Virus record (IMG/VR): IMGVR_UViG_3300032007_000014
Strand: one strand, 5' to 3'
Source: a virus
Lineage: Duplodnaviria; Caudoviricetes
DNA length: 64,000 bases
Part shown: positions 1-64,000 of the stretch, piece after piece
How positions within the stretch are numbered: the first letter of the stretch is position 1
How the letters are laid out: every line of letters begins with the position of its first letter
Program-made: the position numbers and the translations under genes
Notes under the pieces: model-generated
What the model was told of the DNA's origin: nothing
The model's input: the letters and a program-made list of their open reading frames with translations, nothing else
Databases searched by the model: none

Positions 1-88
1 CCACGTTGTACGCGAGCAGCGCGTCAACGAGATTGGCGTCACCGGCGACATCAGAGATAACCTGCTTCGTTTGTGACTTGAATTTCAT
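1..88 (-). CDS. 5' part of a hypothetical protein (runs off the window start)
   Basis: ATG at 88 preceded by GGAGA; open frame MKFKSQTKQVISDVAGDANLVDALLAYNV to the window edge. Confidence 0.5.
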   Translation of the reverse strand, partial: MKFKSQTKQVISDVAGDANLVDALLAYNV

Positions 89-330
89 CTGATTGTTCTC
101 CATTGAAATTGTTTTCACTGTACAGCTTCCAAATTCTTCCGAGAACACACATCTTGACACACGATGTAGATATCTGTTGATCCACTGAAGATCGTATTGA
201 ATTTGGCTATAATATAGGTGTTTGGTACATTCTCGTATAGTCCATGATGCGAGAATTTGGTTGCATTCATTATCGACTGTCCTTCGATTTTGATTCGTCC
301 ATGTATGAAACTCCTGTTGTTTTTGGGTTG

Positions 331-365
331 CCCTGTAGGAGGATCGTAATGATCCTCCTACAGGG
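331..365. terminator. intergenic 15-bp hairpin (likely intrinsic terminator)
   Basis: CCCTGTAGGAGGATC-gtaat-GATCCTCCTACAGGG downstream of minus-strand ORFs. Confidence 0.7.
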
Positions 366-628
366 GTATTATGTGCTTTATTTCTTCTTCTTGGGTTTGT
401 TGTCATTCCAGTAATCAATTGGGAATACACATTGTACCATGGTTGAAAAGAATCCATCAACCAGAATGAATATCCCAATAAAGAACAGGAATTGATGACT
501 GTTTGGTTCACCGATTTGGTATTCCAAACGACAGAAGATGTATCCCACAAGCAACAACCTTATCAAGTTAGTTGTGTGGTAACTGATCTTGTGTCCATTT
601 GGATATTGCTTGATGATCGAGAACCATC

Positions 629-868
629 TCAGAAAAGTTTCGGGAAAAAACATCGTAGTATCCAGAGAATCAGATACAGTGCTACAACTCCAATTGGAAG
701 GAGACATCCGATAAACAGACATCCACATCCATTGATGGAACTGATAACCTCTTTCTCCAATTCACATAGTTTCTGTTTGGATAGATTGCGCTGATGTTCT
801 TTCTCGAGTTTCTTCAACTGATACTCTCTCAGCGCATCCATCTCTTCTTGTAGTGGATCTCTTCGCAT
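629..868 (-). CDS. small membrane protein, hypothetical
   Basis: 79 aa; charged N-terminus and hydrophobic C-terminal helix; AAGGA upstream; follows the helicase. Confidence 0.55.
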   Translation of the reverse strand: MRRDPLQEEMDALREYQLKKLEKEHQRNLSKQKLCELEKEVISSINGCGCLFIGCLLPIGVVALYLILWILRCFFPKLF

Positions 869-894
869 AAGTAAATTCCTTATGTGAGAACGAC

Positions 895-2448
895 TCAGAA
901 CAAATTGTCATTGACTCTGCAAGGAGCTTGCTTTGCATCATCATCTTCTGGTCTATCATCAGCATAAATGTCAGACACAGACATATCCTCTCCATTGATG
1001 TCATCGAGGATACCCAACTTACCGAATCGATAAGCTGTGTACTTCCACTCTGATGGAGTATCATTCACATAACGATGCTTGTTCCATGCCCAAGTCAAAT
1101 ATGGAATTCCTCTGTGATTGTTCTCAATTTCTTGGAAGAACATACAATCGAATTCCCTTTTTAATCCTTTACAGTCCGCAAGATGTGCTTCACCATATCG
1201 TTTCACAATATTGGTTTGTCCACTTGCAGCAAGTCTTCCTGCTTCAGTATCCATCTGCAATCCAGTTGCGAAGAACATGTCGTGATGATTCACATAGTTG
1301 TGGAATCTCTCACCCATCAACTGAATTTGTTTTGCATCATTCATGGCTTTATCTTCAGGACACCTTTTACAAAGAGTGATGTAGTCAAGAACAGTTGCAA
1401 CAACTTTCCCTCCAAGTTTCTCCTGTTTCTCGACTTCTTCAACGAACTCTTTGTATCCAAAAGCTTCACCCATTCGACGCAACACAATCAATTTAAATCC
1501 TCTTTTACTGTAAGTCCTCGAGACGTATTCAACGATCTCTTCATCTTTCAGTCCTTCAGGATCTTTCTTGAATGCATTCACATATGCAGATTGGAACCAT
1601 TGCATCAGGTTCTCATAGATCTCATTCTCCAATGAGATGAACAAGACAATTGGAGTCAGTCCTCCAGTATCCGGTGGATCATTCAAAGTACAGATCCATC
1701 TTGCAATATCCATCAGGATACCAGATTTATAATGATGTGATCTTGCACATATTGCCAAGAACTCACCATATGCTGCTTCTTGTCTTGGACCAAACAATCT
1801 GTTGAATCCTTGCAAACCAAACTTGATTCCACGTTCTGAACGTTTCTTCTTCTGTGCAGTTACTGCTTTCAGAATGGTCTGTGGATTCGTCAGATCAATC
1901 TCATTGATCGGTGCTTGAATTGCATCATCCATATCTGCTTCTTGCATATTGGATTGCAATTCCTTTGCAGATTCCAGAAGTTCATTCAAGATCAAGTCTT
2001 GTCTTTCCACATCTGGTGTTGATGCTGCTTGTTGACTGATACCCAACATACGACGAAGTTTACGGTTACTCTTGGTCCAGATCAATTGATTCCGGATCTT
2101 CTTTACAAGAGATCGTATCCTTGCATCAGATACTGGTTCTGTGTTCGTCAACAATTGCTGAAGATCCTGTACTCTACCAGGATCACTTTTCATGATGGGA
2201 TCATCTGCCAACCGTAGCATCAATCCCGCAATCTCTCCTTTATTGGAGAGTTCCAACTCACCACTCGACACATCCTTCAATATCTTGACATACAAGTTGT
2301 TGACAGGATTGATCAGTGTCTTGTCTTCGGTTGCTGCTTCTTCATACATCTTGATCACAGCATCGACAAACTTCTTCGATGTTGGTCCTGGTGCATAAGA
2401 TGCAAGACACAGAGTGTTGAGATAAATATCAGCTGACTTTATGTTCAC
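895..2448 (-). CDS. DnaB-like replicative helicase (phiKZ gp118-like)
   Basis: Degenerate Walker A (CARSHHYKS), FISLEN, Walker B VLDY, TGLQ, and KHR motifs; divergent from the gp119-MCP pair as in phiKZ. Confidence 0.85.
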   Translation of the reverse strand: MNIKSADIYLNTLCLASYAPGPTSKKFVDAVIKMYEEAATEDKTLINPVNNLYVKILKDVSSGELELSNKGEIAGLMLRLADDPIMKSDPGRVQDLQQLLTNTEPVSDARIRSLVKKIRNQLIWTKSNRKLRRMLGISQQAASTPDVERQDLILNELLESAKELQSNMQEADMDDAIQAPINEIDLTNPQTILKAVTAQKKKRSERGIKFGLQGFNRLFGPRQEAAYGEFLAICARSHHYKSGILMDIARWICTLNDPPDTGGLTPIVLFISLENEIYENLMQWFQSAYVNAFKKDPEGLKDEEIVEYVSRTYSKRGFKLIVLRRMGEAFGYKEFVEEVEKQEKLGGKVVATVLDYITLCKRCPEDKAMNDAKQIQLMGERFHNYVNHHDMFFATGLQMDTEAGRLAASGQTNIVKRYGEAHLADCKGLKREFDCMFFQEIENNHRGIPYLTWAWNKHRYVNDTPSEWKYTAYRFGKLGILDDINGEDMSVSDIYADDRPEDDDAKQAPCRVNDNLF

Positions 2449-2568
2449 TGTTGTTTACCTTGATTTGTCACTGTTCCGTTGATTTAAACTAGGCTTTTCG
2501 CCGAACCTATTATATGTAAAATCAATGTAAATAATAACACAGTCGAATGTGTTGACTAAACAAGGAGT

Positions 2569-4242
2569 ATGACCATGCGTCCATTCATCAGATATATCGG
2601 TACTCATCATTGTGATGATGCTGAATATATGTGGTACAATGATCCTTGTCGTGCATTCCATGAATTGAACCACGATGCTCAAGCATACTTTTTGCTTGGT
2701 CAGTCCATCGTGCTTCATTATTTTGACAAACTGTTTCGTTGGACTTCGCAACCATTGGTTGCTGAATATGCAGGTTATGTGAAAGGTCTGGTTTCAGAAC
2801 TGTCAGCATCTGCAATCAACAATACAGATGTCATGGAGACTGTCAACATTTGTAAAGAACTGTTCAGTTGTGTGTATGAAGGAGACAACGGTGTCTTCAT
2901 TCATCGTCCTCTTGACAAAGCACACATTACACATGTTCTGTTTGACAGTGCATTTGACAAAGATATTCCACAACCTTGCTCACCCAACTTTGCAGTTCCA
3001 TTCATATCCATGATCAATGCAACAGCAAAGTGCTACAGTGGTATTTATATTGAGGATCGCGTTTACGCGGCTTCTCCTGATTTTCCGATCCTCAGTATCA
3101 GAGATGGTGTGCTCAATTGTGAGAAGAGGGATAAATATTCTATAGGGAAATCCTTTGTTTTGGACGAACAAGTGATGACTTCTCCCAATTTGAAGGCTTA
3201 TCCCCTTTTGCAAATGTATGCAATGACGGAAGTGGAAGACAAAGACATTGAGACGATCTTTGCATGTATCGGCTCCATGTGCATGCATGGAGATTTATTG
3301 CTTATGCAGACGAGTATGCAGAGACTATCATATGTACTCTTCTGTTCGGTTTTCGAACGGAGTGTCTTCTGCAACATCGATCGGCTCTCAGCCGGTGATG
3401 GAAGATGTATTCATCCATCACAGATGTATGAAGCGCTGTTTGAGTTTATCAGCATTCTTCACAAACGTTGTGGAGTTGGCGCACCTGACAAAAAGTTGCT
3501 CAACTCTATCATCGAAAGAGGATGCTGTTTCGGGAATGATTCGGACAGAAAACGTCCGACTCTTGTCGAATATCTCAAACAAGAAGATCCGGCAACTGTA
3601 TCAACCGAGATGTACAAAGCGTTCAAGAACAGTTCGCTTGCGTGCATCGAAGAATACGATATCTTTTCTCAGAACTTCGTGTCGTCGCAGGAAGCTCAGG
3701 AAGACGATCTTGATGATCCCTCTGACAGTGCTCCACCTGAGGACGAAGGCGATGATGAGAACGAGGAAGCGGAGCCAGATGCTACGCCAGATGATGATCC
3801 AATGCCTGAAGAAGATTCTGATGCCGACACACCGTCAGATGACGCTGCTCAGGATGACACCTTGGATGATCCAGATGGTGACACTGCACCTGACGAAACC
3901 GAAGGTGACGATGATTCGGAGGATGAAGGTTCCGACACACAGCCATCATCAGATCCACCATTGAACACTTCCGACCCACGTGGAATCGTTATCAAAATTG
4001 TCTCGCCCGATGATGAAACACCTGACTCCATCATTTTCAAAGAGGAGATGGGGAATTATCTGAAAGCCTTGCTGAAGAATCCTCCAGCTACTATGTCACC
4101 GCAACATGTACAGTTGTTGACTAAGCTGTGGAAAAACTGGCTGTACGCGCTAGACGTCCAAACGATAACGAAGATTGTGGCATTTGCCACGAAGTTACCG
4201 GTAACCATGAAACGTTTAACAAATGGAGATTCTCCACAATGA
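2569..4242 (+). CDS. virion/head protein (phiKZ gp119-like) with long acidic linker
   Basis: 557 aa; Asp/Glu-rich tract after an SSQE site; lies between helicase and MCP; ATGA overlap with MCP. Confidence 0.6.
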   Translation: MTMRPFIRYIGTHHCDDAEYMWYNDPCRAFHELNHDAQAYFLLGQSIVLHYFDKLFRWTSQPLVAEYAGYVKGLVSELSASAINNTDVMETVNICKELFSCVYEGDNGVFIHRPLDKAHITHVLFDSAFDKDIPQPCSPNFAVPFISMINATAKCYSGIYIEDRVYAASPDFPILSIRDGVLNCEKRDKYSIGKSFVLDEQVMTSPNLKAYPLLQMYAMTEVEDKDIETIFACIGSMCMHGDLLLMQTSMQRLSYVLFCSVFERSVFCNIDRLSAGDGRCIHPSQMYEALFEFISILHKRCGVGAPDKKLLNSIIERGCCFGNDSDRKRPTLVEYLKQEDPATVSTEMYKAFKNSSLACIEEYDIFSQNFVSSQEAQEDDLDDPSDSAPPEDEGDDENEEAEPDATPDDDPMPEEDSDADTPSDDAAQDDTLDDPDGDTAPDETEGDDDSEDEGSDTQPSSDPPLNTSDPRGIVIKIVSPDDETPDSIIFKEEMGNYLKALLKNPPATMSPQHVQLLTKLWKNWLYALDVQTITKIVAFATKLPVTMKRLTNGDSPQ

Positions 4243-6416
4243 GTAAAGAAACTCTCAAGTCATTCCTCGGAGCGATTGACAGCTCTGTGATGAATGAACA
4301 GACTGGCAGACTCCCTGACGACTTCGACGGCGCTGTCGCTTTCGTTGGTTCCAAAGTCCAGGCTTTCCTGGAATCGAACCATCTGGTGACTCCCAAGAAG
4401 ATGAACAACACCACGATCTTCGCCGCCAACGAGTCATATCAGGCTGACGCCATCGAAAACACTCTCGGTGCGAACGCAATCGTCGATCTGGTGAAGGACT
4501 GCCATATCGCCGGCGCCAATCTCGGCGTGGCCGCCAAGAAAGTCGGACAGCTTCTGTACGCTGCTCTTGGCCAAGACAATGCCTCCGTTTTCTCCGCCTA
4601 CAGCAAAGGCCAGGATCAGGTCGACGGCACCATCGCCCTCGAGACCCTGTATCCCTCCGCCCTCATGCCGACCATCAATGATGTCGGTATGGAAGCGTTC
4701 GGCATCCAGATGGACCGCGTGCAGCCCGACCTGAAGGTCATCCTGACCGTCGCTCTGCTGCAGTTCCACACCTCCCTGACTCCCCGCGTCGTCCCCGTGC
4801 AGGCCATCGGCCAGGGCAATGTGACGATCGTCCGTGAGAATCTCACGATCCACGACCTGTCCGAGCCCAAAGCCAAACCGATCCGCATGATCAACCTGTA
4901 CAAAGACCCGACCCCCGTCAGCACCGTTCTGAAACGCATCGTCCCGCTCGTGGCGAATGACGACGCTCAGGATCCGAAACTCGTCGCCGACGGCATCTAC
5001 AAGTTCGAGAAAGTCATCAACATGTTCGATCTCGCTCTGGATGCCAGCAAGCCCGGCTATGAGAAGTACAACCACACGGACTTCGTTGAAGACAACATCT
5101 TCATCGACGGTCTGTATATCAACCTGACCAAGGCCGGCACGCCCGCACAGGGCACCGAAGGCGAAGATGGCTACGTCGCGGCTACCGCAGCAGTGACCGA
5201 GCAGTTCTTCGTCAAGGTTCCGCAGAGCAAGGGCCGTCTGACTCAGATGACGAACACCCAGAAGTCGACCGATCGTTACGTCAACATCGACCGCTTCCCC
5301 GTCATCCTGACCAAAGACAGCACCATCATTCCGGCTTCCGCCAACGCCTCCGATGCGTCCGAAATTCTGGCTGGTCTCACCGTCAACCAGGGCATCCTGA
5401 TCAACTTCAACGTCAGCGCCCACGTGGATCGTGAGTACTCCATCCTCGACGCCAAGGGTTTCGCCACCGTCGCGGCCTACAACAAACTGACCGCTCCCAC
5501 CGACGATGAGAAGGCTTTCGCCAAATCTCTGACCGTCAAGATGGTTGGCTTCACCCTCGATGCTCGTTACAACGAGGACAACAAGCGCAAGTCCAACGTC
5601 CGCGGCAATCTGCAGCGCCGTTCGATTAGCTACGAGCTGCCTGGCGGCCGTAACTTCATCATGGACAACGCCATCGGTCAGGAAGGCATGGTCAATGCGG
5701 CCGCACGTCTGGCTCAGCTCGAGCACATCGGCCGTGACGCCAAGAACCTGGACATCATCACTGGCGTGATGAACTCCGTCCACGACGAATTCGAGATGCT
5801 CGGCAGTGGTGAGTTCGCTCGCGACGTCCTCGGCGCGCAGTATGCGGCTGGCGATATCGTGAACCCCTACACCTACATCGATACCATCGATTTCAGTCAG
5901 GTCGTGACCGTCCGTTCTGGCGATGCCTCCGGCGACATCAAGCAGTTCGTGAAAACCAAGCTGACGAAGATCACTTCCAGCATCCTCGCGAACTCCTTCT
6001 TCGCCCAGCAGCTGGCTGACAACGCGAAAGTCGTCTTCCGCGCCATCACCAGCAACACGATCCTCGGCAACACCATCATGGCAAAGCACTACCATGACGC
6101 TCTGAACTGCGATGTCGCAGCCAACGGCGGCGTGGAACATGCCATCGTCCTGGACAACGGCGTCGTGATCGAATTCGTGACCACGACCTTCGAGTCCATG
6201 TCGGATCGTATGATCCTGATCCCGTTCCTGGCCAACAGCCCGAGCTCCGTTCTGAACTTCGGTACGGACTACGACCAGGGTACCATGATCGGATCCTACA
6301 CGAACACCCAGGATGGCGCTGCACATCAGCGTCTCTTCTCCGTCACCCGTGAGCTGCTGATCCCGACCAACGTGATCGGCGCGGTCCTCGACATTGTCGG
6401 TCTGGACTCTCTCTGA
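4239..6416 (+). CDS. major capsid protein (phiKZ gp120-like)
   Basis: 725 aa from ATG 4239 (GGAGA RBS); strong highly-expressed codon bias; GMEAF maturation-like site; motifs DARYNEDNKR and LNFG; helicase-gp119-MCP order. Confidence 0.85.
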   Translation: MSKETLKSFLGAIDSSVMNEQTGRLPDDFDGAVAFVGSKVQAFLESNHLVTPKKMNNTTIFAANESYQADAIENTLGANAIVDLVKDCHIAGANLGVAAKKVGQLLYAALGQDNASVFSAYSKGQDQVDGTIALETLYPSALMPTINDVGMEAFGIQMDRVQPDLKVILTVALLQFHTSLTPRVVPVQAIGQGNVTIVRENLTIHDLSEPKAKPIRMINLYKDPTPVSTVLKRIVPLVANDDAQDPKLVADGIYKFEKVINMFDLALDASKPGYEKYNHTDFVEDNIFIDGLYINLTKAGTPAQGTEGEDGYVAATAAVTEQFFVKVPQSKGRLTQMTNTQKSTDRYVNIDRFPVILTKDSTIIPASANASDASEILAGLTVNQGILINFNVSAHVDREYSILDAKGFATVAAYNKLTAPTDDEKAFAKSLTVKMVGFTLDARYNEDNKRKSNVRGNLQRRSISYELPGGRNFIMDNAIGQEGMVNAAARLAQLEHIGRDAKNLDIITGVMNSVHDEFEMLGSGEFARDVLGAQYAAGDIVNPYTYIDTIDFSQVVTVRSGDASGDIKQFVKTKLTKITSSILANSFFAQQLADNAKVVFRAITSNTILGNTIMAKHYHDALNCDVAANGGVEHAIVLDNGVVIEFVTTTFESMSDRMILIPFLANSPSSVLNFGTDYDQGTMIGSYTNTQDGAAHQRLFSVTRELLIPTNVIGAVLDIVGLDSL

Positions 6417-6458
6417 GTGATCTGAGAGCGGTGCAAATCCGCAAAACGTGATGCAACT

Positions 6459-6498
6459 CCACGTACACGGGTTCTGCCCGTGTACGTGGTTTATTTTT
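6459..6498 (+). terminator. rho-independent terminator after MCP
   Basis: CCACGTACACGGG-ttctg-CCCGTGTACGTGG followed by TTTATTTTT. Confidence 0.8.
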
Positions 6499-6564
6499 CA
6501 ATATCTTATAGATCTGGGAGATCACCATACTTTTCCAACATTCCTTACATAGGAGGAACACACC

Positions 6565-6948
6565 ATGAGTGAAGAAGCAACAAAAGACAAAAAAGGTTAT
6601 TGGGTGAAAATCGTCCGCGCGGTTCTGGCTGCGTTGGCTGCTGCCGCCATCGGTTATGGCGCTGCAAAGTTTGGACTGCTCGAGACAGAGGCTGACAAAC
6701 AGCATGTCGAAAACATCAAGACCGCGGTCACCAAATCCATCCAGGGCGAAGAGCTGACTGAGAAGGAAGCCACGGATGCCACCACCGGCGCCATCGTCGT
6801 GACTGGCAAAGTCGTGCAGAAGACTCAGGAAGCCAAGAAAGCGGAATCCGCGAAGGATGCCAAAGCTGCTGATGCAAAGAAAGCGGCTGAACCGGCGAAA
6901 GATGCAAAAGCGGATGCCAAAGCCGCTCCTGCTGAAGCAAAAAAATAA
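6565..6948 (+). CDS. small membrane-anchored protein with Ala/Lys-rich tail
   Basis: AGGAGG RBS; N-terminal hydrophobic helix; AKDAKA-type repeats at C-terminus. Confidence 0.7.
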   Translation: MSEEATKDKKGYWVKIVRAVLAALAAAAIGYGAAKFGLLETEADKQHVENIKTAVTKSIQGEELTEKEATDATTGAIVVTGKVVQKTQEAKKAESAKDAKAADAKKAAEPAKDAKADAKAAPAEAKK

Positions 6949-6960
6949 TACATACTGCAA

Positions 6961-6995
6961 CATCTGAACCCCAGGATTTCCCTGGGGTTCAGATG
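6961..6995. terminator. bidirectional hairpin between convergent genes
   Basis: CATCTGAACCCCAGG-atttc-CCTGGGGTTCAGATG. Confidence 0.75.
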
Positions 6996-7019
6996 CTTAT
7001 TTGAGTTCATATTACAGAT

Positions 7020-7871
7020 TCACTTTTCACCGACAAGAGATCCGTGACGAGAACCCGCACTTCCTTTCGACACAGTCGGAACGAAAGTATATCCCTGATT
7101 GATGATCTGATTCATCGCGGAACGCAATCCGGTACAGTTCTTTCCGATCCGAACTGAAATCCAGTGGTATTTACCAAGACTGTTGTTCATTTTCGGATCA
7201 CGGAGTCCCACGACGTACAACGTGTAGACCGCACCGTCGAACTGTTTGTAGAACATGAGATTGCAAAGCAGATTCCAGATGTCGATGATCTTCATGTCGA
7301 TCTGTTCCCATTCCATCAAATGAATGAGTCCCAAGTCAACGCACAGATAGTACATTGCAGACGGGTAAACATTCGTGTTGTTGGATACTCTGCTCGCATA
7401 ACGGCGATTCGCCATCGTGCGGATGAACTTGCGAGCTCCCTTGATGATGACATCGAGATCTGTTTTGATGCTCTTCGTCATGCCTTTGTACTCAAGGCCG
7501 AGAATGAAGAACATCAGCAGGATCACGTAGTCGCAATGAGCCATCTTTCCGGTGAGGAACTCACTGATGGGATCAGAAAGGATGCAGTACTTCTTGCAGT
7601 ATTTCTGCATGCTTTCATCAACGACACGTGCGATGTCAGCAACGACTTCGCGATCCGCGACACTCACTCCTGCGTGCTTCTTGTCCGGAATCAAGACCTT
7701 GTAGATCTTGTCTGTCAGATCTGGCGGGAGAGGGAACTGAATTTGAGCTTTCTGGATCGGAGGAACGGTGGTGTTGGTAGTGGTTGATGCACCGGTGCTG
7801 CGACTGGATCTCTTCCTGGCTTTCGTCTGACTGGATCCCGATTTTGTTGCTTTTGCCTTGCTGGTTGCCAT
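7020..7871 (-). CDS. hypothetical protein with basic N-terminal tail
   Basis: 283 aa; AGGAGG RBS. Confidence 0.7.
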   Translation of the reverse strand: MATSKAKATKSGSSQTKARKRSSRSTGASTTTNTTVPPIQKAQIQFPLPPDLTDKIYKVLIPDKKHAGVSVADREVVADIARVVDESMQKYCKKYCILSDPISEFLTGKMAHCDYVILLMFFILGLEYKGMTKSIKTDLDVIIKGARKFIRTMANRRYASRVSNNTNVYPSAMYYLCVDLGLIHLMEWEQIDMKIIDIWNLLCNLMFYKQFDGAVYTLYVVGLRDPKMNNSLGKYHWISVRIGKNCTGLRSAMNQIINQGYTFVPTVSKGSAGSRHGSLVGEK

Positions 7872-8010
7872 TGGGCACCTCCTGTTGGGTTTAAATTTGC
7901 CTTATAACCTAATGATGGTATAAGGACTGGTTCAATGTATGTTTGCTGAAAATATTTAAACACATGGTGTGCAGGCACGATAACCTGCACACCATGTATG
8001 AAGAGGGAAT

Positions 8011-8277
8011 TTACTCAAGCAAGTCATCTTCACAAAGTCTGACAATTTGCATGAGAATGGCGATTGTCAAGAACAACGGCCACAATATTCCAAACAGTAA
8101 GCATGCGATGATGACAGATGCACCATGCACCAACTGATCGCTAAGGGTATAGGATACCTTCTTCTCCCGTTCAGTCCGTATCATATTTTTAATGGAGAGA
8201 AGTATCACCAATACCGCTACAATGGAGTATGCGATAAGCATAACATTCCTTTCTGTTACGAGGTTCGTATCCATCAA
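8011..8277 (-). CDS. small two-TM membrane protein
   Basis: two hydrophobic segments. Confidence 0.55.
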   Translation of the reverse strand: MMDTNLVTERNVMLIAYSIVAVLVILLSIKNMIRTEREKKVSYTLSDQLVHGASVIIACLLFGILWPLFLTIAILMQIVRLCEDDLLE

Positions 8278-8338
8278 TAAGATAAATTAAGAACTCTTCA
8301 TCCCTTGCAATAGGGATGAAGAGCTCCTTGTCATCTCA

Positions 8339-8629
8339 TCAAGCAAGTGCTGCTTCGATTGCAGCTTTTGCTTTGTTGATACTTTCCGCGACAGTGTATT
8401 TCTCCTGCACTTCAGCATAGAGAAGACGTTTGCTTCCATCAGCAAAAGTCTGCACGCACGTTGTGCGATTGTTGTTGCGGAAGATTTTCACTGTCTTGGA
8501 ATTCTTCTTGAACACGACTTCGTCTGTTCCTTCTTTGATGAACTCAACATCACTGAAGTACTTTTTCACAGCTTCAGCGATGGTCAGTTCTGTCGACTGA
8601 GAAGATTTCTTCTTTCCCATGATTATCAC
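8339..8629 (-). CDS. hypothetical protein
   Basis: 96 aa; AGGAG RBS; followed by a hairpin at ~8293-8322. Confidence 0.6.
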   Translation of the reverse strand: MIIMGKKKSSQSTELTIAEAVKKYFSDVEFIKEGTDEVVFKKNSKTVKIFRNNNRTTCVQTFADGSKRLLYAEVQEKYTVAESINKAKAAIEAALA

Positions 8630-8658
8630 TCCTATCTATGAAGGTTGGATGATATTGC

Positions 8659-10780
8659 CTATAAGATAGCCGATGATGGATTCAGCTTTTCCTTGACAAG
8701 TCTATCCATTTCCTCATAGGTTGGGAGATTGAAATACTCACTTCCACACAAAGAAGCATTTTCTCTTGTATAGAGTGAGTGAAGGAAGAATTTCTCAACA
8801 TCGAACGTATCGAATTTACGTTCAGGTACAAGTCCTTCGTGAACACTTGCCATTTCTTCTGGATAGAAGAAACTCGGCATCACTTGATTGACATCAATTG
8901 GACCTACTCTCTCAGAATTGTCGATTTGAATCACGTAGAACTCTTTGGTTTCTCGTGCACAGTTTAAAGTTCTGAGAAGATTAGGATACATTGCATTTGG
9001 ATCATATTACCATCCTGTTGTCAGGATGTCTGCTCTTTCGGAATTAACCTACTCCCTGTCGGGATGATCTCTGAACGTCCATCTCTTGCAAGATGTTTCG
9101 CTGCTGATTGTTCATTGTCACAGTCCTTAGCACCACATAGTGGCTTTTATTGCAGCATAGACCGATCTATCTGTTCTTTCTGTCTTTCGACGGCATTCAC
9201 AGTTATCATTACTGATTCTGTTGTAGCCAAATAGATCATAGAACTTTCCAGCAATTAAGCAGATTCTTCGACTCATGATTACTCATGAGAAGTCCCCAAT
9301 GTGTCGAGGAGACGTCGATGTCGCACACGAACTTGTGCACATTACTGACAGCATCACTTTCCTTCAGGATCGGAACACCAGTGTTCATCGTGTTTGATGG
9401 ATCTAATACAGCACCACCTTTGTTGTTGATATAAATATCCCAAGGTGATTCCATGGATTCTCCAATAGATGCTGGTATCTTATCCTGTGGATCGAGATAC
9501 TCGTAGAATGTGTTCTTCAATTGGATGGTTTGTTTTGCAAAGTCCTCAAGATTACTGACACCAATCAACTGGATCATGTTGTAGATGTCTCTGTTCTTGA
9601 GATTCATGACATGCAGAATTGCAACGTCAACGATGTTGTACACAGTGTATGCAACTTGTTCACGAGTCTGCATTTCATAATGGCCTTTGTTGGAACCGAA
9701 TTCGAGTTTACCTGCACCAATCTCCTTCGTTCCAATATCATCCAATTTGTAAGAAGGTTCTCTTCCTTTCGCTTTGCGAAGTCTTCCATACAATGCCATC
9801 GCATCGATGTACCTTGTATAGTCAGTACAATGGAACCAATCCCACCGATCTGTGATATGGTCTCCTGGTTTACCATTGTCTTTCACATACTTGGTAACAC
9901 GATACTTCTGTGGTATGTCTTTGCTACAGAAGACATCGGTTGGTTGTTCTCCTCTGAACACAATGCGTTCCAGAAGGTAAGGAATATCGTAACCCATGTT
10001 CCAGATGACGCAGAAGTCTGGTCTATGATCGTGGATCCTATCGAAGATCCATTTGATCAAACTGATCTCCTCATCGAATATCATGTAAGTAGGGTCGATC
10101 CTATTCTTCTGATACAGCGCAGCGGCATTGGATTTCAGAGAAGCAATGAACTTCTCTTCAACCTTATGCCACATCTTATCCACTGCACCGATTGTGTTGT
10201 TTTGGAAGAACTCTTTCAAGATACCGACATATGTCTTGCCAGATCCATCGATGTAGGTGATCAGGATGATCTGGTTATTACCAGTAACATCCGTTTCAAT
10301 ATCGAGTGATCCGACGTTGTAATACGTCGGCATTCTTCCACCATTTTGTTTCTTGAATGCATGTTTGATACGAACACCGATATCAATATCCGCACCATAG
10401 ACATAAGGATTCGATAGGATTTTCCGTAGGTTCACGAATCCTTGTTGTCTCCATGACATCCTTGATGTACCGAATGGATCATCAATTGCTCTCTGGAGAG
10501 TTTGTGCAATCCTGTTATATCTCGTCTTATAACAGATACAATCCTTCTTGTTTGCGTATTCACGCTTCGCATGATAGATGCGTTTTGAAGGTTCTGTCAC
10601 ATAGACTTGTACTTCAGGATTATCGAAAATGACCATCTCTTGCTCATTGGTTTCACAGTCTTTGATGAATCCAACATAAGCATCATTATCATTATCGATT
10701 CTGACATACTCTCCATGAATCAAACATCGTCTGTCTTTTGGAATCATGTGCCATCCTCTTGGTTGTTGTTCATTATACAT
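8659..10780 (-). CDS. split family-B DNA polymerase, N-terminal/3'-5' exonuclease + motif A half; exons 10780-9307 and 8993-8659
   Basis: ExoI LDIET, ExoII WNMGYD, YKLD and ExoIII YNIVD motifs; splicing restores DIDVSSMYP (motif A); spliced product 602 aa. Confidence 0.88.
8994..9306 (-). mobile_element. ORF-less group I intron (313 nt) in the DNA polymerase gene
   Basis: Exon ends in U and intron ends in G. P AAUUGCUGGAAA, Q AAUCAGCAG, R UUCAGAGAUCA, S AAUAUGAUCC. P1 UCCU^CGA/UUGGGGA; P10 CAUUG/CAAUG. Confidence 0.92.
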
Positions 10781-10864
10781 AACTATCGTCAGCTCGAATA
10801 ATTTATAATAAGAAGATAAGTGGTGTGGAGACGAACCCCACACCACTTATCTGCGTGTCATAGA

Positions 10865-20158: not shown

Positions 20159-21061
20159 TTATTCATATCGATTGTAAACAATCTTGTCCTTTTCAACAGA
20201 GAATGCGAATGCAACACATTCACCCTTGTAGTGAATTGTCACAATGTTATCTTCGAACACAAAAGACATACTCTCTTCATCTTCTTTGTCATTGACATAA
20301 CGATAGACGGAGAATATGTCTTTTTCAGAACGATTGGGAAGAAGTACGGTGTATCTTATATTTGTTTTGAATGTCCCACCACAAGTCACCTCGACTGTAT
20401 GATTGGTACATCCTCTCATGCAAACGACATGTTCCATATTTTCATTATGGAAAACCGCAGCCGCATTGAAGCGATCTGCAAACAAAGAAAGATCACCACA
20501 TGTGAAATCTTTGATGCCATCCAGAAAACTGTATTTTGTGACCTCATGAAGTAGCAAAGAGATAACGATTTGCTTCTTCATGAAGTTGGAAACTCCTTTC
20601 CAATTCTCATGATCATAAGAAACTTCCATTCCGAATGATTCGAACAAGAAAGATTTTCCATTGGGTTTGTGAGTGACAGTGTCGACAGACACAAAACATC
20701 TTCCAGATGCTGACAGTTGACTGCACAGCATACGACCAGCACCACACGCCGAATATACAAACTGCATACCTGGAATAAGGTCACATGTTGCAGTCAGTTG
20801 CCCGTTTTCTTCAACGAGGACGAAAGCATATTCTTTTCCATCACAGTGAACGACAGCTTTATCATTTCCATCCTCTTCTTCGATATGGTCAATCTGAATG
20901 ACCTTATCATTGTCAGTGAAAATGAAAGTACGAATGTTGTCACTGAAAATTTCTTTCTGTTCTGAAAGCATGGAACTTATCTGACGAGAGTACCCACCGA
21001 GTCCGTATCCTACAGAACAACCGAGTGAGATGCTCGCAAATAACGAGAGATTATTGAACAT
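20159..21061 (-). CDS. hypothetical protein
   Basis: AAGGA RBS before ATG 21061; beta-rich sequence. Confidence 0.6.
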   Translation of the reverse strand: MFNNLSLFASISLGCSVGYGLGGYSRQISSMLSEQKEIFSDNIRTFIFTDNDKVIQIDHIEEEDGNDKAVVHCDGKEYAFVLVEENGQLTATCDLIPGMQFVYSACGAGRMLCSQLSASGRCFVSVDTVTHKPNGKSFLFESFGMEVSYDHENWKGVSNFMKKQIVISLLLHEVTKYSFLDGIKDFTCGDLSLFADRFNAAAVFHNENMEHVVCMRGCTNHTVEVTCGGTFKTNIRYTVLLPNRSEKDIFSVYRYVNDKEDEESMSFVFEDNIVTIHYKGECVAFAFSVEKDKIVYNRYE

Positions 21062-21189
21062 TGTTCGTTCCTTGAGTTTAAATTTTTTAAGTAAGGGCCT
21101 ATAGAAAAGAACGACCAATTTTTGATCATTTACCGGCTTTTCACAAGCATATTATGTTAAACTAACTAATTTTGACAGGAGATAAAATC

Positions 21190-22011
21190 ATGGCTCAAGC
21201 GATAAATGTCGTCTACAATACAGTGCTTGCAGAGATCCCTCCACAGATCTTGCAGATGGCAATGTATGTAGCCAATAAGCACTTTCGAGTCTGCAACAAT
21301 GTGCAAGAATTCATCATGCAAAAGATCATCCGAGAACGTGTTCTTGATGATCTGAATCTGACTGGGGGAAAGTTCAAGAAATTCGTTCTCAAGTCAGAGT
21401 ATCATGAGAAGACAACTCTTGATATGCAAGGCTGGGCTGGTGATGATGGTGGATATGATCTATACCGCATTCCTCCGGAAGTGCGCGACAATCTTCCGAT
21501 GATTCATTGTCTCAGCGTTCAGTTCCCATATGCTTCATCCAGTGTGAATGGAGAAGGTTCACTTGCTGTGAATAACGCGGGTTATGATTTGATATCTCAA
21601 TCAGATCAGATCCTCAACTCATACACTCTTGCAAGACCTCTCAATCATCCAGTTGGACAGGTTCTCTCTGGAGATCTTTTGAAACTCTGGCCTTCTCAGT
21701 ACGGATTCACTGGATTCGTTGTTACTGTGAGACTTGCACTTGATGAGACATTCGAACAGGTCCAACCATCCGCAACCGAAGCACTTGCTGAGCTGGTTAC
21801 GCTTGCAACCAAAGCATGGATTTACAACAATCTCATCATTGACATCGATCGTGCTGCAATGGAATGCGGTGCTGACATTGGAAAGATCAAAGAAGAGATT
21901 GAGAACTACAGAGATGCGAATAACATGTACAAGGAAGCCAAACCGAAATGGTTCGCTGCGCAGCAGTTGGATTCCGACATGAGACAGCGTCTCTATCAGT
22001 ATTCACTTTGA
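21190..22011 (+). CDS. virion structural protein (phiKZ gp139-like)
   Basis: EIPPQIL, RVLDDLNLTGG and ATKAWIYN motifs recalled from phiKZ-like virion proteins; AGGAG RBS. Confidence 0.6.
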   Translation: MAQAINVVYNTVLAEIPPQILQMAMYVANKHFRVCNNVQEFIMQKIIRERVLDDLNLTGGKFKKFVLKSEYHEKTTLDMQGWAGDDGGYDLYRIPPEVRDNLPMIHCLSVQFPYASSSVNGEGSLAVNNAGYDLISQSDQILNSYTLARPLNHPVGQVLSGDLLKLWPSQYGFTGFVVTVRLALDETFEQVQPSATEALAELVTLATKAWIYNNLIIDIDRAAMECGADIGKIKEEIENYRDANNMYKEAKPKWFAAQQLDSDMRQRLYQYSL

Positions 22012-22022
22012 CGAACAAATAC

Positions 22023-22059
22023 CTCACACAGGAGAGTCGCAATGACTCTCCTGTGTGAG
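22023..22059. terminator. bidirectional 16-bp hairpin
   Basis: CTCACACAGGAGAGTC-gcaat-GACTCTCCTGTGTGAG. Confidence 0.75.
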
Positions 22060-22110
22060 CAAATTACTCGTACTGATATCTGGACAGAATAAACACAATC
22101 TAACCTTCGA

Positions 22111-23364
22111 TCAATCGTAATCGAAAGTGAGCATAATGATGTACACGATAAAAGCGATCTTCAGTGAAGCTTTTGTGCTATCTCGACTTGAGATCTTCGT
22201 CAGTTCGACGAGATGTTCGACACTGTCTTTGATTCTCAAGATATTCGGATCGTTGATTCGTGATGATCTGTATGTGTTCCTGACCTTCTCAAGGATGGCG
22301 AGTCTTGATTTGAGATTCACCTTCTCCATGATACACAGTCTATAAGATCGTTGTATGATCTCTGTGATCAGGATGCGATATCCGATCAGATACCGACCAG
22401 TCTTATCGATCTCATCCTGTTTCTGTTTCTGATATTGTACAACAGCTTGGTTGCTGAAGAACATGAGAAGAGTTCTCATCATATCAGGTCTGATATTCGG
22501 GATGAGTTTGACAACAATCTTGACTATGTCATTTCGGATGAACTGATTGGCGTTGAGTGACTTGTTGCAGATAACAGAGATCACGTTGTCGAGAGACCCA
22601 GTCAGTTCTTTGACGATCTTCTCACCATCAACATCATCCGTTGTCATGGTTGTAGATGCGATCTTCTTCCCTTCTTCCAATGTCTTATAGTATTCAAGAA
22701 CCACAAGTTTGATCTTGGTACGAAGACGAGTCTGTACATCTGACAACACATAGACAATCTTCTGGTCTGGTGTGAAGTTAACAATCGTGTGGTAATGGAT
22801 GTTGTTGTCCTTAGAGCAAAGTTCTCTTGCTCTCGCTTCCATGATCAACTTCCAAGTATTGGTCTCCTTGTTGACGATGTCATACTTTGCAGAAAGACCA
22901 TCCAGAGTTGCCTGCATGACATCAGGATTTGGTTTGTATGGAAGCATATGGTTCACGATGGATGAGAAGAACTTGTACTGAAGCATCTTCCACAGAGCAA
23001 AGCATCCATCATACTTGAGATTGTTAGGAAGATTGCTCTTAGTGATACAATGCGCCATGTAAACAGTGAACACATTGTACACATCAGAAGACACCTTGAA
23101 GTCTTTGTTCAATCCAGACTGGGAGATCATGTCTGCAAATTCAGACCGATCAATTTCGAACGCATCAAACACAGCTCTTTGATCTTTGTCAAAAAAATGA
23201 ATCTTATTCACACCAAGCATGGGTGAATTCAAAGCTTCAACATGATCATCACGCACTTCATAGAGAGTGCAGATTCTCACGAGCTGATCTATCATGCGTC
23301 GAGTTATGGTTATGTTGAAACGCTCCATACAGAGCTGTTTCAGAGATAACTTGACGTTTGGCAT
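22111..23364 (-). CDS. conserved jumbo-phage protein (phiKZ gp140-like)
   Basis: DFKVSSDVYN, YKFFSS and LSAKY motifs; convergent with the gp139-like gene; AAGGAG RBS. Confidence 0.6.
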   Translation of the reverse strand: MPNVKLSLKQLCMERFNITITRRMIDQLVRICTLYEVRDDHVEALNSPMLGVNKIHFFDKDQRAVFDAFEIDRSEFADMISQSGLNKDFKVSSDVYNVFTVYMAHCITKSNLPNNLKYDGCFALWKMLQYKFFSSIVNHMLPYKPNPDVMQATLDGLSAKYDIVNKETNTWKLIMEARARELCSKDNNIHYHTIVNFTPDQKIVYVLSDVQTRLRTKIKLVVLEYYKTLEEGKKIASTTMTTDDVDGEKIVKELTGSLDNVISVICNKSLNANQFIRNDIVKIVVKLIPNIRPDMMRTLLMFFSNQAVVQYQKQKQDEIDKTGRYLIGYRILITEIIQRSYRLCIMEKVNLKSRLAILEKVRNTYRSSRINDPNILRIKDSVEHLVELTKISSRDSTKASLKIAFIVYIIMLTFDYD

Positions 23365-23479
23365 AAGGATTCTCCTTGTATACAAATTGCATAAAATGGT
23401 TTTTAAACAAAAAATAAACGCTGGTGGATCAGCGTTCACTTGAAGAGGGTTCATAACAAAATACAGAGATAGGATATTC

Positions 23480-23632
23480 CTATGAAAGGAATGCTGCTCT
23501 GTATCTTGCAAATCTATCAGTGAGAGATCTCAGCTCGGTTTGTGAGGCTTCGCCGAGATATTTCTCAACTGAACAAATTTTGTTCAATTGTTTCTTACGA
23601 AACTCTTGAACTAAGTTGTTCAACTTGCTCAT
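23480..23632 (-). CDS. small hypothetical protein
   Basis: AGGAGG RBS; 50 aa. Confidence 0.5.
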   Translation of the reverse strand: MSKLNNLVQEFRKKQLNKICSVEKYLGEASQTELRSLTDRFARYRAAFLS

Positions 23633-23755
23633 ACACACACCTCCTTTCTGGCACCACAGCTGATCCACCAGTTGTGGTGCTGCTTTTAAAAAATAAAAGA
23701 GAAGAAGAGCAGGGACTCTGGGCGGCGCCGCCCAGAGTCCCACCTCATGACGATG

Positions 23756-23971
23756 TTACGCCTCTGCGGTTTCCGTCGCGGCGTCGGCCGCGGTGTGGGC
23801 ATGCTTCCAGAGCATGCCGAGACCGGCGCCGATGACGGCGATGCCGACGATGATGCCGCACCACTTCGCGGTGGTCTTCCAGCTGAAGCTCTGCTCGGCC
23901 TGCGGCTGCTGCTGTTCGGCGTTGTTGTTCTCGGGGTTCACGTTGGCGTTGGTGGTTTCGTTGGTATCCAT
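23756..23971 (-). CDS. small single-TM protein
   Basis: AGGAGG RBS; GC3-rich; one TM helix; followed by a hairpin and T-tract. Confidence 0.7.
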   Translation of the reverse strand: MDTNETTNANVNPENNNAEQQQPQAEQSFSWKTTAKWCGIIVGIAVIGAGLGMLWKHAHTAADAATETAEA

Positions 23972-24120
23972 GGTTAATCCTCCTATGGTTGGTTGTTGAA
24001 ACACCGTGAAGAACGGTACACCGTATATCGTTCTTCACCCAAATAATTTATATTTGAACAAAGTTGAAATACACTAAATACACCATGTGGCCTTCATAGC
24101 CACATGGTGTACTTCTCTAT

Positions 24121-26226
24121 TCACAGTGCTTTGTATAGATCAACAACAGAATAGTTTCTGTTTCTCTTCGCTTCAGTGATCGCACCTTTATCAACTTGTT
24201 CCAAAGGTTTGATCGTATCATCAATGATATCTTCATCACCGATGATATCCATCAACTTATTCAGTTCTCTCTGATGTGCTTGCTTGACAATGATGTTCAC
24301 ATCTCTGTCAATCAATTTACGAAGTTCAACAATTCTTGCTTTCGCAAGTTTCTTCTGTCGTTTCTCTTCAGCTTCGATCTCATTTCCATTGGCTTCGATA
24401 TTGCACATGAATTCATCAGGACCAATTCCATAGAGTTGGTGGTTCCTTCCAAACAGAATGAAATAACAAGCCAACAGATAAGAGATGAACAAGTCATCAT
24501 GTCCTTGTTCAGAGTGATCCACTCGTCCATTCTTCATGGTAAGACCACAGATCTCATCAATGAGACTGTTGTCATACAGTCTGGTTACATTCAGTTTCAG
24601 TGCTGTCATCATGACTGTTCCATACAGGAATTCACGTGACGTTGCTGACTTGGATGTATTGAATCCAAATTCTTTACGAACAGTTCCAGATCCATAATCA
24701 AGATTCTTCACATTCGTATCCTGAGTATAGTTCTGGAAATAACTGTTGTAGATCCTCTGTAATGGATTGAATGTTTCTCTCCTTGTCTCGGCAAAGATGA
24801 AGTCCAACAACATAGCACCGTTCTTGTTACGTTCAGGAATGAAGATACTTCTTGGAAAATCCTTCATGAACTTCAAGATACATCTTGCAACAAATGCAAG
24901 GTTGGTTGTATTGCATTTGAACGTTGCAACCGTGTGCATGTCATAGGGATCCAACATACAGAATGATGTAAAGTCTCGTCCAACATTGTCGGATGTATCA
25001 CATGCCATGACGTAAGGACGGTCTTTATACAACGAATCCAATGTCAGAATCTTCGGATTGTCATACCAACGAATAGCGAGAGATTCGTAGTATGTAACAG
25101 TGAGTGGATCCTTTCTCGAACACTGAAGTTGATCGAGCAAATCCTTCGGGAATATCGATCCTTCGGAACCATGCAACCATTGGTTCATGTAGTCTTTAGC
25201 AACTGTCTTTGGATCTTTATTTGCTGTGTTCTTCTCGAACCATTCATCACTCTTACCAAGCTGTTTGTGGTTGAACTCAATGTAAACCATGTTGTTCTTG
25301 GAGTTCAATCTGATCATAGACATAAGGTCTTCACGATCCTTGCAATCGTAGAAATGTTCCGTGAATCGGATGGCTTTACAAACCATACGATATGCTTCTC
25401 TTCCACGAGGATCATCGATATCACCAGCAGTTGATGTGATGATGGTTGCTGAAGGAAGACCTGCTTTCAACGCCTGTTCACCTGCTGCGGACATGGCTGC
25501 AGATGCCGCAGGGAATGACTTATCTATGTTGTCATAGTACACAATCTCATCCCAGTGTTGTACAGCATGAGATTGACCACGAGCTTGATCACCTGCAGCA
25601 ATCTTATCAGATTGTGCAACGAAGGTTATAAGTGAGTTCTGTAGTTCTGCAAATGTCACACCTTCCTTATTGTTGGTATCAGCTAGTGTCTGATGGACCA
25701 ACCAGGGAGGAAGTGCATCACGTATTTTCTTAAGACGATCCACGTTCTCAGACTGGAGTTTCAACCCTTTGCAGAACATACCCCAGTTACAGTTATAAGC
25801 ACCAATATACAGATACCAGACAGTAAGCACCATTGTACCGATCGTCTTACCAATCTGTCGTGGCATACACTGGAATCCGTCAATACTGTTGAAGAACACC
25901 CAAGCTTGCGCTAAGTTAGATCTGTTCAAAATGTAAGGAGATCCACCAGAACCTTGTTCAGTGATCCTTACAACTTCTCGTATGAAATACCAAGGATTGA
26001 TCTTGCACTCGTATGCAATACGTTGCTTCAACTCAATGGAGTTATCCTTTAAGTTGTGTGGATCATATCCTTGCAACTCTGGTTGTGTCAATGCCAAGAA
26101 GAAGAATCTGTTATTGATACACATCTTGTTCAAGATCATGCTCATGCGTATGAATGACATGTTCGTTGTGCGTGTATCAACAATAGATCCAGGATACTTA
26201 GCAAAGTCTTCACTAAAAAGAATCAT
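24121..26226 (-). CDS. terL: terminase large subunit
   Basis: NPWYFIRE, Walker A MPRQIGKT, ARG, Walker B HWDE, nuclease CDTSD, PERN and GHDD motifs. Confidence 0.92.
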   Translation of the reverse strand: MILFSEDFAKYPGSIVDTRTTNMSFIRMSMILNKMCINNRFFFLALTQPELQGYDPHNLKDNSIELKQRIAYECKINPWYFIREVVRITEQGSGGSPYILNRSNLAQAWVFFNSIDGFQCMPRQIGKTIGTMVLTVWYLYIGAYNCNWGMFCKGLKLQSENVDRLKKIRDALPPWLVHQTLADTNNKEGVTFAELQNSLITFVAQSDKIAAGDQARGQSHAVQHWDEIVYYDNIDKSFPAASAAMSAAGEQALKAGLPSATIITSTAGDIDDPRGREAYRMVCKAIRFTEHFYDCKDREDLMSMIRLNSKNNMVYIEFNHKQLGKSDEWFEKNTANKDPKTVAKDYMNQWLHGSEGSIFPKDLLDQLQCSRKDPLTVTYYESLAIRWYDNPKILTLDSLYKDRPYVMACDTSDNVGRDFTSFCMLDPYDMHTVATFKCNTTNLAFVARCILKFMKDFPRSIFIPERNKNGAMLLDFIFAETRRETFNPLQRIYNSYFQNYTQDTNVKNLDYGSGTVRKEFGFNTSKSATSREFLYGTVMMTALKLNVTRLYDNSLIDEICGLTMKNGRVDHSEQGHDDLFISYLLACYFILFGRNHQLYGIGPDEFMCNIEANGNEIEAEEKRQKKLAKARIVELRKLIDRDVNIIVKQAHQRELNKLMDIIGDEDIIDDTIKPLEQVDKGAITEAKRNRNYSVVDLYKAL

Positions 26227-26352
26227 GGTTCTATTTCCTTTAAGCTATGCATCTGTCTCATTCATACAATATATTGAATCAATAAAAGGTGAACAAACCA
26301 CTGTGGAGGATTGCTCCTCCACAGTGGTCTGCTCGTATAAGTCATATGCTCA

Positions 26353-27156
26353 TCACGCGGCGTTGATCGCCGCTACACGTTTGCGTAACGTTTCACCGTA
26401 CAAGGAGAGGAGTCCTCTTGACACATAAAGATCCTCGAGTTCCTTCTCGGTGAACAACCCACGCTTTGCGATGAAGCTTTTGAACTCTTCCCATGAGGCT
26501 CTCACCTCGAGTACTTTGGCTTCGACATCAGCGGCATCTCCAACAGCTGCTCCACTTGTTTGTTTCAAGCAGATCCAACCACATGGAGATATCCAACATT
26601 CATCGCCTGACAACCAAAGTGCAATTCTACTCATGCTACACAGTGTACCGGCACGCGTGATCACTTTCGCTTTGCAACGATCGATTGCTGACAAGAATGC
26701 ACGGATGCCGTAGGTATTATCCGTACGACCCGTTTCTGCATCGATGGTGATCTCAACAACATCGTTCTCAGTTGCGCTGTCGATAAGACCAACCAAACAA
26801 CCAGTGTACTTGTAGAAATCGTCAGTCAAGATGATTCGAAGATAAGCACATCCATTTGCATCGATTGTACGCGCGACACAAGGAGGCGGCATCTTCTGAT
26901 ATTGTTCCGGAACTCCCGGGACTCCATCACGAACCTCTTGATCATTCACTTCACCAATAAGCGACTCAACAGAGGCGCCTATATCATGTCCATCGGCATC
27001 TTGTTTTTCAAGATCCGATACCTTTGTAAGCATAGCGGAGTCTTCTCCGAACAAACATTCTTCGTAGACTTCGGTGTCCATGGCTTCAGAGACCTGGTGC
27101 GTTGGCACCGCTTCAGTCTTCTTCTGCGGAGCACCACTTTTGTTTATGAAGCGCAT
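26353..27156 (-). CDS. ClpP-like protein, probably catalytically inactive paralog
   Basis: Aligns with the neighbouring ClpP (RCKAKVITRA vs RCKANVTTVA; LCSMS); catalytic His position reads CLKQ. Confidence 0.65.
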   Translation of the reverse strand: MRFINKSGAPQKKTEAVPTHQVSEAMDTEVYEECLFGEDSAMLTKVSDLEKQDADGHDIGASVESLIGEVNDQEVRDGVPGVPEQYQKMPPPCVARTIDANGCAYLRIILTDDFYKYTGCLVGLIDSATENDVVEITIDAETGRTDNTYGIRAFLSAIDRCKAKVITRAGTLCSMSRIALWLSGDECWISPCGWICLKQTSGAAVGDAADVEAKVLEVRASWEEFKSFIAKRGLFTEKELEDLYVSRGLLSLYGETLRKRVAAINAA

Positions 27157-27171
27157 TGGAGCCTCCCATGC

Positions 27172-28338
27172 TTATTTCTTTGCAAAATATGCGTCAGCAG
27201 CCCAGGTGTCGTCGACTTCACCGTCTCCATCACCAGAACCCTTGCCGTCGCCTTCGCCTTTTCCAGATCCGGCATCGTCTCCGTCACCGGAGCCTTCTTC
27301 TTTTTCACCGGAACCTTTTTCTCCTTCTCCGGCGTCATCGCCTTCTCCGGAACCTTCGGCTTTCTTGGCTTTGTCAGCGGGAGCGGCAGGCTCTTTTCCA
27401 CCTTCGCCCTCACCTTCACCAGAGCCTTCCCCTTCACCGGATCCAGCACCGTCGCCGTCTCCTTCACCAGGGGTCTGGTTCTTCTTGGCTTTCTTGGACT
27501 TGCACTCATCGCAATCGCAGTCGTCGCCGTGCTCGCCCTTGCCTTCGTCAGGAGTCTGATTCTTCTTCTTGCCGGTGGCTTCGCCGTCACCTTCTCCGGA
27601 GCCTTTTCCATCTCCTTCGCCGGATCCGCCTTCACCACTGCCTTTGCCATCACCGCTTCCGCTGCCTTCACCAGAGCCGGATCCCTTGCCACTGCCAGAT
27701 CCTTCACCTTCGCCAGCGCCACCTTCCTCGGAAAGGATGTGGAGTGCTTCGGTGGAACTCATAGCAGCGAAGAGGCGTCTGCGCATCTGTTCACCGGTGA
27801 TGTAGGTATCCTGTTTGCAAGAAGTGATCTTGGTGTACTCCTCGTTGGTGAGAATACCTGCAGCAACCATGTCTTTCAACAAGCTTTCCATAAACTTCAC
27901 CAATTCTGTTGCTTCTTCTTTGATCTCAGACGAGCGTCCAAATGCTCCATGCGATGTACCATGGAACATGAACTTCGCCCAGGGACCGACTTCACGATTT
28001 TTACCATAGAACCACACTATGGTACCTGCAGATGCAACGAGGCCACTGGCAACAGTGGTCACGTTGGCTTTACATCTCATCATGTAATCGACGAGAAGTT
28101 GTGTTGCGTACACATTGCCACCGGGTGTGTCGATGACAATTCTGATCTCATCGCCAGACTTCGCACGGCCGAGTATATCGAAGACTTCAAGAAACTGTGA
28201 AGTCGCTTCGATGACTCCACACAACTGGATCGTGACCTCTTCGTGGCCATTCGAATCAATTGGTTTCTTGCAGATGATCGGTGGAACTCCGCCGTACGGA
28301 GGTGGCATTTTGATCGGTGAGGTTGCATTGATTTGCAT
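27172..28338 (-). CDS. ClpP-family serine protease with Gly/Glu/Ser-rich C-terminal tail
   Basis: IDTPGG, GLVASAG (Ser), FMFHG (His), QDTYIT (Asp). Confidence 0.85.
   Translation of the reverse strand: MQINATSPIKMPPPYGGVPPIICKKPIDSNGHEEVTIQLCGVIEATSQFLEVFDILGRAKSGDEIRIVIDTPGGNVYATQLLVDYMMRCKANVTTVASGLVASAGTIVWFYGKNREVGPWAKFMFHGTSHGAFGRSSEIKEEATELVKFMESLLKDMVAAGILTNEEYTKITSCKQDTYITGEQMRRRLFAAMSSTEALHILSEEGGAGEGEGSGSGKGSGSGEGSGSGDGKGSGEGGSGEGDGKGSGEGDGEATGKKKNQTPDEGKGEHGDDCDCDECKSKKAKKNQTPGEGDGDGAGSGEGEGSGEGEGEGGKEPAAPADKAKKAEGSGEGDDAGEGEKGSGEKEEGSGDGDDAGSGKGEGDGKGSGDGDGEVDDTWAADAYFAKK
27200..27730 (-). repeat. low-complexity GEG/GSG/GDG coding repeat
   Basis: Degenerate tandem GEGEGSG/GDGKGSG units; KKNQTP occurs twice; CDCDEC motif. 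Confidence 0.8.
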
Positions 28339-28352
28339 GGTTAACCTCCCGA

Positions 28353-29156
28353 TTATTTGTGATCAAACAGTGCACCGAAGATCGAAACGTTGCCTTTTTC
28401 GGAGACAAGCTGATTGCCAGGTGCCCGTGTCATAATAATGTTTTTGACGCGAACGGAATCACATCCGAATGCATCAAGAACCTGCTGGTCCTGTATGATC
28501 GATTCGTGACCAACTGACTGAAGGGCTTCCATAGCAGATGCATAGTCTTGCTTGCCGACAGTAATGTCGATGGACTCATTGGATGCATCTTGATCACGGA
28601 AACGCTTACTGGCTTTCAGGAAGCCAGGACCATCGACAGCATCGAATGTCACAAGTGCGAGCATTTCTTTGCGTGTGTTGGGACCAGACTGTCCGATCAC
28701 ACGAGCTGCCGATCTCAGAGAGAACGACGTATTGCGACGTCCATCCTCAAAGGATTCTTTCAAATACTGACCATACGGTCCGTATGGCACGATGTCGCCA
28801 TACACCATGATCGTGTTGTCAGTTTCCACACCATACACTTTCGTGAAGTAGTGTGAGACTCTGGTACGATCAATGTAGAGCAATCTCGGGAGATCATCTT
28901 TGGTTTTGATGAGAGGATGACCCCACTCACCTTCCATGTCTCCAGACTGCACATTCGCCGCGAAGCGTCCCTGAAGATTGGTGATGCATGCAAGGACTGA
29001 TTCTCTGGTGTAATCAACTTTGTTGCGAGATGCAACTCCGATGACCGTCAGAGGGATTCCTTTATACACACCATTCTTGTCAGGCTTGACTGCTTGCAAC
29101 TGGCGACCTTCCATCTCCAGTTCGGTAGAGATGGAAAAACAGACTTGTTTTTCCAT
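28353..29156 (-). CDS. prohead (head maturation) protease (phiKZ gp175-like)
   Basis: GEWGHP (His), VSH, PYGPYG, SFSLRS (Ser), TFDAVDGPG motifs; ASNE autocleavage-like site. Confidence 0.85.
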   Translation of the reverse strand: MEKQVCFSISTELEMEGRQLQAVKPDKNGVYKGIPLTVIGVASRNKVDYTRESVLACITNLQGRFAANVQSGDMEGEWGHPLIKTKDDLPRLLYIDRTRVSHYFTKVYGVETDNTIMVYGDIVPYGPYGQYLKESFEDGRRNTSFSLRSAARVIGQSGPNTRKEMLALVTFDAVDGPGFLKASKRFRDQDASNESIDITVGKQDYASAMEALQSVGHESIIQDQQVLDAFGCDSVRVKNIIMTRAPGNQLVSEKGNVSIFGALFDHK

Positions 29157-29173
29157 TGCTTCTCCTTGAATGG

Positions 29174-29860
29174 TTATTTTCTCAGAATGTCTTCAATCTG
29201 ACTCGGTGACTCATTCTCATTGACAAGTGCAGCATTGACACCTTCATTGAAATAAGCACCGACGATACGAGAAGTTGTAGATGTTGCAGCATGTGCAACA
29301 TCATTCAACGGAATGCGTGTGAAATCACCAGTCATCTTATCATTACGATAAGCTTTGGTGAAATCATTCGGACATCTGGTGAGGTGTGCGAAGATGGCTT
29401 CGTATGTTGCATGATCAACAGGGAAACCAATGCCAGATGTGGCAATCAGTCTGTCGAAAATGAAAGCCTGATCTTCATACTTGATTGCTTTCAAGGTGTT
29501 GGCGAATTTCACGAATTCAATCCAAACAATGAATGCAATGTTTGAATCAAGAACAACTTTCGTTGTCTTCATGAAAGTATCACCTTTGTGGAAGATCAGT
29601 TTCACACGAGGTCTGTCACCAGAATTGTCATTGACCACTTCAGAAGGAAACATCTCAATGTGAGAAACAAGGAACATTCCTGACTGTATTCCATCCACAA
29701 CCATATCGAAAACACCGAGAGTCTTGACAGACTCTCCAACGGTCAAGCAACCGTACTGTTCCAATTTTTTGAGGATGGAGACTTCGCAAGTTTCACCTTC
29801 GAAGATAACAGGACTGTCTTTGTCCTTCTGAGAGAATTTCTTCAAAACTTCAACATTCAT
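29174..29860 (-). CDS. conserved jumbo-phage protein (phiKZ gp174-like)
   Basis: Immediately upstream of the protease; C-terminal SRIVGAYFNEG...IEDILR. Confidence 0.55.
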   Translation of the reverse strand: MNVEVLKKFSQKDKDSPVIFEGETCEVSILKKLEQYGCLTVGESVKTLGVFDMVVDGIQSGMFLVSHIEMFPSEVVNDNSGDRPRVKLIFHKGDTFMKTTKVVLDSNIAFIVWIEFVKFANTLKAIKYEDQAFIFDRLIATSGIGFPVDHATYEAIFAHLTRCPNDFTKAYRNDKMTGDFTRIPLNDVAHAATSTTSRIVGAYFNEGVNAALVNENESPSQIEDILRK

Positions 29861-29879
29861 TATTCCGATTCTCCCTCAC

Positions 29880-31223
29880 TTAAAACATGAAATCCAACAG
29901 GATCACACCATGTTCGACAGATTGGTTGAATACATCCAGATTTCTTCTGGAGGAATATGTGATACTGTTACACATATAATTGTGTCCGCTCTCCAGGGGC
30001 TTTGCCCAGTTCTGGCGATTGACATTGATCACAGAGTAACGATCTTTCACAAATTCTTTGAATGAAGAAGCGATGTATTTCTGCGGATCGAATTCATCAA
30101 AGTTCTGAATGAAATGTCCTCCACCATACTGGATCCTTGTATAATCAAGGATAGTCTTGGACGACAAATCATAAGCAAGTCCGCCTACATATCCAGGGAA
30201 CTTGAAAGAGTTGTCACTGATTCTCATGATAGGTTCATGATAACCAATGGTGATCTTTGCGTTAATGAGAATCAAGAAACTGTTCTCACATTTCATCAAA
30301 TCAAATTCACCATCATCTTTGATGATTGTGGTATTTGGTTCAAAGTCATAGAGACATTGTTTCTTGTCCGCTCTCATGTATGGAGTGAACCTACTCTTCT
30401 CGAATGAGATGGTTCTACTGGAAAGACGTCTGAATTCATGAGGAAGAAACAATCTTCCATCTAACACCAAGAGAACGGATTTACCTGACATGGTGTATCC
30501 AGATGGTAAATTGAACTTACTGATAGTTCCAGAACATTCTTTCAGTTTCACACATTCGATAGATCCTGCAGGTGTGAAATCAATCAAGATATGACCTGCA
30601 TTTCTATCTGTCAGATTGCGACAAAGACGCGCACCTTCTTCTCCATAAAGAACACTGTTCACAACATGTGGATAACAGAAGTATCCGTTACACACGGGAA
30701 TTGTGTTATTGAAGTTGATGTAGTTTCCTTTCTTACAGGAGAACGTAGCATCTGGTGTTGAACGTCTGAAATGATACCTGTCATTGTAATTTGGTTTGGT
30801 TACAGAACCGTGTCCAATTGTGATGAAAGTATCAACGCTCGCTGCAACAATGTTTAGTTGATGATCTCCGATCAATGACAGACCGTGTTTGATGAATGAG
30901 AGATCTTTGACTCTATCATTAATGATCATGTAGGAAGGAACTGGTATGTTGTTGTTCACATAATTGGAAAGATCGTAACCATTGGATTCAAGATTATCCA
31001 ATATGTCAACAAGAGCTTCCCAATCGGAACACACATTGATTCCTTGCACAGCATTGAACATCTTGCAGTAATCGACAGCACATGTGAAATCATCACCTTT
31101 CAGATACAGATAAACTGGACCTGTTGTGATGAAAGATGTGTTCACTTCATTCACGGTCAACGCATCACAGCTGTACAGTTTTGCACAACCGTCTCGAATA
31201 TGGATCATACCCAATATCTTCAT
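29880..31223 (-). CDS. virion structural protein (phiKZ gp164-like)
   Basis: 447 aa; NTIPVCNGYF and GKSVLLVLDGRL motifs recalled from this family. Confidence 0.5.
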   Translation of the reverse strand: MKILGMIHIRDGCAKLYSCDALTVNEVNTSFITTGPVYLYLKGDDFTCAVDYCKMFNAVQGINVCSDWEALVDILDNLESNGYDLSNYVNNNIPVPSYMIINDRVKDLSFIKHGLSLIGDHQLNIVAASVDTFITIGHGSVTKPNYNDRYHFRRSTPDATFSCKKGNYINFNNTIPVCNGYFCYPHVVNSVLYGEEGARLCRNLTDRNAGHILIDFTPAGSIECVKLKECSGTISKFNLPSGYTMSGKSVLLVLDGRLFLPHEFRRLSSRTISFEKSRFTPYMRADKKQCLYDFEPNTTIIKDDGEFDLMKCENSFLILINAKITIGYHEPIMRISDNSFKFPGYVGGLAYDLSSKTILDYTRIQYGGGHFIQNFDEFDPQKYIASSFKEFVKDRYSVINVNRQNWAKPLESGHNYMCNSITYSSRRNLDVFNQSVEHGVILLDFMF

Positions 31224-31322
31224 GTGTTCACCTTGATTTTTGCCTTAAAAATAATGCATAAGATGGTCGATAGGCTGGATTTCTCCAGCCTATCGCCCAC
31301 TGTTGAAAGGAAAAGAATGAGG

Positions 31323-32339
31323 TTACTGTTGATTGTTCTTCGCTTCAGCAGCTTTGTTGGCATTCACATAGCGAACGATCTTCTGCTGCGTTCTGAAAAG
31401 ATGTGCTTCAACAGTTTTGTAGCAACGGTCTGCATCTCTGAGAATCTTGAAGATGTCGGAGTAGACAGCCCAAAGATCAGAGGTACCATAGTTCCCCTTC
31501 TTGGCTTCAGCATCTCCGAGTCTCTTGTTCGCTGCTGCAAATTTGTCGAGCTCCTTGTAGAAGTTCATGACATTGCGAGCAACGTCCTGGGCGAGATCGG
31601 AGATGTTTCCGACAGTGTAGCCGAGTTCCTTGTAGGTCTTTCCGGCAACACGTTTCGTGATCAGGTTGGCGAAGAAAGTCTGTGCCTCTTCATTGCCAAG
31701 AACCGATGCATCGAATTTCTCTTTGATGTCGGCAATTGTTTCTTGATCCATGTCATTCAGGTTCTCAGTCGGAACCTTGCTGTACTTCTGGATCACACCC
31801 ATGTACTTGTTCGCCATGGCGATAGCATTCTTCAGACTGTCAACTGCAAGTTTCGCAGTCTTGTAGTCGAAGGTTGCATAAGAAACAACCGTGTTCTCAA
31901 GTTCAGCTTTCTGAACACTGGTGAGTTCATCCGCCTGTTCTTTCAAGACCTTGATGCATTCTTTGCGTTCGAACTCGAACGAAAGGAACAGCTGAACTCT
32001 CTCGCGGATATTCGACCACAGTCCTTCGATTGCGGCATCCGCGGATGCGAGTGCGTTCGCATGTTCAGCATCCAATTTTTCGATGAGATTCTTCTTGAAG
32101 ATATGGAGATCATACGATCCCATATTTTTCCAATCAACAGGTTCACCAATCAGACTTTCAAGTCCGTGGTTACTCCCATCGAGGGATTCAAGCAGAACCT
32201 TATCACAACCGAGCTCGCTGAGTGCCTTCTTTGCAGCAAGCAAATTCCCATCGATCACTCTGGAATGTTCCAAGCTCTCGATATGTCCTTGCCAGGCTGT
32301 CTCACAAGCATCGCATCTGTTGATGAAAAGATCGATCAT
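31323..32339 (-). CDS. putative internal head protein
   Basis: Helical; N-terminal SLE/GLE protease-type sites; AGGAG RBS. Confidence 0.55.
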   Translation of the reverse strand: MIDLFINRCDACETAWQGHIESLEHSRVIDGNLLAAKKALSELGCDKVLLESLDGSNHGLESLIGEPVDWKNMGSYDLHIFKKNLIEKLDAEHANALASADAAIEGLWSNIRERVQLFLSFEFERKECIKVLKEQADELTSVQKAELENTVVSYATFDYKTAKLAVDSLKNAIAMANKYMGVIQKYSKVPTENLNDMDQETIADIKEKFDASVLGNEEAQTFFANLITKRVAGKTYKELGYTVGNISDLAQDVARNVMNFYKELDKFAAANKRLGDAEAKKGNYGTSDLWAVYSDIFKILRDADRCYKTVEAHLFRTQQKIVRYVNANKAAEAKNNQQ

Positions 32340-32471
32340 TGTGTTATCTCCTGATGTGGTTTCACAAAAAAATAATGGTTCAAATAATGTTCTCAGGAAT
32401 CCGCTTTAATAGAACACAACGTTTCACTTGTGTAATGTATACACGAATTCCTGATGAACATTTGGAGATCA

Positions 32472-34538
32472 TTACGATCTCACTTCAACCGGAACACCAT
32501 AGATAACACGATAAATGCCATCAACGTAGTTGAGGAATTCCATCAACACTGTTGTTCCGACTCGGTTGACAGAGGTATTCATTGCAAAATGCTCTGCATA
32601 ACTGTTGACTGCAATCTGAGTTGTGATCTCATTTCCAGTCGCTATATCGCGGAGTATGAAATGCGATGGAGCGGGTGCTTGTGTCACTGCTTCTGCATCT
32701 GAATTGAATGCAGGAGGTTCTCCATTCCTGTAGAAGTTCTCGATGAATGTCGCGACAGTTGGGAACGTTGTCACATCGATGTAATACGTACCGGTGTTAC
32801 TTGCATAACGAATAATCGGTCTCGAATACGGTGCAGCATTGTTTCCATACACACGTCCAGCGTATGCACCACCTGAAACAGCAGTGAAGTTCGATGCTGA
32901 ATCAGCGAGTAAGAATGGAACAGCGTTGTTTCGATCTCTCAGACGAATGGCAACTGTCTGATAATAGATCGATGTGTTTCCATTCTCATCGACAGGAACT
33001 GTTGTTGCAATCGTGAACGCCTGGAGTGCAGAGAAGTTCGTTCCATCGAAAGAGTTCTGATCGATACGAACATCTGTCAGAGGACCATCTGGTCTTGCTT
33101 GATAGATGTTGTAAGGATAGTACACAAGCTTGTACTTATTCTCCGTCGTATCCCAGATAGGAATAACGGAGATCTTCGCCATGGAGTTGATCTCTTGATC
33201 GATGATGCGGATAGTCTTCTCACGATAAAGATATCCAAGACGAGAAGTGTTGCTGTGTCTCGTCCAGTTGATGTTTCTGTTCTTGGCTGGGAAGTATTTG
33301 AACAGAACTCTGAACTCACGTCCAGCAATTGTACTGTCAATGTCTTCCAGTCCATACACGAAACAACACTGGTTGTCGATAGGAACTGCTTCCGTTGTTC
33401 CATCAGCATACACCAGCTTTGGTGTGATGGACAGAGTGGACGGAAGATATCCCTTTCTCAGAACCCAAATATCAGAGTCAAGGGGACTGTTGTTCAGATC
33501 GATGTCAAAATCAACAATCGCAGTTGCTGAGATATCCATGTCTTCAATGACATGAGATTTGTGAGCAATGAGTTCGATAGACAGAATCTTGTTGTGAACA
33601 TCTCTGTTGCTCAGATCAGTCACAGTTTCGAACACTTCCAGTTGGATAACTTCACCATCTGTAAGTGTCACATCAGGTGCTGCAAAACACAGATCTCCTT
33701 TCAAGACATAACGAATTGTCGTGTCTTCAGGGAGAACGTAGACAACATCTCCAACAGAGATGTTGTTTGCATCTGCAACAAATTCCAGACGTTCTGCAAT
33801 CACTTCGCCGTTCTCAACACGATTGGTGACGACTTGAACTGTCTTTCCAATGATGTTGCTCTTGTTCTCAGCAGTGACCACAAATTTCTCTGCAAGGACG
33901 GACACAATCGGGATAGCAGAACCTGTCTGTGCGGATCCACTGTTGACACGGCTGATAACCGTCCTGTTTCCTTCTGTATCAGTTCTTACGAGCTGATAAT
34001 ACGAAGGATGTTTTCCGTAGAAAACAAGTTTTCGATCAAGCTTCAGAAGTGTTTCGGTTGTGTTGGCGTCGATGTTCCTCACGTCGTAATACAACATGTA
34101 AACATCATTCCCGTATCCGACAATTCGGTTCGGTGCATCGTCATCGTTGTCAACCAATCTGATTGGTCGAAGAGTTGTCTTCAGTGTATCAGGATCAACA
34201 CTGTGAACAACGTAGAGGACGTAGACACCGTTACCGATAGTATCATCGACAACGAGAGAATTGACACCAGGAACAACCTTTCCTGATTGTTCAGATGGAC
34301 CATCACCTTCCACGTAGTAGGTATTCAGTGGGATTTGTGCTCCCACTGTAACCGTTGCTTCATGATAGGTGACAAGAACACCACTTCCCTCCCTTGTGTA
34401 ATAAGTCACACCAGGTTGGAAAGTGGTATCTGAAGTCAGGATGAAATCACTATCTGGGTCATAGATACTCGATCGTTTGTACACATCCGGAGCAAGATCT
34501 CCGAATAGTAACAAATCGTTTTTGAGATAATCACCCAT
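32472..34538 (-). CDS. virion/baseplate structural protein (phiKZ gp26-like)
   Basis: Order gp26-27-28 / sheath; beta-rich; VPGVNSLVVD. Confidence 0.6.
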   Translation of the reverse strand: MGDYLKNDLLLFGDLAPDVYKRSSIYDPDSDFILTSDTTFQPGVTYYTREGSGVLVTYHEATVTVGAQIPLNTYYVEGDGPSEQSGKVVPGVNSLVVDDTIGNGVYVLYVVHSVDPDTLKTTLRPIRLVDNDDDAPNRIVGYGNDVYMLYYDVRNIDANTTETLLKLDRKLVFYGKHPSYYQLVRTDTEGNRTVISRVNSGSAQTGSAIPIVSVLAEKFVVTAENKSNIIGKTVQVVTNRVENGEVIAERLEFVADANNISVGDVVYVLPEDTTIRYVLKGDLCFAAPDVTLTDGEVIQLEVFETVTDLSNRDVHNKILSIELIAHKSHVIEDMDISATAIVDFDIDLNNSPLDSDIWVLRKGYLPSTLSITPKLVYADGTTEAVPIDNQCCFVYGLEDIDSTIAGREFRVLFKYFPAKNRNINWTRHSNTSRLGYLYREKTIRIIDQEINSMAKISVIPIWDTTENKYKLVYYPYNIYQARPDGPLTDVRIDQNSFDGTNFSALQAFTIATTVPVDENGNTSIYYQTVAIRLRDRNNAVPFLLADSASNFTAVSGGAYAGRVYGNNAAPYSRPIIRYASNTGTYYIDVTTFPTVATFIENFYRNGEPPAFNSDAEAVTQAPAPSHFILRDIATGNEITTQIAVNSYAEHFAMNTSVNRVGTTVLMEFLNYVDGIYRVIYGVPVEVRS

Positions 34539-37401
34539 TGATCACATCCTTGTGTTGAATTGAATCAGTTGGAAGAAGCATCTTGAACAGATACTTCAGT
34601 TTCTTGTACAAGAGTTTGTTCTTCGACCTGAACCTATGATACATCGGATAAATATCCAAGTATCTGAGATCTTGTCTCATGTAAGCAGCGTCGATCTCTT
34701 TGAGCCAAGCATATGCTCTGAATTGATATTCGAAGACTTCAGGATCTTCGTACATCTCAAAATCAAAGCTGTTGTTTGGATCCACTGTATCTCTCACAAT
34801 ACTGTTCAGGTATGTTGAGAAGATGGCGTGCGAATATGGGATCACGATACGTTGTTTCGGATCCTCATTTGCTCCAACAAAATAGGCTCTCAGTCGAGTC
34901 AACCTGTCAAGATCATTGTCATTCCTGTATTTCTCAATGATATCGATCGCTGTGCTTGGAATGATAGAACGCTGTAAATAGCATGCTCCATTCCTGTGAC
35001 CAATCGATCGAATAAAGAGTTGTCCAAAGAATGACTCGAAATCACTGATGGTTTTTCCATCAACAACCAACAGGCTGAGGTTGTCGAACCAGAACGGACT
35101 TTCACCAGCACTTGCGACCTGGTTTCCAGATACGTATCCCTTCTGTATTCCTCTCGTGGTAGCTCTCACAGCATAGATCTCAATTCGATTTGTCTTCTCC
35201 AACCAAATCAGATTCTGGAGAACAACCTCTCGTTTGATGAGGTTTCCAGATGTTTTGGATTCGAATACAACAAAATCAAGATTCTCTGTGAGTTGTCTTC
35301 CATTCAAGAACACGAGTATTGTGCAATCCCCAAGAATCGGAAATTCATCCTCATCTTCTTCAAGAGATGCCATGATCGGACCAGAGGAGATGGCTCTCCA
35401 ACTATCCTCACTGACTTCCCAAGCATCATCGTAGAACACCTTGAAGATACCTCTGTTTTCAGTAAGCATCAAAGTTGATCCAATCAGACTCTCTGAAAGT
35501 GTAAGAACATTTGTGTTGGGATTCCATGTACCTGGATTGGAAAGGTATTTGTAACTATACAGATCGGTTGATTCAACACCGTTTGCATCTTTCGCTCTCG
35601 CGCCTGTGTTCCGTTTATAAACCATGTAGTTCTCATCAGTGAACTCAACATCACGATTGTGATAGGTGTAGTACACTGGATCACTTGGAATGGTTTCTCC
35701 AACAGTCACTATTGCGGGTTGATATGACACGTTACCGAATCTGTCAGTTGACGATGTAAAATAAGCTGTATCCTCTTCAAACACACCTGTTGCTTCTTGA
35801 TAACCGTGAATCTCTCTGATCTCTTGACAGATGATCGGTTTCTCAAATACTTCAATTGCAACGATATCACCTTCGTTCAACTTAACAGAATCATCAAGAA
35901 GAACAGAGAATGTCTTTGCATCTTTCAGTACGGACAGTTGTGCATACAGCTTGTTATCCCATTCTTTTCCAATGACAGTCTGAGTGATCTCGATGTTATC
36001 ACCTGAAGCTGACTCATTTGCGAGATTCGTGACAAGACTGTCATCCAACTTGATTCCATTCAGATACACAATTGGGAACATATCCGCAGCATTGTATTCT
36101 GCAAGTACAGTTGGAATGGGAACTGTGAAGGTGTGCAATTTCTTGGATCCAACCTTGTAGTGGATCACACGATGACAGATCAACTGAATGGTGTTGTAGT
36201 AACCGAGTACATCGACGTAATAACCGATGTCTCTGGATTCTCTGGTTCCAGTTGTATCCATCAATGCATGTGCATAGATGCTGTCTTCAAGATGATCGGC
36301 TTTCCAGAATTCGAACTGGACTGCGTGTGTTCCAGTTAGGAATTTCAGAATGGTTTCGTCATCATGCACATACAAGAGATCTGTGTAATTCACATCTCTC
36401 ACAAGACCAAGTTTCTTACCATGTGTTCTGATGAACACATGTATTTCGTAGGAATCACTTGGTATATCTGCAGCAACGTACCCTATCAGGGAATCATTGA
36501 CAGAAAAGTCATTGTGAGTGAGTTGGATGAATTGATCTTCTCTCAAACACTTGTGAACAAAGAGACCTGATCTTACTGGTTCCATAACGGATGTACCAGT
36601 GGATTTTGGAATCACAAAGATATCACAAGTATTGTGTGTGATCAGTGTGTTGTATGGGTTGTATTCACGTGGAACATGAATGATCGTTCTTGTAGTCGAG
36701 TTATCCGACGTGTACGTCAAGTCTCGTTTGTTTTGCATGTCGATCACAAGCTTGGAGACTACATTGTTGTCAACGATGGCTTCAACATAGTCATTCATCT
36801 GAAGATCGGATGCTTTTGCAACGACAGAGTACTTCCCATTGATGAACACCATGGTTGCGTTCTTACAGGAAGTATAAGCAAGAGCTCTTGTGTTAGGACT
36901 TGAAATCTTGACGTACGAACAAGTGACACTCTGTTCCATATCACTATCGTGATACTTGGTGAAGTAGACACTTGCTGGACTGTAGGACTTCCCACAGCAT
37001 TTCTTGAACATGTCACGACGCACTGCAATCAGCAGTGCGTTGTTGACAACACCAGCTCGCATGTAGATGCCTTCTCTCCAGAGCCAAATCCCTGAATGAG
37101 TATACATCTGAAAAGTCAACAGATTGTCTTTGTTGTAATCAGACAGTTTCACCCAATCAGTTACATTCAGTCTGAAAGGAGCAATCTCTTCCAACGCCAC
37201 AGAATACACGAAGTACAGATCAGATGGAGTTGGCATATCTATCTGCGCATATCGTGGAGTGTAAGTACCACAAACGGCTCTTGCTGTCAAGAGCCGTGGT
37301 GCTACGTTGGTGCGATACTCTTTGTAAGGTTCATTCCAAATTCTATCAAACAAGTGCTTTTCCAAGTAATCACAGACACGTTGTTCTGTGGCAATACTCA
37401 T
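34531..37401 (-). CDS. virion structural protein (phiKZ gp27-like)
   Basis: IWNEP, FINGK, QLTHNDFSV, GYYN and VFLNGRQL motifs; gene order. Confidence 0.65.
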   Translation of the reverse strand: MSIATEQRVCDYLEKHLFDRIWNEPYKEYRTNVAPRLLTARAVCGTYTPRYAQIDMPTPSDLYFVYSVALEEIAPFRLNVTDWVKLSDYNKDNLLTFQMYTHSGIWLWREGIYMRAGVVNNALLIAVRRDMFKKCCGKSYSPASVYFTKYHDSDMEQSVTCSYVKISSPNTRALAYTSCKNATMVFINGKYSVVAKASDLQMNDYVEAIVDNNVVSKLVIDMQNKRDLTYTSDNSTTRTIIHVPREYNPYNTLITHNTCDIFVIPKSTGTSVMEPVRSGLFVHKCLREDQFIQLTHNDFSVNDSLIGYVAADIPSDSYEIHVFIRTHGKKLGLVRDVNYTDLLYVHDDETILKFLTGTHAVQFEFWKADHLEDSIYAHALMDTTGTRESRDIGYYVDVLGYYNTIQLICHRVIHYKVGSKKLHTFTVPIPTVLAEYNAADMFPIVYLNGIKLDDSLVTNLANESASGDNIEITQTVIGKEWDNKLYAQLSVLKDAKTFSVLLDDSVKLNEGDIVAIEVFEKPIICQEIREIHGYQEATGVFEEDTAYFTSSTDRFGNVSYQPAIVTVGETIPSDPVYYTYHNRDVEFTDENYMVYKRNTGARAKDANGVESTDLYSYKYLSNPGTWNPNTNVLTLSESLIGSTLMLTENRGIFKVFYDDAWEVSEDSWRAISSGPIMASLEEDEDEFPILGDCTILVFLNGRQLTENLDFVVFESKTSGNLIKREVVLQNLIWLEKTNRIEIYAVRATTRGIQKGYVSGNQVASAGESPFWFDNLSLLVVDGKTISDFESFFGQLFIRSIGHRNGACYLQRSIIPSTAIDIIEKYRNDNDLDRLTRLRAYFVGANEDPKQRIVIPYSHAIFSTYLNSIVRDTVDPNNSFDFEMYEDPEVFEYQFRAYAWLKEIDAAYMRQDLRYLDIYPMYHRFRSKNKLLYKKLKYLFKMLLPTDSIQHKDVING

Positions 37402-38432
37402 CTGCTGATCCTGTCAATGAAGAGTTTGGATGCAACAAGTTCATTGGCGAACATGATGATTTTCTTCTTCATGTCGGTGAACTTGATAAGATTGGAGATG
37501 TTTGGGTTCTTGGAACCCTGGCTATTTGCAAGCAACTGGTACACCCAGTACGGAGGATAATCCAGTGCGATCATCATCGCTTGACTGTCGATCGATCCTC
37601 TGCTCATCGTCACGTAGAGCTGTTTGCTTGTGAGAGTCTTCATACGAGAAGGACCACAAGTTGCAAGAAGTTTGCAAACGATATCCAGTGACAGAACCCA
37701 ACCATTGTTGAGTTTCAGACGTTCATCTTTGAAGATGTTCAGTCTCTCAACGATCTCCGATCCTGTACCAAGGAAGGTACAACGATACATGAGAGGAGGA
37801 ACTTCCAGTGGTTGATCTTCCTGTCCAAGTAGTTGCGCATAATACGCCGCGATGAGAGTATGAACAAGACGGAACTCATCATAACCCAGATTGAAGATGC
37901 TGCGAAGATGCACAGCGATCATCGTGGAATAGGATTCGATCACAAATGCACAGAGGTTTGGAGTGAGCCAACCATCCATGTCATTGTAACTTGCGCAAAG
38001 CATTCCTCGCGAAACAAGTGCGCAAAGTCTGGGAATATCCGTGATCTGCATAGAACTATTATATGCATCACGTTTGCCTAGAATAGGTGAAAGATTCACC
38101 CAAATATTCTGGTATTCCGCTGGAATGTTCTTGGAAATGTATTTTCCATCGACTGTGATGTCATTGAGTGTCAACAATTCAGGAACCGTATCACGTGATG
38201 CAGAGCAATCTGCAAACGTGAACATTCCCAATTTGTCCGCTTCAACGACACGCTGGTAGATGTCTGAAAAAGAGGTCTTGACATGAAGACGAATGTTCTT
38301 CAAAAAGTCGAGCTCCTGCTTTCCAAACACAACACCGGGGTTCTTCACGAAGTACGCTGCCGCGCCTATGGCACTGCCGCGTATATCAAGTGCTGCCCCG
38401 TATGGAGTATCGGCAATTGAGGGTTTCATCAT
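37398..38432 (-). CDS. virion structural protein (phiKZ gp28-like)
   Basis: TPYG N-terminus and ALDYPP motif; divergent from the sheath gene. Confidence 0.6.
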   Translation of the reverse strand: MMKPSIADTPYGAALDIRGSAIGAAAYFVKNPGVVFGKQELDFLKNIRLHVKTSFSDIYQRVVEADKLGMFTFADCSASRDTVPELLTLNDITVDGKYISKNIPAEYQNIWVNLSPILGKRDAYNSSMQITDIPRLCALVSRGMLCASYNDMDGWLTPNLCAFVIESYSTMIAVHLRSIFNLGYDEFRLVHTLIAAYYAQLLGQEDQPLEVPPLMYRCTFLGTGSEIVERLNIFKDERLKLNNGWVLSLDIVCKLLATCGPSRMKTLTSKQLYVTMSRGSIDSQAMMIALDYPPYWVYQLLANSQGSKNPNISNLIKFTDMKKKIIMFANELVASKLFIDRISR

Positions 38433-38521
38433 ATTAACCTTTCAGGGTAAAGAACTTTATTGCTCTATGGGTTAAAAGACCTATAGAATTGTCCGTTAAC
38501 AAACTTTTGGGAGATTTTGAC

Positions 38522-40729
38522 ATGTCAGGAATGGTTGCTCCTTATCCGCATGTAGAAATCGACGTTGAAGACAAGTCGATCTACATTCCGGTAAACGAAG
38601 ACATTCTCCCGCTTCATCGTCCCTTGTACATCATGCGTACTCAAAAGGGACCGGTTGGGGTTCCAGTTTGGTGCGAATCCTATACCAAAGCGAAGAAGGT
38701 CTTTGGCGCCGACACATTCAATCAGAGAAGCAAATACTTCTCTCCGTCTTCCTACTTCCTCCTTCAGCAGATGCAAGCCAACGGCGCGTTCATCATGCGT
38801 GCCGCTGACACCAACGCAGCGTCCGCCCGTCTGTTCGTTGAACTCGGACTCAAGAAAGTCACTTCTGTTCCGCAGTTCCAGCGCGACATGTACGGCAAAT
38901 TCGTCTATGATGACGAAGGCAAGAAGATTCCGCTGACCAGCGAAACCGCAATTCCTGGTTATCAGCTGATCTGGCGCGCCGTTGAGACGCCTGCTGGCAA
39001 CAACGACATCGATCCCGGCGCTTGGGAAGATCTCGCTCCGAAGCAAGATGCAACGGATTCGAATCTGACCTGGTATCCGATGTTCACATTCGTCGCCACG
39101 AACGGTGGTGAATGGGGTAACGCATTCGGATTCAAGCTCTGCTACAGCAACAAGGACAACAGCGGCGACTTCATCGTCCGCAACGGTTCCGTTGCTTATC
39201 AGATCGCTCCGGTCGAACTGGAAGCAGGAAACAGCACACCCACTGTCATTTATGACAAGTACAACAACCCCTCGGTCAACGGCGTTGTGAAACCCGACAC
39301 CATCGATTCCATCACCGAGACCGAAATCAGCTTCAACAAGAAGATCGCCGATGCTTACAGCGATGGTTACGAACTCCCGCTGCAGATCTACTACTACAGC
39401 GACAGCTTCAAGACCGTCGGCGAGAAACTGATGGAAGCTGAAATCGATGCCAAAGAAGCGATCAACACGCTGTATGGCAGCATTGTCGATATCGATGACG
39501 AAGCAGGTGCCGATGGCAACATCACCACATTCGTGGAAGACCTCTTCGGAACGATCCTGGCAGACGATGCATCCGCCGATGACATTGCCGCAATCAAGGC
39601 GATGATCACTGATACGGAAGCCGTACGTGGATTCATGGCCAACGTCATGACCTGCGTCGATCGCAACAAACGTGCATATTTCGCATCTGCGGTGGTGGCC
39701 ACCGATGAGACGACAGTCGAAGGTGCAATCGACATGGACAGTGATGCAACTCACTACATGCTCGGCGGTACCGATGGCAATTACACCGACAACTACATCG
39801 AAGAGTACACCCGCAAGTACCTGACCGCGGCCGCGAACAACAACCACGAGTACCTGATCGACTACTTCCGCATGCCCTTCAACTGTGTTATCGACACTGG
39901 CTGGAGTCTTGCCACGAAGAAAGCCTATCTGGAATTCATGGATGTCCGCGACGACCTCAAGGTCTATCTCGGAACCCAGCAGAGCTGGATGCAGGTTCAG
40001 GCCAATAAACTCATCATTCCGCCGGTCAACAGCCGTTACGAGGATGAGTCCATCGGCGCCTCTCTGCGTACCTATGCGTGGCTGATGCGTGAAAGCATCG
40101 CCAAGGGAACCGAGTGCTGCCGTTGCACGATCTTCCTGCATGCTGGCAAGACTGCCGATTACGATCGCTGGCTGCCTGGCACGCTGTGGATCGCCAAGAA
40201 ACTGGCAGAGTACTGCAACCGCGACTTCATGAACAAGGAACCCAAAGAACTGCCCAACAGCGCTGTCGAGTGCTGGAAGGAACTGAGCTGGGTTGCTTCT
40301 TCTGAAGACACCAAGTCCCGCAACTGGAATGCTGGTCTGAACTACGTTCAGTACTACAGCATGACCGGTCTCCATTACGCGTCAGTGCGTTCGGTCTACA
40401 AGTACGACACCAGCGTGCTCGTCGACGACATGTTCGTCAACGCCATCACCTGGATGAAGCACATTGTCCGTCGCAGCTGGGCACGCTTTGCAGGTGCCAC
40501 GCGTCCCGTTGCCGAACTGCAGCAGGCGATCACGGAAGACCTGACCTCCCGTCTGGCCTACATGATCAACGGCAAGTACGAATTCACCGTCGATGTCTAT
40601 CAGACGGATGAAGACAAGAAACTCGGATTCGTGCAGCATGTCGATATCACGGTCACCTCGCCGGCAACCAACCGCGTCTGGCTCGTGAACATCATCTGCA
40701 AGCGCGAAGGCTTCGAGCCCGAAGAATAA
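38522..40729 (+). CDS. tail sheath protein (phiKZ gp29-like)
   Basis: PLHRP..QKGP, FG.DTF, GGTDG, DTGWSL.TK, RSVYK.DTSVL motifs; highly-expressed codon bias. Confidence 0.88.
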   Translation: MSGMVAPYPHVEIDVEDKSIYIPVNEDILPLHRPLYIMRTQKGPVGVPVWCESYTKAKKVFGADTFNQRSKYFSPSSYFLLQQMQANGAFIMRAADTNAASARLFVELGLKKVTSVPQFQRDMYGKFVYDDEGKKIPLTSETAIPGYQLIWRAVETPAGNNDIDPGAWEDLAPKQDATDSNLTWYPMFTFVATNGGEWGNAFGFKLCYSNKDNSGDFIVRNGSVAYQIAPVELEAGNSTPTVIYDKYNNPSVNGVVKPDTIDSITETEISFNKKIADAYSDGYELPLQIYYYSDSFKTVGEKLMEAEIDAKEAINTLYGSIVDIDDEAGADGNITTFVEDLFGTILADDASADDIAAIKAMITDTEAVRGFMANVMTCVDRNKRAYFASAVVATDETTVEGAIDMDSDATHYMLGGTDGNYTDNYIEEYTRKYLTAAANNNHEYLIDYFRMPFNCVIDTGWSLATKKAYLEFMDVRDDLKVYLGTQQSWMQVQANKLIIPPVNSRYEDESIGASLRTYAWLMRESIAKGTECCRCTIFLHAGKTADYDRWLPGTLWIAKKLAEYCNRDFMNKEPKELPNSAVECWKELSWVASSEDTKSRNWNAGLNYVQYYSMTGLHYASVRSVYKYDTSVLVDDMFVNAITWMKHIVRRSWARFAGATRPVAELQQAITEDLTSRLAYMINGKYEFTVDVYQTDEDKKLGFVQHVDITVTSPATNRVWLVNIICKREGFEPEE

Positions 40730-40742
40730 GGAGTAAGTCACA

Positions 40743-41624
40743 ATGGCTAACGAAAATTTTCTTCGTAACAAGTCCGAATTCGGTGCCGGTGAAGGTACCG
40801 TTGCGAACCTGCTTCAGGGCGCACAGCTCGGACTCGGCTTCAAGGCCGGTGCATTTGATGCTGCAACTCCTCTTGCGTTCCCGCCTGCTGTCATCGTGGT
40901 GATGCAGACTCCTTCTATGTACAAGGACCTGCCTGTGCTGGCTCAGACCATCAAGGCCATGTTCGAGTGCCATGCGAAGAGCGTCACCGGTATCGACGTC
41001 AGCTACACTGTCGAATCCTCCGGTCAGCCGGTTGGACACGACGGTCAGGAACTCGTCGTCCCCACCAAGACCAAACGTACTGCACCTTCTCCCACCTTTG
41101 TGTGGCCTGAAGTTCTCGGCAACCTGGTCTGGAACATCATCAAGCGCTGGTGCTGGGATATGAACGATCCCGACACGAACGCCGGCATGGAATTCCTGGA
41201 CAATCCGGATCCGTACACTCTGTCGAGCTATGCTCTGTCCTTCATGAGCATTCAGTTTGACCAGACCATGATTCCGGATCGCATCATCGATGGTGCCTTC
41301 TTCACCAACGTGTTCCCGCAAGGAACCAACGAATTGGGTATGAAGCGTGAAATCGGTCAGACTGCTGTTCAGGAGCGTTCGATCACCTTCAACGCGTATC
41401 AGATCCACAACAACAAGACCCGCGAGATTGCGATTGCGCTGGCCACTGAAATGAGCCTCCGCAACAACAATTACATCAGCGCTGCTCCGAAAGCGAGCAA
41501 GGTTGATGGCCTGATCAAGGACAACGGTCTGATTGAAGATCTGAAGAACCTGCAGGCTGATTCGGCCATCGCCGCATCTGATGACACTGGAGCCAACTGG
41601 AGCAAGACTGCACCGACGGCATAA
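40743..41624 (+). CDS. tail tube protein (phiKZ gp30-like)
   Basis: Directly follows the sheath gene; ECHAKSVTGID, GHDGQ and PTF.WPE..GN motifs. Confidence 0.85.
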   Translation: MANENFLRNKSEFGAGEGTVANLLQGAQLGLGFKAGAFDAATPLAFPPAVIVVMQTPSMYKDLPVLAQTIKAMFECHAKSVTGIDVSYTVESSGQPVGHDGQELVVPTKTKRTAPSPTFVWPEVLGNLVWNIIKRWCWDMNDPDTNAGMEFLDNPDPYTLSSYALSFMSIQFDQTMIPDRIIDGAFFTNVFPQGTNELGMKREIGQTAVQERSITFNAYQIHNNKTREIAIALATEMSLRNNNYISAAPKASKVDGLIKDNGLIEDLKNLQADSAIAASDDTGANWSKTAPTA

Positions 41625-41656
41625 GTCGAATCGGAATATATCGAACAAAAGGAATA

Positions 41657-41690
41657 CATCACCATCCAGGAGTACTCCTGGATGGTGATG
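41657..41690. terminator. perfect 34-bp palindrome between convergent tube and portal genes
   Basis: CATCACCATCCAGGAGT|ACTCCTGGATGGTGATG. Confidence 0.75.
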
Positions 41691-41708
41691 ATCCTTATCT
41701 TTTGTTTA

Positions 41709-44207
41709 TCAGTACCCGTCACCACCACCGTCAGATGGAGGTTGGACTTCACCCTTATGCAACTTCGCCATATTCTCGATACGACGTTTTGCATTCAACA
41801 GGAATGTAACATTCTGGAGGATGTCATCCGTGAGTGCTTCATCCGTTGTTGGGATAGATGCAATCTCATGGAATCCGACCTTTCCAAGGAAATCTCTCAG
41901 AATGTTTCCAACAATGACAGCACGCAGTGATGCAAGATAACTACTCGCATCTGAATCACCTGCTGCAATATCATCCGGGAAGATCTTCTCAACGAGATTC
42001 TGCACGGAATCCATATAAGCATTGATTTCTTCATGCTGTGCCTTGGAAATAGCCACATTCGGAGTCGGAAGATTGACTTCGATAGCAGCGACCACTTCAG
42101 CCAACTTTGCATTGGTTGAATTGTTGGATTGGTCTGCTTCAGGCGGTGCATTGTCTTTGACAGACTTGTCAAGACCGGTGCCTTGATCACGCAAAATCTT
42201 CTTGATTTCTTCAAGCAAACCGTGGTGAGCGCACACATAATTGGTGGCAAATTTCTTATTGAACGGTTTGATAGTGTTCTGCCATTTCCTGACAGAATTT
42301 GAGAAGAACAAGTTCGATTGTGCGACAGATCTTGAATACTCGGTTTCACCGAGCTGGTTCAGTGCGGATGGAGGAACCAACAAACCAAGTCCTGCCATGT
42401 TGTTGAGTAACTCAAGCAACTCCGTATCCGGAGCGGAAGAATTACCATAACGAGAATCCACATTCACGGACAAATCATCCGTTGTTCCAGCAATAGCTTT
42501 CGGTGTGATTGTCACATGTTGATTGAGAATGGATTCTGCCGCGATGGAGGGATTGGTTGTGAATGATGGTGCGTATTTGGTGAGGAATGCACGACGAACA
42601 TTCTCAAGAGTTTCCAATGGATTCTTGTTCTGTTCATCGATATTGACTTCAATGGTACGATGCTTGGTTGCATTGTCGACAGCAGCCATAACCTTGGCAA
42701 TTGTCAACGTTGTACGCAGAGCAAGGATGAAATCAATATCCTCAAGGAAGGTCTTTCCTGTACCATCGTCACGATGATCAAAACGATAGTACACCATCAT
42801 GGGTTCTGGAACGAACACAAGACGAACTTTTGTCTTGGCGAGCAAGTTGAAGAAGATGCTCTTGCCCACCGCATTGTGAAGTTCCACATTCAGTCCGGTC
42901 AGACCTTCTTCTTTCAATTTCGATGAAAGAAGTTTGTTCACCGCGACTGCAAACACCTGAGATATGGCTTCAACAGTCTGTGCTTGATTCATACTGGACT
43001 TCATATCGAAAGTCTGCATGATTTGGTTGCCGTACATAGAACGTGCAGCATTATAAGCCATACGTTCCACACCACCACCAAGTCCTCCATTGAAAGCATA
43101 TTCTCCTTGAGCAGGCTGACCATTCTCATCAATGACCACCCAGTAACCAATGTGGTTGGTCACGTCTCTTGGAGTGCAAACAGGAATGACTGCATCAGAT
43201 GGAATCTCAAGAACAATAGGCATATCACCTTTATCAACATCAATGACATCGGAAATGGTGAACACACCAAGATTGCTCCGTCGTTCTTGCGAACCAGGAA
43301 CGAATCCATCGAATTGTTTGGCGGCTTCTTTCGCCAATTTGGTGATGCGTCTCTCTTGTGCTTCTTTTGCTTTGGTGAGGTACTTGAGATTCTTGGTGAC
43401 TGTAATGCACTGATTGCCAGTACTCAAGATGTCGAAGTTGTGTTTCACCAGATCATTGACCATCTTGGTTCTGTCCTGATCAGACATGGATTCAAAACCC
43501 ATGTGTTCAACCAAGGATTCAACTGCAGTTGTCACATCTTCACCGCAGATAAGATTCTTCAGTGATTCGTTCGACTCGTACAGAACCTCAACACTTGCAT
43601 CGGATTTGGAATCACCAAACAATTCAGCAGCGGTTGGATCGAATGTGTCAGCAACTTCATTGAGAACGTCAACTTGTTTCTTTGGAAGAACAATGATGGG
43701 TCTCGCGCCTTCTTCGAAACCAGTGATCTCCAACCATCTCGTAAGTTTTGGACCAAGATGGAATACATCATTGAAGTGATCGTTCAGCAATGCGGAAATC
43801 TTGGTATTGATGTCATCTGACAGCGTTGGAACATCAACGGATACCGACACAAGATCAGTCTGCATGTCAGTAGGACTGATGATCGAAGAGATGATGATCT
43901 GTTCCGCTTGTTTGATTTCAGGAGCAATGATCTTGATGTTTTTCAGATGTTCAATCGTCTGTCTCGTACTGGATGACACAGATTGAAGATAGGAGAGAAT
44001 GTTTTCTGGTTTCCACTGCGGATTGACTTGTTCTTGTTTGCTCAATCCAGGCATGTGGTGGAGTTCTTGAGTGGTGTACATTCCATAATGGATATTCTGT
44101 TTCGGAAGTCCATTTGGTTTGTTGGAAATCGCTCGAGAATTCGTGATACCGAAGAACTGCATAATGCGCCCAACGGTACGTTTTGTCAAATTATCGCCGT
44201 CTGCCAT
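41709..44207 (-). CDS. portal protein (phiKZ gp129-like)
   Basis: ISSIISPTD, IPSDAVIPV, HIGY..IDENG, Y..D...GTGK and EYSRS...NL motifs; divergent from the gp128/127-like genes. Confidence 0.75.
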   Translation of the reverse strand: MADGDNLTKRTVGRIMQFFGITNSRAISNKPNGLPKQNIHYGMYTTQELHHMPGLSKQEQVNPQWKPENILSYLQSVSSSTRQTIEHLKNIKIIAPEIKQAEQIIISSIISPTDMQTDLVSVSVDVPTLSDDINTKISALLNDHFNDVFHLGPKLTRWLEITGFEEGARPIIVLPKKQVDVLNEVADTFDPTAAELFGDSKSDASVEVLYESNESLKNLICGEDVTTAVESLVEHMGFESMSDQDRTKMVNDLVKHNFDILSTGNQCITVTKNLKYLTKAKEAQERRITKLAKEAAKQFDGFVPGSQERRSNLGVFTISDVIDVDKGDMPIVLEIPSDAVIPVCTPRDVTNHIGYWVVIDENGQPAQGEYAFNGGLGGGVERMAYNAARSMYGNQIMQTFDMKSSMNQAQTVEAISQVFAVAVNKLLSSKLKEEGLTGLNVELHNAVGKSIFFNLLAKTKVRLVFVPEPMMVYYRFDHRDDGTGKTFLEDIDFILALRTTLTIAKVMAAVDNATKHRTIEVNIDEQNKNPLETLENVRRAFLTKYAPSFTTNPSIAAESILNQHVTITPKAIAGTTDDLSVNVDSRYGNSSAPDTELLELLNNMAGLGLLVPPSALNQLGETEYSRSVAQSNLFFSNSVRKWQNTIKPFNKKFATNYVCAHHGLLEEIKKILRDQGTGLDKSVKDNAPPEADQSNNSTNAKLAEVVAAIEVNLPTPNVAISKAQHEEINAYMDSVQNLVEKIFPDDIAAGDSDASSYLASLRAVIVGNILRDFLGKVGFHEIASIPTTDEALTDDILQNVTFLLNAKRRIENMAKLHKGEVQPPSDGGGDGY

Positions 44208-44254
44208 GATATGTTAATCCTTTAAGTTAAGTTAATTTCAAAAGGAACGTTCAC

Positions 44255-47200
44255 ATGCTTCTTAGTCGAATTGCCAATAAGGAGATCATAAACTTCCTAC
44301 AGACAGTGACGATCAAGAACAAATACTTTGCTCAGCAAATGCTTGAGCTCAAAGTAAAAGACAATGTTCAAGATTTCCTGCCGGAAGAATACAATCCTTA
44401 CTACCGCCATCTCAATGGTGAGTACATTCTCGACGAAAGAACGGCTGAACTTACACATTCTGTTGTCAATCCAACAACTGGGTTGGCAGAAACACAGACA
44501 ATCGCAGCGCATGTTAAGATCGGTGACGATGTTATCATGTGTAACAGTGAAGTGTACAAGCCGGATCATTTCGATGAGCTTATGTACATCACGTCTCTCG
44601 ATACGCAAACGACAATTCCGTTCACAAAGGAAAACCTTCATGCGGAATATGCGCTTGCAGCAGGGAGACCTGAGTCAAGCGTTCATAAGAAGACTCTCGC
44701 GAACTATAGACTTCCGAGCAGATATTACACTCTGCTCTGTGAGAAATATCCTTCGCAAGTCGATCTTATTAAGGCTATAGTATATCCAATCCCCAGTAAA
44801 TCGGCGGCTATTTCCGCCGATAATTACACTGCTTTGTCGTATGACGACACATTGCTGAATGACAATGAGAGAGTTTCTCTTGTCTCCAGAATGAAGGGAT
44901 TGCTCGATGTCATTAGATATCGATGGGATGTAAAGGAATATGCCTTCGAAGAGCATTACCCAATGGTTGTGTGGGGAATGATTTGGAATCTCCTGATCAC
45001 TCATTTGAGAGCACAGAGATTCATCAATATCCGCACACCGAACGCGCACCCACTTCATATTTGGGAGTATCTCAACTCTCATGGATTGGGTGAGTATCGT
45101 GGTTATCTCTCATCGACACAGGAGATGTTCCTCTACAGAAACCTCAGATATATTCTCGCCAATAGAGGAAAACAAAGCACTCTTAATATTCTCATTGATG
45201 AACTTCTCAATGAGAGTGGAATTGATCTGAAAGCAAAGACAATTGTTCTCGATACATCCAGAGTTCTGGATGGTGAGACAGTTGCTGGTAGCGCAGGATC
45301 TCAATGCGCAAATTGCTCACGACGTGTTGTCTGTAACAAGAAGATTACCTCTTATACTTGTCCGGACTACATCGGTCTTGACGATATGTGCAAACCTGTT
45401 CCTGTTGTACTCACAGAAGAATTTGCTGGAAGTAACAAACTTAAAATCTATGATATTCTTCAATCTGACTACGGATACTCCTACGATGAAGCTGTTGAGA
45501 AATACAACAGATCATTCCTGTGGAGAGACAAGGAAATTGAAGAGATCAAAGAACGTCTCGATAGAGATCAAGTTGTTGACGTATCTGCAGAAACAGAAAG
45601 TCTGGACAACTTGATTGCACGCGAACATCGAGAAGGTTTGGAACCTGAGTACAACAGCGATGTTGTTGAAGAACAATTCAATACACTTCGTCACATTCCT
45701 GCAACTTGGTTACCAACCAAGCTTCTTGAAATGCAGAAGATCTCATTCAATCCGAAGTATTTCGAATTGATGAATCAGTTTGTGACGCACACTCTGTTGC
45801 GTCTTGCATCAAAACGTAGGTGTAATATCACCTATCGTTTCAAAGTGACTGACGAATCCGCTGAATCTGTTCTCGGATTCAACGAAATGCTCGCATCTCT
45901 GTATCTCGGCACACTTCGTGCAAACAATGCAATCTTGATCAGAGATGATGTCAAACCACCTCTTGTCAATTGGAGCAACAGACAAAGCAACAACCTTTGT
46001 GCATTGTGTGAAAACAATTGTGCGATCGCAACTGTTGACTCTACTGGTGCAACCAATTACGAAGTGGCTATTCCAAACAAAGCGTTCGTCAACAGATCGT
46101 TCAAGTTTGGAAAACCTGTCACACAAGAAGCACTTGAGAAGAGTGTGATGTTTGAGATGTCTGAGGATGATCTTGCAACTCTCGATGAACTCGGATATCC
46201 GAACAAATATCTCTTCGAGTTCAACAACACTTTGTATATATCAGAGAAGGTTGAACGAACCGATGAAACCGATCAGTGTGCGACATGTTCTCGTAAGAAC
46301 TATTGTTCAAAACAACTGACAACACTCTGTGATGAATATAAGTCAACAGCTCGTGTTCTCACAAGTGTCGAGAAAGCAATCGGTACAGATGGAACTATCA
46401 ATTACGCTGTTATGAATGACGGTGATGAAATTGCTGTCATTCCAACGTACTTCAAGTGGCATAACAAACACCTGTATGCTGAGAATGCAACAAGTGATTC
46501 AATTCATGCTGTTGAGATACGTGAACGTCAAGTATACAGTTTGAATGATGGTTCAGAAGCTATCTTTGGATCGCTCTACATGTTCTACGACGATGCTCTG
46601 CAAGATGAAGGTCAAGTTTACAAGATCAGTTCATTTGTGGACGTCGACGAGATCATAGAGAAGTATACTCCGATCATAAGGACAATCACTTCTCAAGAGG
46701 ATCTGGGTGCATATCTGTACAACATGTTCGATCTGATCAGATCGATGCAACAATACGTTCTTGGTTCTGGTGATACATTGGTTCACCTTGCCATGAGAGA
46801 AGTGTTGATATCTCTGCTTTACGGTGGAAGAATCAACATGGATCTTGTAACAACTCCCAAGAACTCAGTCACAGCGGATGGGAGTATTGTTGCAACGTAC
46901 AGTGATTGGCTTGCATCAAACAAAGACTCATTGTTAGTCTTTAGATCTCTCGACAATATGGCTGATTCCAGAACAGCTTGGAATGAATACACCAATGTCA
47001 TTCTTGATGAATTGCTTGCTCAGAGCAACCTCCCATATACAGAGACAAGCAATGACAGTATCAAATACGCCAAGCTTAAGGAATTGGTTGTCAGACTGAG
47101 CAGTTACAACATCAACATCATTGACACGAACAATGATGCAACAGCGTGTGTTACGTTCGTTCCAGTTACGAACAATGACACTGATCGTGTTGTGACATTG

Positions 47201-47671
47201 ACACATCCTGTATTTGTCGATATTCCATGTCCTGAAGTCAAACGTCCGTATGCAGCACATGCTTCTATTACAGAAGCAGTGAACATCGATACCGACACTC
47301 CATATCAAGTATCCTATTTCAAAGGAAAATGGTACGAGAGAGCAGGTACATTGGAAGAGTACTACGAGACTCTCCCAGCATCGGAAGCTGATTACGATTC
47401 CATCACATATGACGAACACCGCAATGTCACATCCTACACAAAGAAAGTCCTCAAGACAAGAGTTGTGTGGGAGGATTGGACTGAACTCGTTCCTCAGACT
47501 GAAGAACAGGATGCCAATCTCAAAGAACGTGTTATTGGTTCGTACTATGAGATCGAAACTGGACATGACGAACATTTCTACGCCGTCGCACAGGAGAATG
47601 TTGGAAAGAACGAAATCATCCTGTTTGACAATGAAAACAAAATCATAGCAGAGGAAGATAACAATGAGTGA
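44255..47671 (+). CDS. virion structural/baseplate protein (phiKZ gp128-like), enlarged by Cys-rich insertions
   Basis: YYRHLNGEY, SLDT, YP.Q..LI, HIWEYLNSHG, LYRNLRY, GKQ.T and LSSY motifs. Confidence 0.65.
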   Translation: MLLSRIANKEIINFLQTVTIKNKYFAQQMLELKVKDNVQDFLPEEYNPYYRHLNGEYILDERTAELTHSVVNPTTGLAETQTIAAHVKIGDDVIMCNSEVYKPDHFDELMYITSLDTQTTIPFTKENLHAEYALAAGRPESSVHKKTLANYRLPSRYYTLLCEKYPSQVDLIKAIVYPIPSKSAAISADNYTALSYDDTLLNDNERVSLVSRMKGLLDVIRYRWDVKEYAFEEHYPMVVWGMIWNLLITHLRAQRFINIRTPNAHPLHIWEYLNSHGLGEYRGYLSSTQEMFLYRNLRYILANRGKQSTLNILIDELLNESGIDLKAKTIVLDTSRVLDGETVAGSAGSQCANCSRRVVCNKKITSYTCPDYIGLDDMCKPVPVVLTEEFAGSNKLKIYDILQSDYGYSYDEAVEKYNRSFLWRDKEIEEIKERLDRDQVVDVSAETESLDNLIAREHREGLEPEYNSDVVEEQFNTLRHIPATWLPTKLLEMQKISFNPKYFELMNQFVTHTLLRLASKRRCNITYRFKVTDESAESVLGFNEMLASLYLGTLRANNAILIRDDVKPPLVNWSNRQSNNLCALCENNCAIATVDSTGATNYEVAIPNKAFVNRSFKFGKPVTQEALEKSVMFEMSEDDLATLDELGYPNKYLFEFNNTLYISEKVERTDETDQCATCSRKNYCSKQLTTLCDEYKSTARVLTSVEKAIGTDGTINYAVMNDGDEIAVIPTYFKWHNKHLYAENATSDSIHAVEIRERQVYSLNDGSEAIFGSLYMFYDDALQDEGQVYKISSFVDVDEIIEKYTPIIRTITSQEDLGAYLYNMFDLIRSMQQYVLGSGDTLVHLAMREVLISLLYGGRINMDLVTTPKNSVTADGSIVATYSDWLASNKDSLLVFRSLDNMADSRTAWNEYTNVILDELLAQSNLPYTETSNDSIKYAKLKELVVRLSSYNINIIDTNNDATACVTFVPVTNNDTDRVVTLTHPVFVDIPCPEVKRPYAAHASITEAVNIDTDTPYQVSYFKGKWYERAGTLEEYYETLPASEADYDSITYDEHRNVTSYTKKVLKTRVVWEDWTELVPQTEEQDANLKERVIGSYYEIETGHDEHFYAVAQENVGKNEIILFDNENKIIAEEDNNE

Positions 47672-48488
47672 CACTGCTTTTCGTACAAGTATCAGTGTCC
47701 CGACACTGCTTGGTGTTATCAATCAGTTCCACGGGATCATGAACTTGTCGTACACGTATCGCCCCGACACCACAATCAACAAGAAACGTGGTGTATTCGC
47801 GGGCATACAGCCAACAAGAATCCCTGTTTGCAAATATTTCGGAATTGGTATCCGTGGATTTGCAAACATCTCATCGCAGGACAACCTGGCGCAGCCGTAC
47901 TACCCGTCTCCTGAAAACCAGGACCTGTACGAACCAATTCCTTTCAGGTGTGTTCCTGAAAGACTGTCCTCTACTGAGGAAGCGAAATACCGCATCCGCA
48001 CGACAGCCACCATCAATGGTCAGACGTATTACCAGTACTGGCTGAAGTGTATCGAGTTCGAGGACAGTTCTGTCAGAACCACACAGATTGACGGAGAAGG
48101 TCGTGAGATTCCTTACGTCATCGACTCCAACAATCTGAATCCAGTTCCTTCTCTTGCCAACAGCAGTGATGTTCTCAATGGTACAACTTCACGTATCGTT
48201 GCATCAGTTGTCGGCATCTGCGAAGTCACTGGAAAGGAAGTGGTTGAAGTGATCAACGCCATGTATGGTGGCGATCTCCGCAAAGCACGCATCAGTGAAT
48301 TCGGTGTGTACTCTGGTGAGGATTATGGTGTCACTGCAGAGGCAGACCCTGACGGCATCCCTTACACGGAAGCAGTTTATGTCCAGCTTGCTTCTCACAG
48401 ATGCACACTCGGAACTGATCTGAGCAATGAGTCTACCGTTCTTCGTGAACGCAAAGTGTTCGAGAACGGTTCTTGTGTTGTTCTGTAA
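47664..48488 (+). CDS. virion structural protein (phiKZ gp127-like)
   Basis: TTIN.K, YFGIG, LY.PIPFR, YWLK and ISEFG.YSGED motifs; overlaps the previous gene. Confidence 0.65.
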   Translation: MSDTAFRTSISVPTLLGVINQFHGIMNLSYTYRPDTTINKKRGVFAGIQPTRIPVCKYFGIGIRGFANISSQDNLAQPYYPSPENQDLYEPIPFRCVPERLSSTEEAKYRIRTTATINGQTYYQYWLKCIEFEDSSVRTTQIDGEGREIPYVIDSNNLNPVPSLANSSDVLNGTTSRIVASVVGICEVTGKEVVEVINAMYGGDLRKARISEFGVYSGEDYGVTAEADPDGIPYTEAVYVQLASHRCTLGTDLSNESTVLRERKVFENGSCVVL

Positions 48489-48559
48489 GGAACAAACAAA
48501 AAATAAAGAAAGATCCTAAGGTGGGGCTAGCCTTGCCCCACCTTAGGTTATTCTTTATT

Positions 48560-50251
48560 TTACCAGAACCGGCAATTGCCAGTCCAGATTCCTTGATCAG
48601 TTCCGATCCCGAAAAACACTTTGGTTGTGATCTCATCGTTCTCGAACAGCAGCGAATGCGTTGCACTCTGGAAGAACTTGTTGTCCATCTGCATGAAGAC
48701 ATGCATGGTTTCGAACAAGAAATACGAGAGGTCATTCATTGCCTTCTTGTAATACCGAGGATTCACTCTTCCTGCGTCGTCATAGAAGATAGCTTGTCCC
48801 GGATCAAGACTCGAGAATGTCACAACTTTCGGATGGAACATGACAGTGTATCTCGACACGAGTTCGCCGATGGCGACTTCATAGTCGGTCTTCGCCTGCT
48901 GTGCTCTCTTCGAGGGAGAGCCATTGACATGTTCTTTGGATGTCATGAACAGTTTGATGATATCAGGAACCGCGGCGTAGTTCACATCATCTTTCGTGAT
49001 GTATCTCGGACACATCTTGAAATAAGTTTCCAGATATTCGAGAGATACTTTCGGATCGATGATGTACTTCTTGAGATTCTCGATATACTGCGTGATGGCT
49101 TTCGCAACGATCACATTCAGATATTCATCGAACGAAGTGATTTCGTTGAAATCCTTCAATGTTGCGGCATCAAAGATGTTGGACCTTGCGGCCATATCTT
49201 CGATGATTCGGATGTTGTTGATATCCGCCATCGGAATCGTGTGCTTCTCATCACAGAGTTCGCCACAATTCATGTGTGAGTTGAACTCTTCGATCAAGAA
49301 CTTGAGGAACTCTCTGTTCAGTCCACTCGAATGTTTGTCGAGGATCTTGACAAGGGCACCGATGTTTCCGATACCTTTGCCTTTTCCAAGAATTCCTGTG
49401 GAGGTTCCGAGTTCTCTCGTGAACTCGTCCGCAAGATCTTGTACCTCTTTCATTCCGACTTCGAGCAGGACTGGTTCGAGATATCCAACACTGATCGTGT
49501 AGGAATCCACGTTCCTGAAGATACCAGGAATTGTCCGTATGGATTTCACAATCTCATCCGGATTCTGATACTTCAACGAAGACTCAACTGCGATCAGATG
49601 CAGATGGCGTTTGCCGTTCGAACGACGTGCATATTTTGCAGACACGTTCAATGTTCCGTTCTGAGAGAAGACTTTCTTCAAGTCATCGCTCTCCCATTCA
49701 GGCGGCGCCCAATCTTTGGATCCGACAGGTGCTTGTTTCTGAACGACAGGTTCCTGTTTCACTGCTGGTTGCTGTGGCTGGAACGCCGGTTGTGGTTGTC
49801 CGACAGGTTGCGGTGTCTGATTCAACATTGATGCATAGTCATTTCCAGTCCCGAGAAGAGTCTGGTTGTATCCACCTCCGTTGAATATGGATCCGCCACC
49901 ACCCATTGGCATCTGCGCACCATACATCCCCATGCCACCTCCGGTGAACATTGAAGATTGCATCATTGGATTCTGCATCATCATGGGCTGTTGCATATAC
50001 CCACCACTGCGGAGTCTCGAGATCTGTTTCGCAATGAAGTTGTTTTGCAGATCACTGATGATCTGTTGTTCAGTCAACTGCGGATACCGCAGAAGTGCTT
50101 GAACGTACACTTGCTTCAATTGCGGATAATTCGAAGTGACGATGTTGTACTCCTGCTGCGTTATCATCCCGCGCTGAAGCATGGATGTTATCACAGTAGG
50201 AAAGTTCCGTTCCACCGCTTGCATATACGGTGTGTTGTTGATGTCCACCAT
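48560..50251 (-). CDS. hypothetical protein; positional candidate for phiKZ gp69 (PicA/Imp1)
   Basis: 563 aa with a Q/M/G-rich low-complexity segment; directly downstream of the gp68-like gene (gene order only). Confidence 0.45.
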   Translation of the reverse strand: MVDINNTPYMQAVERNFPTVITSMLQRGMITQQEYNIVTSNYPQLKQVYVQALLRYPQLTEQQIISDLQNNFIAKQISRLRSGGYMQQPMMMQNPMMQSSMFTGGGMGMYGAQMPMGGGGSIFNGGGYNQTLLGTGNDYASMLNQTPQPVGQPQPAFQPQQPAVKQEPVVQKQAPVGSKDWAPPEWESDDLKKVFSQNGTLNVSAKYARRSNGKRHLHLIAVESSLKYQNPDEIVKSIRTIPGIFRNVDSYTISVGYLEPVLLEVGMKEVQDLADEFTRELGTSTGILGKGKGIGNIGALVKILDKHSSGLNREFLKFLIEEFNSHMNCGELCDEKHTIPMADINNIRIIEDMAARSNIFDAATLKDFNEITSFDEYLNVIVAKAITQYIENLKKYIIDPKVSLEYLETYFKMCPRYITKDDVNYAAVPDIIKLFMTSKEHVNGSPSKRAQQAKTDYEVAIGELVSRYTVMFHPKVVTFSSLDPGQAIFYDDAGRVNPRYYKKAMNDLSYFLFETMHVFMQMDNKFFQSATHSLLFENDEITTKVFFGIGTDQGIWTGNCRFW

Positions 50252-50308
50252 GTATTGACCTCCTGTTTATCAATTATGGTTGTTCAATGATTCTGTGTGA
50301 AGGACGAG

Positions 50309-51865
50309 TTAGTCAAAAACGTCCTTGATTTCATCCGCGAAAGGCGGAGGAATAATGTTTCCATCTTCATCAATCTCGCAGAACGGATTCATGGAACCTG
50401 TTACAACGGGAGACGATGAAGGAATGTCAGTGATCGAAGTCACAATCAACTGACTTGGGTGTGCCTTGATGAGTCGTGCAGAAACCTTGGTAGATTTCTT
50501 TCCAGCTCTCACTGCTTCTGTTTCAATGGACTCCAGAGATATGAATCTCTTCAATCCAATTGCAAGAAGCCAATTGTCATTGTACAATGACGGGTTCGGA
50601 CGGAAGACTTGCGTCTTACCGATCCACGTGGCTTGTTGAGATGCGGATCGACAGAATGTCGATACTGCTTTCTGCGTCAACTTCTCCTGTTTCGAATTGA
50701 TGACGTTATACTGTCTGTGAGCAATGTCACGAACAATACTCGACATCAACTGATCAAGAGATCCGATCTTCTTGTTGTACAGATTAGTCGGATCGTACGT
50801 CACAATCAGATCGTCAATGTTGTAGAACATCCAGTACAACAGATCATAAATATCATTGACTGGAATGCCGATGTGTTCGAGTTGTTGCTTCGCAACCAGA
50901 TCGAGAAGAGGATCAGTCATTCTCAGATGCTTGTTTGCATTGTTGCAGAGCAACTTGTTCAAAGAATCCGCTGCACCGATATAACGTCCGAGTGTGGTCT
51001 TGTAATAATTCCCATCATCAGACATCACATCCGCTGGCGTAAACATTGTGTTCTCATTGAGGATCTTGATCATAGAAAGAACAACCCTGCGCTTATACAT
51101 GTCCTTCATGGACTCTTTGTTGATGCGCAAAAATGCTCCATTCTTTGTTTCAAAATACTCGTTCACCTGGTCAGCTGGATCATACTCATTCGTAATGATC
51201 AGCTCACCTGGTTCAAAATGATACCATGAAAGAGTTCCATGGAATCCTCTCTTACAGAAATGATACAGGATGAGCGGAATACGTTCGCTCTTCTTCCCTG
51301 CTCTCGAACCTTGATAGATCTTGGCTGTCACGATCAAATCCCAATAGAGTTGACCAGACATACCTTTCACTTTCATCTTGTCAGATTCACGACGACCGAA
51401 TGTCATCGGAACTCGCATGACTTTGACGATGACAGATCCATTATCGGTTCTGTTGATACCACCTTTTTCCACAATCGGAAATTGCGGGAAATACTCCGTG
51501 TCGTTATACACAACACGGTCGTGGTGGAGATAAGGAATATGAATGTGGATATAATGACTGACACCTTCGAAAGAGAATTCATATCTCATCAGTGTCACTT
51601 CCGACTTTCTGATCGGTATGCCGCCTTTCAGAATCGGATTGCTGATGATATACTCGATCCTTTCAAGAGGATCCAATTCTCGATACCCGATATACTGCAT
51701 CTGGTTATCGAAGAACTGCATGCTTTGACGAAAACACTTGTCCAGATAGGCAGGAATTTCCGCAATTTTTCTCTTCCTGAAATCGTAAATCAAATCGTCG
51801 TTGAATGGACGCATGTCCTCAGCGACTCCCTTCATTATTCTTTGCCACATGTCAACTCCTGTCAT
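50309..51865 (-). CDS. non-virion RNA polymerase subunit (phiKZ gp68-like promoter-specificity subunit)
   Basis: PFN..L, Y.GYR...P.E, YEFSFEG..I.IPY, LY.K and C-terminal HPS...S.P...G.MNP motifs recalled from gp68 homologs. Confidence 0.7.
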   Translation of the reverse strand: MTGVDMWQRIMKGVAEDMRPFNDDLIYDFRKRKIAEIPAYLDKCFRQSMQFFDNQMQYIGYRELDPLERIEYIISNPILKGGIPIRKSEVTLMRYEFSFEGVSHYIHIHIPYLHHDRVVYNDTEYFPQFPIVEKGGINRTDNGSVIVKVMRVPMTFGRRESDKMKVKGMSGQLYWDLIVTAKIYQGSRAGKKSERIPLILYHFCKRGFHGTLSWYHFEPGELIITNEYDPADQVNEYFETKNGAFLRINKESMKDMYKRRVVLSMIKILNENTMFTPADVMSDDGNYYKTTLGRYIGAADSLNKLLCNNANKHLRMTDPLLDLVAKQQLEHIGIPVNDIYDLLYWMFYNIDDLIVTYDPTNLYNKKIGSLDQLMSSIVRDIAHRQYNVINSKQEKLTQKAVSTFCRSASQQATWIGKTQVFRPNPSLYNDNWLLAIGLKRFISLESIETEAVRAGKKSTKVSARLIKAHPSQLIVTSITDIPSSSPVVTGSMNPFCEIDEDGNIIPPPFADEIKDVFD

Positions 51866-53055
51866 TTCTTGGTGTTTTTGGTAAATGCTGCAATCGAGAA
51901 TGAGATCACACCTGCTGCTGCAGTCGCAACTATCTTCAGGATAGCCATATCCCTTTCGATGCGCTTCTGATCAGCCGCATATGTCTCATTTCTCGCTTCG
52001 TCAACTTTCTTCCTTGCTTCGGCTTCTTGTTTATCCGCCTGAACCCTTGCAGAGTGGATACTCTTCCACATCTCTACTTGTTGTTCGGCAGCTTCTTTAG
52101 CCATTCGATACGATTCTGCTTCATTCTTCAGTTTCTGCTCTTGAAGCTTGTGAGATTCTTCGAGAGTCTTCATCTCTTCAGTATGTTTCTTCTGTAGAGA
52201 CTCATATCTCTCATCAGCCATCTTCATAGCCTTCTCATACACTTCCTTTGATATGATCTTAGAAGTATTGAGCATGCCTCTGATTTTGTCAAAATCGCAT
52301 TCATGTCGTTCTTTGATCAAGTCCCGAAGTTTCGCCTCAGAAGAAGCGATCAACATTGCAGTTCCATCAACAGCTTCACAGGGTTTCGGTGTATCGATGT
52401 TATCCAACGGTATCCGAATAGTGGCATCTTCTATCTCATCAACACCTTGTCGGAATGTTAAGAATACACCAGAGATATCCTCAGGATTTACTTTCCTGAA
52501 TGGGGATTCCACGAATGTCGTGGCTTTCACTGGTACTTCTACAATTCTTCCGAATACATACACATACAGTTTCGAATATGTGAATGTTGGGTCATTTGCT
52601 GTGAAAGAAAATGTTGGTCTGTTCGAACACATCTCATATGCATCTGGAGTATCGACAATTTGTTCGATAAACTGATTCTGATGAGATGGATGGATGGCTA
52701 TTGTAGCCATCTCAACTGTGGAAAACACCAAATCCACTTCTTTGACATACACTGGTCCGACCTTGATATCGTTGAGTGGTATCTCAATCCGACCACCAGG
52801 TATTGCTTTGTCATATGAGGCTCGTATTCCTGGAGAACATCTTTCTCCAATTGTGAATCTCCACTCACATGCAACATACCCTGGATGCATGACATCCTGA
52901 TTTGTCAAAACTTGCTGAAGAACTTCTTGTTGTCCGTTTCTGTCTGTGGCTACTATCGGTAGGCGAGTCCAGTTTTGGACTTGCATCTCGAGATAATACG
53001 CGGGATAGTTGTTAGCCAACTTCTCGCTTACTATCTCTTTCGTCGAGTAAGCCAT
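51862..53055 (-). CDS. conserved protein (phiKZ gp67-like) with coiled coil and C-terminal hydrophobic helix
   Basis: ATGA overlap with the gp68-like gene; AAGGAG RBS. Confidence 0.55.
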   Translation of the reverse strand: MAYSTKEIVSEKLANNYPAYYLEMQVQNWTRLPIVATDRNGQQEVLQQVLTNQDVMHPGYVACEWRFTIGERCSPGIRASYDKAIPGGRIEIPLNDIKVGPVYVKEVDLVFSTVEMATIAIHPSHQNQFIEQIVDTPDAYEMCSNRPTFSFTANDPTFTYSKLYVYVFGRIVEVPVKATTFVESPFRKVNPEDISGVFLTFRQGVDEIEDATIRIPLDNIDTPKPCEAVDGTAMLIASSEAKLRDLIKERHECDFDKIRGMLNTSKIISKEVYEKAMKMADERYESLQKKHTEEMKTLEESHKLQEQKLKNEAESYRMAKEAAEQQVEMWKSIHSARVQADKQEAEARKKVDEARNETYAADQKRIERDMAILKIVATAAAGVISFSIAAFTKNTKK

Positions 53056-53100
53056 AATAACTCCTTTCTTAGAAATTGTAACACACATTTCTGCAAAGGA

Positions 53101-53109
53101 GTAATATAT
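53101..53109 (-). promoter_or_regulatory. putative early promoter ATATATTAC
   Basis: Recurrent motif upstream of the nvRNAP block. Confidence 0.6.
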
Positions 53110-53209
53110 TCATATAGATCAAATGAACCATTAAAGCCGTATATTGTGATTCGAAGATGTAATAAAATAGTTACTGCACTGGGATCACTCCCAGTGCAGT
53201 AACCATAAA

Positions 53210-54445
53210 TCAACTTCTTTCCGCATATGCTTTGTCAAGCATAGTTGAGATCTTACTGAAATGGCTGTCAGATGGAGCTTTTCCTCCACCATTCAGAACA
53301 CCAATCGCATATCCTTGTTTGATAGCTGTATTCTGATTCTTATTGACAGTTCCAACACCAGAACAAAGCTCTGTCACTGATGAAACTTTCATTCCATTGA
53401 AACCGGTCAGTTTCTTGGAACTCACAGAACCTTTCACCATATCAGTTATTGACTTGTCAGCATATCTGCTATCACGAAGTGCAGATGGAAGAGCAGCTTG
53501 AGAAATCTGTTTTGAATCGATTCCACAACTTGTCATTGCAGTTTTCATATTTGCAACGGTGGATCCATTCTCAACAACCTTTCCAGACATAGTTCCGAAC
53601 TCTCGTCTTGCGATGGCTTTCATGTCACCGCCAGATGCAATTTCAGATACTTTTCCGAAAAGCTTTGAGTTTCCAGATGCCGCGGTAGCTGTGATCGTTG
53701 TTACAGATGCTGACACTCCAGTGACGGTACCGAGAACTCCGTTTTCGGACATGAGTTCTCTTTTACGTCCAGGACAATCCAGCATCTGATCTGCTTGACC
53801 GGTGTTACCTTTGTTCACAGCCTTGATGTAATCATCAAGGAATCCGAATGATCCAGCTAACGCTTTCAACGTATAGTCTGTATCAATCTGAGACTTCGCC
53901 CATTGACAAGTCGAACATTCGAAATATGGCTTATTCGCACAATTATTCTTCTTGTAAGACTTGGCAGATGTATCCTGTGTCTTGATCACATCATTAAGAG
54001 AAGATTTCTTTATCTCTTCTCTTGTGGTCGGAACAGAAGATTTAACTTTGGCTTTTGCATCTTGAAACAGCTTGGAGAACTTCGCTGACATGCTGTTGTT
54101 CTCCGCACGTTCTGCTTCTTCTGCAGCTTTCTGTATCTCTTCTGCTTCAAGAGCGGCATCGTATGCTTCAGCACCATACATGCCTTCATCACACATGTCG
54201 TGAACTTCATCTGCCGATAGTTCGCCAGCAGCCACTGCTGCGGCGACATCATTTTCTGGAGAAGTGACAATCTTATCCAGCATCTTCCCTGACATACTTG
54301 TAACAGAGTTGGATGCTGGAGAGTCCGTACCTGCACCTATCGGTACAGTCTTCTGGACGTCATTGATATCCTCCAAAACTTCAGTTGTTGCAGATGGGGA
54401 TGCACCACCTTGAGTGACGCCTTCTGCTTGTCCAACATTGAACAT
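53210..54445 (-). CDS. hypothetical (probably virion) protein
   Basis: 411 aa; AAGGAGG RBS; acidic N-terminal region with GAE/ALE sites; CSTC motif. Confidence 0.6.
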   Translation of the reverse strand: MFNVGQAEGVTQGGASPSATTEVLEDINDVQKTVPIGAGTDSPASNSVTSMSGKMLDKIVTSPENDVAAAVAAGELSADEVHDMCDEGMYGAEAYDAALEAEEIQKAAEEAERAENNSMSAKFSKLFQDAKAKVKSSVPTTREEIKKSSLNDVIKTQDTSAKSYKKNNCANKPYFECSTCQWAKSQIDTDYTLKALAGSFGFLDDYIKAVNKGNTGQADQMLDCPGRKRELMSENGVLGTVTGVSASVTTITATAASGNSKLFGKVSEIASGGDMKAIARREFGTMSGKVVENGSTVANMKTAMTSCGIDSKQISQAALPSALRDSRYADKSITDMVKGSVSSKKLTGFNGMKVSSVTELCSGVGTVNKNQNTAIKQGYAIGVLNGGGKAPSDSHFSKISTMLDKAYAERS

Positions 54446-54457
54446 ATGTCATCCTCC

Positions 54458-55756
54458 TTACAAATTGTTGTCAAACAGAAGTGCGGTTAAGAGCACTTTT
54501 GCTATGACGGAGGACCTCGTTCTGGTACGTGGATCAAGTGCGTTGAGTTCAGCACCACCTGTTTCTTCAAGCTGTCTCTTGAAATCACCATATGCGTTGA
54601 TGTCACCACCACGAACACGCACGAGTTCATTCAACGTAGCTTCAAGTCCACGTGTGTTAAGTGATTGGATTTCCGGTGCGGACAAAGCACATGCTCTATC
54701 AGGTCCAGAGACTTGTCCAGTCAGTGCATCAATTCTCTGGTCTCTTGAAGGAACAGAAAGTTTCTTGTCAACTTCCTGTTGTGCTCGTCTGATAGGAAGT
54801 TGGAGAACGAGATATTTCTCGTTGGTGAGATACTTTCTTCCTGTCGTAACATCGGTAAGCCAAAGCTTGTGGTAAACGTTCAAATCAACAACCGACAATC
54901 CTCTGATAAGATCATGAATCTTAAGGGACTTCTTCATATTCGGCATGATGATGTTGATCGCAATTGCTCCTTTGGAGAGATCCGTCATAAAACGAATGAA
55001 ATCATTGTCAGACATCTTTCCAAGAAGATTCTGATAACGACGTCCGTTGTCTCCAGATGGATCAAGTGTATCCATCACTTTCACAATATGAGCAATGATA
55101 CGTTTACGTTTATCTTTTCCCTTTTCAGACAACACCTCAGTTGCGACATCTTCGAAAGAAATGTTGTCATCATCTTCGCGGAATCCTTCCACTACCATGT
55201 GACCATTCGAAATCTTTTTCGCGAAGTCAGCATCATAGTGTTTCTTCCACTTCACAGTCACCTTGCGTTTTTCAGCAATCGGTAACTGCTTGTAAGAGAC
55301 GAACAACCAGTTCTTCTTGTCATCGGGTGTTGCATAGTAGAGAGCATCTTTACAGTCCTCTTTCTTGACACAATAAACATATCCAGTTGTCTCTCCTTCA
55401 ACAGGAGACAAGGATTCGTCATTGTGAACAATCTCAACAAAGTTCACTTCTCTACTGAGAGAAGCTGCTTTATCAAGTTGAAGGATATGCTCCTGATAGT
55501 TCTTCATCTTGGACCCATGTCCGATCATGAAAGGAACGATATGTGCACATGCAATGCCATACAAACGATGCATATACACAACAGGAACTTCAATGTCTCT
55601 GTTTGCTCTGTTCTTGCAAACATGGATGCCAAGACTTGTGATATCAAGATCTCTCTTGGTTCCATGATAAAGGAATTCCCCACATTTCTTCCAATCAGAT
55701 GCACTGATCGGAGAACGCTCTTCATAGGGAGTATCCTTGGTTATTTTCTTTCCCAT
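54458..55756 (-). CDS. virion RNA polymerase beta-C subunit (phiKZ gp149-like) with N-terminal ADP-ribosyltransferase-like domain
   Basis: C-half LPIRR.QQ...KK, ID.LTGQV, S.PE and RGGD motifs; N-half FLYHGT..VY..GYVY. Confidence 0.75.
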   Translation of the reverse strand: MGKKITKDTPYEERSPISASDWKKCGEFLYHGTKRDLDITSLGIHVCKNRANRDIEVPVVYMHRLYGIACAHIVPFMIGHGSKMKNYQEHILQLDKAASLSREVNFVEIVHNDESLSPVEGETTGYVYCVKKEDCKDALYYATPDDKKNWLFVSYKQLPIAEKRKVTVKWKKHYDADFAKKISNGHMVVEGFREDDDNISFEDVATEVLSEKGKDKRKRIIAHIVKVMDTLDPSGDNGRRYQNLLGKMSDNDFIRFMTDLSKGAIAINIIMPNMKKSLKIHDLIRGLSVVDLNVYHKLWLTDVTTGRKYLTNEKYLVLQLPIRRAQQEVDKKLSVPSRDQRIDALTGQVSGPDRACALSAPEIQSLNTRGLEATLNELVRVRGGDINAYGDFKRQLEETGGAELNALDPRTRTRSSVIAKVLLTALLFDNNL

Positions 55757-55823
55757 ATGGGTATTCTCCTTATATTCAACAATTCATAAGATGGCATTGA
55801 AACAAAAAATAAAGAAAAAGAGA

Positions 55824-55852
55824 GAACCTCCTGGGAATATCCCAGGAGGTTC
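55824..55852 (-). terminator. 13-bp hairpin followed by a T-tract on the minus strand
   Basis: GAACCTCCTGGGA-ata-TCCCAGGAGGTTC. Confidence 0.75.
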
Positions 55853-55871
55853 CTTCTATCATTGATTGAAA

Positions 55872-56207
55872 TCAGAAGTCATCACGATCCTGATCACCTG
55901 AATCATCGTCATCTTCTTCATTCAAGTCGTCATCTTCCCAAGGAGGATTGTTATCTCCATTGGGATCATAGTCGTCATCGATCTCGTCATCGTCAGGTCC
56001 GCTCAACGCGTCTTCCAAGTCAGACGGATCCATCTCATCTTCGAGATAGGAGACGGCGTCATTCTCAAAACGAGAACTGTCTTCCATCCGTTCCATCTCT
56101 TCATCGAGTTCCTGCTTGCAAGCAGGACAAAGATTTGGATTCATATCGGACACGTCACGATAATCTTCCAAATCAAATGCTGCATTACATTTCTTGCATG
56201 TTAGCAT
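55872..56207 (-). CDS. small Zn-ribbon protein with very acidic tail
   Basis: AAGGAG RBS; CKKC...CPAC; Asp/Glu-rich C-terminus. Confidence 0.65.
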   Translation of the reverse strand: MLTCKKCNAAFDLEDYRDVSDMNPNLCPACKQELDEEMERMEDSSRFENDAVSYLEDEMDPSDLEDALSGPDDDEIDDDYDPNGDNNPPWEDDDLNEEDDDDSGDQDRDDF

Positions 56208-56569
56208 GTCTTCTCCTTGCAGTTGATTGTGTAGATAGACTCGTCTACATCGATAATACCCCATCTGATTTGCACGATGCAGGGATCTTCGTTCGCATCC
56301 TGGATGATCTCGGACTTGAAGATCATCCCAACTTCGCATTTGCATCCGCGCCACTGGGTACGGATGTAATCGCTGACATCTGCGAGATACTCATTGAGAC
56401 GAAGTGCCATTTCCTTCCATCCACGAGTGTTGACTCTCGAGATTTCGACAATGTTCTCAATGAGAGGCTCGAAACTTGCCAACTGATCTTCCGTCGTGGC
56501 TCCGTTCTTGAGAGCATAGAAGATCTTCCAGATGATTCTTGCGGTTTTGTCAACCTTGTTATTTCTCAT
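56201..56569 (-). CDS. hypothetical protein
   Basis: 122 aa; overlaps both neighbours (operon). Confidence 0.6.
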   Translation of the reverse strand: MRNNKVDKTARIIWKIFYALKNGATTEDQLASFEPLIENIVEISRVNTRGWKEMALRLNEYLADVSDYIRTQWRGCKCEVGMIFKSEIIQDANEDPCIVQIRWGIIDVDESIYTINCKEKTC

Positions 56570-57585
56570 TTCATTATCCCACCGTTGTTTACGAGAAGCG
56601 TATCCATTCTCCCCAGGAGAAGTGGTTCGATGCTGGCATCGGAGAGACTGCGATATCCGATACGATACAGCATGTCTCCGAACAGGTACAGATCGCCATA
56701 CTTCATGTCACCGTACTTGAACATGAGTGTGGCGTAGTAATTGCGAAGAAGTGCGATCATCGATCCGAGACAGTACATCTCATTCATGGTGAATTCAGCA
56801 TCGACTTGTCGTTCTCTCATCAATGCAGAATCAAACACACTTCCGATGTATTTCCCATCGATGTACTTGTTGGTGATCTTGAACTTGTGGGTCCTGAACA
56901 CCTTCGGATCGATCTTGAGAGTGACGAAATTCCTTCCAAACGAAGGAGTCACCATGAGATCCCAGTACTCGAGTTTCGCAACGTACTTCCGAATCTGCGA
57001 GGACACGAAGTCATCGACACCTTCCATCTTGTATCCGAAATCATGGGACAGAAGAGTGAAGCATGCGGGGATGCTGGCTGGAAGTGACAGATGTCCGGCA
57101 TACATCAGATAATGTACCGGTGCTCTCTGTTTCTGCATGGGGTCATTTACCAGACGGACATGTCCCTTTTCATCCGTACAGAAATGTTTGCCCCACCACC
57201 TGGAGAACGATCCACACAGTTCTCGAAACGCATAGAGAATGATTTCGTAATGATGGTCTTTGACGGTTCTGGCGATGAGATCATCCGCAGGACTCTTGTC
57301 TTCGCGGTCCTTGTACATGTCATAAGCGAGTAACCTGATGTACGGCTGGATGTTTTCGCCGGACACCATGAAGACCTTGGCATCCTCGCGACAGTGCAGT
57401 TTTTCCGGATCATACCCGCATTCATCGATTCTTGCGCGTTCGACCAATGACCTGTTTTCTTCGTCGGACGAGTTCGCTATGGTGTAGCGAAGACTGGACA
57501 TGATCTCCGTGACGGACTGAAAATCCCTCACATTCATTTGATCATACGTGAGTTTCTTTCCCATTCTATCTATCTCCTGTTTCAA
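56566..57585 (-). CDS. hypothetical early protein
   Basis: 339 aa ORF (true start may be MGKK after AGGAG); upstream ATATATTAC. Confidence 0.65.
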   Translation of the reverse strand: MKQEIDRMGKKLTYDQMNVRDFQSVTEIMSSLRYTIANSSDEENRSLVERARIDECGYDPEKLHCREDAKVFMVSGENIQPYIRLLAYDMYKDREDKSPADDLIARTVKDHHYEIILYAFRELCGSFSRWWGKHFCTDEKGHVRLVNDPMQKQRAPVHYLMYAGHLSLPASIPACFTLLSHDFGYKMEGVDDFVSSQIRKYVAKLEYWDLMVTPSFGRNFVTLKIDPKVFRTHKFKITNKYIDGKYIGSVFDSALMRERQVDAEFTMNEMYCLGSMIALLRNYYATLMFKYGDMKYGDLYLFGDMLYRIGYRSLSDASIEPLLLGRMDTLLVNNGGIMK

Positions 57586-57631
57586 ATGGGTTAAGGTGTT
57601 CTATAGATCGTCTATAGTTTACACCACTGAC

Positions 57632-57640
57632 GTAATATAT
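57632..57640 (-). promoter_or_regulatory. putative early promoter ATATATTAC
   Basis: Recurrent intergenic motif. Confidence 0.6.
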
Positions 57641-57660
57641 TCGTTAAAAATAAATGAAAA

Positions 57661-57694
57661 AGGTAACAGTGTGGATTTCTCCACACTGTTACCT
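57661..57694 (-). terminator. terminator after nrdD
   Basis: AGGTAACAGTGTGGA-tttc-TCCACACTGTTACCT followed by TTTCATTTATTTTT on the minus strand. Confidence 0.8.
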
Positions 57695-57703
57695 CATGAA
57701 TGT

Positions 57704-60700
57704 TTATGCAGAGTACTTCAGGATGGACTGAAGTCCATGTGTCACGCGATCGCGTTCTTCTGCTTTCTTGGCATTGTTGAAGCGATCGAGTGTTCCAACC
57801 AGATATCCGGTGATACGACGAAGACGTTCAAAATGAACGTTCTTGTCAAGTGCGTGACATTCCGGACACTCGTTATCGAGAAGTCCGACGAATCCACAAA
57901 CAGGACATCTGTCAGAAGACTTGTGATTGATGGAGTAGTATCCCATGTTCGCATCGTGCATCGCGCGGATCAATGCCTCGAATGCTTCGATGTTGTTGGT
58001 GGGACTTCCATCAAGCTCAATGTAACTTATATGCGATTGTCATTGCGTTTCCGCAAAGGATCGGACTATATCTTCTAAGTAGGGTGTTACGGAAAGTGTC
58101 AATCTCTTTCCTATCTAGCACGAAGCTAAGTTAGTCTCTACACACTTCATTCGTTATGAATGTTTGGCACGGTATTGGCTGCTATCCACATTGTGGACCG
58201 TAGCGTTTCTTAGTCAGTGTCTTCGTACGACTTACGTCAATGACAGCGTCTTATTCAACTGATACCGTTAGCACGTGATACTATCACGCACACCTCTTTG
58301 ACATGAGTTAACCCTATTTATCGCGAGCCATTAAGTTAACCCGCGTTACACAGCGCGTGGAACGGCGCTTCCAGCCGGATCTTGTCGTATGCCGAGATCT
58401 CGAACCCAACTGGAATATGGAAGCTGTTGGTGTAGTACTCTTTGTCAGTAACACCTTTGATGATTCCATACTTCTTCTTGTCCATGCGGACAAACTTTCC
58501 AGACAATCCTTCAGCTGGTGTGGCCAAAAGACTGTAGTTGAGTTTCATCTTCTCAGCTCTGCGATCCGTGAATTCACGCATGTGCTTGATGATCGCGTAT
58601 CCCTTCTTCCACACTTCTTCGGATTCACCATGGTGTTTACCATACAGCATGGTCAGCGCTTCTGCGAGGCCGATGAATCCGATGGAGAGGGATCCGTGTT
58701 TGATGATTTCCAAGATCTGATCATCAGGTTTGAGTTTGTCCGAGTCAATCCAGATACCCTGTTCCATGAGGAACGGGAAGTTCTTGACCAGACGTTTGCC
58801 CTGGATCAGAAGGCGATCGTAGAGTTGATCTGCAGCCATCTCAAGATACTTGTCGAGAATTGCATAGAATTTCTTCTCTGCAACTTCAGTCGAACTGGAA
58901 CTCTTGACAGCATCGATGGCGAATCTTGGAAGATTCAACGAAGTGAATGAACAATTGCCACGTCCAACGGAAATCTGTCGAGTAGGATCATACACGTTCG
59001 AAACCACTCGAGTACGACAACCCCATTGTCGTTAATAGGTAGACTATATCACGATCCCAGAGGGATCCCTGCCATTTCGAAATGATCTTGCGATCATCCC
59101 TACGCTACTCATTCCCTGATCTTTATTAGATCATTGTTTTCGCTAGTCGTTAGGCTTTTACAACACGATATGTTGATTTAGCACGGTAGGTTACATCGTC
59201 ATCACTGACGTGCTTTCCCCGTTTAAGCAGGTTTATTTAACGTATGTTGCCATACGTGACCACAGGTTGTGTTTATGGTCGCGGGTAATGTTTCCGGTGT
59301 ACCTTTGTAGTACATCTTGTTGAACGGAGCATCGATGTTCATGAAGTTCGGGAACAAACGCTTTGCAGATACCCTACAAGCGAGTTTCCAAAGATCGTAA
59401 TTCGGATCACCTGGATTGTAGTTCACTCCAGACAATTCACGGAATACGTGGATCGGGAAGATTGCGGTCTCTCCGTTTCCAAGTCCGGCATCTGTCGCAA
59501 GAAGAATGTTCTTGATCGCCATTCTTCCTTCAGGAGTTGTGTCAGTTCCGTAGTTGATGGAACTGAACGGAACCTGAGATCCAGCACGCGAATGCATGGA
59601 ACAAAGGTTGTGCACGAGTGCTTCCATCGCTTGATAAGTTTCCTTATCAATATCTCTGAAAGTACGTGCAACGACTTTGTCATACACTTTGCCGCTGATC
59701 CCGAAACCATGTTCGATCATCTTGGCATGAACACGACGTTTGAATTCATCTGTTGTAACAGATGACATCGTTGGTTCATATCCATCTGTTTCGAAGTCCT
59801 TGATGAATGCGTCCTTGTCGAATTCATTATCAAAGACATTGTCTTCTGCAAAATCAATTGCTTTCGAAAGATTGTTGTAGAAGATCTTACGGAATGACTT
59901 GGCAACACCTTCTGCCATCGCATAGTCGAAGTTATGTATCGATTGACCACCCAAGAATAGCAACTATTCCATCTCTGACTATATCATCATCTTCATTGTT
60001 CATAGTGAAGATGCCTCATTTTCCAACTGGTATCCAACTCCAGTTGTACACTACTTGATTCTCACGGATCCTTATGCGTCCGTTACTCTTTCGCTAGTCG
60101 ATTGACCTATCACAATGTGTGATGTGGCACAGGATTGTCTTAGTGTAAATCACTAATGTTTCCCCTGTTAGCAAATGCTTTAATTACCCAGTTACTGGTA
60201 AATAGAACACATGTTCTAGCATTCACACCCTGTGGATAACAGGTTAACGAGGTTGTTCGATGTAGCTCACGCTACAAAGGCACAGTTTGGATAATGCTGG
60301 TCGTTCTGACATGACTGAATTGCGATGCATGCGAGTGCTGCGTAACTCCTGATGGAACCAGGTTCACGAATATGTCCGTGACCAGTGGTGAATCCACCAT
60401 GGAACAATTTGAGCAGATCTGTCTGAACACAGGTGAGTGTCCACTGATAGAAATCGAAATCCTATTTGTTTCATCATTGCTGATGGTTCTGACTATATCA
60501 CGATCTCAGTGAGATCTGACGCACTTCCAACTGTGATCAATTCAGCTGTACTCCCGCATCCGGGATAGTCGATAGACTACAGATAAATCTATAGCACAGG
60601 ATTGACACACATGTACTTCTATCACATACATGAGGCTTTCCCTGTTAGCACACCAACTATCGATCATTTCCTATCGATCCAATTAAGTCTGATGTACACC

Positions 60701-61343
60701 GAGTGATCAACTCGTTCACGTCATTCTTCGATGTAGCTCACGCTACAAAGCCACAATTTCGTTTATGGATGTAAATGTACCCATTCAAGAATGCTTCCGC
60801 ATGCTCAGGCTTAAGCAAGTTCTTGAAGTTGTAATCCTTTGCCGCTTCCTGTCCATACATGAGCATGGAACCCATTGACGCCTGTCCGTTGACATTGGCA
60901 TTATCCCTTTTGATATCGGCATCGTCTGGATCCGAAATCTGTGCGAGAGTTTTGCTCAGGGTGGACTTGCTTTCGCGGATCTTTGTTCTGTGTGCCCGGT
61001 AATTCTCATACGAACCAGCAACTTTACCGTATCCACAGCCACGCAGTGTGTGAACAACGGCATCCTGAACCTGTTCGATTGTGAGAGTTTGACCAGGATT
61101 GTTCTTCAGGTAATCCTCCAAATGAAGGACAACCGCCCCAGTGATTCCATTCAGATTGACTTCTTTCCCATCGAGCGACTTGATCTCGTCGTTCAATGGC
61201 CACACCACGACTTCACCAGAATACTTACCCTTCAGGAACGCCTTGTTGATCGCGGACTTGATCTTGTTCGCATCAAACGGAACAACGCGACCGTCCCTTT
61301 TGATAACCTGACTGATGGTAGTGGACTGTGCTTCCAAGCTCAT
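57704..61343 (-). CDS. nrdD: anaerobic (class III) ribonucleotide reductase with ATP cone, five exons: 61343-60765, 60461-60294, 59951-59275, 59023-58339, 58033-57704 (812 aa spliced)
   Basis: VIKRDG ATP cone; spliced junctions restore YIHDFD, NDQHGGQS, TMGCRT and NAGHISY; also GRGN.SF, ATPAE, YYTNS, CPVC..CPEC and RRITGYL glycyl-radical loop. Confidence 0.95.
58034..58338 (-). mobile_element. ORF-less group I intron nrdD-I4 (305 nt)
   Basis: GGU^ ... G^CAU; P1 GCGGGU/GCUCGC; P4 ACGGUAU/AUACCGU; R GUAGAGACUA; S GAAGAUAUAGUCC. Confidence 0.92.
59024..59274 (-). mobile_element. ORF-less group I intron nrdD-I3 (251 nt)
   Basis: AU^ ... G^GGGU; P1 GACCAU/GUGGUC; P10 ACAACCU/GGGUUGU; P AAACGGGGAAAG; R AACGACUA; S GAUAUAGUC. 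Confidence 0.92.
59952..60293 (-). mobile_element. ORF-less group I intron nrdD-I2 (342 nt)
   Basis: CAU^ ... G^GGU; P1 GCAU/GUGC; P GCUAACAGGGGAAA; Q AAUCCUGUGC; R AUCGACUA; S GAUAUAGUC. Confidence 0.92.
60462..60764 (-). mobile_element. ORF-less group I intron nrdD-I1 (303 nt)
   Basis: CAU^ ... G^GAU; P1 CCAU/GUGG; P10 CGAAAUU/GAUUUCG; P GCUAACAGGGAAAG; Q AAUCCUGUGC; R AUCGACUA; S GAUAUAGUC. Confidence 0.92.
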
Positions 61344-61558
61344 AATGATTCTCCTAACTTGGGTGTGTGAACGTTACTGCGCCTGACTTATTTCAATGCG
61401 CCAATATTATTGTGACCTATCGTTTCTAAATTCCCCAATAATTGACCTCGAAATTTACTAAAATATTGAGAAATTGATGACTATGTTGAACAAGAATTTT
61501 ATCATACAAGATCGTAATGTATTATACCAGATGTAAAAAATAACAAGGAGATGTTGTT

Positions 61559-64000: not shown

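Follow-up and report, generated by a model that had tools for sequence, protein, structure and literature searches.

[quoted passage not shown] The window, meaning the whole 64,000-nucleotide stretch of DNA under analysis, from an uncultured giant phage, contains the gene exactly where the earlier note had placed it, as an open reading frame of 432 amino acids whose frame continues for only nine codons upstream of the ATG. The gene and its surroundings are as follows:

54458..55756, minus strand: whole gene (ORF list, translation), a putative 432-aa precursor of X (ART fold), acidic linker and vRNAP beta-C
55187..55756, minus strand: domain X, residues 1-190, ART fold by models and family alignments, ending in the family-invariant V189-E190
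55658..55669, minus strand: Y30-H31-G32-T33, strand-1 H-G-[ST] NAD-binding motif of H-Y-[E/D] ARTs
55574..55576, minus strand: Y61, candidate strand-2 Tyr (VVYM; compare IYF of Arr)
55310..55312, minus strand: N149, codon AAC, putative strand-5 catalytic acid position (alignment and secondary structure)
55136..55186, minus strand: residues 191-207, acidic linker (disordered); candidate cuts follow VVE190, SFE202 and ATE207
54461..55135, minus strand: vRNAP beta-C module, residues 208-432, 225 aa (phrog_3233, tblastn)
55766..55771, minus strand: ribosome-binding site AAGGAG, 9 nt before the ATG (direct sequence reading)
55823..55853, minus strand: intrinsic-terminator-like hairpin with a 14-bp stem and a T run, which ends the upstream gene
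53210..54445, minus strand: 411-aa gene of unknown function, starting 13 nt past the stop of the 432-aa gene
53167-53206: terminator ending the unit of the X/beta-C gene and the 411-aa gene

The 411-aa gene, for which no PHROG match was found, is probably co-transcribed with the 432-aa gene, and the unit from 53167 to 55853 is without any copy of ATATATTAC, a motif found ahead of neighbouring genes.

Regarding the C-terminal part, the module spans residues 208-432, of which residues 215-432 match phrog_3233 ("RNA polymerase beta subunit") over positions 3-222 of 225 with an E-value of 9e-59; this bears out the gp149-like RNAP beta module proposed in the earlier note. Orthologues of the module were found by tblastn in 290 phage records, including PhiPA3 gp172, annotated as similar to phiKZ gp149. 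The orthologues phiKZ gp149, PhiPA3 gp172 and SPN3US gp218 share 32-38% identity with residues 208-432 and, unlike the window's 432-aa protein, have no N-terminal extension. Stand-alone orthologues measure 221-224 aa, the size that would be left by a cut at E207, and X is absent from all 290 matching GenBank phage records; scans of IMG/VR and metagenomes gave only six further loci. The possibility that X is just the usual propeptide of gp149 orthologues fails, as those proteins normally have none. In SPN3US, gp218 is essential, the loading of all five vRNAP subunits depends on it, and it is listed without a processing site (PMC5694885). X was also considered as an insert in a contiguous beta subunit, and this was rejected because the beta-N piece lies about 160 kb away:

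C1:6616-10458: gp178-type beta-N of the same genome

As judged from its structural models, X is an ART-fold domain. The AF2 model of residues 1-190 (pLDDT 69.6) has Arr-2, Arr, cholera toxin and pertussis toxin as its leading Foldseek rows, in agreement with the fold predicted by the earlier note, and about 40 of its best 50 rows in an exhaustive VIA search of 48,161 representative chains are ART folds (top Z 6.9). The model of a 151-aa homologue (pLDDT 87.7) has ARTs in all 50 best VIA rows from the same 48,161 chains, with Z-scores of 8.6 for 9ld3_A, 7.1 for mouse Tpt1, 6.2 for diphtheria toxin and 5.7 for Arr, and PARPs are also among its best matches. The individual scores are modest (Z 4-8.6), the Foldseek E-values are never better than 0.1 for either model, and for the homologue the ART signal comes only from the VIA search, as Foldseek against the PDB returned mostly Ig and YEATS noise and no ART signal. 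At the sequence level, the sole match of the X profile among PDB sequences is ARR-2 (E=2), aligning YHGT and GYIY, and phmmer with the whole 432-aa protein against PDB sequences gave only an insignificant match, 2re7. No family was found for X or its stand-alone homologues in Pfam and NCBIfam scans (E up to 10) or in PHROG.

The residues expected of an active ART were compared among the members of the family. H31 and G32 are invariant in all 15, T/S33 is conserved, and this H-G-[ST] lies on strand 28-33 of the model, which is the first strand, the place that it also has in the H-Y-E clade. Y61, located in strand 59-63, is Tyr in every one of the 11 X copies and Phe in the diverged Xb and in the stand-alone homologues. 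Column 149, the putative position of the catalytic acid by alignment and secondary structure rather than by superposition, is Asp in ten members, Glu in four and Asn in the window's protein; the relative L022 likewise has Asn there. Thus, H31, Y61 and D149 occur together in 10/11 X copies, the exception being the window's own, and its activity is uncertain, since this column is otherwise D/E in 14/15 members. The end of X, V-E190, is invariant and mostly reads A-V-E↓S, the arrow marking the presumed cut. The family motif can be written as H31-G-T, Y61, D/E149, and X is best described as an ART-fold domain of the H-Y-[D/E] type that had not been classified before.

The earlier note had called the domain Arr-like from a motif parallel, and all the strings that it quoted are present (FLYHGTKRDL 28-37, VVYMH 59-63, TGYVYCV 124-130, FVSYKQLPI 152-160). 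At the fold level, the parallel stands above chance in two models; membership of the Arr family was rejected, as the X profile has no Pfam or NCBIfam match and hhalign of the X family against an alignment of five plasmid arr genes, covering the C-terminal half only, gave a non-significant probability of 6.7%. Like X, Arr (Arr-2 9iba, Arr-ms 2hw2) is a small H-Y-D ART in which YHGT, (I/V)Y(F/M), GYIY.V and SY...PL line up. However, the signature FPGNPT.SYR, invariant in the Arr alignment, is absent from X, and Arr is compact (about 140 aa), whereas X has about 190 aa with an insert of about 40 aa between strands 2 and 3. No link of X to rifamycins was found. On the models, X is structurally at least as close to the NAD lobes of Tpt1, diphtheria toxin and PARPs as to Arr. 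The best structural matches are with the NAD lobe of Tpt1/KptA, at Z 8.6 and 7.1 and with an rmsd of 2.6-3.4 for 79 residues, and this lobe has the HGT motif in common with X. Only about 25 residues precede the HGT strand in X, and the matches to Tpt1 chains are confined to the C-terminal NAD lobe; the N-terminal RNA-binding lobe and the Arg-His-Arg-Arg tetrad are missing, therefore X is not a Tpt1.

The relatives of the window's gene give its architecture a wider context. These orthologues are arrays of 888-2608 aa with the same beta-C module at the end, composed of DUF5662, SET, GNAT, transglutaminase-like, phiKZ gp203-type SNF2 helicase, phrog_3921 and X modules. The SNF2 module is orthologous to phiKZ gp203 (E 1e-80 to 1e-87). 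It is fused within the arrays, whereas the window's genome encodes the helicase on its own, leaving X as the only domain joined to beta-C:

G000 C1:179589-181577: SNF2 helicase of the same genome, separate gene

The giant orthologues were also considered as gene-calling or genetic-code artefacts, an explanation rejected since they are single open frames under table 11 on several independent contigs. P0004 was left out of the architecture evidence, as the ArgH-like stretch of 105 aa at its N-terminus appears to come from a chimeric assembly. In P0005, a complete gene whose stop falls exactly at ...VVE, X is placed at the C-end of beta-N, an arrangement that would need unusual C-terminal processing, and all other beta-linked copies are at the N-end of beta-C. 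In addition, L022/L026 carries a DUF5662-X-SET array with no beta piece. Consequently, the RNAP subunit, which the earlier note had proposed as the carrier of the ART, is fused to X here, but is not a universal carrier. The window's protein unites an ART-fold domain and RNAP beta-C, within the 2-15 disparate domains in one polypeptide by which polyvalent proteins are recognized, and, as related phages carry long enzyme arrays at the same position, the gene is therefore seen as the minimal form of a protease-punctuated polyvalent cargo.

The punctuation consists of [S/A/G]-x-E motifs, which mark the joints between array modules. A [SAG]-x-E lies at most 12 aa from the start of the beta-C module in 8/9 orthologues (P about 6e-6), with linkers that are unalignable, and the ninth X/beta-C junction has TTE; T at P3 occurs in a proven site of 201phi2-1, TFE-275 (PMC5694885). 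The prohead-protease-type site that the earlier note had placed at this joint is thus confirmed as a conserved motif, and the acidic linker ending in SFEDVATE (residues 200-207) is present in the window's protein. Residues 184-212 have pLDDT below 50, and the candidate site V-A-T-E207, with V at P4 and A at P3, is inside this region. The protease of SPN3US cuts after A-x-E with V favoured at P4 (PMC10052503), and V-A-T-E207 fits this preference, which is that of the SPN3US enzyme and may not be that of this phage. The presence of such a short motif proves nothing by itself, because it also occurs within the beta-C module (APE362, GLE372, GAE403). Natural protein ends coincide with protease-type sites: Met1 of the window's protein corresponds to a position 3 aa before the SSE↓A site which, in the large arrays, stands in front of X, and the stand-alone helicase of the genome ends about 6 aa beyond their RGFE↓SLD site. 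The window also encodes the presumed processing enzyme:

28353..29156, minus strand: phiKZ gp175-type head maturation protease, 267 aa (phrog_3014, tblastn)

This protein matches phrog_3014 with an E-value of 4.9e-27 and phiKZ gp175 by tblastn with 1.4e-6, and has SNE194↓S and AME210↓A close to its own C-terminus.

Taken together, these features suggest the following order of events. A single precursor would comprise X (1-190) and the beta-C piece (225 residues) of the packaged multisubunit RNA polymerase. Since the vRNAP is assembled before it is loaded into the prohead, X, being fused to it, would be carried along. The gp175-type protease would then cut within the acidic linker, with V-A-T-E207 as the likeliest site and E190 or E202 as possible additional ones, resulting in a beta-C of canonical size and a free protein of about 22 kDa. 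If kept in the head and ejected with the polymerase, X may use NAD to modify a target which, judging from T4 Alt and from proteins uniting an ART and an N4-type vRNAP, would be a host or phage factor that acts when transcription begins. That the polymerase carries an ART-shaped domain into the capsid is probable, and the reading of X and beta-C as a protease-punctuated polyvalent cargo riding on the vRNAP, with the steps just given, is the one that we favour with moderate confidence. As X has an ART fold and gp149 orthologues normally lack a propeptide, the interpretation of the earlier note withstands both objections it had foreseen, and overall it is partly supported.

X is attached to the C-end of beta-N in P0005 and to the N-end of beta-C in the others, and both positions amount to the same topological place in beta. 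Instead of a released effector directed at the host, X could thus be an accessory of the vRNAP, either permanent or linked to transcription. Tethered at the beta-N/beta-C split, or beside the polymerase with the gp203-type SNF2 helicase, it would have as its substrate the polymerase, the template or early transcripts at their 5' ends, in the way that RNA phosphates are the target of Tpt1-type ARTs. Tpt1 NAD lobes are indeed its closest structural matches, and the SNF2 helicase of the arrays co-occurs phyletically with RNAP subunits, a RapA-like role with RNAP having been proposed (PMC7824862). We nevertheless regard such a role as unlikely, because X is flanked on each side by conserved protease-type motifs, at which natural termini also fall, the RNA lobe of Tpt1 with its Arg-His pair is missing from X, the X of L022 is not joined to any beta piece, and every cultured phiKZ-like phage does without X.

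More doubtful still is that X serves as a disposable propeptide or assembly module, which would aid the folding or loading of beta-C and then be cut off and cleared, being catalytically dead here due to Asn149 in place of Asp/Glu. Phages of this group typically have long N-terminal propeptides (111-275 aa), which as a rule do not stay in the head (PMC10052503, PMC5694885); those released by such proteases are mostly degraded (PMC10052503), so X might not be delivered. However, X copies keep 44-63% identity across deep divergence along with all other invariant residues, including in the two Asn149 lineages, and the stand-alone homologues of X are cellular. Moreover, no conserved cleavage motif was found inside X, whereas SPN3US propeptides are cut into pieces (PMC10052503), its neighbours in the arrays are enzymes, of which gp203 is known to stay in heads, and the phiKZ gp162 precursor gives two fragments that both remain in the capsid (PMC11297242). 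Finally, it is very improbable that X resembles ARTs in its motifs by chance and differs from them in fold or function: this would agree with the absence of a Pfam, NCBIfam or PHROG family, the hhalign probability of 6.7% and Foldseek E-values no better than 0.1, but two different query models gave almost wholly ART lists among the 48,161 representative chains and, in line with the H-Y-E clade, the invariant H-G-[ST] is located on the first strand.

Returning to the polyvalent cargo, a broader version of it can be put forward only tentatively. In an uncultured clade of gut/rumen jumbo phages, the split vRNAP beta pieces would act as a capsid-loading anchor for a modular effector kit (X, SET, GNAT, gp203-type SNF2, HD-like), which the head protease would split into enzymes, and X, as a new ART family with stand-alone homologues on a contig of archaeal appearance, would be injected with the polymerase and modify a host or phage target at the start of infection, in convergence with the ART and N4-vRNAP polyvalent proteins. 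For the question of which enzymes phiKZ-like jumbo phages inject besides RNAP, and how these are loaded, this gene family suggests a loading rule, in which the cargo is fused to a vRNAP piece and cut by the head protease at S/A-x-E, and it supplies a catalogue of cargo enzymes as well as defining an unclassified ART family.

Comparable systems are found at several distances. Within phiKZ-like phages, the head of phiKZ contains gp203 as a packaged protein that has undergone proteolytic processing (bioRxiv 10.1101/2025.11.23.690004); gp203 and the vRNAP beta-N propeptide of 201phi2-1 both show that enzymes or vRNAP pieces are made as precursors and cut by a gp175-type protease. The Jug-phage paper (PMC12880540) makes no mention of ARTs or of vRNAP fusions. 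In T4, the ART Alt goes into the head, undergoes trimming by the prohead protease and is injected together with the DNA (PMC5512222). Alt is of the R-S-E clade, encoded by a separate gene without polymerase fusion in a phage that has no vRNAP, whereas X is of the H-Y-[D/E] type and fused. A close parallel was described by Iyer et al. (2017, PMC5512222) in polyvalent proteins that join an H-Y-D ART to a virion RNAP of the N4 type, the prototype being CBX87992.1 of Roseovarius Plymouth podovirus 1. As in the X family, where the strand-5 acid is a putative assignment, an ART with H on strand 1, Y on strand 2 and D on strand 5 shares one polypeptide with a packaged RNAP and, as in the X arrays, it is accompanied by enzymes of disparate kinds (GNAT, SNF2 helicase, peptidase-like modules), the whole being predicted to reach the host together with the DNA. 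The description used for ART-PolyVal and Tox-ART-HYD2, H-Y-D within a multidomain phage protein, applies to 10/11 X copies. However, unlike the ARTs of polyvalent proteins, X and its relatives do not match the Pfam ART-PolyVal profile (Pfam-A scan, E up to 10), and the BFVD rows named ART-PolyVal-like have a probability of only 0.13-0.28. The joints also differ, being head-protease S/A-x-E motifs here, whereas the N4-type polyvalent proteins have a zincin-like processing peptidase, and the polymerase here is a piece of a split multisubunit phiKZ-type vRNAP, compared to the single-subunit N4 enzyme. The theme of an ART joined to a virion RNAP is thereby extended from the single-subunit N4 type to the multisubunit phiKZ type, and its occurrence with both polymerases suggests a convergent pressure to pair ADP-ribosylation with the first phage transcription.

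[quoted passage not shown] Residues 215-432 match PHROG 3233 'RNA polymerase beta subunit' from end to end (E 9e-59), and by tblastn the C-terminal half matches 290 phage records, all from phiKZ-like jumbo phages. One of the matches is PhiPA3 gp172, whose annotation notes its similarity to phiKZ gp149. The beta-C protein of these phages has 221-224 aa, and in every matching GenBank phage record the tblastn match covers about half of the 432-aa query at most; consequently, residues 1-207 are an addition and do not represent the propeptide usual for gp149 orthologues. The fusion of the N-terminal domain (X, residues 1-190) to beta-C was found in none of 50,697 GenBank phage records. The virus record has 238 kb, and its gene for the gp178-type subunit (beta-N) lies ~160 kb from X/beta-C. 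In the metagenome protein P0003 (349 aa), identity to the window protein is 99% from X through the linker to about residue 75 of beta-C (to ...PNMKK) and falls to roughly half beyond it, which looks like a recombination breakpoint within the beta-C gene, between related phages.

Regarding its surroundings, the frame above the X/beta-C ATG is open for nine codons only. The gene looks like a single unit with a 411-codon gene, which begins 13 nt past its stop and is followed by a second terminator:

54458-55756, minus strand: X/beta-C gene, 432 codons (ORF list and translation)
9 nt 5' of its ATG, minus strand: ribosome-binding site AAGGAG
55853-55823, minus strand: strong terminator hairpin ending the upstream gene
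53206-53167, minus strand: second terminator, 3' of the 411-codon gene
12982, 17407, 53101 and 57632, all minus strand: copies of ATATATTAC (motif count in the window)

The candidate early-promoter element ATATATTAC occurs four times within the window, against 0.09 expected, and two of these copies stand just before the genes on either side of the X/beta-C unit, so that both neighbouring units have one. By the same count it was not found in front of the X/beta-C unit, which weakly suggests that this unit may have a non-early expression. The product of the upstream ORF (55872-56354, minus strand, 160 aa) contains a zinc-ribbon-like CxxC...CxxC motif, is extremely acidic in its C-terminal third, and is without a family match.

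Pfam, NCBIfam and PHROGs gave no match to X, and phmmer, run exhaustively against 1.84 billion representatives, returned nine clusters only, X being embedded in a larger protein in all of them. With an AlphaFold model based on 11 copies (pLDDT 69.6, residues 184-212 disordered), the top Foldseek rows were Arr-2, Arr-ms, cholera toxin A and pertussis toxin S1 (E 0.1-1), and when the model was compared exhaustively with 48,161 representative chains, about four-fifths of the list were ADP-ribosyltransferase (ART) folds (highest Z 6.9). A profile search found stand-alone homologues of 147-151 aa on an archaeal-looking contig, which also encodes ribosomal protein L15e, FKBP and acylphosphatase:

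L014 4107-4562: stand-alone X homologue P0016 (P0014 and P0015 likewise stand-alone)

These three are closer to Xb, a diverged second copy of X, than to X itself, and the stand-alone motifs read YHGS...LFLSP...HN...GYIY...E-L-V-Y. The model of one of them is confident (pLDDT 87.7, pTM 0.81) and its best 50 matches are all ART-fold proteins, with Z scores of 8.6 for 9ld3_A, 7.1 for mouse Tpt1, 6.2 for diphtheria toxin, 5.7 for Arr and ~5.5 for several PARPs; Foldseek with this model gave noise. With two models, we take the ART fold of X as established at the superfamily level, so that the ART domain of the earlier note stands. Sequence comparison does not establish X as an Arr family member: the X profile hit only ARR-2 among PDB sequences (E=2), hhalign of X against five Arr proteins gave a probability of 6.7%, and X lacks the block FPGNPT.SYR, which is invariant in Arr. 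Residues ~1420-1645 of PDB 9k3a_B (cyanophage A4 pre-ejectosome) also matched the X-family model (Z 5.5, 96 residues), which points to an ART-like domain in this podophage ejection protein, part of an ejectosome of solved structure.

H31-G32 does not vary among the 15 family members and is followed by T/S33, forming the strand-1 H-G-[ST] motif, and Y61 in strand 2 is Tyr in all X copies. Column 149, directly before the strand F-V-S-Y, is the sole acidic column conserved family-wide (Asp in ten and Glu in four of the 15 aligned), its reading as the catalytic position coming from the alignment and predicted strands, not from superposition. This set fits the H / Y / D pattern of polyvalent-protein ARTs (PMC5512222); however, the window protein has Asn149 (codon AAC), likewise its closest relative, locus L022. 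Both Asn149 lineages keep all other invariant residues, which argues that X is still under constraint. The window copy, with its Asn149, may or may not transfer ADP-ribose.

The proteins sharing X have 888-2608 aa and almost all terminate in the same beta-C module. These arrays are single open frames (table 11) on independent contigs, and P0012 is orthologous to the window gene by position, since both share the second and third genes downstream. Ahead of beta-C they carry DUF5662, SET domain, GNAT acetyltransferase, transglutaminase-like, phrog_3921 (one or two), Xb and SNF2 helicase modules, as well as an unclassified one of ~100 aa, without Pfam or PHROG match and with the consensus YDPPY.E...MREHGYSEEIIERLK.D...H.WRM.TGIELIH.EPTK, which stands at varying places and is often bracketed by S-x-E. 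The helicase is an orthologue of phiKZ gp203 (E 1e-80 to 1e-87), a protein that undergoes proteolytic processing and is packaged into the phiKZ head (bioRxiv 10.1101/2025.11.23.690004), and a stand-alone gene of this type sits ~1.4 kb past the window end:

P0009:655-778; P0005:1746-1856; P0007:726-836; start of P0012 and P0017: ~100-aa YDPPY module
G000 (this phage's genome) C1:179589-181577, plus strand: stand-alone gp203-type SNF2 helicase gene, 32% identity over 640 aa
L021 4875-12698, IMG/VR contig of 318,604 bp: P0017, 2608 aa, the largest array seen

Exceptions are P0005, with two X copies on the C-end of beta-N, and L026/L022, a DUF5662-X-SET array without any terminal beta piece. Both phrog_3921 modules of P0017 contain H-D motifs (e.g., CHDIGH) that, by eye, look like HD phosphohydrolase signatures. 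P0004 (624 aa, 2.2-kb contig) begins with ~105 argininosuccinate-lyase-like residues (Lyase_1), followed by a helicase tail, X and beta-C, and is probably an assembly chimera, not a real fusion.

Proteases of this phage group cleave after S/A/G-x-E, and the window carries the following genes:

28353-29156, minus strand: gp175-type protease gene (phrog_3014 E 5e-27; tblastn E 1e-6)
27172-28338, minus strand: 388-aa gene directly adjoining the head protease, with a ClpP/SppA-type protease domain (phrog_1827 E 1e-34)

The gp175-type protease has SNE194/S and AME210/A near its own C-end (slashes mark candidate cuts), the same place where the SPN3US protease cleaves itself, at AQE-203 (PMC5694885). 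The 388-aa product has a tail of ~190 aa, nearly all G, S, E, D and K; it could act as a further protease or in a scaffold-like role.

The candidate prohead-protease site that the earlier note placed between X and the polymerase module is supported by the orthologues. The window linker reads ...VVE190/GFREDDDNISFE202/DVATE207/VLSEK, and [SAG]-x-E lies within 12 residues of the beta-C start in 8 of 9 orthologues, whose linkers are unalignable (Poisson-binomial P 6e-6, against the motif density of each protein itself). The ninth has TTE at this joint, and T at P3 is documented in 201phi2-1 (TFE-275; PMC5694885); the SPN3US protease, whose motif is A-x-E, prefers Val at P4 and Ser at P1' (PMC10052503). 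As [SAG]-x-E is also present inside the folded beta-C module, the argument rests on joint conservation, not on mere motif presence. The C-end of X is an invariant V-E, mostly A-V-E/S, S-S-E/A precedes X, and the phrog_3921 modules are flanked by S-x-E/TM.LL and PDPSLE/. Natural protein ends also fall on candidate sites: P0005 ends exactly in ...VVE, the start of the window protein is three residues ahead of the SSE/A position, the stand-alone helicase ends ~six residues beyond the RGFE/SLD site of the arrays, and stand-alone beta-C has the size expected from a cut at E207.

According to SPN3US genetics, five vRNAP subunits must assemble before any enters the prohead, beta-C being required (PMC5694885), and thus a domain fused to beta-C would be carried in too. 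The most economical reading is that X would enter the head within the vRNAP precursor, be cut loose by the head protease and reach the host together with the polymerase; the two gp162 fragments, both present in the phiKZ capsid, are a precedent for keeping a cut-off fragment (PMC11297242). Clearance of propeptides is the commoner outcome, compared to retention (PMC10052503), which makes the rival readings real. X could be a vRNAP-tethered accessory, possibly acting on nucleic-acid ends as Tpt1 does and together with the RapA-like helicase (PMC7824862), or it could be a disposable propeptide, inactive in this phage. Whatever goes past fold, architecture and motif conservation, we infer.

Precedents exist for polyvalent proteins, for injected ARTs and for head proteins processed by a protease, and the fusion of an ART to the virion RNAP is known from N4-like phages. 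New here are the carrier, one piece of a phiKZ-type vRNAP that is multisubunit and split, the ART family of X itself and, judging from the motifs, the apparent use of a head-maturation protease site as punctuation.

Follow-up and report, generated by a model that had tools for sequence, protein, structure and literature searches.

Why is nrdD, the anaerobic ribonucleotide reductase gene of an uncultured jumbo phage from cattle rumen, cut by four introns, and do these insertions serve the phage or only themselves? In this study, we analyzed a stretch of 64,000 nt (hereafter the window) from a ~238-kb genome (Duplodnaviria; Caudoviricetes; IMG/VR record IMGVR_UViG_3300032007_000014), together with the nrdD alleles of its relatives. 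The locus is a clear example of something ordinary, selfish introns that spread through a phage population, and represents no new kind of element.

Structure of the split nrdD gene

Four short group I introns, that is, introns of the self-splicing type, cut nrdD into five exons (Table 1). The initial annotation had read this arrangement from the letters alone, and our analysis confirmed it to the base, with all coordinates and lengths holding. Removal of the introns restored the frame exactly, the five joined exons comprising 2439 nt, or 812 codons plus a stop, with 0 internal stops. The Pfam NRDD profile tiled over exons 1-5 (profile positions 1-46, 47-103, 104-253, 263-470, and 471-562, respectively), and the junctions fell in conserved motifs, at YIH/DFD (residues 193/194), at QH/GGQ (249/250), within the Met-475 codon (AT/G) before GCR, and at NAG/HISY (703/704). 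Exon 2 measures 168 nt, and its skipping would keep the frame. The joined protein has the features of a class III enzyme, namely an ATP-cone plus NRDD 1-562, the catalytic Cys motif and a C-terminal Zn-Cys4/glycyl-radical region. It aligned to T4 NrdD through PMGCR, GGHISY, CxxC...CxxC, and RRxxGY, and also to solved NrdD structures. A nrdG-like activase gene lies divergently to nrdD; the syntenic 170-aa gene in relatives matched Fer4_12 and Radical_SAM.

Table 1. Exons and introns of nrdD and the divergent neighboring gene, with positions in the window.
Feature	Position	Strand	Length	Description
nrdD exon 1	60765..61343	-	193 codons	ATG at 61343; ATP-cone, NRDD start; ends YIYIH, U at 60765
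Intron 1	60462..60764	-	303 nt	ORF-less group I; P1 CCAU/GUGG, 4 bp; P10 7 bp
nrdD exon 2	60294..60461	-	56 codons	
Intron 2	59952..60293	-	342 nt	ORF-less group I; P1 4 bp; P10 weak; nt 6-69 78% identical to intron 1
nrdD exon 3	59275..59951	-	225 codons + AT of Met-475 codon	
Intron 3	59024..59274	-	251 nt	ORF-less group I; P1 6 bp; P10 7 bp; P2-P8 with P7.1/P7.2
nrdD exon 4	58339..59023	-	G of Met-475 + 228 codons	GCR (catalytic Cys motif) at start
Intron 4	58034..58338	-	305 nt	ORF-less group I; P1 7 bp; P10 split 3+4 bp (read by eye); top RF00028 score, 33.8 bits
nrdD exon 5	57704..58033	-	109 codons + TAA	HISY..., Cys4 zinc site, glycyl-radical end of NRDD profile
nrdG-like activase	62046..62558	+		Divergent to nrdD; context only

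Between intron-bearing alleles (3 or 4 introns), synonymous versus other codon differences numbered 98 vs. 8, 121 vs. 14, and 59 vs. 5. Since about 90% of the exon differences are synonymous, the split gene appears to be in use, and the codon comparison indicates purifying selection on its exons. Two other kinds of insertion were considered and rejected. An intein does not fit, because the host frame meets a stop soon past each 5' junction and the insert is not translated in frame: read-through from exons 1, 2, and 4 stops after 8, 8, and 0 codons, and that from exon 3 after ~12 codons (read from the sequence). Group II introns do not fit either, as all inserts carry group I features.

Intron anatomy and class

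All four introns showed a U.G pair at the 5' splice site, the 5' exon ending in U, and a G as the last intron base. The internal guide sequence occupied intron nt 11-17 in every case, with the P1 and P10 pairings given in Table 1; the U at the exon end, the terminal G, P1 and three clear P10 helices had been noticed before and were all seen here. Complementary GACTA/TAGTC strands, read as P7, were present in all four, and the 9-mer GATATAGTC, which contains the P7 3' strand, was common to them and occurred 6 times on the same strand of the 238-kb genome, compared with ~1.2 expected. End-to-end matches to RF00028 scored 33.8, 31.6, 23.4, and 16 bits, with E values between 4.5e-6 and 1 over the 4.1 kb searched. 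These matches come from a relaxed search, no intron in the window standing at the Rfam gathering threshold: 0 of the 4 nrdD introns reached that score (50 bits), and intron 1 had just 16 bits. Two further introns in the same genome scored 67 and 46 bits.

Substitutions between strains preserved the predicted helices. In the RNAalifold analysis, intron 3 had 7 pairs with compensatory changes between its two haplotypes and 0 broken pairs, and intron 2 had 12 pairs changed on both sides, its losses being only alignment gaps in the shorter variant of contig L062. P2, P3, P4, P5, P6, P7.1, P7.2, and P8 were recovered for these two introns, and the core helices of introns 1 and 4 were judged from the Rfam alignment and by eye. 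Following Michel and Westhof, introns of the IA type are reportedly marked by extra hairpins, P7.1 and P7.2, between the P7 5' strand and the P3 3' strand. Two hairpins at this position were found in intron 3 (columns 145-161 and 178-201) and in intron 2, and the nrdD introns are probably of a phage IA-like type.

Occupancy among sister strains

The locus had no megablast match among GenBank phages, tblastn relatives were all below 60% identity, and IMG/VR contained no close relative (best 62% identity). Nor did IMG/VR contain any exact k-mer of introns 1/2 or of intron 3; a core 19-mer of intron 4 occurred in ten unrelated viral contigs, with likeness past the core extending at most 21-32 nt. 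Rfam searches of six other interrupted viral nrdD loci gave nothing at E 0.01 or better, and the inserts of these loci were described by position, ORF content and the shared 9-mer only. Inserts at the sites of introns 1-4 are also present in nrdD of other viruses (L011, L012, L031, L041, and L047).

The comparison set consisted of 23 contigs from cattle-gut and rumen metagenomes, with exons 92-99% identical, taken from a protein collection and its contigs; near-identical contigs stem from ERZ941548/ERR2200663, ERZ286537xx (WILK20-1), ERZ2863xxxx (TONG22-1), and JGI 3300011008. Each intron was exactly present or absent across these contigs, in at least seven occupancy patterns. Intron 1 was absent in 8 relatives, intron 2 in contigs L060 and L065, intron 3 in 7 relatives and intron 4 in 8, so that the survey proposed in the initial annotation found all four sites both filled and empty. 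Exact intron-less alleles (e.g., L056 for site 1, L065 for site 2, L002 for site 3, and L064 for site 4) showed precisely the predicted junctions at the DNA level, and a 73%-identical relative has a nrdD without introns. Between strains, introns 1, 2, and 4 were 97.7-99.7% identical, compared with 92-99% for the flanking exons; intron 2 of L062, at 80.7%, was the exception.

Occupancy was also linked to the exon flanks. At position -1 of site 1, all 13 intron-bearing alleles had T and all 8 intron-less alleles had C, and at site 3 seven positions, out to -18, associated perfectly with occupancy. The contigs are related, and Fisher p-values for this association thus overstate its independence. 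Intron-plus flanks read CAT/GAT, CAT/GGTGGT, ACCAT/GGG, and GGT/CATATAAG (the slash marks the site), intron-less ones CAC/GAT and CAC/GGAGGA, and some of the associated positions form P1 or P10 pairs. Presence/absence polymorphism with occupancy-linked flanks is expected of a mobile intron; linkage could nevertheless be the cause, and linkage together with selection for P1/P10 pairing could account for the flank co-variation instead of co-conversion.

Homing endonucleases and the proposed cycle

No ORF was found inside any of the four introns in the window, and profile searches of the window with HNH_3, HNH, GIY-YIG, LAGLIDADG_3, and phrog_59 found no match, in agreement with the earlier observation that neither the introns nor the window encode a recognizable homing endonuclease. 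In relatives, the P6 loop of introns 1 and 2 can house an HNH gene: intron 1 then measures 950 nt and encodes a protein of 193 aa, and intron 2 measures 893/894 nt and encodes one of 177 aa (phrog_59, E 2e-37 and 7e-23, respectively; Pfam HNH_3). Outside the gene, the HNH-bearing and ORF-less forms of intron 1 are nearly identical; those of intron 2 are nearly identical in their 5' and 3' parts and align poorly in the middle.

These observations are very probably explained by a homing cycle. The nrdD gene would hold four independent phage-type (IA-like) group I introns, all of which would be lost from the pre-mRNA by guanosine-initiated two-step transesterification to yield the 812-aa class III ribonucleotide reductase. 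The introns would be selfish DNA that passes between co-infecting sister strains through endonuclease-triggered gene conversion (homing) as well as ordinary recombination, and introns 1 and 2 are likely driven by a nicking-type HNH homing endonuclease whose gene lies in the P6 loop of sister-strain copies that are otherwise ~98%+ identical. The copies in the genome studied would represent an endonuclease-free stage: they would still have to splice, would split the endonuclease target sites, and would be movable only in trans. Precise presence/absence, HNH variants and flank co-variation make the introns look like DNA-level homing elements, endonuclease-free here, and the intron anatomy, substitutions that keep the helices, and purifying selection acting on exon sequence were observed alongside them. 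From the DNA we infer that splicing takes place, as well as the activity and specificity of the endonucleases and whether ORFs were gained or lost. Exon 2 joined directly to exon 3 had 0 matches in JGI metagenome contigs, a second scan of such contigs gave a single match that still retains intron 4, and the 812-aa spliced product was absent from the protein collection.

Alternative explanations

The introns could instead be immobile passengers by now, their patchiness arising from homologous recombination in co-infection plus rare precise loss, with no endonuclease drive. The four copies are indeed ORF-less, the two HNH genes of the genome sit elsewhere (in an RNAP intron and a GyrB fusion), and the RNAP-intron HNH shares just 28-36% identity with the enzymes of introns 1 and 2; introns 3 and 4, moreover, were never seen carrying an ORF, no endonuclease-bearing form of either occurring among the 23 contigs. 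We nevertheless consider this explanation unlikely, given that the same population harbors HNH-bearing forms of introns 1 and 2 whose ribozyme parts are nearly identical and that the introns are more alike than the surrounding exons.

The introns could also be useful, either as a splicing checkpoint (through GTP/Mg or a ribosome-free nucleus) or as a shield against the endonucleases of competitors. The genome carries at least eight group I introns (RF00028), which in the regions inspected lie in nrdD and within or next to the genes for nvRNAP and family B DNA polymerase, and it encodes phiKZ-type nvRNAP subunits. Adjoining the gp55-homologue (nvRNAP) gene is a gene for a 544-aa protein whose model (pLDDT 83) retrieved only chimallin structures with Foldseek (Goslar, 201phi2-1, and PhiPA3; E 2e-17 to 2e-14, TM ~0.6, 14-16% identity). 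Searches of the genome for chimallin with the phrog_4795 and PF25677 HMMs and with phiKZ gp54 (tblastn) gave no match, and neither did the 544-aa protein and its relatives against Pfam or, by BLASTP, against gp54. The structural model suggests that a very divergent chimallin-fold protein is encoded, which makes a phage-nucleus context plausible; the nucleus as the cause of the intron load, or a regulatory role of the four splicing steps, is speculation. In the nucleus-forming phage PhiPA3, an intron endonuclease serves as a weapon of competition (PMC11620839), and a split target site would in principle confer immunity to endonucleases (PMC3984707). One combined version, in which transcription away from ribosomes relaxes the constraints on introns, essential genes of this divergent lineage come to collect many of them, and ORF-less copies are kept as a shield of nrdD against sister-strain HNH enzymes, appears rather improbable; if true, the four-intron allele would be a defended state in a continuing intron arms race and not a set of neutral relics. 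As a general account, usefulness is quite improbable. Sister strains thrive whatever their set of introns, from none to all four, so that no single intron is required, and the 73%-identical relative has none. In addition, PMC3653736, citing Sandegren & Sjoberg 2007, describes efficient splicing of T4 introns as dependent on the upstream exon being translated, and a nucleus is therefore not obviously favorable.

Mobilization in trans or by reverse splicing had been proposed in the initial annotation. Our data favored DNA-level movement by homing and recombination, as near-identical copies of introns 1 and 2 carry HNH genes and the flanks co-vary with occupancy, and nothing in them requires reverse splicing. 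Spread by reverse splicing into nrdD RNA, reverse transcription and recombination, at least from site 1 to site 2, would be compatible with the 64-nt 5' module (78% identity) and the CAU/GUG-type P1 that introns 1 and 2 have in common at two sites of one gene. The similarity is limited, however, to nt 6-69, and BLASTP shows no relationship between the two HNH genes, a combination that fits module exchange between neighboring introns. The exon flanks that co-vary with occupancy indicate DNA-level conversion, and the pathway lacks direct experimental support according to a review (PMC3984707). Spread by this route is highly improbable.

Finally, a dead or split nrdD whose pieces are never joined can practically be discounted: the spliced junction missing from the JGI contig scan would agree with it, whereas the breaks lie inside motifs and offer neither a ribosome-binding site nor a start codon, all strains examined keep the joined frame intact with ~90% synonymous exon changes, and all inserts show group I features.

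Comparison with known systems

Four ORF-less introns in one gene had been called unusual, which overstated the case (PMC3653736; PMC12880540). nrdD is the ribonucleotide reductase gene most frequently split in phages (PMC3653736), and multi-intron nrdD has already been published for gut jumbo phages (PMC12880540). In these Jug phages, nrdD occurs in up to four pieces with ~18 introns per genome (PMC12880540, Sci Adv 2026), and terL as well as nrdD is split by many small group I introns (PMC12880540). Both they and the rumen phage are jumbo phages of the gut that have not been cultured; both carry numerous short group I introns lacking ORFs and a nrdD in several pieces, with HNH as the commonest endonuclease type. 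In one Jug example with four nrdD fragments, metatranscriptome reads confirmed splicing for only some junctions (PMC12880540). The rumen phage, by contrast, is phiKZ-like, has five nrdD exons, and shows strain-level presence/absence at each site.

The nrdD (sunY) intron of T4, with I-TevII, is likewise a mobile group I intron in the same nucleotide-metabolism gene. It differs in being a single intron of ~1 kb with a GIY-YIG gene, and it marks a fifth site, between residues 294 and 372 of the rumen NrdD, where the rumen phage has no intron. Among SPO1-like phages, Twort carries introns in nrdE and orf142, and Brochothrix phage A9 has three introns plus an intein in nrdE (PMC3653736; PMC113830). 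They, too, have several group I introns per gene, insertion at conserved residues, and a mix of ORF-less and HNH-bearing forms; they differ in the gene concerned (class Ib nrdE, not class III nrdD), in being cultured phages of Firmicutes, and in that their introns were seen to self-splice in vitro.

HNH-bearing group I introns are also known in chimallin-encoding jumbo phages, in phiKZ gp55/gp56 and PhiPA3 gp210 (PMC11620839; PMC12908238), and the gp55 homologue of the rumen phage has the same arrangement. Unlike the nrdD introns, those of phiKZ and PhiPA3 lie singly in RNA polymerase genes, and a competitive role was demonstrated for gp210. Collaborative, trans-acting homing of ORF-less introns is described in T4-like phages (PMC3984707), where, as may hold here, intron spread relies on an endonuclease encoded elsewhere. 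In T4-like phages this is a free-standing enzyme of the same or a related genome, whereas the only candidates seen for the rumen phage are the intron-borne copies of sister strains.

What is new at the nrdD introns is the strain-level presence/absence, the HNH-bearing variants and the occupancy-linked flanks. Together they provide an unusually complete one-gene snapshot of the homing cycle, with empty, endonuclease-bearing and endonuclease-free sites and flank changes among near-identical strains. The locus could serve as a test bed for target choice by HNH intron endonucleases, for the protection of a phage by occupied sites in mixed infection, and for group I splicing when transcription is separated from translation. 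It also carries a warning for annotation, as gene calling breaks the nrdD of such phages into five fragments.

Structure of nrdD and nature of its inserts

The nrdD gene starts with an ATG at 61343 on the minus strand, preceded by AGGAG, and consists of five open stretches interrupted by four inserts. The junctions proposed in the initial annotation yielded exons of 579, 168, 677, 685 and 330 nt in a stop-free joined frame of 2439 nt (812 codons plus TAA, no internal stops). Every exon singly matched Pfam NRDD, at nearly gapless profile positions 1-46, 47-103, 104-253, 263-470 and 471-562, and an ATP-cone was detected by Pfam within exon 1. The intron-split motifs (IHVHDIDY, QYGG, PMGCR with the catalytic cysteine, and GGHISY) and the C-terminal CxxC...CxxC and RRxxGY region could be aligned between the joined protein and T4 NrdD. 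The T4 nrdD intron has its site between residues 294 and 372 of this joined protein and thus coincides with none of the four sites here. Downstream of nrdD, within a 344-aa ORF, the window shows a single-base mismatch to the genome sequence at 57154.

Rfam at its curated threshold gave no match at the nrdD inserts. With relaxed settings, all four inserts of the 4.1-kb region gave full-length RF00028 matches, on the correct strand and in the correct place, with scores of 33.8, 31.6, 23.4 and 16 bits (E = 4.5e-6, 2.1e-5, 0.006 and 1), all below the 50-bit cut-off. Each 5' exon ends in a U paired with a G of the guide sequence (intron nt 11-17), and each intron ends in G; P1 comprises 4, 4, 6 and 7 bp in introns 1 to 4. 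P10 has 7 bp in introns 1 and 3 and 3+4 bp with one bulge in intron 4, the last being read by eye as the helix listing covered ungapped helices only; P10 of intron 2 is weak. All four introns carry complementary GACTA...TAGTC strands, read as P7, and share the 9-mer GATATAGTC, which is enriched about six-fold on this genome strand. For natural variants of intron 3, RNAalifold recovered P2, P3, P4, P5, P6 and P8, with seven pairs altered on both sides and none broken, and two hairpins between P7 and P3' read as P7.1/P7.2, which we take to be an IA-type layout. In intron 2, 12 pairs were altered on both sides, and the sole losses were alignment gaps in the shorter variant.

The inserts are not inteins, since the host frame soon reaches a stop in all four, within 0-8 codons of the 5' junction in introns 1, 2 and 4 and after roughly twelve codons in intron 3. 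The four inserts are genuine group I introns in an endonuclease-free state, and the initial observation of four introns splitting conserved motifs proved correct in every detail. In introns 1 and 2 (60738-60764 and 60267-60293), the frame-ending TGA is found 8 codons past the splice site and is part of the GUGA loop of P2, and intron 4 begins with TAA; such early stops in introns 1, 2 and 4 would bar ribosomes from the ribozyme core. Pairing is possible between the last bases of intron 3 (within 59024-59041) and positions +4 to +10 of exon 4 (within 59005-59023), giving a hairpin that spans the 3' splice site. In the second intron 3 haplotype, an intron A>G accompanies an exon T>C and preserves a pair of this hairpin, which, with two haplotypes only, could reflect linkage alone.

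Intron presence and absence among relatives

No close relatives of the locus were found among GenBank phages or IMG/VR. A large protein collection contained fragments 95-99% identical to single nrdD exons, with lengths reflecting differing intron states; their contigs (n = 23) were mostly labelled bovine or other metagenome assemblies, and several span 236-239 kb. Our occupancy survey found each of the four sites occupied in some contigs and empty in others, and for every site the DNA of an empty allele exactly equals the predicted exon-exon junction, which settles the intron boundaries. An apparent 9-nt offset at site 2 of L057 was artefactual, produced by extrapolation from a short BLAST hit, and nrdD is continuous there by tblastn. 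In L060 (6530-8287), gene calling divides the intron-free part of nrdD into two genes of 320 and 201 aa, and tblastn identity falls to 92%; the cause may be a frameshift, a stop codon or misassembly.

Insert lengths (nt) at the four nrdD sites in the window and in contigs of relatives (0, empty site)
Contig	Site 1	Site 2	Site 3	Site 4
Window	303	342	251	305
L059, L061	303	894	254	305
L002	303	342	0	306
L064	304	342	251	0
L062	303	324	254	0
L067	0	342	251	305
L071	0	893	254	305
L058	950	893	0	0
L087	304	894	0	0
L060, L065	950	0	0	0
L057 (73% identical, same gene neighbourhood)	0	0	0	0

Both the introns and their exon flanks bear signs of mobility and of spread at the DNA level. Across strains, introns 1, 2 and 4 are 97.7-99.7% identical, except for a divergent intron 2 in L062 (~81%), whereas the neighbouring exons are only 92-99% identical; intron 3 occurs as two haplotypes, ~87% alike. 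Flanking exon bases track occupancy at each site, the sole exception being +3 at site 4. At site 1, position -1 is T in 13 of 13 occupied and C in 8 of 8 empty alleles, counts drawn, like those for the other flanks, from related contigs rather than independent events. The linked positions are -1, +3, +6 and +12 at site 2, seven from -3 to -18 at site 3, and +6 at site 4, where +3 is likewise linked save in one empty allele. Pairs of P1 or P10 include some of the linked bases, for example the U.G at site 1 and, at site 4, U and A within CAUAUAAG. The site 3 tract extends past P1, as expected of a co-conversion tract.

Between the 303-nt and 950-nt forms of intron 1, differences are confined to the P6 loop region, where the longer form contains a 193-aa ORF, and the remainder is nearly identical. 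The 893/894-nt forms of intron 2 carry an ORF of 177 aa, located downstream of the 5' strand of P6. The two ORF products are HNH endonucleases (phrog_59, E = 2e-37 and 7e-23, respectively; Pfam HNH_3), and BLASTP gave no similarity between them. In the population, gain and loss of the four introns are probably still under way, with HNH enzymes as the probable drivers of two of them. Endonucleases acting in trans can mobilise introns that lack an ORF, and occupancy makes a site immune since the endonuclease target is split (PMC3984707). As first noted, no HNH gene is present in nrdD of this genome or anywhere in the window, and searches for GIY-YIG, LAGLIDADG_3 and PF01844 gave no matches. The genome has two HNH genes, both away from nrdD and outside the window. 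One, encoded in the intron region of the phiKZ-type RNA polymerase (nvRNAP) gene, shares 36% identity with the HNH protein of intron 1. The second (C1:192279-193178, L090:3780-4679, minus strand) corresponds to the first 300 aa of an ORF of 1099 aa; this N-terminal part matches HNH families (phrog_374, E = 3e-74) and no Pfam model, and is unrelated to nrdD.

Use of the split gene and known cases

The conceptually spliced nrdD of other three- and four-intron strains is intact. Compared with the window, L059, L061 and L067 differ by 98, 121 and 59 synonymous and 8, 14 and 5 non-synonymous codons, respectively, and this purifying selection on the exons indirectly supports removal of the introns from RNA. 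The joined exon 2/3 junction was absent from JGI metagenome contigs, the only other JGI contig retained intron 4, and the 812-aa spliced product was absent from the protein collection.

The four-intron nrdD is well documented and belongs to a known kind. Among RNR genes, nrdD is split most often in sequenced phages, and nrdE of Brochothrix phage A9 has three introns and an intein (PMC3653736). Jug gut phages carry a mean of 18.5 short group I introns per genome; nrdD is broken into as many as four pieces, with 95 of 104 genomes affected, and metatranscriptomes partly confirmed splicing (PMC12880540). Regulatory and nucleus-related roles for the nrdD introns are speculative.

Probable nucleus-like shell and further introns

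Homologues of the phiKZ-type nvRNAP subunits gp55, gp71 and gp74 are encoded in the genome. Searches with two HMMs and with tblastn gave no chimallin match. A gene for a 544-aa protein occupies the position that gp54 has relative to gp55 in phiKZ. This protein had no Pfam or PHROG match; its AlphaFold model from 48 relatives (pLDDT 83, pTM 0.81) matched only chimallin structures in the PDB (E = 2e-17 to 2e-14, TM ~0.6, 14-16% identity). The family, with 369 clusters at 50% identity in a metagenome library, is large, very divergent and, by predicted fold, chimallin-like, and is missed by current chimallin HMMs. Given these chimallin-only matches of the model, the phage probably builds a nucleus-like shell. 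The nucleus setting suggested in the initial annotation is thereby plausible, but the fold match shows no link to the introns. An intron HNH enzyme acts in competition between nucleus-forming phages (PMC11620839).

The genome contains at least eight RF00028 introns. The nvRNAP gene with introns and an HNH gene matches the layout of phiKZ gp55/gp56. ORF 9236-10846 has a family B DNA polymerase exonuclease domain, and the DNA polymerase gene is probably likewise split by a group I intron.

Introns and associated genes in the phage genome (C1, whole-genome coordinates, outside the window; L086, locus of the same genome)
Feature	Location	Strand	Remarks
RF00028 introns (four)	window 60764-60462, 60293-59952, 59274-59024, 58338-58034	minus	in nrdD
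RF00028 match, 31.8 bits	window 8989-9320	minus	directly downstream of ORF 9236-10846
RF00028 intron	genome 7823-8072		
RF00028 matches, 67 and 46 bits	C1:88094-88345, 88363-88735	minus	back to back, 17 nt apart by match coordinates
HNH_3/phrog_59 gene	C1:89045-89734	minus	adjoins two RF00028 matches inside phiKZ gp55-like nvRNAP gene
544-aa protein gene	C1:91372-93006 (L086:5373-7007)	minus	directly upstream of gp55 homologue

Other uncultured viral nrdD genes also have inserts: at or near sites 2 and 3, at the T4 site, and between aa 677 and 678. ORFs occur in some of these inserts, and some carry the same 9-mer as the introns here. At site 3, the catalytic-cysteine site, the IMG/VR contig L015 (2476-3584) has an insert of ~1.1 kb with a 369-aa plus-strand frame throughout, which could be an intein instead of an intron.
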